From an uncultured Chloroflexia bacterium (GTDB taxonomy: Bacteria > Chloroflexota > Anaerolineae > Anaerolineales > Anaerolineaceae), in NCBI GenBank assembly GCA_963704755.1, contig OY969938.1:2070001-2102000 (forward strand): a DNA stretch of 32,000 bases. The letters run 5' to 3'. Below, piece by piece: positions 1 to 32,000 of the stretch (position 1 is its first letter; each line of letters opens with the position of its first letter). The translations under genes and the position numbers were made by a program. The notes beneath the pieces are model-generated. The model was not told where the DNA came from. It searched no databases and saw only the letters and a program-made list of their open reading frames with translations.

Positions 1-104
1 TCACCAACTCGTTCTACACCCACTACCAACCCTGGCAGGCCGTGTACGATTACGGTCCCGGCACCGATCTGCCCAAAGGGGCCAAAACGGATAACGGGAA
101 TTAA
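1..104 (+). CDS. 3' end of an unidentified CDS (start lies left of the window)
   Basis: Frame 3 is open from the window edge to TAA at 102-104 (..TNSFYTHYQPWQAVYDYGPGTDLPKGAKTDNGN*). Two strong hairpins follow. Too short for a family call. Confidence 0.35.
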   Translation, partial: TNSFYTHYQPWQAVYDYGPGTDLPKGAKTDNGN

Positions 105-114
105 AGAAAAACCA

Positions 115-183
115 GAGAATAGAGAAAAGAAAACAGAGATTGGTAAAGTATTTACCAATCTCTGTTTTCTTTTCTCTATTCTC
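115..183. terminator. 33-bp perfect hairpin (loop GTA); putative terminator or palindromic element
   Basis: 115-147 gagaatagagaaaagaaaacagagattggtaaa is the exact reverse complement of 151-183. It lies 10 nt after the stop codon. Confidence 0.5.
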
Positions 184-192
184 ATCCTAAAC

Positions 193-235
193 AGAAACAA
201 CTCCAGCCTTATCCCGAAGTGCTGGAGTTGTTTCT
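193..235. terminator. Second hairpin, 15-bp perfect stem with 13-nt loop
   Basis: 193-207 agaaacaactccagc pairs perfectly with 221-235 gctggagttgtttct. Confidence 0.4.
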
Positions 236-396
236 ACTGTAGGGTCCCCTCAAATGTGACCACAGCGTGAAATATCAGTCGACAATGAATTTTCTTCGAG
301 GGAAAAATACCTCACATGAAAATATCTTTTATAATATACTTAAAATATACTCCGAGTGGTATGTAGCATCACTCCGAATTCGCTCTGGACAAGCGC

Positions 397-1596
397 ATGC
401 CGATGAGAACCTCCGCCGAATCTAAACTTAGTGAGATTTTACTCAAAGCAGTCAACCGGATTGCTTTTCTGGAAAACAAAAACAAACAAATCGTATACGA
501 CGAACTCGGCTACGCAATCGGTCGCCAGGGCGGCAGCGCAGTGCAATATTGGGTATACCACAAGAAAATCCCTGCCCGCCTGGACGATATCGAAAACCTG
601 GCCCGCGCGATTGCCCGCCAAAACGGCTGGGAAAACGAAAACGACCTGATCACTTTCCTGGACCAGGCCAATTACCCATCCCCCGAATTCCTGGTGCAAG
701 AAATCCTGCCGGTAAGTTCAGCTCAAACGGCCAACCAGGCCGCCCAGGGGACAAACGGCCGCCCTCCGGCCGCCTTTATCGTGGGCTCCCCCATTCTCGA
801 ACCGCGCCTGTTTTTCGGGCGCAACCATGAACTGCGCCATATCTTCGACGCCATCCGCTCCCAAAACATGCAGAGCGTGGCCCTTTATGGACTCAACCAC
901 AGCGGCAAAACCTCGCTGTTGAATTACCTGCACAAAATCACCCGGGTTTCCCCACGGATCTTGCGCACAGGGCAATACGCCGACTGGCTCCAGCAGCCCC
1001 TGGCCTACCGCTGGGCCTATCTCGATTTCCAGGACCCGCGTATCCAGACCATACCCGGGCTCTTGAATGCCCTGCTGCGCCAGCTCAACTTTCCGCTGAC
1101 CGGCTCAACCGAGCTGGATGCATACATCGATGTCATTTGCCGCTACCTGACCAACCCGACCGTCGTTTTGTTGGACGAATTTCAACTGGCTTTGCAAAAT
1201 CCGGCCCTGAACCGGTCCTTCTGGCAGGCCCTGCAATCCCTGGCCAGCCACCTCTCCGATGGGAAGCTCTCGTTCATCATCGCCACATCCAGCCCGTTGA
1301 ACGGTTGGCTGGCCGACGACCTGGCGGCAGCCTCGTTCCTGTCGATTTTCGGCCGCCAGTTGACCCTGGGCCCGCTCACCGAAAACGAAGCACTTGAACT
1401 GATTCATTCGAGCCCCCGGCCTTTTAGCGCAGAAGATAGCCAATGGATCTTCACCCATAGCGGCGGCTGGCCAGCTAAATTGCAAGTATTGTGCAACGCC
1501 TGCCTGATGGCCCAGGAAGAAAACCAGGCCAGGAAAGTCTGGCAGGAAGAAGCCCTGCAAGGCCTGTCATTCTATCGCTCTCTGCTGGACAGTTAA
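397..1596 (+). CDS. HTH-like N-terminal domain fused to a P-loop NTPase (AAA_16 / STAND-like ATPase)
   Basis: 399-aa ORF. Walker A-like GLNHSGKTSLLNYL is preceded by FFGRNHELRHIFDAI. Walker B-like VVLLDEFQ is present. A C-terminal GGWPAKLQVLCNAC resembles the GxP motif of NB-ARC/STAND proteins. The N-terminal ~100 aa look like an XRE-type HTH. No SD before the ATG; the upstream region is AT-rich. Confidence 0.7.
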   Translation: MPMRTSAESKLSEILLKAVNRIAFLENKNKQIVYDELGYAIGRQGGSAVQYWVYHKKIPARLDDIENLARAIARQNGWENENDLITFLDQANYPSPEFLVQEILPVSSAQTANQAAQGTNGRPPAAFIVGSPILEPRLFFGRNHELRHIFDAIRSQNMQSVALYGLNHSGKTSLLNYLHKITRVSPRILRTGQYADWLQQPLAYRWAYLDFQDPRIQTIPGLLNALLRQLNFPLTGSTELDAYIDVICRYLTNPTVVLLDEFQLALQNPALNRSFWQALQSLASHLSDGKLSFIIATSSPLNGWLADDLAAASFLSIFGRQLTLGPLTENEALELIHSSPRPFSAEDSQWIFTHSGGWPAKLQVLCNACLMAQEENQARKVWQEEALQGLSFYRSLLDS

Positions 1597-1609
1597 AAAA
1601 TCCGGCTCC

Positions 1610-2299
1610 TTACAACCAGTTCTCGCCATCGTTTTCTCGCGGCCAATCCTCTGCCGACCAGCCATATTGCCCGCGTAAGGGCACAAAACTGACCGGCGAG
1701 ATGCTCTCGAAATCCAGCCGCTCCCCCTCCCGGCTCCAGACTTGCAGCTCCTGGCCTTTTTTACCGCCGGCCGGCAGCACCAGGCGCCCGCCTTGCCCGA
1801 GCTGCGCCAACAACGGCGCCGGCGGCTGGGATGCCGCCGCGGTGATCAGAATAGCGGGATATGGTGCGTATTGTGGCCACCCCAACGAACCGTCCCCATA
1901 GTACACGCTGACGTTGCCATAGCCCAGCCGGCGCAGATTCTCGTCCGCATAGCGCACCAGCGCCGCTTGCAGCTCGATCGAAATCACCCGGGCCGCCAGT
2001 TGTCCTAGAATCGCCGCCTGGTAGCCCGAGCCGGCCCCCACCTCCAGCACTGTCTCGTCACCCTTGAGCTGCAGCAGCGAAGTCATCAGCGCCACGATAA
2101 ACGGCTGCGAAATCGTCTGGCCCATACCAATCGGCAGTGGGCGGTCTTCGTAAGCCATGTCGCGGTATTCGGGCGGCACAAACTCGTGACGCGGCACCCT
2201 CCGGAAAGCTCCTAACAGGCGCGGCTGCCGTAGTCCGCGCCGCTCGATCTGATCGCGGACCATTTCCTCTCGTTGCGAGCGATTTGGATCCGTATTCAT
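1610..2299 (-). CDS. pcm: protein-L-isoaspartate O-methyltransferase
   Basis: 229 aa with GQTISQPFIVALM and the SAM-binding VLEVGAGSGYQAAIL motif typical of PCMT. It lies 10 nt downstream of mutY. Confidence 0.93.
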   Translation of the reverse strand: MNTDPNRSQREEMVRDQIERRGLRQPRLLGAFRRVPRHEFVPPEYRDMAYEDRPLPIGMGQTISQPFIVALMTSLLQLKGDETVLEVGAGSGYQAAILGQLAARVISIELQAALVRYADENLRRLGYGNVSVYYGDGSLGWPQYAPYPAILITAAASQPPAPLLAQLGQGGRLVLPAGGKKGQELQVWSREGERLDFESISPVSFVPLRGQYGWSAEDWPRENDGENWL

Positions 2300-2309
2300 C
2301 GCCGTTCTC

Positions 2310-3371
2310 CTACTCGCTGACCAGGCGTAACGAAATCTGCCGGTCGATCTTCCCCATCGGGTAATCTCGCAGCTCGCCCAGGCTTACCCAGCGCCAGTCG
2401 GCCACCTGGATGGCGCGCGGCTCCCCGCTGACCAGGCTGCATTCGAACGCGTGCAGGGTGACCTTGAAATGGGTGTACGCATGCCGATATATCCCCAAAC
2501 CCGGCCCAACCTGGATCTGTACCCCCAGTTCCTCGTCGATCTCCCGCGCCAGGCAGTCCGGCAGTTCTTCACCCGGCTCTTGTTTCCCGCCGGGGAATTC
2601 CCACAACCCGCCTAACAGCCCGTTTTCCGGCCGGCGCGAGATTAACACTTTGCCGTCCTGGCGGATCACCGCCGCGGTGACGATGTAGTGCGGCACCGGC
2701 GGCCGCCGCTCCAGCACCGGCCGCTGCTCCTGGATGCCCAGGGCAAATGCCTTGCAGATTTCTGCCAGCGGGCAGGCCGCACAGTTCGGGTCCCGCGGGG
2801 TACATATGGTCGCTCCCAGGTCCATCAGGGCCTGGTTGTAATCTCCCGCCCGGCCGGGTGGCAGGTGGATCGCCAGCAGCTCTTCCAGGCGCTGTTCCCC
2901 CTGGGGCGAGCGGGCCGGCAGGCCCATATCGAACACCCGCGCAATCACCCGGCGCAGGTTGCCATCCAGGGCCAGGGTATCTCGCCCAAACGCCATGGAT
3001 GCAATCGCCCCGGCCGTATAACGCCCGATCCCCGGCAGCTTTTGCAGTGCGCTCAACTCATCCGGCAAAGCCCCGCCGTGACGCGCCATCACCAGTTGGG
3101 CGGCCTTGTGCAGGTTACGGGCCCGGCTGTAATAGCCCAGGCCCTCCCAGGTTTGCAAAACATCTTGCTCGCTGGCCTCTGCCAGCGCTTTGATGCTGGG
3201 GAAGCGCACCATCCAGCGCTGAAAATAAGGCATCACCGTATCCACCCGGGTTTGCTGGAGCATAATTTCAGAAACCCAAACTGCGTAGGGGTCGGGGTGA
3301 TCGCGCCAGGGCAATTTGCGCGCGTTTTGAGCGTACCAATCTAACATCCGGCGGGTAAAGTCAGAAATCAT
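2310..3371 (-). CDS. mutY: A/G-specific adenine DNA glycosylase
   Basis: 353 aa. Contains LPWRDHPDPYAVWVSEIMLQQTRV, an HhH-GPD region, the Fe-S loop CTPRDPNCAACPLAEIC and a C-terminal NUDIX-like domain (GGLWEFPGGK). Confidence 0.93.
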   Translation of the reverse strand: MISDFTRRMLDWYAQNARKLPWRDHPDPYAVWVSEIMLQQTRVDTVMPYFQRWMVRFPSIKALAEASEQDVLQTWEGLGYYSRARNLHKAAQLVMARHGGALPDELSALQKLPGIGRYTAGAIASMAFGRDTLALDGNLRRVIARVFDMGLPARSPQGEQRLEELLAIHLPPGRAGDYNQALMDLGATICTPRDPNCAACPLAEICKAFALGIQEQRPVLERRPPVPHYIVTAAVIRQDGKVLISRRPENGLLGGLWEFPGGKQEPGEELPDCLAREIDEELGVQIQVGPGLGIYRHAYTHFKVTLHAFECSLVSGEPRAIQVADWRWVSLGELRDYPMGKIDRQISLRLVSE

Positions 3372-3416
3372 GGTCAGCTTTCCAAAGGTTCAACCACAAC
3401 AACCGGTCAAAGAAAT

Positions 3417-3460
3417 AAAAAAGAGGTGCCCAGGCGGGACAGAAGACCCCGGCGCACCTC
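3417..3460 (-). terminator. intrinsic terminator after the 100-aa gene
   Basis: Stem gaggtgc 3423-3429 pairs with gcacctc 3454-3460, with a GC-rich interior. The A-run 3417-3422 is a T-run on the minus strand. It lies 43 nt after the stop. Confidence 0.5.
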
Positions 3461-3502
3461 GCATGTCGATCCTCACCTGCCGGGATCGGGCCAATCATCA
3501 CT

Positions 3503-3805
3503 TTAAAACTGGAAACCCTTGCGTTCCTCGACAATCTTGAAGGTGTAATTCCTTACGAAATCCAAAAGTTGGTTGTTCAGGCTTTGCCACTCCGAGGATT
3601 CGAGGATCTGCTGGGCACGATTCGCCGAAGGCACCGTGGCCCCAACCAGGATTTGAGGTTGGTCACCAAAGACGGTCGCCCAGGCGTCGCTTAACTCAAA
3701 ACCTAACCGCTGTACGCCTGGAATAAACTCACGGACCACGAATTCGAAATATTCCTGCTCGCGGTCAGGGGTAATATCCCAGGACATCAGTATTTTAACG
3801 GACAC
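3503..3805 (-). CDS. hypothetical small protein (100 aa)
   Basis: ORF 11 nt downstream of the MBL-hydrolase gene, so probably in the same operon. Composition is coding-like and I recognise no family. Confidence 0.65.
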   Translation of the reverse strand: MSVKILMSWDITPDREQEYFEFVVREFIPGVQRLGFELSDAWATVFGDQPQILVGATVPSANRAQQILESSEWQSLNNQLLDFVRNYTFKIVEERKGFQF

Positions 3806-3816
3806 AATAAACTCCC

Positions 3817-4467
3817 CTAATCTCTTTCGTAATCGAGGACAACGACCTGTGACTCTTCCGGAAGGGCATTAACCGAGGTTATTTTGAGCGAAGGCTGGTT
3901 AACCACTCCGGTCAGTCCCATTTCTTTGAGGAATTTACTCAACGGGTCGAGCTCGATCGATGAATCGGGAGTCGCGTAGTGCATCGGCACCACCAGGTTT
4001 GGCTCCAGCAGGCTGATCACCTCAGCCGCCTTGGCAGCGTTGAGCCCCTCTCCGCCACCAATTGGGACCAAAACCACGTTGACCGGTCCGAGCGATTCGA
4101 CTTCGGTTTGGGTAGGTACCCGGTCGATTGCGCCCAGGTGCAGGACGTTCACCCCGTTATATTCAATCAAATAGATGGTATTGCGCGGCTTTTCCGGGTC
4201 ATTGCGAGCATGCCCATTCGTTTGTACACCGGTAATAAAAACGCCGCCTATCTCGTATTCACCCGGCCCGCCAATCCGGTAAGGATCGCCTTTTACTGCA
4301 GACACAAAATCGTGTCCGGGAGCCGTATGGCTGACGGTGACAATATCGGCTTTTAATTTGAGCGCCGAATAACCTACGGCACGGGGATCATAAGGATCGG
4401 TGACGACAGTAGCCAGGTTTCGTTCTGTGATGCGAAAGCAAGAATGCCCATACCATGTAATTTCCAT
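3817..4467 (-). CDS. MBL-fold metallo-hydrolase (UPF0173-like)
   Basis: 216 aa starting MEITWYGHSCFRI, with VSHTAPGHD. GGAGG lies upstream of the start on the minus strand. Confidence 0.85.
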   Translation of the reverse strand: MEITWYGHSCFRITERNLATVVTDPYDPRAVGYSALKLKADIVTVSHTAPGHDFVSAVKGDPYRIGGPGEYEIGGVFITGVQTNGHARNDPEKPRNTIYLIEYNGVNVLHLGAIDRVPTQTEVESLGPVNVVLVPIGGGEGLNAAKAAEVISLLEPNLVVPMHYATPDSSIELDPLSKFLKEMGLTGVVNQPSLKITSVNALPEESQVVVLDYERD

Positions 4468-4517
4468 GCAGCCTCCATAAACTGGTATTGATTATACATT
4501 GAAAGTTCGAGAAATGC

Positions 4518-4546
4518 TTGACTCCCCCGCCAACTTCTGATAAACT
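4518..4546 (+). promoter_or_regulatory. putative sigma-70 promoter P1 of the tRNA-tuf operon
   Basis: TTGACT (4518-4523), 17-nt spacer, TAAACT (4541-4546). Confidence 0.4.
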
Positions 4547-4584
4547 CGGCGTTCGCAGCCTGAATTGTAATTTATTCGTATACC

Positions 4585-4613
4585 TTGTCGCGAAAATAAG
4601 GCTCTGGTATAAT
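4585..4613 (+). promoter_or_regulatory. putative sigma-70 promoter P2 (extended -10) of the tRNA-tuf operon
   Basis: TTGTCG (4585-4590), 17-nt spacer ending in TGg, TATAAT (4608-4613). It lies ~34 nt upstream of tRNA-Thr. Confidence 0.55.
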
Positions 4614-4646
4614 CTAGGCCGCTATTCTTGTGCCTTAACAATTCAG

Positions 4647-4719
4647 GCCGACGTAGCTCAATCGGCAGAGCAACCGCCTTGTAAGTGGTAGGTTACGGGT
4701 TCGATTCCCGTCGTCGGCT
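4647..4719 (+). tRNA. tRNA-Thr (anticodon TGT)
   Basis: Acceptor gccgacg/cgtcggc, TAGCTCAATCGGCAGAGC D-arm, anticodon loop ctTGTaa, GGTTCGATTCC T-arm; 73 nt. Confidence 0.9.
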
Positions 4720-4801
4720 CAAGTTGCCGGTTGGCAAGTGAGATTGGTCGTAAAATTATAGCGAGCGACCTCACCTGCGAGCCAGTAACGGCTCGGGGCA
4801 T

Positions 4802-4884
4802 GGGCAGTTACCCAAGTGGCCAAAGGGGGCTGACTGTAAATCAGCTGTCGAACGACTTCGGAGGTTCGAATCCTTCACTGCCCA
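4802..4884 (+). tRNA. tRNA-Tyr (anticodon GTA)
   Basis: Acceptor gggcagt/actgccc, anticodon loop ctGTAaa, long variable arm, GGTTCGAATCC T-arm; 83 nt. Confidence 0.9.
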
Positions 4885-4944
4885 CCTGGTCGTATGACCG
4901 AGAATCCCCCGATTTCGGTGGGGGGAATTTCTGGAGAACGGCAA

Positions 4945-5017
4945 GCCCTCATAGCTCAGTTGGTAGAGCGCGCCCTTGGTAAGGGCGAGGTCATGGGTCC
5001 AAATCCCATTGAGGGCT
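4945..5017 (+). tRNA. tRNA-Thr (anticodon GGT)
   Basis: Acceptor gccctca/tgagggc, TAGCTCAGTTGGTAGAGC D-arm, anticodon loop ctTGGTaa read as GGT, GGGTCCAAATCCC T-arm; 73 nt. Confidence 0.9.
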
Positions 5018-5075
5018 CTTTTTGCCGGTTGTCCCAGGACCCTTCAGTTTTATAGAGGAGCCAAGGAGTAAAAAC

Positions 5076-6278
5076 ATGGCGAAGCAAAAGTATGAGCGCA
5101 CGAAGCCGCATCTGAACGTAGGCACGATGGGTCACATCGACCATGGTAAAACGACCCTGACGGCCGCCATCACCAAATATTGCAGTTTCCTGGGCGGAGC
5201 GGAATACCGGGCATATGACCAGATCGACAATGCGCCGGAAGAAAAAGCACGCGGGATCACGATCAACATTGCCCACGTGGAATACGAAACCGCGAACCGG
5301 CACTATGCCCACGTGGACATGCCGGGTCACCGTGACTACATCAAGAACATGATCACCGGCGCGGCCCAGGTGGATGGAGCTATCCTGGTGGTAGCTGCTC
5401 CCGACGGCCCCATGCCGCAGACCCGCGAGCACGTTCTGCTGGCCTACCAGGTGGAAGTGCCGAGCATCGTGGTCTTCTTGAACAAGATCGACCAGATGGA
5501 CGATCCGGAACTGCTGGAACTGGTCGAGATGGAACTGCGCGAGATGCTCACCGAGTACAAATTCCCCGGTGATGAAATTCCGATCGTGCGCGGCAGTGCG
5601 TTGAAGGCCCTGGAGAGCACCTCCACCGACCCGAACGCTCCCGAATACGCCTGCATCAAAGAGCTGATGGAAGTAGTCGATACCTACATTCCCCAGCCGG
5701 TCCGCGAGACCGACAAGCCCTTCATGATGCCGATCGAAGACGTGTTCTCGATCAAAGGCCGCGGCACCGTGGTGACCGGCCGTGTCGATCGTGGCAAGGT
5801 CAAAGTTGGCGAACCGGTCGAGATCATCGGCTTGAAAGAAAAGACCATGAACTCGGTAGTCACCGGTGTGGAAATGTTCCACAAGCTGCTGGATGAAGGT
5901 ATGGCCGGTGATAACCTGGGCTTGCTGCTGCGCGGTATTGAACGCACCGACGTGGAGCGCGGCCAGGTAGTAGCCAAGCCCGGCAGCATCACCCCCCACC
6001 GTAACTTCATGGCCCGGGTGTACGTGTTGAAACGCGAAGAGGGTGGCCGTCACAAGCCCTTCTTCACGGGCTATCGCCCACAGTTCTACATCCGCACCAT
6101 GGATGTAACCGGCAACATCAAACTGCCCGAAGGCGTTGAAATGGTTATGCCCGGCGATAATGTCGATATGGAAGTGGATCTGATCGTACCGGTTGCGCTC
6201 GAGCAGGGCTCCAAATTCGCCATTCGCGAAGGCGGCCTGACCGTTGGCGCCGGTGTCATCACCAAGATTCTGGACTAA
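5076..6278 (+). CDS. tuf: elongation factor Tu
   Basis: [26 protein letters not shown]..; 400 aa. AAGGAG at 5064-5069 precedes the ATG at 5076. The track ORF start at 5022 is an upstream extension. Confidence 0.97.
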
Positions 6279-6313
6279 AGGAGCGTTGGCCCTGAGGGGC
6301 CACAAATGCAGGT

Positions 6314-6484
6314 ATGGCATCTAAAAAGAAAGATATTCGTCCCGTAATCACTCTGGCCTGCTCCGAATGCAAGGAACGTAATTACACGACTGAAAAGAAC
6401 CGCCGGAACGACCCAGGAAGAATGGAATTAAACAAGTACTGCCCGCGCTGCCGCAAACATACGGCTCACCGCGAGACCAAGTAA
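6314..6484 (+). CDS. rpmG: 50S ribosomal protein L33
   Basis: Hand translation gives [56 protein letters not shown] (56 aa, below the ORF-track cutoff). Two CxxC pairs and the tuf-rpmG-tRNA-Trp-secE context support the call. Confidence 0.85.
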
Positions 6485-6536
6485 GGTATAATAACAATGA
6501 GGGTCGGGGTAAACCAGCCCGGCCCTCATGTTGCAA

Positions 6537-6609
6537 AGGCCAGTAGCTCAATTGGCAGAGCGCCTGTCTCCAAAACAGGAGGTTGTGGGTTCGATTCCTG
6601 CCTGGCCTG
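6537..6609 (+). tRNA. tRNA-Trp (anticodon CCA)
   Basis: Acceptor aggccag/ctggcct, anticodon loop ctCCAaa, GGTTCGATTCC T-arm; 73 nt. Confidence 0.9.
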
Positions 6610-6692
6610 CCTCAAGCAAGGCAACGCCGTCTTCACCCGTTTATAAACTCCCGCGTGAGGCGGCGTTTTAGCCTGAAATCAAGGAGAAATGA

Positions 6693-6923
6693 GTGGCAGA
6701 GAGAACCGCGAAATCAAAGCAAGGCGAAAGACCCAAACAACCCGGTCGCATTGCCCGCTGGTGGCGTGAGACAATCGGTGAGTTGCACAAGGTCTCTTGG
6801 CCTACCGTTGAAGAAGCAAGACGATTGACCGGCATTGTCTTGATCGTCATGGCTGCGATGGCAATCGTCCTGGGCGCATTGGACCTCGGCTTCTCGTTTC
6901 TGGTTGGTCTGATACTAGGATAA
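6693..6923 (+). CDS. secE: preprotein translocase subunit SecE
   Basis: 76 aa with a GTG start 7 nt after AAGGAG (6681-6686). Contains ELHKVSWPT and one C-terminal TM helix, and lies directly upstream of nusG. Confidence 0.85.
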   Translation: MAERTAKSKQGERPKQPGRIARWWRETIGELHKVSWPTVEEARRLTGIVLIVMAAMAIVLGALDLGFSFLVGLILG

Positions 6924-6963
6924 TTGCTGCGAGTTGGCAGTTAATTAAGGAGCTATTACAAAT

Positions 6964-7638
6964 ATGGATGCGTTTGACGATTCAAAGGACAAAGAGGAAG
7001 AGATCCTCCGGCCCAAGCCCGAATCCACTCGGAGTTCTGGGTTTAGCAACGCATCCCGTGATAGCGGCCAGATTGAGGCTGAAGAAGCTCCTCATTTCGA
7101 TCCCAGTCTGGGGGATATGCGGGCCTGGTACGTGGTGCACTGCTATTCGGGTTACGAGAATAAAGTCCGCCACAACCTGGAACAGCGTATCGACAGCATG
7201 GGCATGAAAGAAAAAATCTTCGACGTGGTCATCCCTACCCAGGAAGAGATCGAGGTCAAGGATGGCAAACGCCGGACGGTTGAACGCCATGTATTCCCCG
7301 GTTACGTCCTGGTCAACATGATCATGACCGAAGAATCCTGGTACGTGGTGCGCAATACCCCCGGTGTAACCGGGTTCGTTGGCATGGGCAACCAGCCAAC
7401 CCCCCTGCGCCCGGAAGAAGTATCCCAAATCCTCCGGCGGATGGAAGCCGAAGCCCCCCATGTCAAGGTCTCTTACAAAGAGGGCGAGCGTGTACGAATT
7501 GTGGATGGGCCATTCAACGACTTCCGCGGTACCGTCGCCGAAATCGACCAGGAGCGCAACAAAGTGCGCGTCATGGTCAATTTCTTCGGTCGCGAAACCC
7601 CCGTGGAGCTGGACTTCTTGCAGGTAGAGAAGGCGTAA
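6964..7638 (+). CDS. nusG: transcription termination/antitermination factor NusG (with ~50-aa acidic N-terminal extension)
   Basis: 224 aa. NGN domain WYVVHCYSGYENKV, KOW region GERVRIVDGPFNDFRGTV, AAGGAG at 6947-6952. Confidence 0.95.
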   Translation: MDAFDDSKDKEEEILRPKPESTRSSGFSNASRDSGQIEAEEAPHFDPSLGDMRAWYVVHCYSGYENKVRHNLEQRIDSMGMKEKIFDVVIPTQEEIEVKDGKRRTVERHVFPGYVLVNMIMTEESWYVVRNTPGVTGFVGMGNQPTPLRPEEVSQILRRMEAEAPHVKVSYKEGERVRIVDGPFNDFRGTVAEIDQERNKVRVMVNFFGRETPVELDFLQVEKA

Positions 7639-7641
7639 GAG

Positions 7642-7761
7642 AGCTGATAGCTGTTAGCGCTTAGCTTATAGCTAAACCGGAGCGTCAGCTTGATAATATT
7701 AATAATAAAAGGTAAGTAGTGGCAGAAAAAGCTAAAAGCTAAGCGCTAACAGCTAAGCGCC
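7642..7761. repeat. heptamer (AGCKNWT) micro-repeats forming a 25-bp inverted repeat
   Basis: Five tandem heptamers (agctgat agctgtt agcgctt agcttat agctaaa) occupy 7642-7676. Five inverted heptamers occupy 7727-7761. 7649-7673 pairs with 7730-7754 at 24/25 positions around an AT-rich 56-nt loop. Confidence 0.7.
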
Positions 7762-7819
7762 ACATAAGCTGGGAGGGTGTCCCCCAAACCACCCGTTATC
7801 ACCACGAAGGAGTACAAAA

Positions 7820-8245
7820 GTGGCAAAAAAACTTAAAGCAGTCGTTCGTTTGCAACTCGTGGCCGGAAAGGCCAACCCGGCTCCCCCGGTAGGCCCTGCC
7901 CTGGCAGGTCACGGCATCAATATTATGGCCTTCTGCAAGGAATACAACGCCCGCACCCAGAACCGGGCCGGTGAAGTATTGCCTGCGGAAATTAGCGTTT
8001 TTTCTGATGGATCTTTCACCTTCATCCTCAAGTCGCCTCCGGCTTCCGTACTGCTCAAAAAAGCAGCCGGTGTGGAAAAAGGCTCGGCTATCCCCAACCG
8101 CACCAAGGTGGGCAAAGTCACCCGCTCCCAGGTTCGCGAGATCGCCGAGATCAAGATGAAAGATATGAACGCGGTGGATATCGAAGATGCCATGCGGCAG
8201 ATCGAAGGAACGGCCCTCAACATGGGCATCCAGGTAGTTGAGTAA
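7820..8245 (+). CDS. rplK: 50S ribosomal protein L11
   Basis: 141 aa, GTG start, GAAGGAG at 7806-7812, sequence [20 protein letters not shown]. Confidence 0.95.
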
Positions 8246-8296
8246 ACCCCGTGGGAGGGCAACTCGCTTGCCCGTCTGAACCACAAAGGAGAAACA

Positions 8297-9016
8297 ATGG
8301 CAAAGCACGGTAAGAAATATATTGCAGCCAGCGCCAAAGTGGTCCTCGACCAGAACTATTCGCCAGAAGAAGCAATGACACTGGTGAAAGAAACTTCGAC
8401 CACCAAGTTCGATGCGACTGTAGAAGTACACATGCGCACTGGGCTCGACCCGCGCCAGGCTGACCAGCAGGTCCGTGACGTGGTCGTGCTCCCCCATGGC
8501 CTGGGTAAAACGGTCAAAGTTTTGGTATTCGCCCAGGGCGAAGCTGCCGAAAAAGCAAAAGACGGTGGCGCCGATTACATCGCCGATAGCGACGAGTGGA
8601 TTACCCGCATCCAGGGCGGTTTCACCGACTTCGATGTGGCCATCGCCACCCCGGATATGATGAGCAAAGCCGGTCGCCTGGGCCGTGTCCTCGGCCCGCG
8701 TGGCTTGATGCCAAACCCCAAGGCCGGTACCGTTGTACCCGCCGAAGATTTGCCCCGGGTCATTCGCGAGGCGAAAGCCGGTCGGGTCGAGTTCCGCCTG
8801 GATAAAACCGCCAACATTCACGTGCCCATCGGTAAAGTTTCCTTCACCAGCGAGCAGCTCTACAACAACCTGGCCGCTTTGATGGAAGCCATCAAGAAAG
8901 CCAAACCGACCGGCGCCAAAGGGACCTACCTCCGCAAAATCACCGTGGCCTCTACCATGGGCCCCGGCATCAAAGTGGACGCGCTGCAAGCACAGGGCAT
9001 GGCCATCAAGGAGTAA
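8297..9016 (+). CDS. rplA: 50S ribosomal protein L1
   Basis: 239 aa. [28 protein letters not shown] is typical L1. AAGGAG lies upstream. Confidence 0.95.
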
Positions 9017-9234
9017 CGAACTAGAAATTAGTCCGTATTCCATAAGAAAGACGCCTTCACCGGTGAAAGCTGGTGCCAGACAGGCTTAATTTCCAGCCTA
9101 GGTGAAGACTTTTCCCCAACAAGTTCGCTGCAAAAGCCGGATATACCGGCCGGAAGTAGCCGAGGAAAGTCTTTGCCTGGCAAATACAAGGCAAAGACTT
9201 TTTTTATTCTAATCAGAAAGGAGGTAAATTCTCA
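9017..9234 (+). promoter_or_regulatory. rplJ (L10) leader with terminator/antiterminator alternative
   Basis: 218-nt untranslated leader. The terminator hairpin aaagtctttgcc 9166-9177 / ggcaaagacttt 9190-9201 is followed by a T-run to 9205. The segment aaagtctt (9166-9173) can pair instead with the upstream aagacttt (9105-9112). Confidence 0.5.
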
Positions 9235-9780
9235 TTGGCATATACAAAAGAGCACAAGAATGAACTGGTTGACCAATACGCTAATTGGCTGAAAGAAAGC
9301 AAAGGTGTATTCGTCCTGAGCTACAACAAAATGGCCATGAAAGACATCGATACCCTGCGGGCCAAAATCCGCGAAGCCGGTGGCGAGCTGCATGTGGTGA
9401 AAAACACCCTGATGAGCCTGGCACTGGATCAGATGAACGTCAGCAATAAAGAGGTATTCGATGGCGCCTCATTGGCCGGGTTTGCATTCAACGATATCGC
9501 TGCGATGGCAAAAGTCGTCAGCGAAGCGTCTGCCAAATCCGAGATCTTTGCGGTCAAGGGTGGTTACCTGGGCACCGAAGCCATCACCGATAAACAGGTC
9601 AAAGCATTAGCCGACCTGCCCCCGCTGCCAGTTATGCGCGCAATCCTCTTGGGCACGATTTCAGCCCCGGCAAGCAAACTGGTCCGTACACTGGCCGAAC
9701 CCGCTCGTGGCATGGCTGCCGTCATCAAAGCCTATTCCGAAAAGGATGGCTCCGCATCCGCAGAGCCGGTGGCAGCCTAG
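9235..9780 (+). CDS. rplJ: 50S ribosomal protein L10
   Basis: 181 aa, TTG start 10 nt after AGGAGG. KEHKNELVDQY..VVKNTL is typical L10. Confidence 0.92.
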   Translation: MAYTKEHKNELVDQYANWLKESKGVFVLSYNKMAMKDIDTLRAKIREAGGELHVVKNTLMSLALDQMNVSNKEVFDGASLAGFAFNDIAAMAKVVSEASAKSEIFAVKGGYLGTEAITDKQVKALADLPPLPVMRAILLGTISAPASKLVRTLAEPARGMAAVIKAYSEKDGSASAEPVAA

Positions 9781-9966
9781 CCTTGTATTTTGTTTAAACC
9801 GAATGGATCCCCATTCGGAATGAGAACAGGATTTTTATTTATTCATCCCTGGATCAGGGCAAATCGCCTGCCTTTTCTAAAAGAAAACTCGGCGCGCTGC
9901 GCTAAAGGTGAACGCCTTATCCACATGAAAATTTCTACTGAGTAATTCCTATTAGGAGAATTTGAA

Positions 9967-10344
9967 ATGGCAGATCTGGAAAAAATCGTTGATGAACTCG
10001 GCCAGCTTTCCGTATTGGAAGCCGCTGAATTGGTAAAATTGCTGGAAGAGAAGTGGGGCGTTTCCGCCGCCGCTCCTGTAGCCGCCATGGCTGCTGCGCC
10101 CGCCGCCGCCGCCGCTGAACCCGTCGAAGAGAAGACCGAGTTCGACGTCGTCCTCAAGGACGCTGGCCCCAAGAAAATCGAGACCATCAAGGTCATCCGC
10201 CAGCTCACCAGCCTGGGCCTGGTAGAAGCCAAGACCATGGCCGAGACCGCCGGTGCCAAAGTCCTGACCGGTGTTGGCAAAGAAGCCGCCAACGACGCCA
10301 AAGGCAAATTGGAAGCCGCTGGCGCAGCCGTCGAGATTGCCTAG
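9967..10344 (+). CDS. rplL: 50S ribosomal protein L7/L12
   Basis: 125 aa with an Ala/Pro-rich hinge and C-terminal [29 protein letters not shown] at 9954-9958. Confidence 0.95.
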
Positions 10345-10354
10345 TCATCAGCAA

Positions 10355-10394
10355 CCAAAAAAGACGCGCGTGCAAAACACGCGCGTCTTTTTTT
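10355..10394. terminator. bidirectional intrinsic terminator between rplL and lexA
   Basis: aagacgcgcgtg 10361-10372 / cacgcgcgtctt 10378-10389, with an A-tract on the left and a T-tract on the right. Confidence 0.7.
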
Positions 10395-10427
10395 ATCCTA
10401 CAAAGTAACGCCCCTAATTCGGTTTTC

Positions 10428-11150
10428 TTACATGGCCGCCTGGGGCATCTGGCGGATCACCATAACCACCTTGCCCATGATGCGCAGGCTCTGCGGATTA
10501 TCCACATAGATCGGGCCCATGGTCGGGTTGGCCGGCTGTAAGCGGATACGGTTGTTCTCTTTATAGAAATACTTCAGGGTGGTTTCATCCTTATCGTCCA
10601 GCCAGACCGCCACCATTTCGCCGTTGTTGGCCTCCTGGGCCGGCCGCATGATGATAATGTCGCCATCGTTGATCATGGCATCGATCATCGAATCGCCTTG
10701 TACTTCCAGGGCAAACAATTCGCTGGGCTTTTCCTTGACCGGCAGCAGACTGCGCGCAATTTCCACCCCGGATTCCGGGTCGAAATAGGCCAGGTCCGAA
10801 GCCGGCACCGGGATCGGCGCACTGGCGACGATCCGGCCGAGCATAGGAATTTGGATCAGCTCATCCAACCGCTGGGTCACCTGCCGGACCGCTCCGCCTA
10901 CCTTGGCGCTTGCGGTTTGCAGGGGTTTCACTACCCGAATTGAACGCGAAATGCGATTATCGCGCGAAATAAATCCCATCTTTTCGAGCTGGTTGAGATA
11001 GTAATCCACCAGCGAGGTGGATTTAACGTCGATACTGTCGCCAATTTCACGGATCGATGGAGAATAGCCATTATTGTCCTGGAACTCTGAAAGGAATGCC
11101 AGGATTTTCTTATGTCTATCGCTCAAACCTTCGTTTCGTCTCGCCATCAT
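10428..11150 (-). CDS. lexA: LexA repressor (S24 peptidase), long-linker form
   Basis: 240 aa. Winged-HTH N-terminus (ILAFL..GYSPSIREIG), catalytic GDSM and a C-terminal GKVV lysine region. Confidence 0.9.
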   Translation of the reverse strand: MMARRNEGLSDRHKKILAFLSEFQDNNGYSPSIREIGDSIDVKSTSLVDYYLNQLEKMGFISRDNRISRSIRVVKPLQTASAKVGGAVRQVTQRLDELIQIPMLGRIVASAPIPVPASDLAYFDPESGVEIARSLLPVKEKPSELFALEVQGDSMIDAMINDGDIIIMRPAQEANNGEMVAVWLDDKDETTLKYFYKENNRIRLQPANPTMGPIYVDNPQSLRIMGKVVMVIRQMPQAAM

Positions 11151-11213
11151 CTAACTCCTTGCAGCTCAGCCATGCAGCAGCCTTGTTACCTGATATCGTT
11201 CATTTGTACTATA

Positions 11214-11242
11214 ATAATACACGAACAATTGTTCTGTGTCAA
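11214..11242 (-). promoter_or_regulatory. lexA promoter with embedded SOS (Cheo-type) box
   Basis: On the minus strand: TTGACA (11242-11237), 17-nt spacer cagaacaattgttcgtg, TATTAT (11219-11214). The spacer holds the palindrome GAAC-AATT-GTTC (11223-11234). Confidence 0.65.
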
Positions 11243-11316
11243 GCTGTTATTTATGAAGTCGTGTAACTACTCAGCCTAACGGGTAGGAGCCAGCCTACAG
11301 CCCCCACCCTTCTTGC

Positions 11317-13320
11317 CTACCTGAGCACAGTGGGTAAATAAATCCATTTACTATTGATCAGCTCCGTCACGGCTGCATTGGCGTCCAACAGACCGGCGCC
11401 CGTCGAATACTGGTCGCCCCCACTCATGACATGCGCCGAGGATTGCAGAATCGCTTTTATCCACGGCTGGGTGAGCGGAACGCCCATCTGATTGGCCTTT
11501 TGCTCGACCAGCGCTGCGATTGCGGCTGCATGCGGCGCCGCCGCCGACGTACCAAAAAAGCGCTCACAGCCATCGTAGTTTTCATAGAAAAAAGTTGTGC
11601 AAACCCCATCTGTGGCCGTAAAATCGGGCTGCTGTAGAACCAGCGGTGTAGTCAGTGCCGCTGCCGCGCTGGTACCAACTACCGGGCCAAAATAGTGGGT
11701 GGCCGGCCCACGGCTGGAATAATACTCGGGAACGGTCGTACTCGTGTAGGGGGCAGCGGCTACGCTAAGGCTTCTGAGCGAGGCGGCATGGCCAAAAACC
11801 GCCGGCCCAACAATATCTCCCCCACTTGAAATGTTATATTCGGTACTGAGAACGGCCAGGTTAGACTGGATGAAGATATATTTCAGCCGTGGTTTTCCGC
11901 TCCCGGACAGGCGGTTGACGACAATGTTCACCGAAATACTCGAAGCGGTGTGGTTGGTATAGCTAAAATACTCGAACGGCTCCTGGATTCCGGAAATTCC
12001 ATTGTTAATGTATTTGCTGGACGCCAGAATATTGTGACTGGAATTATTGTCCACCAAATAGATGTCGAAGTTATCGGTCACGCCATACCATGGTTCCGCC
12101 CATTGAAAGGTCACACTCAGTGTACCACCCGAGGCCAACTGGACCCCGCTCAATGGATCTGTGCCCGTGCCGGTATTGAAATTGTGACAGGTGCCGCCGA
12201 TTGTACTTCCACCCAGGGTCGGGCAAGTTATAGGACGATACGCCGGCGCTTCGTAGGAACTGACGTAATTCCCGCCGGCAGAGGCATTATCATTTCCGGT
12301 CGCGGTGAAATATAAGGCCCCTGAGTTAACCACATCGGAAATGGCCACACTCACGGGCCCATCCTGGTAAAACGGCTCATCCGGATAATACAAATCGTCG
12401 ACAATAATGTCGGCACCGGCGTTACGTAGTGCACGGATGTTGTTCGCAAAGCCATTCTCGCCGGTCCCGCCGGTGGCAAAACTTAATCCGGCGCCAGGCG
12501 CCAGGTCGTGAATAATCTGGAGCATGGCCCTGCCTTCGTCGGTTACATTGCTGCCGGGGTAATCATAAACAGGAGAAATTGTGCTGGTATACCCGCAGGG
12601 ATTGGTGGAACCCGGCAGGTCGCCAGAGGCAATATCCGTGGACGCACTGGTCCCAGCCGATGTGTCTTTATTATAAGAATCAGAGATAACGCCTATTTTT
12701 ACCCCGCTCCCGCTAAGGCTGTAGTTCGATCGGGCCTGATCGGCATGCAGCAGGCTGTCACCCACCGATTTGGCATTTCCCCAGGGACAGGTATAGTCGA
12801 TAGAATCTTGCCGGGATGAATTTGCGCTCCCGTTTACCACCGGTGCCAGCACTTCGAATACATTTTCTACGGATGGCAGGGCGGCCAGGTTGTTCAAATC
12901 GGCCGGATTGACATATGCGGTCACAGTACGATAATTCTGCGCCACATCCAATATCTCCGCGCCGGCCTGGCGCAGCGACTCCTGCAGCGAGTCCGATAAA
13001 TCGCTGGCCCGAATATCGACCATAATCTGACCGCTATCGCTCCAGCTCAGGCTGCCGAAACCTTCGGCCGGCAAACTCAACGATTGCGCCAGCTCATCCG
13101 GGTTGGCCGATTGAATATTTTGTGTGTTTGCCAGCATATCCAGGCGGTAGGACAGCTTGCTTTCATTGCCCTGTTCTGGCAAGGATGTCTCTGCTGGCGA
13201 AGATGTTTGTTCATATCCACTGTTTGCCGGCGATGCTCCTATCTGGGACCAAGCGAATAAAAGTACCACCGCCAGGAGAACAATACGGTTTACCGGTTTG
13301 AATCGAACCAGCGCTTGCAT
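11317..13320 (-). CDS. secreted S8/S53-family serine peptidase (subtilase-like)
   Basis: 667 aa. N-terminal signal-like segment IVLLAVVLLFAWSQIGASPA; Asp region GVKIGVISDSY; His region MLQIIHDLAPGA; Ser motif GTSAAAPHAAAIAAL. Confidence 0.85.
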   Translation of the reverse strand: MQALVRFKPVNRIVLLAVVLLFAWSQIGASPANSGYEQTSSPAETSLPEQGNESKLSYRLDMLANTQNIQSANPDELAQSLSLPAEGFGSLSWSDSGQIMVDIRASDLSDSLQESLRQAGAEILDVAQNYRTVTAYVNPADLNNLAALPSVENVFEVLAPVVNGSANSSRQDSIDYTCPWGNAKSVGDSLLHADQARSNYSLSGSGVKIGVISDSYNKDTSAGTSASTDIASGDLPGSTNPCGYTSTISPVYDYPGSNVTDEGRAMLQIIHDLAPGAGLSFATGGTGENGFANNIRALRNAGADIIVDDLYYPDEPFYQDGPVSVAISDVVNSGALYFTATGNDNASAGGNYVSSYEAPAYRPITCPTLGGSTIGGTCHNFNTGTGTDPLSGVQLASGGTLSVTFQWAEPWYGVTDNFDIYLVDNNSSHNILASSKYINNGISGIQEPFEYFSYTNHTASSISVNIVVNRLSGSGKPRLKYIFIQSNLAVLSTEYNISSGGDIVGPAVFGHAASLRSLSVAAAPYTSTTVPEYYSSRGPATHYFGPVVGTSAAAALTTPLVLQQPDFTATDGVCTTFFYENYDGCERFFGTSAAAPHAAAIAALVEQKANQMGVPLTQPWIKAILQSSAHVMSGGDQYSTGAGLLDANAAVTELINSKWIYLPTVLR

Positions 13321-13446
13321 TTTTTCTACTCCCTGAATAGCCCGGAACGCGTTTTTTGGAATATTTATTTATCATCAGTGAAATTTTCCTTCGGTTATCC
13401 CCTTTAGGCCAATTCAATTACTAATTTTATCGCTTAACACCTGTTT

Positions 13447-13501
13447 CGCTATATAAAAAAGAGGCGCCAGGCCTTGCCTGGCGCCTCTTTTTTATATAGC
13501 G
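13447..13501. terminator. 26-bp palindromic hairpin (A-tract/T-tract flanked), repeat family GCTATRTATAAAAAGAGGCG
   Basis: cgctatataaaaaagaggcgccaggc / gcctggcgcctcttttttatatagcg with loop ctt. A sequence-related copy lies at 19111-19157. Confidence 0.55.
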
Positions 13502-13510
13502 AAGAAAAAC

Positions 13511-13622
13511 GTAACTGCTCTGCCTATCAGGTAAGAAAACCGAATTTGAGGTGTTTGCGGGGGCTTCGCCCCCGCAAACACCTCAAATTCGGGAACTTTC
13601 TAACATAAGCCTGAGTAGTTAC
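13511..13622. mobile_element. MITE-like element, copy A (112 bp; TIRs, central hairpin, 8-bp target duplication)
   Basis: Ends gtaactgctctgcct (13511-13525) and agcctgagtagttac (13608-13622) are inverted repeats, 12/15. Direct repeats agaaaaac flank it at 13503-13510 and 13623-13630. A central 25-bp hairpin spans 13540-13592. Confidence 0.5.
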
Positions 13623-13631
13623 AGAAAAACT

Positions 13632-15161
13632 TTATTCCACTTCGCGCTCGCGAAGATGGGGGAACAGGATCACCTCGCGGATCGAGCGATGGTCGGTCAA
13701 CAGCATTACCAGCCGGTCGACTCCCATACCAAACCCACCCATCGGGGGCATACCGTAAGCCATGGCCCGCAGATAATCCTCGTCCATGGGGTGGCGCTCC
13801 TCATCTTCGCTCTCGTAAGCGCGGCCCATTTCCAAAAAGCGCGTTTCCTGCTCCAGGGTGTCGTTTAGCTCGGTAAAAGCGTTGCACAGCTCCATCCCGC
13901 CCACGAACCCTTCGAAGCGTTCCACGGTGGTGGGATCGCCGGGAATATTCTTGGCCAGCGGAGAGATATCGCGTGGATAATCGTACAGGAAAGTCGGCTG
14001 GATCAGGGTCGGCTCGAGGAAATCGCCCAACAACCCGTCGATCAGCTTACCGCGGGCAGCGCCCTCCTTGAAGGGGTATCCTTTGGCCCGCATCGCATCT
14101 TGCAGGCTTTCGGCCGTCGGGCAAGCGCAAATGTCGATGCCCGATTTTTCCAACAGCCCTTTGCGCAAGTCCAGCCGCTGCCAGGGTGGATTGAAATCGA
14201 TCGTCTTGCCGTCGAACTGCACCACACGCGTGCCAAGTACCTCGTCGCAGGCTGCGGCGATCATCTGCTCGGTCAGTTCCATCACCTTCAGGTAATCGGC
14301 GTACGCCCAATAGAACTCGATCTGGGTAAATTCAGGGTTGTGTTTGAAACTGACGCCCTCGTTGCGAAAGTCGCGGCCGATTTCGTAAACGCGGTCGATA
14401 CCGCCCACGATCAGCCGTTTCAAATACAATTCAAAGGAAATCCGCAGATACAAGTCCTGCTTGAGTTGATTGTGGTGAGTGATAAACGGCTTTGCCGCCG
14501 CACCACCATAAATAGGCTGGAGGACCGGGGTTTCTACTTCCAAGAATCCGCGTCCATCGAGGAAGTTGCGTAAAGAGCGCACCGTCGCAGCCCGGGCTCT
14601 GAAAATATCACGCACCTCGGGGTTAACGGCCAGGTCAGCGTAGCGCTGGCGAAAACGCACTTCCGGGTCGGCCAGGGTAGCGTGTCGGACGATCTCGCCG
14701 TCCACCATCTCGTCCTTGGCTGCCGGTAAAGGAGAAATCGCCTTGGCTAACATATGAAAATCGGTCACATGCAGGGTAATTTCCCCGGTGCGCGTGCGGA
14801 ACAAAAAGCCCTGGGCTTCGACGAAATCACCCAGGTCGAAATTATCGGTGAAAAAGTCCAGCCTGTCCTTGCCCAGTTCGTTGACCCGCAAGAAAAGCTG
14901 TACGCGTCCCCAGCCATCTTCAATGTGGGCAAAGGTGATCTTGCCCATCGGGCGCATCGAGCGGATCCGGCCGCCCAGGGTGACTTCCACCGGATCGGGG
15001 GTTTTCCCTTCACCAGCCTCCCCTTCCGCCTTAATGAAAAGGTCGGTCGCCTCACGGATGGTGTGGGTGACATTTGAGCGCGTAGGGTATGGCTCGACGC
15101 CGTTCTCGCGCAGCTTCAACATCTTTCCCAGCCTGATTTTTTCTAGATCCGATAATTCCAT
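13632..15161 (-). CDS. lysS: lysine--tRNA ligase (class II)
   Basis: 509 aa. OB-fold N-terminus and class II motifs ([19 protein letters not shown]). Confidence 0.95.
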
Positions 15162-15194
15162 TTACTCGAGTACCTTTCGTTATATGTGCTTTCA

Positions 15195-15232
15195 AAGAAA
15201 AGCCCCGCCCCCAAACACACGGCGGGCGGGGC
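15195..15232 (-). terminator. intrinsic terminator after greA
   Basis: gccccgccc 15202-15210 / gggcggggc 15224-15232. The minus strand then reads cttttctttg. Confidence 0.5.
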
Positions 15233-15250
15233 GGAATTCCTACCCCAGTG

Positions 15251-15715
15251 CTATTCTACCTTAATTATCGAAACTGTGAACGAGCCCGCCGGAGCGTCAA
15301 CCAAAACTTTTTCTCCGACCTTCTTGTTGAGCAAGGCCCTTCCCAGCGGTGATTCGTTCGATATTTTGCCAACGCTCGGGTTTGCTTCGGCCGCACCGAC
15401 AATCGAATAGCTTTCCTCCCCCTCAGCGCCTTCTTCCTGTATGACTACTTTCGACCCCACCTGGATGACATCCGGCGAACGTGAGTCATCCGCGATTTTG
15501 GCAGTGGCCAGCAGAATCTCGAGCTCTTTGATGCGTCCTTCGACGAAAGCCTGCTCGTTTTTGGCTGCTTCGTATTCGGCATTGTCGATCAACTCTCCGC
15601 CTTCCATTGCCTCGTGTAAACGGTCGGCAATCTCCAGACGACGTTGAGTGCGTAACTGGTCCAATTCCTCTTGTAGCTTATCGAAACCCTCGCGGGTCAG
15701 GAACGAGGTTGGCAT
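15251..15715 (-). CDS. greA: transcription elongation factor GreA
   Basis: 154 aa. LTREGFDKLQEELDQL coiled-coil N-terminus and a C-terminal globular domain. Confidence 0.93.
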   Translation of the reverse strand: MPTSFLTREGFDKLQEELDQLRTQRRLEIADRLHEAMEGGELIDNAEYEAAKNEQAFVEGRIKELEILLATAKIADDSRSPDVIQVGSKVVIQEEGAEGEESYSIVGAAEANPSVGKISNESPLGRALLNKKVGEKVLVDAPAGSFTVSIIKVE

Positions 15716-15903
15716 GGTTTAACAATCCCTTTTCTGCAGTTGATGAAATTAACGGGGGGGCCCCCTGCTAGGAAAAACCTTCGTTAAATGAAAGAAAACC
15801 TCTCCGTATGGAGGGATTCTCTACTTTGAGTTTAGCTATCATATCATAAAAAAAAAGCCAATGCAAGCGCGGGTCTGGCCGTAAATCGATTACTCGGGCG
15901 GAG

Positions 15904-15932
15904 TTAAATCGGCCGCAGGTGTGCTGTATAAT
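15904..15932 (+). promoter_or_regulatory. putative promoter of the zinc-ribbon/beta-helix gene
   Basis: TTAAAT (15904-15909), 17-nt spacer, perfect TATAAT (15927-15932). It lies ~125 nt upstream of the ATG at 16060. Confidence 0.35.
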
Positions 15933-16059
15933 ATAGCAAAATTGGTCGTGTGATCAATTATTATTCCAACCCTATCTTACAACCCAATAGCCCCAACCTC
16001 AAACCCATTCAGACCACCGAAAGGTTCCTGTCCTTTTCACGCCTCATGCGGAGGATCCT

Positions 16060-17040
16060 ATGAAGAAATCATCGACGCAATGTCCAAATTGTGGAGCCCA
16101 AAACGACCCGTCGGCTTTATTCTGTTCCAAATGCGGCAATAAACTGCCGCCTGCAAACGCCTCGTCCGCAAAGGCCCCCAAACCGCCGGCGAAAAACCCG
16201 GCCTGGGTCGTCCCCGTGACCATTGTCGGCCTGGTGGTCATCGCCGGCTTGATTTATACGATTATCTCGTTGTTGATGTCGGGCGGCCTTTTCGATCCAG
16301 CCAGCACACCTACCCCAACTGCCACAGCCACTCCGGCTGAGACGCCCATGCCCGTCGCCACCGCCACACCTCTACCTACGCCAACCATCGCCGGCATCGC
16401 CCCGGGCCAGGACCTGGCCGCGATCATCGCGAACGCCGCCGATGGGGACACGATCACACTTGCGCCGGGCACTTTCACGCTCGCCCAGGGCCTGGATCTC
16501 ACCAAAAGCCTGACGATCGTCGGCGCCGGCTCTGGCGCGACTACCCTCACCACCGGCCACCCGGCTGCCAGCCTGCCGGCCGTGATCGCTTTTTCAGGCT
16601 CGGGGAAACTGTCACTGCAGGGGCTGGCCCTGGCGTACCGCGGCACGGATCCCGCCGCGATTCTGGCGTTGACCTCCGGTATGTTGGACCTGGCGGACTG
16701 TACCCTCAGCGGTTCGACGTTAAGCAGCAGCAAGAAGCAACTAGGCGCAATCCAGCTCAGTAACGATGCCAGCGGTACTATTCGCGACAGCCGTATCGAG
16801 GGAAATAAAAACGCCGATACCGGCGATAAGCCGTCTAACGTCCCGGGTGGGATCATCCTCAACGGCAATGCCCAGTTGACCATTGACGGCAGCGAAATAA
16901 CCGACTCTGTATTTTGGGTTTTACATCTACGGAACGTCGAAACTCACCATCCAAAACAGCACCATCAAGAATACCTCTTACGGCGGCGATGTTTTGGAAA
17001 GTGCCAGCGCCACCGTGCAGGGCAACACTTTTCAGGGTAA
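16060..17040 (+). CDS. zinc-ribbon / TM / parallel beta-helix repeat protein, 5' fragment of a frameshifted gene
   Basis: CPNCGAQN..CSKCGN zinc ribbon, TM helix VVPVTIVGLVVIAGLIYTIISLLM, Thr/Pro linker, then beta-helix repeats up to ..IDGSEITDS (about 16908). The remaining ~45 codons look out of frame. Confidence 0.75.
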   Translation: MKKSSTQCPNCGAQNDPSALFCSKCGNKLPPANASSAKAPKPPAKNPAWVVPVTIVGLVVIAGLIYTIISLLMSGGLFDPASTPTPTATATPAETPMPVATATPLPTPTIAGIAPGQDLAAIIANAADGDTITLAPGTFTLAQGLDLTKSLTIVGAGSGATTLTTGHPAASLPAVIAFSGSGKLSLQGLALAYRGTDPAAILALTSGMLDLADCTLSGSTLSSSKKQLGAIQLSNDASGTIRDSRIEGNKNADTGDKPSNVPGGIILNGNAQLTIDGSEITDSVFWVLHLRNVETHHPKQHHQEYLLRRRCFGKCQRHRAGQHFSG

Positions 17041-17710
17041 TGTCAAAACTCACCTGGTCTTTTTTAACGATTCGAGCGGGACCGCCAGCGGCAATACCTT
17101 TAGCGGCGGCGCCGACAGTCTGGCTATCAATTTGAACGGCAACGCCCAGGTATCTCTCGAACAGAATACCATTTCAGGGGTTATGGGTGGGATTGTTTAT
17201 TCCGATACATCCTCCGGTAAGGCCGAATCGAATGAAATTAGCTCTTTCTCGAACGTAGGGATTACAGTCAACAGTAATGCTTCACCGGTCTTGGAAGGAA
17301 ATACTATTACCAACACCGCGAATTCCGCCGGAATCGGCATTTCTTATTCCGGAAACGGCGCCGGTGAAGCCCATAACAACACGCTCACCGATTTATACCT
17401 GGGCATCAGCGTCGCCGACCAGGCTGCCCCGCTTCTGGATAGCAACCAGATCTCGTCCTGTCGAAACGGCATCAGCTATAGCGACGAATCCGCCGGCACG
17501 GCCAATGCGAACACGATCCAGGCCGAGCAGACCGGTATCCTGATAAACCAACCGGCCAACCCCATCCTGACCAACAACAACATCGATGTCTTTTTTATGG
17601 CTATCCTGACCGATCCTGAAGATTGGATCAACCATCTCAGCATGACCGGCAATACCGTTCACGATGGCCCGCCCGAAATCACGATTTCCACCTTCACCCC
17701 CAGCCCGTAA
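16994..17710 (+). CDS. parallel beta-helix repeat protein, 3' fragment of the same frameshifted gene
   Basis: GN(T/I)(F/I)xGN-type PbH1 repeats run throughout. This frame is already open and repeat-like from 16901 (PTLYFGFYIYGTSKLTIQNSTIKNTSYGGDVL). The track start at 16994 is only the first TTG. Confidence 0.75.
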   Translation: MESASATVQGNTFQGNVKTHLVFFNDSSGTASGNTFSGGADSLAINLNGNAQVSLEQNTISGVMGGIVYSDTSSGKAESNEISSFSNVGITVNSNASPVLEGNTITNTANSAGIGISYSGNGAGEAHNNTLTDLYLGISVADQAAPLLDSNQISSCRNGISYSDESAGTANANTIQAEQTGILINQPANPILTNNNIDVFFMAILTDPEDWINHLSMTGNTVHDGPPEITISTFTPSP

Positions 17711-17721
17711 AGCGCTGGATC

Positions 17722-17921
17722 GAAGAATTAACCACCGAAGCACAGAGATCACAGAGAAAAGAAAGAGAAGAAATTTGTTGACTACTCAGCTACCGAAAAA
17801 AAAACACCCCTCATTTCTGAACTAGCCTGAGTAGTAACGAAATTTGTGGTTAAAAAAACGATAACCCAAAGCAAATCGGCCCGGTCCCTCGCAGCCCTCG
17901 GCCGAGGCCGCTCTTCAACGC
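17722..17921. repeat. 3'-flank repeat element, copy 1 (CACRGAG 9-mers ... TCGGCCCGGTC ... CGGCCGAGGCCGCTCTTCAACGC), interrupted by a MITE
   Basis: Aligns by eye along its whole length with 29803-29922 once 17778-17846 is removed. Confidence 0.55.
17778..17838. mobile_element. MITE-like element, short copy C (~60 bp) with 8-9 bp target duplication
   Basis: Ends ttgactactcag / ctgagtagtaac are inverted. Direct repeats gaaatttgt flank it at 17770-17778 and 17839-17847. The paralogous site near 29840 is uninterrupted. Confidence 0.5.
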
Positions 17922-18058
17922 TCATCAAACTGTATGTCGCGGGGCAAAAATGACCTGGCCTTGTTTATTGCTCCGCCAATGCTCCAGCCTGCCGGCGCTT
18001 TCTGCCTCCTCTTAACCTCCCCAAAAATCCAAAGTGCAGATTTCAGGGGAGGAATTAA

Positions 18059-18162
18059 GCCTTGTTGCCTCATTGCCTTGTTGCCTCATTGCCTTGTTGC
18101 CTCATTGCCTTGTTGCCTCATTGCCTTGTCGCCTTGTTGCCTCGTCGCCTTGTTGCCTCGTC
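18059..18162. repeat. tandem repeat, 16-bp unit (two GCCTYRTY octamers), about 6.5 copies
   Basis: gccttgttgcctcatt occurs four times perfectly (18059-18122), followed by gccttgtc and gccttgttgcctcgtc twice. It lies immediately 3' of the lipoprotein gene. Confidence 0.85.
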
Positions 18163-18172
18163 CCTTCCCCCT

Positions 18173-18763
18173 CTAATTCGGTACGGCCTTCTGGTCGCCA
18201 ATCACGATCGTATCGAGAATCGTATCTTCTCCCCGGCAAAAGACCCCGGCGGTGTAGCCAAAAGTGTACATTTTTCCGCGGAAGAAGGCAAAAGTGACCG
18301 TTCCATAATCTTTGGAATTACCCAGGCCCAGTTTGGCAGTTAACTCATTCACGCCATATTTCATCTCGGTATTCTTGGATAAAATCGACAAACCCTCGGT
18401 GTTCTGCGCCTGAACATAATTATCCGCGGCTTCATCCAGGGTTTGCGCGGACTGGTCACCGATAATGATGAACGTCTGGTGGCCAACGGTGATCAAATCG
18501 CTGCCGTCCGCCTGGTTCTGCGCTTTAATAGAGCACACGCTGTCGGCCTGGTCATATTCCACTGGGTAGCTAAACCTTAAAGGGTAAGTCGGGTCGGTAT
18601 ACGTTTTAACTGCCTCTGGCGGGGTCGCAGTTGCTGCCTCGGTGGCGGTCGCGCAGCTACTGCCGGCCGGGCAGGCCGTATCCTTCTGCGGGTTGTTGCC
18701 GCCGGTTGCGGTACACGCGCTCAGCACAAACATGCCCAGCATGATCCACACAAACTTTTTCAT
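18173..18763 (-). CDS. lipoprotein (hypothetical)
   Basis: MKKFVWIMLGMFVLSAC carries a lipobox LSAC, and GAAGGAG lies 7 nt upstream. 196 aa. The longer track ORF (to 18985) reads through the DnaA-box array and is rejected. Confidence 0.75.
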   Translation of the reverse strand: MKKFVWIMLGMFVLSACTATGGNNPQKDTACPAGSSCATATEAATATPPEAVKTYTDPTYPLRFSYPVEYDQADSVCSIKAQNQADGSDLITVGHQTFIIIGDQSAQTLDEAADNYVQAQNTEGLSILSKNTEMKYGVNELTAKLGLGNSKDYGTVTFAFFRGKMYTFGYTAGVFCRGEDTILDTIVIGDQKAVPN

Positions 18764-18819
18764 TAAGGCTCCTTCTTTTTCATTCGGGATCGAACGGGAA
18801 ATCGGCGTTTTCCTCATCG

Positions 18820-18905
18820 TTGTCCACAGGGTTTTCACAGTTATCCACAGAATTTTCGTGGTTATCCACAGGGTTATCGATGGACTATCCACAGAATTGT
18901 CCACA
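18820..18905 (+). promoter_or_regulatory. phased array of DnaA boxes
   Basis: ttgtccaca 18820, ttatccaca 18841, ttatccaca 18862, ctatccaca 18885, ttgtccaca 18897. All have the same orientation. Degenerate boxes lie at 18831 and 18873. Confidence 0.6.
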
Positions 18906-19013
18906 TCCATAACGAACAGAATCTTACCCTTACTGCTCCAAATTGCAAAGATAATCACGCGATGTATACAGGGCAATCGCATCATGCCAATTTAGTCCCA
19001 ACAGAGAAATAAT

Positions 19014-19058
19014 TTTGAGTGTTATTGTGGGGCGTAGCCCCACAATAACACTCAAAAA
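19014..19058. repeat. 21-bp perfect hairpin (loop GTA)
   Basis: ttttgagtgttattgtggggc 19014-19034 / gccccacaataacactcaaaa 19038-19058. Confidence 0.6.
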
Positions 19059-19110
19059 ACCATTCTTTGGGGAATTGCCCTCAAAAAGCTGGCAGGCTGC
19101 AATCGCCCTG

Positions 19111-19157
19111 GCTATGTATAAAAAGAGGCGGTGAAACCGCCTCTTTTTATACATAGC
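19111..19157. repeat. 22-bp palindromic hairpin, second member of the GCTATRTATAAAAAGAGGCG family
   Basis: gctatgtataaaaagaggcggt / accgcctctttttatacatagc with loop gaa. Its arms resemble those of 13447-13501. Confidence 0.6.
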
Positions 19158-19167
19158 GAATAAAGAG

Positions 19168-19194
19168 CACAACCCCGGCTGGGCCGGGGTTGTG
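19168..19194 (-). terminator. terminator of the oxidoreductase operon
   Basis: cacaaccccggc / gccggggttgtg, 12-bp stem. The minus strand then reads ctctttatt. It lies 47 nt after the gamma-subunit stop. Confidence 0.55.
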
Positions 19195-19240
19195 ACCATC
19201 TGCTGCTCCCTGAGTAAAACAGCAGGCATTAATCGATTTT

Positions 19241-19786
19241 TCAAACCTTTTCGGCTAAAAAGCGGGCCCCTTCGTGCAGCGCCTGGTAGTTCTTGGGCAG
19301 CAAGCGATGGTGCCGCTCGGGCAGGTGTTCTTTGAGCGCCTTCTCGACTACCTCGATCGGCAGGATCGGCAGGTTGGCCAGGAAAGCTCCCAGCATCACC
19401 ATATTCGTCAGGCGCTTATCGCCGATCGTCTCAGCCAGCTCGTTGCCCGGCACCAGGGCCGTGTGGATGTCCTTACGCTCGACCGCCCGGTCGATGATCG
19501 ACGAATTGACGATCAAATAGCCGCCTTCGCGCACCAGCGGCTCGTATTTGTCCAGCGAAGGCCGGTTGAACGCCAGCACCGCACGCGGATTACGCACCAG
19601 TGGCGCCCCAATCTCCTCATCCGAAATGATGACCGTGCAGTTGGCCGTGCCGCCGCGCATTTCCGGGCCATACGAAGGGATCCAGGTCACTTCCAGGCCA
19701 AAGTCCATGGCCGCATAGGCCAGCACCTGGCCGGCAAACAGTACGCCCTGGCCGCCAAAACCGGCAATGACAATTTCAGTCTGCAT
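19241..19786 (-). CDS. 2-oxoacid:ferredoxin oxidoreductase, gamma subunit
   Basis: 181 aa. [28 protein letters not shown] is typical of the gamma subunit. Confidence 0.9.
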
Positions 19787-19798
19787 CCTCGCCTCCGT

Positions 19799-20572
19799 CT
19801 AAGCCTTGATCTCCGCAACCAGCGGGTGGACGCGATAATCGCCAATCGGATAGTATGGAATCATGTGCTCTTCCAGCCACTTCAGCGAATCCATCGGGCT
19901 CAAACCCCAGTTGGTCGGGCAGGCCGAAAGCAGCTCGACCATCGAGAAGCCCAGGCCGCGCTTTTGCACTTCGAAGGCCATCCGGATGGCTTTCTTGGCC
20001 ATGCGGATATTCTTGGGATCGTGCAAACTGCGCCGGACCACATAGCTGGCCCCTTCCAGGGTGGAAAGCAGCTCTGCCGAGCGGATCGGGTAACCCTGTG
20101 TTTCGACGTCGCGGCCCTTGGGAGAAGAGGTCGTTTTTTGGCCGGGTAAAGTGGTCGGGGCCATCTGGCCGCCGGTCATACCATAGTTGGCGTTGTTGAT
20201 GAAAATCACGGTGATGTTCTCGCCGCGCGCAGCCGCGGCTACGATTTCGCCCATGCCGATCGAGGCCAGGTCGCCATCGCCCTGGTAGGTGAGCACGGTT
20301 TTATCCGGCAGCACCCGCTTGATCCCGGTCGCCATGGCCGGGGCGCGCCCGTGCGGAGCCTGGATAAAATCGAAATTGAAATAGTTATAGGCAAAAACCG
20401 AGCAGCCCACCGAAGCCACACCAATGGTCTCTTCGCGCAGCCCCATTTCGTCGATCACTTCGGCTACCAGGCGGTGGGCCACCCCGTGGGTACAGCCCGG
20501 GCAGTAATGGGTGTTGATATCCACCAGGGTCTCTGGCCGTTGATAAACCACAACTTCTTCAGGAGTCACCAT
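19799..20572 (-). CDS. 2-oxoacid:ferredoxin oxidoreductase, beta (TPP-binding) subunit
   Basis: [20 protein letters not shown] prefer the ATG at 20572 (MVTPEEVV), which lies 12 nt after GAGGAG and downstream of the alpha stop, over the overlapping track start at 20623. Confidence 0.88.
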
Positions 20573-20592
20573 TTGATAATTTGCTCCTCTTG

Positions 20593-21705
20593 TTAGTTCA
20601 GGTTGACCATGCGCGCCAACCAACGGTCGCGCGGATCGCCGCCCGTGGGTAGCGGGCCTTTGGCCATTCGCCGGATCTCATCCAGGATTTCTTCCGCCAC
20701 GGGCATCATACCGCCCATGCGACCGTAGAATTCCGTGGCTGCCCCACCCCTGGCGACTTTACGGATATCGTCCAGCATCTGGCCGCCGTTCATCTCGACC
20801 ACCAGCATGCCATCCACTTTTTCGGAAAGATCCGCCACTGCCTGCTCGGGGAATGGATTGAGCGTGATCGGCCGCAGCAGCCCCACCGGAATACCCTCTG
20901 CCCGCGCAGCCCGTACCGCAGAAAGGGCCACCCGGCCGGCCGAGCCAAAACCGACTACCGCCAGGCGGGCATCTTCCAGGTAATATTCCTTGAAGCGGAT
21001 CTCGTTGGCCTTGACCTCTTGCCAGCGCCGCAGCATGCGCAGGTTGGCCTCTTCTTCTTGGGGCGGGTCCAGGTAAATAGAACTAAGCACCCGCCGTTCG
21101 CGATCCTTCGCCCCGCGCGTGGCCCAATCCGGAAAGACCGTCTTCATCGGCTGCATGGGGGGCATTTCGGCCGGCTCCATCATCTGGCCAATGCTGCCGT
21201 CCAGCAGCACCGACACGATCGCCCGGTATTTTTCGGCCAAATCGAAAGACAATACGGTCAAATCGACCGCTTCCTGCACCGAAGCCGGCGCGAGCACGAT
21301 CAAGTTGTAGTCACCGTGCCCGCCGCCGTGCACAATCTGGTTGTAATCTCCTTGCGATGGGGCGATGTTGCCCAGTCCGGGTCCGCCGCGCATCACATCC
21401 ACCAGCACCATGGGTATCTCGGTGCCGGCCACATACGAAATGCCTTCCATCATCAAGCTGACGCCCGGGCTGGAGGATGAGGACATCACCCTCGCCCCGC
21501 TGCAGGCAGCCCCATAAACCATGTTGATCGCGCCTAATTCGCTCTCAGCCTGGACGAAAACCCGGCCCAACTCGGGCATACGCGCTGCCAGATATTCCAA
21601 CAGCTCGGTCTGCGGCGTAATGGGGTAGCCAAAATACGCCTGTACGCCGGCCCTTACGGCCGCTTCCGCAATTGCATTATTGCCTTTCCAAAGTTCTCTG
21701 GTCAT
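20593..21705 (-). CDS. 2-oxoacid:ferredoxin oxidoreductase, alpha subunit
   Basis: 370 aa. [27 protein letters not shown] is typical of the alpha subunit. Confidence 0.9.
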
Positions 21706-21714
21706 GCCACCCTC

Positions 21715-21957
21715 CTAAACCGCCGCCTGGCGAGCGTGGAGCGCTTCACGGTAAACCGTGATCGCCGCTTCCGGGCAGACGATGGCGCAAATTCCGCAGC
21801 CGGTACAGCCTTCTTGCGCCAAAATGGCCGGGTGGTAACCCTTGCTGGTGATCCGAACCGGATCAAGGGTCATTACATGCTGTGGACAGGCATTGATGCA
21901 CATCTCACAGCCTTTACAAAAGACCTCGTTTACAACGATTCGACCCTTTGGGGGCAT
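21715..21957 (-). CDS. 4Fe-4S ferredoxin-type delta subunit
   Basis: 80 aa with two CxxCxxCxxxCP motifs (CKGCEMCINACP, CTGCGICAIVCP). It is the first gene of the operon. Confidence 0.88.
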   Translation of the reverse strand: MPPKGRIVVNEVFCKGCEMCINACPQHVMTLDPVRITSKGYHPAILAQEGCTGCGICAIVCPEAAITVYREALHARQAAV

Positions 21958-22183
21958 TCGTTATCCTCCTTTTTTAAGGTAACGAGATTAGGATGGGAAA
22001 TGAAGGTCTTGTTTTTGTTTTTCGTCAGGGACAACTCTCGAAAAACAAAAAACGCCTTGATCTCCAGGCGAGGTGGGAATTTGCCTCATTAAATTATCTG
22101 TTCGAACTTCGGAGAGAAACAGTGTCAATGGTCACGCGGAAAGCTATACAAATATCCTCAAAATGGGCCGAATTACGATAAAA

Positions 22184-22282
22184 GTGATTCGGTGATTCAG
22201 TGATTCGGTTTTTCGGTGTCGGGTGTGGATATGTAGCCGTTTTGCAGTGATGCTGTGATTCGGTTCTTCAGTGTGGAGAGGT
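22184..22282. repeat. inverted partial copy of the 76-bp repeat unit
   Basis: The reverse complement reads ..ccacacccgacaccgaaaaaccgaatcactgaatcaccgaatcac, matching the unit at 22555-22630 with deletions. Confidence 0.6.
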
Positions 22283-22444
22283 CAAGCGGCGCAATTCAAT
22301 TTTTTTGAGCCATCATTTGGCCGGGCTTCTCTGGGCGACTAAAGTCACCGCTACGAAAACACGAAACCTCACCTTCGTGAGGTTTATTGGTGGGTGAGGC
22401 GTGGAAAGATTTCCGGTTCGCACCCACCGTTCTACAACCCAACC

Positions 22445-22720
22445 GACACCGAAAAACTGAAAAACTGCAACACCGAATCACCACCACACTCCCACACCTG
22501 ACACCCGACACATGGCACCTGACACCGAAAAACCGAAACACCGAATCACCAAATCACCACCACACTCCCACACCTGACACCCGACACATGACACCTGACA
22601 CCGAAAAACCGAAACACCGAATCACTGAATCACCACCACACTCCCACACCTGACACCCGACACATGACCCCTGACACCGAAAAACCGAAACACCAAATCA
22701 CCAAATCACTACATCACTTC
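22445..22720. repeat. 76-bp tandem repeat array, three full units plus partial units at both ends
   Basis: Units start at 22479, 22555 and 22631 (caccaccacactcccacacctgacacccgacacatg..) and differ at only a few positions. The plus strand is about 80% C+A. Confidence 0.9.
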
Positions 22721-22742
22721 TAACATACTTATTAAATAAATA

Positions 22743-22751
22743 TGGTACAAT
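22743..22751 (+). promoter_or_regulatory. extended -10 element (TGgTACAAT) of moaA
   Basis: It ends 14 nt before the ATG at 22766, with no SD in between. This implies a very short leader. Confidence 0.3.
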
Positions 22752-22765
22752 TTATCTAATTTACT

Positions 22766-23746
22766 ATGGCTATCGATCAATTCGGACGAAACATACACTA
22801 TTTACGGGTCAGCCTCACCGACCATTGCAATTTGCGCTGCGTATACTGCATGCCGGAGGATATGACCTTCCGGCCCAACGCAGAAATGATGCAGGACGAT
22901 GAGCTGCTTTTGCTTATCCGCCTGTTCGCCAGCCTGGGTTTCGACAAGATCCGCCTGACCGGCGGCGAACCCACCGTGCGAGCCCGTATCGTCGACCTGG
23001 TGGACGCCATTGCGCACACTCCCGGCATCCAGTCGACCTCCATGACCACCAACGGCGTGCTGTTGGGCCGCCTGGCCCAACCCCTCAAAGAAGCCGGCTT
23101 GCAGCGCGTCAACGTCAGCCTGGACACGCTCGACCCGCAGCGCTTCAAGGCCATCACTCGCTGGGGCTCGTTCGATAGCGTCTGGAACGGCATCCTGGCC
23201 GCCGAACAAGCCGGGCTGACCCCCATCAAGCTCAACGCGGTGGTCGTGCGCGGCTTCAACGAACAGGACGTCATCGACCTGGCCCAATTGACCTGTACGC
23301 ACCCCTGGCAGGTGCGTTTTATCGAAATGATGCCCTTTGGCGGCGCCACCGACCTGCAGCGCCAGCAGGTCGTCACCTCACAAGAGATGATGGTTCGTAT
23401 CCAGGCCCAATGCGGCCCACTCGAACCCGCTCACGGCGGCCAACTGGATGGCGAAGCGCGTATTTTCCGCCTGCCGGACGCGGTCGGTGAGTTGGGCTTC
23501 ATTTCCTCGGTCTCGCAGCCTTTCTGCGCGGCCTGTACGCGTGCCCGCCTGACGGCCGACGGCAAGCTGCGCCTGTGCCTGCTGCGCGACAAAGAGGTCG
23601 ACCTGCTCACCCCGCTGCGCCAGGGTGCCTCGCTGTTCGAGCTGCGTAACCTGGTCCTGAACGGCATCTGGCAAAAACCCTGGGGCCACGACCTCGCCAA
23701 GGGCGACTTTGCCACCAACCGGGTGATGAGCGAAATCGGCGGTTGA
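22766..23746 (+). CDS. moaA: GTP 3',8-cyclase (molybdenum cofactor biosynthesis protein A)
   Basis: 326 aa. Radical-SAM CNLRCVYC, C-terminal cluster CAACTRARLTADGKLRLC and a GG tail. Confidence 0.95.
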   Translation: MAIDQFGRNIHYLRVSLTDHCNLRCVYCMPEDMTFRPNAEMMQDDELLLLIRLFASLGFDKIRLTGGEPTVRARIVDLVDAIAHTPGIQSTSMTTNGVLLGRLAQPLKEAGLQRVNVSLDTLDPQRFKAITRWGSFDSVWNGILAAEQAGLTPIKLNAVVVRGFNEQDVIDLAQLTCTHPWQVRFIEMMPFGGATDLQRQQVVTSQEMMVRIQAQCGPLEPAHGGQLDGEARIFRLPDAVGELGFISSVSQPFCAACTRARLTADGKLRLCLLRDKEVDLLTPLRQGASLFELRNLVLNGIWQKPWGHDLAKGDFATNRVMSEIGG

Positions 23747-23781
23747 AAATCCAGGGGATCTGATCGCGCTATAATAAAAAG

Positions 23782-23892
23782 GGAAACTCTTCAGCCCAAC
23801 CGATAGAAACCCGAATTTGATAGGTTTGCCTGGGGTTTGCTCACGCAACCCTATCAAATTCGGAAACTTCTTGCGTAAGCCCGGGCAGTAAC
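23782..23892. mobile_element. MITE-like element, copy B (diverged, no clear target duplication)
   Basis: Collinear with copy A: ggaaactcttcagccc..gaaacccgaatttgatagg..ccctatcaaattcggaaacttc..taagcccgggcagtaac. Hairpin at 23811-23863. Confidence 0.45.
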
Positions 23893-23928
23893 GAAAACGG
23901 TATCCCTTTGCGATAAAGAAGGTGGATT

Positions 23929-25044
23929 ATGGTCACCCTGGCCGATACAATCGATACATTAACCCGGCCTGGTAAATTATTGGAAAACCAGCCGGATGGC
24001 GCCGTGCGCTGCACCGCCTGCGGGCACCGCTGCCTGATCAAACCAGGCCGGCGTGGAATTTGTAAGGTGCGCTTCAATCAGGATGGCAAGCTGCGCGTGC
24101 CCTGGGGCTACGTGGCCGCGCTCCAGCTTGACCCGATCGAAAAGAAGCCCTTCACCCACGTCTTTCCAGGCGTCGAGGCGCTCACTTTTGGCATGCTGGG
24201 CTGTGATTTCCACTGCGGCTACTGCCAGAACTGGGTCACCTCCCAGGCCCTGCGCGACCCGGTCGCCGGGGTGAGCAGCAGCAACATCCTGCGTGTCAGC
24301 CCGCGCGACCTGGTCGATTATGGCCTGCGCAACGGCGCGCGCGCCGTCGTTTCCTCCTACAACGAGCCGCTGATCACCACCGAGTGGGCGGCGGACGTGT
24401 TCGCCGAGGCCAAAGCGGCCGGCATGCTGTGTGCCTTCGTTTCCAACGGCAACGCCACCCCCGAAGCGCTGGACTACCTGGCCCCCTACCTGAGCGCCTA
24501 CAAGGTGGACCTGAAAACGATGCAGGACCGCCGCTACCGCCAGTTGGGTGGGGTATTGCAGCACGTTTTGGATACCATTCAAATGGCCCACGACCGAGGT
24601 CTGTGGGTGGAAGTGGTCACCCTGGTAATCCCCGGCTTCAATGACAGCCCGGACGAACTTTGGCAGGCAGCCCATTTCCTGGCCTCCGTCTCGCCGGATA
24701 TCCCCTGGCACGTGACCGCCTTTCACCCGGATTACAAAATGATTGACCCGCCGCCCACCTCTGCCCGCGCGCTGCAGACCGCAGCCGAGATCGGTGAGGA
24801 GGCCGGCCTGCATTTCGTCTATGCCGGCAACCTGCCCGGGCGGGTCGGCTCGCTCGAAGATACTCACTGCCCCAACTGCCAGGCTGTGCTGGTCAAGCGC
24901 CGCGGCTACACCATCCTGGATTACCGCATCACCGCCCAGGGCACCTGCTCCAATTGCGGCGCCGCTGTCCCTGGCATCTGGCCGGACAACCCGGCCGAGG
25001 TCCATCTGCTGGGCGCCGGCTACCCGCGCCCGGTACGCTGGTAA
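23929..25044 (+). CDS. amrS: AmmeMemoRadiSam system radical SAM enzyme
   Basis: 371 aa. N-terminal CTACGHRC, radical-SAM GCDFHCGYCQNW and C-terminal CPNC..CSNCG. AAGGTGG SD upstream. Confidence 0.88.
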   Translation: MVTLADTIDTLTRPGKLLENQPDGAVRCTACGHRCLIKPGRRGICKVRFNQDGKLRVPWGYVAALQLDPIEKKPFTHVFPGVEALTFGMLGCDFHCGYCQNWVTSQALRDPVAGVSSSNILRVSPRDLVDYGLRNGARAVVSSYNEPLITTEWAADVFAEAKAAGMLCAFVSNGNATPEALDYLAPYLSAYKVDLKTMQDRRYRQLGGVLQHVLDTIQMAHDRGLWVEVVTLVIPGFNDSPDELWQAAHFLASVSPDIPWHVTAFHPDYKMIDPPPTSARALQTAAEIGEEAGLHFVYAGNLPGRVGSLEDTHCPNCQAVLVKRRGYTILDYRITAQGTCSNCGAAVPGIWPDNPAEVHLLGAGYPRPVRW

Positions 25045-25066
25045 TCCAACGGGGCAAAACCCGATT

Positions 25067-25109
25067 TTAAAGCCGTTAGCGCGGGCAAAGCCCGCGCTAA
25101 CGGCTTTAA
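25067..25109. terminator. 20-bp perfect hairpin between convergent genes (bidirectional terminator)
   Basis: ttaaagccgttagcgcgggc / gcccgcgctaacggctttaa with loop aaa. Its left flank aaacccgatttt resembles the MITE core aaacccgaattt. Confidence 0.6.
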
Positions 25110-25119
25110 TTCTGGCATC

Positions 25120-25758
25120 CTACGGCATATACAGCCCTTCCAGGTCGCCGTTCAGGCCCGGCAGCCGGTATACCTGGCAGGTATCCGGGTTCACCAGGAC
25201 GACGACCCGTCCATTGTCGTTCCCCTGGTCCAGGCTAACGCCCAGCCAGCTTGAGCCGCCCCAGGCGATTCCAAAGGCATTCGCGCTATCCAGAACCAGG
25301 TGACCATCGCTGCCGTCCGGGTGCATCAGGTACACGCTGCTGTTGTCGCGGCCTCGATAGGCCATCCAATTCCCGTCCGGCGAAAGGCTGGGGTTGAGCG
25401 CCTTGGGTGTACCGTCTTCGATAGTGAATAATTCCTGGGTCGTGCCGCCGGCCAGGTCGAACGCATAGACGTTCCAGGCCGCGCCACCGGAATAGGGGAC
25501 GGTGAAGTAAAGCTGAGCAGAATTGGCCGACCAGCCGGCGATCCTTTCATAGCTCAGGTCGGAGATCTGGCGTTTCCCGCTGCCATCGCTGTGGATGACG
25601 AACACGCTGTCGATGAGGTCGCCTTCCATCGCCAGGTAGGCAATCTGGCTGCCGTCCGGCGACCAGTGCAGGTCAAAACCGCTGATACCCGCCAGGACAT
25701 TCTCCGCCCGGCTGGCCAGGTCCAAGATATGGATGCCGTCTGCAGCCGGATAGGCCAC
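25120..25758 (-). CDS. PD40/TolB-like beta-propeller repeats, distal fragment of the anti-sigma gene
   Basis: 212 aa with repeated SPDG(S/N)xxAY blades. The GTG start directly abuts the upstream TAG and no SD is present. Confidence 0.7.
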   Translation of the reverse strand: MAYPAADGIHILDLASRAENVLAGISGFDLHWSPDGSQIAYLAMEGDLIDSVFVIHSDGSGKRQISDLSYERIAGWSANSAQLYFTVPYSGGAAWNVYAFDLAGGTTQELFTIEDGTPKALNPSLSPDGNWMAYRGRDNSSVYLMHPDGSDGHLVLDSANAFGIAWGGSSWLGVSLDQGNDNGRVVVLVNPDTCQVYRLPGLNGDLEGLYMP

Positions 25759-27432
25759 CTAGCTGCCGTCCGGGGATAAAGCACCACCGCTCATGTTTGG
25801 CACCAGCACCGTGCTTTGGCCGTCTGTCAGATTATAGAGAACGATGTCTGACTGGCTGCCATCTGGTGAAGACACCGAGAGCAGCGCCTTCCCTTGCATC
25901 AAATCCGCCGGGGCCGGGTCGAGCTGATCCGGCGAAGAACCGGCCGCCAGGCACAGGCCAGGCAGGGCAGTGGGGTTGGCCGGCAGGTCGCTGCGGGGTG
26001 CGGACGGTGACCACTGGACCTGGTAGGTGCGCGAGTTGCCCACCAGAGTCAGGCCGGACACGGTCACGGTAAGCTTACCGGTCGGAAGTTGGGCATAGCT
26101 CAAACTGCGACCGAAAGTGCCGTTGGTCAGTCCACCGCCCCCACCGCCCCCGCCGCCGTTGGGGGTATATCCCTCGATTTGCACAGCCGCACCGAACACA
26201 TCCGGGTCCGACCGGAACAGGAACGAATAGTCGCTTTGCGAACCGGCCGTAATCGACACCAGGGTGAGGGTATGCCCGGCCAGCGATAAGTCCTGGTTGA
26301 GGGTCCAGACCTGGCCCGGCTGTGGGTCAGGGCCGGCATCGAAGCTGAATTGGGTAGTAGCGTTCGGGTCGGCCGGAACAATGCTGAAACCCGAGAACGA
26401 AATCGTCAAGGGATAACTCAGCCCGGCAGCCTGGAACTGGGCTGCCCAGCCGCTCATGGCCGGTTCCTGGTTGATAGCCGCGTTGACGTCTTGCGGATAG
26501 GTGTAGGTTACCTTCTTACCGCTGGCATCCTGAATAACTTCCGCGCCGGTCTGCTGGAATTGCACGCCCGGTTCGTCGGGCGGCTGGAAACGGCCAATCA
26601 GAATGTACCCATCGCTTGTTTCGATCACCTGGTCCACTGAGATGGCGTTATCCGCTTGAGGGGTAGCCGTTTGGTCCGTACCAGCAGCTTTGGCAGTGTT
26701 TTCAGTGGTCAGGCTGGCCTGAGGCGAGGGAGAAAGTTCGATCACCGGCATGACCGTCAGGTCGGGTGGGGCAGGCACAAAGTTGAGGGCTAAATCCCAA
26801 TTTTCGGGTGCTTTGCCCGGCAGAGTACCGCTGATACAGGGAATGATCAGGTCAGCCTGGTTCACACCGGCCGGGACGGGTTGGAAATTCTGCGAGCCAT
26901 CGTTCAGGCGGTTCAGTTGGGTACCATCCGGCAGGCGCAGATAATCTTGCGTCATGCAGCCCGGCACGTTTTCCTGGTGCGGGTAAGCCGAACCCGGCAC
27001 GCCGAAAATACGATACGACACATTGGCGCCATTAGCCGTCAGGGTGGCCGAAGTGACCGTAACCGAAATGCCATCGCGCGTGACGCTGACCGGTTCGGCC
27101 AGCACCCGGATAGGTGCGCTCTGGTCCACGATACCCACCCCGGGGATGTACCCCAACAACTGGCGGAAAGCCGCCAACACCCGCTGCGGCCCGATCAGAC
27201 CCAGGGCACCGGCCAGGAGGGCCAGGAGAATAATCGCCACCAGCCAGGCTGGACGGCGCAGGAGTGGCGTGGATCGGCTCTTCACTGGCCGGCCGCCCCC
27301 CTTGACGGAGCCCGTTCCGGGGCGGGTGAGAAGCTGGGCTTCCAGGCGTTCTACGAATGCCGGGCTGGGTTCCGGCGTAGAAAGCACCAGCCGGACTTTT
27401 TCCTCGATGGTGAAGGAGGGCTTGTTATTCAT
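25759..27432 (-). CDS. membrane-anchored putative anti-sigma factor with extracytoplasmic domain and PD40 repeats
   Basis: The start MNNKPSFT at 27432 overlaps the ECF sigma stop by 8 nt (gATGAATAA). TM helix WLVAIILLALLAGALGLIG, a Gly8 run, and a C-terminus ending ..LSPDGS then TAG. Confidence 0.75.
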   Translation of the reverse strand: MNNKPSFTIEEKVRLVLSTPEPSPAFVERLEAQLLTRPGTGSVKGGGRPVKSRSTPLLRRPAWLVAIILLALLAGALGLIGPQRVLAAFRQLLGYIPGVGIVDQSAPIRVLAEPVSVTRDGISVTVTSATLTANGANVSYRIFGVPGSAYPHQENVPGCMTQDYLRLPDGTQLNRLNDGSQNFQPVPAGVNQADLIIPCISGTLPGKAPENWDLALNFVPAPPDLTVMPVIELSPSPQASLTTENTAKAAGTDQTATPQADNAISVDQVIETSDGYILIGRFQPPDEPGVQFQQTGAEVIQDASGKKVTYTYPQDVNAAINQEPAMSGWAAQFQAAGLSYPLTISFSGFSIVPADPNATTQFSFDAGPDPQPGQVWTLNQDLSLAGHTLTLVSITAGSQSDYSFLFRSDPDVFGAAVQIEGYTPNGGGGGGGGGLTNGTFGRSLSYAQLPTGKLTVTVSGLTLVGNSRTYQVQWSPSAPRSDLPANPTALPGLCLAAGSSPDQLDPAPADLMQGKALLSVSSPDGSQSDIVLYNLTDGQSTVLVPNMSGGALSPDGS

Positions 27433-28006
27433 CGCGGTCTCTCTCCAACTGGCTTTCCAACCGGGCCAGCAGCCGGTAAATATTGCGCTTGACGGCATCT
27501 TCGCTGCGCCCGAACAGTTCGCCGATCTCGGCATAGGTCAGTTCGGCTACGAAACGCAAACGCAGCAGGTCTTGCTCTTTTTCGGCCAGCTCCTGGATGA
27601 GCTTCAGCAAGCGCTGTTTTTCTTCGTCATGCATTACCTGTGCAAGCAGATCTTTGCCAGGGGCGGCTTGCTGTTCAACCACATCGATGCCAGCTTCGGC
27701 CGGGCGCCGGTATTGGAAATTCAACAGGCGGTGATGTGCAATCGAGAACAGCCAGGCCAGGAAGTGCCCCTGGTGGCGGTAGCGGGGCAGGCTTTCCAGC
27801 GCTTCCAAAAATACCTGCGAGGTCAGGTCCTCCGCGTCGCCGGCCTGGCCAAGACGGCTGTACAGGTAGCGATAAATCGGTCGTACGTATGCCCGGTACA
27901 GTTGTGCAAACGCGGCCGGGTTTTGCCGGGATGCCTCGATCAAGCGGGCTTCCTGGTCGGGCGTCAATGCAACAGGGGGTGGATCGGTTATTTTGAGCTC
28001 TGCCAT
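27425..28006 (-). CDS. RNA polymerase ECF-type sigma-70 factor
   Basis: 193 aa. Region 2 (YRYLYSRL..AEDLTSQVFLEA) and region 4 (LLRLRFVAELTYAEIGELFGRSEDAVKRNIYR). Confidence 0.9.
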   Translation of the reverse strand: MAELKITDPPPVALTPDQEARLIEASRQNPAAFAQLYRAYVRPIYRYLYSRLGQAGDAEDLTSQVFLEALESLPRYRHQGHFLAWLFSIAHHRLLNFQYRRPAEAGIDVVEQQAAPGKDLLAQVMHDEEKQRLLKLIQELAEKEQDLLRLRFVAELTYAEIGELFGRSEDAVKRNIYRLLARLESQLERDRDE

Positions 28007-28158
28007 TGTGTTCCTGCCAAATCAGCGGTACGCAGTTTCCATTGCTGGGGATAAACTCATGATCCGGATCGAGTTCTATAGGTATATCACCCCAAAGGAT
28101 CAAAAGGGACGCCTTTGGCAGCTAACTGGTTCTATATACGCATCTGCTGTGGCTCAGG

Positions 28159-29802
28159 GTGTTTTCCCTGCAAAACAGGCAAAAAGCAATGAAAACACCC
28201 GATCTTCTCATCATCCGGGGAACGTTTTGGCGCGGGAAGCGTTTAAAATATATGCATATGCAGCAGGCATTTCCCCAGGCTCGTGGATTGGCTACCCCAA
28301 GATCCGCCCCCAAACGCCGGTTCGACGGACCGTTGATCCTTTTGGCAGCGGTGCTGTTCCTGGCTCTGGCCGGCTGGACCCTGGCCGCGGCCTACCTGGT
28401 CTTCCGCTTCGAAGGCCCTATCCTGCCTGGGGTCAAGATTGGCGAGACCAATGTGGGCGGCATGACTCTCTCCGCGGCTGCTGCAAAAATCGATAACGAC
28501 TGGAACCGCGACCGGGTTCTTCTGGTCACGGATGGCACCCATACCTGGCAGGCCACGCCGCTCGATTTCGGCTTGTGGGTCGATCCCAACGCCACCGCTC
28601 GAGCCGCCTTCGATTACGGCCGCGGTAAGAGCCACTGGGGCCAGATTCTAGGCGCGTTTTTGGGGGTCAAATCAGCCCAAGTCACGCCGGTAGTCGTGTT
28701 CAGCGCGCAGATGGCCAACGCTCAACTGGCCAATTGGGGTGCACTGGTGCAGCGCGATCCCGGCCCGGCCACCCTGGCTTACCAGAACGGTCAATGGCAG
28801 GCCGTACCCGGCGCTGCCGGTGTCCAGTTCGACCCGGCCGCCACCCTGCAGCAGCTTTCGCAAAACTACAGCACAATTATGCAGAGCGGACAACTGGCGC
28901 TGGTTACCCATCCGGTTCCCTCCCCCACCGGCCAGGTGGAAGCCCAACTGGCCACCCTGCAAAGCCAGCTCGACCGGCCGCTGCTGGTGCACGGCTACGA
29001 CCCGATCACCAACGACACCCTCGAATGGAGCGTCCCGGCCGACCTGCTGGCAAGCTGGATCCAGGTCAAGAACAATAATGGCCAGATTGCGCTTTCGATC
29101 GACGAGAGCGGCTTTCCGGCCTATCTGAACGACCTGGAGAAGAACCTTTCCGGCGGCCGCACCTTCTGGATTTCCGGCCAGACTTATGACCTGACCGGCC
29201 ACTGGCAGCGCGGAGATGCCTACACAGTCGTCATCCAACACCCCTCAACTACCTATACCGTCCAGAACGGGGATACCTTATTGAAAATCGCCTATCGCAG
29301 CGAGATCCCCTACTGGATGATCTTGCAGGCCAACCCGGATATCGACCCGGACGTGCTGCCGGTCGGCACCACCCTGACCATCCCCTCGCAGAGCGACCTG
29401 CTGCCTCTGCCGGTGGTATTGGGCAAGCGCATCGTCCTGTCGATCAGCCAGCAGCACATGTACATCTACGAAAACGGCCAGCAGATCCGCGATTTCGTCA
29501 TCAGCACCGGCATCGACCGCTCCCCCACCCAGCCGGGCATCTACCAGGTGCAGACCCACGTGGATAACGCCTATGCCTCAGTCTGGGACCTGTACATGCC
29601 GGACTTCCTGGGCATTTACCAATCCTGGCCGGGTTTCTGGAACGGCATCCACGGTCTGCCGACCCTTTCCAACGGCCAGCGCCTGTGGGCCGGCCTGCTG
29701 GGCAAACCCGTCTCCTACGGCTGCATCATCCTCGACCTGGACGCCTCCCAATGGCTCTACACCTGGGCCGAAGACGGTGTGGTGGTGGAAATCCAACCTT
29801 AG
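28159..29802 (+). CDS. L,D-transpeptidase (YkuD) with LysM domain and N-terminal membrane anchor
   Basis: TM helix LILLAAVLFLALAGWTLAAAYLVF, LysM YTVQNGDTLLKIAY..LPVGTTLTIP, catalytic GIHG..SYGCIIL. The start is uncertain: GTG 28159, ATG 28189 or ATG 28252. Confidence 0.85.
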   Translation: MFSLQNRQKAMKTPDLLIIRGTFWRGKRLKYMHMQQAFPQARGLATPRSAPKRRFDGPLILLAAVLFLALAGWTLAAAYLVFRFEGPILPGVKIGETNVGGMTLSAAAAKIDNDWNRDRVLLVTDGTHTWQATPLDFGLWVDPNATARAAFDYGRGKSHWGQILGAFLGVKSAQVTPVVVFSAQMANAQLANWGALVQRDPGPATLAYQNGQWQAVPGAAGVQFDPAATLQQLSQNYSTIMQSGQLALVTHPVPSPTGQVEAQLATLQSQLDRPLLVHGYDPITNDTLEWSVPADLLASWIQVKNNNGQIALSIDESGFPAYLNDLEKNLSGGRTFWISGQTYDLTGHWQRGDAYTVVIQHPSTTYTVQNGDTLLKIAYRSEIPYWMILQANPDIDPDVLPVGTTLTIPSQSDLLPLPVVLGKRIVLSISQQHMYIYENGQQIRDFVISTGIDRSPTQPGIYQVQTHVDNAYASVWDLYMPDFLGIYQSWPGFWNGIHGLPTLSNGQRLWAGLLGKPVSYGCIILDLDASQWLYTWAEDGVVVEIQP

Positions 29803-29922
29803 AGGATTAAACCACGGAGGCACGGAGTGCACGGAGGAAAGAAATTACTTTAAAAAAGATGGCCTAAAGCAGATCGGCACGGTCTCTCCCTCCATTCCGT
29901 CGGCCGAGGCCGCTCTTCAACG
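29803..29922. repeat. 3'-flank repeat element, copy 2 (uninterrupted)
   Basis: aggattaaaccacggaggcacggagtgcacggaggaaagaaatt..agatcggcacggtctc..cggccgaggccgctcttcaacgc is collinear with 17722-17921. Confidence 0.55.
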
Positions 29923-30156
29923 CCGGTCAGGAATATTCACCGCTGAGACGCAGACCATGGCACCGCCCGAAAGGGTGTGTGGATCGCAGAGAAGATTTCT
30001 TAAAAGGGCCTCGTCGTAGGGTGCGTTTGAGGGCTGACTTTCCTGATGGCGGCGGATCACCAGCCCATTTGCCCACATCGGCGTGCCCGAAACGCACCGA
30101 TATGACGCTGTTCTTAACAAGCACTAAGGATAGGAAAGGGGGCTTGGAAAAAGCGT

Positions 30157-30201
30157 TCGGCCCGGTCTCCAGACCGAGGCCGCTCTTATTGGCTGGTCAG
30201 G
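30157..30201. repeat. 3'-flank repeat element, partial copy 3
   Basis: ttcggcccggtctccagaccgaggccgctcttattggctggtcagg shares both cores and the ggtcagg tail with copy 2. Confidence 0.45.
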
Positions 30202-30230
30202 CATTGTCCCGCAGGCGCAGTGCTCAGAAA

Positions 30231-30407
30231 TGTAGGGTGGGTGCAGGGCTCATTTAGAACGCTGGCGACCTACCCGCCGGCAAGACCTACGAAACCTTGC
30301 CCGTAACCCACTGTTATGTCCGGATGGTGGGTTACGGGCAATTCCCGGGTTGGGACATCGGCTCTTTATTCGCCAGTCTAGCTTTTGAGCCCTGCACCCA
30401 CCCTACA
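30231..30407. repeat. 177-bp element with perfect 22-bp terminal inverted repeats and a nested 15-bp hairpin
   Basis: tgtagggtgggtgcagggctca 30231-30252 is the exact reverse complement of 30386-30407. Inner stem ttgcccgtaacccac 30297-30311 / gtgggttacgggcaa 30327-30341. Confidence 0.7.
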
Positions 30408-30473
30408 GCGCTGATACACCCCCACATATCCCCCGGCTTCGAAAGCCGGGCTACCCTACCCGGCACGCCCCCC

Positions 30474-32000
30474 TCATTCCCCCCGCCCAACGATCTCCAT
30501 AAACGCCGCCACCACTTGCGGATCGAACAGCACCCCGGCATTGGCCTGGATGTATTGCAAAGCCTTCTCGCGCGGCCAGGCCGGCCGGAACGGCCGGTCG
30601 GATTGGAGCGCGTCCCAAACATCCACCACCGCAAAGACCCGCGCGGCCAGCGGGATGCTCTCGCTCTGCAAGCCCAGCGGATAGCCCGACCCATCCCAGC
30701 GCTCGTGGTGAAAATAGGGCACATCGAGCGCCCGGCGCAAAAACTGGATCGGCGCCAACATCTGCCGGGCAAAAATGGGGTGTTGTTTTACCAGCTCCCA
30801 ATCCTTCTCATCCAACGGCTCAGGCTTGAACAGAATTTCATCCGGGATGGCCATCATACCGATATCGTGCAGCAGAGCCCCGCGGCGTAAATGGATCAGC
30901 TCGGTATCGTTCATGCGCATCAGCCGGCCCAATTCCAGCGCCAGCTCGGTTGTCCGCTGGGTTTGCCCCTCGTTATCCTTGTTGTGCAGCTCGAGCGCTC
31001 GCGCCCAACCTTCCAGGGTCGCGTCATACGAGCGGATCAAATCGAAATTTGTGCGCTGTAAACTCTGGAACAGCCCGGCGCTGTCGATCGCGATCGCGGC
31101 CTGGCCGCCAAGTGTCTCCAGAAAGTCGGTCCAATCCGCCGTAGCCTCGAACTTTTCGCGTTTGAATACCTCCAATACGCCCTTTACTATTCCCTTTGAG
31201 ATCAACGGGACGGCATATCCCGTCCGAAAGCCCAGGGCCACCAGGAGGGCCAGCCGCGGGTTGTCTCGTCCAGCCGTCTGCAGATCGTCGATGGCGATCA
31301 ATTTTCGTTCCAAAACCGCCCGGCCGGCCAGCTTTTCATCCAGGCGAATGGCCTCACGATAAGCAGGCCCCAAATTGATTCCCCGGCTGGCAGAATAATC
31401 CAGGTGGAAGAAATTCGGGTCGATCAGCAGCACATCGGCAGCCGCTGGCCCAAGAAGAGAAATGACATAATTCAAAAATGCATCCAGGGTCACCTGCAAA
31501 TCGGTGCTGGACGAAATCATCTGGTCGATCTCACGCAGCGCTTTCAGGCGCTCCAAATGCTGCTGAACCTGCTGCTCGGTGCGTCTCCGGTCGGTAATAT
31601 CCCGCACGATCCCCTGGATGTACAACGGATCGCCTTTGAGGTCGCGGATCAAGGTGGCATTGATTTCCACCGGGACGTTGCTGCCATCTTTTTTGAGCAA
31701 TAACCGCTCGTACAACGGCACAGGTTCCGTAGCCAACAGACTCTCCCGTACCCGGATCGAATCGGGGTAATCGAAGGGCAGCACCACATCTTGCAAACTT
31801 CTTCCGATCAATTCCTCAACGGTGTAGCCCAGCAGATCAGCAGCTTTTTGATTTCCGGCAATAAAGACGTTCTCGAGGTCCATCAGGAAGATGGCATCGT
31901 TGGCGTTTTCGAACAGGCTGCGGTACAGGTGTTCGCGTTGATCGAGTTCCTGCTCGGCCAGGGTACGATCGGTCACATCTCGCACGGCAATGACCGTGGC
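30474..32000 (-). CDS. PAS-GAF-HD-GYP domain signalling protein (N-terminus beyond the window)
   Basis: HD-GYP core HDIGMMAIP..HHERWDGSGYPLGL, a GAF-like middle region and PAS-like RDITDRRRTEQQ. The reading frame stays open to the right window edge. Confidence 0.88.
   Translation of the reverse strand, partial: ATVIAVRDVTDRTLAEQELDQREHLYRSLFENANDAIFLMDLENVFIAGNQKAADLLGYTVEELIGRSLQDVVLPFDYPDSIRVRESLLATEPVPLYERLLLKKDGSNVPVEINATLIRDLKGDPLYIQGIVRDITDRRRTEQQVQQHLERLKALREIDQMISSSTDLQVTLDAFLNYVISLLGPAAADVLLIDPNFFHLDYSASRGINLGPAYREAIRLDEKLAGRAVLERKLIAIDDLQTAGRDNPRLALLVALGFRTGYAVPLISKGIVKGVLEVFKREKFEATADWTDFLETLGGQAAIAIDSAGLFQSLQRTNFDLIRSYDATLEGWARALELHNKDNEGQTQRTTELALELGRLMRMNDTELIHLRRGALLHDIGMMAIPDEILFKPEPLDEKDWELVKQHPIFARQMLAPIQFLRRALDVPYFHHERWDGSGYPLGLQSESIPLAARVFAVVDVWDALQSDRPFRPAWPREKALQYIQANAGVLFDPQVVAAFMEIVGRGE

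Follow-up and report, generated by a model that had tools for sequence, protein, structure and literature searches.

In Bacillus and E. coli, clusters of DnaA boxes that lie outside the replication origin are known to regulate the timing of replication as well as the genes next to them, while we know of no information on, and no characterised example of, such clusters in Chloroflexota. In B. subtilis, six clusters outside oriC bind DnaA stably, regulate sda, ywlC and yydA and jointly restrain initiation, and in other Bacillus species such clusters are found upstream of different genes (Okumura et al. 2012, PMC3245932). The array described here lies in a stretch of 32,000 nucleotides (the window), a piece of housekeeping chromosome from a Bellilinea-like member of the Anaerolineae (Chloroflexota). 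The closest relatives are Bellilinea-like Anaerolineae as well, with a porG identity of at most 80%.

The first-pass annotation of this DNA had listed five 9-mers in a single orientation, and a mismatch search of the window returned each of them at the position given there on the + strand between 18820 and 18905, two being perfect and three carrying one mismatch to TTATCCACA (Table 1). The start-to-start spacing of these strong boxes is 21, 21, 23 and 12 bp, and the + strand over the same interval reads TTGTCCACA-gg-GTTTTCACA-g-TTATCCACA-gaattttcgtgg-TTATCCACA-ggg-TTATCGATG-ga-CTATCCACA-gaa-TTGTCCACA. The degenerate boxes said to be interleaved with them exist, one at 18831 as described, and the other, listed at 18873, fits best at 18874. 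Strong and weak sites together number about nine, with 10-12 bp between successive starts, over 98 bp (18808-18905). By its spacing, this ~11-bp register is that of DnaA-oligomerisation arrays. Tandem Repeats Finder assigns 18819-18898 a period of 21 bp with 77% matches; direct repeats of about 17-22 bp, as in iteron-type plasmid and phage origins, are thus present, and several near-consensus boxes are clustered in non-coding DNA by a gene start, as in non-origin DnaA-box clusters.

Table 1. Sites of the array and features of its surroundings (positions in the window; strand given as +, - or. for none).
Feature	Position	Strand	Remarks
Outlying box TGATCCACA	18742..18750	+	1 mismatch; within signal-peptide codons of lipoprotein gene
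Weak DnaA box TTTTCCTCA	18808..18816	+	2 mismatches; 12 bp ahead of first strong box
DnaA box TTGTCCACA	18820..18828	+	1 mismatch
Weak interleaved box GTTTTCACA	18831..18839	+	3 mismatches, read directly
Perfect DnaA box TTATCCACA	18841..18849	+	mismatch search
Weakest site	18852	+	matches 3/9 (6 mismatches), essentially a placeholder
Perfect DnaA box TTATCCACA	18862..18870	+	mismatch search
Weak interleaved box TTATCGATG	18874..18882	+	3 mismatches, read directly
DnaA box CTATCCACA	18885..18893	+	1 mismatch; opens close pair at 12-bp spacing
DnaA box TTGTCCACA	18897..18905	+	1 mismatch; closes close pair
ORFan lipoprotein gene, 196 aa, lipobox MKKFVWIMLGMFVLSAC	18173..18763	-	canonical lipobox
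Shine-Dalgarno AAGGAG	18769..18774	-	5 nt ahead of ATG 18763; favours short start
Moderately AT-rich spacer	18906..19012	.	60% AT; ordinary for intergenic DNA of the window
Weak candidate promoter TTGCAA-16 nt-TAAGAT	18921..18948	-	8/12, read directly
Perfect hairpin, 21-bp arm, T-run	19013..19057	-	terminator-like, bidirectional
Perfect hairpin, 22-bp arm	19111..19157	.	A/T runs on its flanks
GC-rich hairpin, 12-bp arm	19168..19194	-	terminator-like, directly 3' of porG
porG, gamma subunit of 2-oxoacid:ferredoxin oxidoreductase	19241..19786	-	final gene of por operon

The array is real and non-random. The window holds 17 boxes with at most one mismatch, against 4.5 +/- 2.4 in dinucleotide shuffles, and the array packs five same-strand boxes into 100 bp, a count that reached two at most in 200 first-order Markov simulations and was one in 195 of these. 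The density is thus far beyond chance, as had been argued from the two perfect boxes, but part of the multiplicity stems from tandem duplication: the boxes are partly copies of one 21-bp unit and therefore do not represent five independent events. When the three in-phase units were compared, identities amounted to 25/27 in the boxes (93%) and 22/36 in the spacers (61%; Fisher p = 0.007, the pairs not being independent). Since the boxes are better kept than the spacers, they are not mere passengers of a slipped repeat. Elsewhere in the window, perfect TTATCCACA boxes are found on the + strand at 9917-9925 and 10498-10506, one in the L10-L7/L12 spacer and the other near the lexA 3' end, and outside the array the 32 kb contain 12 boxes, a density ~1.4 times as high as in the loci of the relatives.

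The genes of the window are arranged in the order tRNAs, tuf, nusG, L10, L7/L12, lexA, subtilase, lysS, greA, two beta-helix ORFs, lipoprotein gene, array, porGBAD, moaA and a radical-SAM gene, so that the neighbours of the array are the lipoprotein, the beta-helix proteins and the por operon. The description of the gap in the first-pass annotation holds throughout: it measures 477 bp (18764-19240, between porG and the lipoprotein gene), contains three long palindromes, all of them perfect, and places the array 57-142 bp upstream of the lipoprotein start (ATG 18763, minus strand), and the adjacent stretch 18906-19013 is relatively AT-rich (60%, compared with a window mean of 43.6%). Read from porG, the order is three hairpins, the AT-rich stretch, the array, AAGGAG and the ATG. 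Two of the three hairpins are terminator-like on the por strand. With their 3-nt loops, the three form an unusually heavy terminator stack within 180 bp 3' of porG, no part of which is conserved in the relatives. A search of Rfam with the array returned nothing, the only sub-threshold hairpin look-alikes lying on the terminators.

Apart from the 270-aa call of the genome itself, the lipoprotein has no homologue among 5.8 billion proteins, nor does it match any family. In the public annotation this gene encodes 270 aa from a start at 18985 and runs through the array. Given the strong Shine-Dalgarno sequence ahead of ATG 18763 and the need for an N-terminal signal peptide, the 270-aa extension is taken to be an annotation artefact, and these features indicate that the real product is the 196-aa lipoprotein. 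The array thereby flags an annotation error, an ORF having been called through its boxes. A promoter scan of the lipoprotein strand gave nothing at a threshold of 9/12. If the weaker candidate in Table 1 were used, the array would be situated at about +9 to +106, from which we can only infer a roadblock geometry.

Several other elements were seen in the same part of the chromosome. An 8/16-bp unit, GCCTTGTTGCCTCATT, is tandemly repeated about 6 times with 95% match at 18059-18161, 12 bp past the lipoprotein stop codon, where this gene and the beta-helix genes converge. Between porD and moaA, which diverge, lies a 76-bp tandem repeat of 3.5 copies (22445-22709; 93% match; C/A-rich, with ACACC/ACCGAA sub-repeats), and among all 50- and 100-bp windows of the 32 kb the AT content is highest in those that begin at its downstream end, at 22703-22718. 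A non-coding element of ~75 nt occurs twice, at 17853-17925 and 29858-29925, with about 76% identity and an identical 24-nt core, TCGGCCGAGGCCGCTCTTCAACGC; both copies are intergenic and downstream of + strand genes. Finally, a zinc-ribbon/TM/beta-helix (NosD-like) protein at 16060-17710 (+) is distributed over two ORFs that overlap, 16060-17040 and 16994-17710, a split that could be due to a frameshift, a pseudogene or a sequencing error.

To place the locus in its lineage, we compared it with the corresponding loci of 80 related genomes. The por...greA-lysS backbone is conserved, greA following porG in 17 of the 80 loci and lysS being kept as well in 16, and the porG-greA gap varies from 0.3 to 3.5 kb and carries unrelated genes from genome to genome. 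The 3.4 kb of the window that carry the array (15.85-19.24 kb) are without DNA homology in any relative. No cluster of at least three boxes was found in 1.23 Mb around porG from the 80 genomes, and none has a box cluster within 10 kb of porG. The array and its carrier segment are lineage-specific, and the location of the array, absent from 80 relatives on a segment that is unique, is species-specific in the way noted for Bacillus. Since the array sits in a lineage-specific insertion, it is very unlikely to be an essential origin.

The first-pass annotation had offered two readings, one of which was an oriC-type site. According to this explanation the array would be the chromosomal oriC, or a second or relocated origin, at which DnaA oligomerises and opens 18906-19012. 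Its box architecture and orientation are indeed origin-like, five boxes with at most one mismatch are clustered in 86 bp as expected of an oriC, the AT-richer flank lies on the expected 3' side, and 21/120 among the listed metagenome arrays of the same pattern adjoin dnaA. Moreover, clusters are so rare in the relatives (none in the 1.23 Mb) that any cluster has a non-trivial prior of being an origin. However, four independent lines of evidence speak against it. The caveat that dnaA and dnaN are missing from the window was borne out over the full 32 kb, which means within 13-19 kb of the array, and neither gene was found in the 80 relatives' loci by tblastn with E. coli queries, which detected 21 and 20 loci, respectively, in the metagenome set and of which the dnaN query missed at least one divergent dnaN (L188). 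All 80 relatives furthermore lack the array even though the flanks are kept, and with an origin at this site the por operon to its right would be head-on to replication.

Strand asymmetry was assessed by the strand component b, for which the third-position GC skew of + and - strand genes was compared such that codon bias is separated from strand bias. The values were -0.123 +/- 0.035 to the left of the array and -0.111 +/- 0.027 to its right, an independent automatic ORF set gave -0.129 and -0.102, and the raw skew was negative on both sides. Hence, there is no reversal of strand asymmetry across the array, whereas an origin predicts opposite signs of b; the predicted value of about +0.12 is roughly 8 SE from that observed. 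Values of |b| in the relatives lie at about 0.05-0.2 and take both signs relative to porG, which shows the asymmetry to be a genuine feature of the clade. By the same measure the + strand is C-rich across the whole window. Even so, it carries all of the tRNA, tuf, nusG and L10-L7/L12 genes (4600-10350); should the leading strand be the G-rich one, these genes would be placed contrary to the usual preference for the leading strand.

The 60% AT of the flank corresponds to only the 98th percentile of 100-bp windows, many intergenic stretches of the window are AT-richer, and no outstanding AT-rich unwinding element was seen beside the array. In favour of an origin, the AT excess of the 60-bp flank (+0.16) is nearer to that of dnaA-adjacent arrays (+0.17) than to that of the remaining arrays (+0.02). 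The BUS rule describes a box, a spacer of at most 16 nt and at least three DnaA-trios (PMC8287927). At this locus the first (NTN)x3 run begins 24 nt 3' of the last box and none lies within 16 nt, in a test of low power that only 5/16 dnaA/dnaN-linked control arrays pass. The context of the array is most likely a non-origin one, and we regard its being oriC as extremely improbable. There is a slim chance that the array is instead a recently evolved, dnaA-distal replication-control element, either a young second or relocated origin, too recent to have reshaped the strand skew, or a datA-like site that actively alters the DnaA nucleotide state; if true, no element of either sort would have been described in Chloroflexota before.

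In order to see where else this architecture occurs, metagenomes were scanned for three boxes at exact 21-bp phasing, which yielded at least 120 loci; the same pattern was present in 70 viral contigs (IMG/VR; loci L201-L270). The contexts of the listed arrays fall into four groups. Arrays of the first lie a few hundred bp from dnaA and dnaN in proteobacterial-type origins and have offsets of -12, 0, 21, 42 and 54, to which the offsets in the window (-12, 0, 21, 42, 65 and 77) are close. The second is a recurrent array within mnmE (trmE/thdF), beside mnmG, rsmG, jag and yidC on Clostridia-like contigs. The third comprises arrays within or adjoining phage replication-type genes and the fourth coding VDN-type repeats. 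Among the listed loci with at least 3 kb on both sides, dnaA or dnaN was found in 5/14 and the other 9/14 lie away from both genes; phased triple-box arrays away from dnaA/dnaN are common among the matches listed.

The spacers of 124 distinct metagenomic arrays share a consensus with G at position 1, T-rich positions 3-5 and then A and G ahead of the following box, and both GGGTTTTCACAG and GAATTTTCGTGG, the spacers of the window, conform to it. These arrays and that of the window also have AG-TTATCCACA-G as their extended context. With this context and the ~11-bp register, the array is convincing as a standard DnaA-assembly module, of a kind that serves origins and other sites alike. The array embedded in the mnmE/trmE coding sequence is near-identical in a series of gut and Clostridia-like contigs (L083, L089, L102, L105, L111, L134, L144, L145, L155, L157, L158, L161, L181, L185 and L196; similar in L190), where it encodes ...LDNYVDKLDNYVDK... 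and where dnaA is 4.5 kb away in some; it looks like a coding counterpart of the B. subtilis thdF-jag cluster. In L084 and L146 phased arrays lie inside phage replication-type ORFs with peptide repeats such as VDNFSTP. The pattern in the 70 viral contigs suggests that DnaA-dependent phage origins may be widespread.

Three further explanations have to be weighed. The array could be a neutral tandem repeat, in which a box-like word was amplified by 21-bp slippage and has no selected function, any DnaA binding being incidental. The 21-bp repeat with its 77% matches, the lineage-specific and unconserved segment and the further short tandem repeats nearby (18059-18161 and 22445-22709) agree with this explanation. 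We nevertheless consider it unlikely, as the boxes are conserved so much better than the spacers, the last two boxes, at 23- and 12-bp spacing, are not simple 21-bp copies, and the bases around the boxes agree with the extended consensus that functional-looking arrays share. The sites might also belong to another factor, such as an OmpR/PhoB-type direct-repeat regulator with its about 10.5/21-bp phasing, or form a motif that acts at the RNA level. TCCACAG returns as a core every 21 bp, TTTCACAG/TTTCGTGG half-sites lying in between, the array is immediately upstream of a gene start, and each repeat reads UGUGGAUAA, with GGA in the leader, as an RNA-level motif might. Against this stand two 9-mers that match the DnaA consensus perfectly and three that match it at 8/9 positions, in a context equal to that of arrays adjoining dnaA, as well as the lack of an Rfam family for the array and of an adjacent regulator gene, which makes another factor distinctly unlikely.

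DnaA-box arrays or 21-bp iterons are frequent in the replication modules of phages or plasmids, and the array could accordingly be the relic, or the active form, of a mobile-element origin left in a variable spot of the chromosome. The porG-greA gap is such a variable insertion spot, the same phased pattern is found in the viral contigs, and at metagenome loci L084, L088, L093 and L146 it lies in or beside phage replication-type genes. On the other hand, no integrase, rep, phage or plasmid gene was detected in the segment or the window (including PHROGs and NCBIfam searches of the neighbours), the 477-bp gap has no match to plasmid or phage records (BLAST), no att-like direct repeats flank the 3.4-kb unique segment, and the GC content is normal. 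A mobile-element origin is therefore highly improbable.

The other reading of the first-pass annotation, a DnaA-titrating or regulatory site, remains after the oriC tests and matches the behaviour of known clusters, and it is one that we infer. We conclude that the array is probably a non-origin DnaA-box cluster that regulates the downstream gene, acts as a sink for DnaA, or both, a reading reached by elimination and from the analogous clusters of B. subtilis. It is predicted that DnaA binds the array, that an oligomer forms and that transcription or initiation is affected. The strong boxes, which lie on one face of the helix at a spacing of 21 bp (two turns), would nucleate DnaA, and ATP-DnaA would then fill the weak sites to give an uninterrupted oligomer with up to about nine protomers. 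Since the cluster lies between the por terminators and the start codon, such an oligomer would overlap the promoter or the 5' leader of the lipoprotein gene, whose expression might in this way be coupled to the level and nucleotide state of DnaA. At the same time the cluster could double as a local sink that holds several DnaA molecules. The candidate regulated gene is an ORFan. The array does not locate the origin and opens no new question; it does show the same phased architecture arising lineage-specifically in an Anaerolineae chromosome, and at about 100 bp it may offer a convenient, compact substrate for DnaA oligomerisation in Chloroflexota.

Compared with known systems, the array resembles the oligomerisation regions of oriC, as represented by the R, I, tau and C sites of E. 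coli, in that weak sites lie between strong boxes spaced 21 bp apart, but unlike oriC regions it is not linked to dnaA/dnaN, shows no reversal of skew, has no conserved position and lacks a marked unwinding element. The phage and plasmid replication modules likewise have 21-bp direct repeats that carry DnaA boxes, whereas the array has neither nearby rep or mobile genes nor similarity to plasmid or phage records. E. coli datA, which lowers the initiation potential, is also a non-origin cluster of about five DnaA boxes. It needs an IHF site among boxes that are more widely spaced, whereas those of the array are packed into 86 bp and the IHF consensus is absent: neither WATCAANNNNTTR nor a relaxed match was found in 18700-19250, the consensus being that of E. 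coli, which may not apply to Chloroflexota. The locus contains only one GATC, a motif that may not apply in this phylum either. The arrays upstream of dnaA at metagenome loci L097, L118, L124, L179 and L194 share with the array its single orientation, the 12-bp close pair at the end and the AG-TTATCCACA-G context. The clusters of Bacillus are mostly origin-proximal. The array is from another phylum (Chloroflexota, Anaerolineae), has boxes that are all co-oriented and strictly phased, and is predicted to bind DnaA. Like them, however, it consists of dense intergenic consensus boxes outside oriC, upstream of a gene and at a species-specific location, and the dual role expected of such clusters, regulation of the neighbouring gene and a sink for DnaA, is the one predicted for the array.
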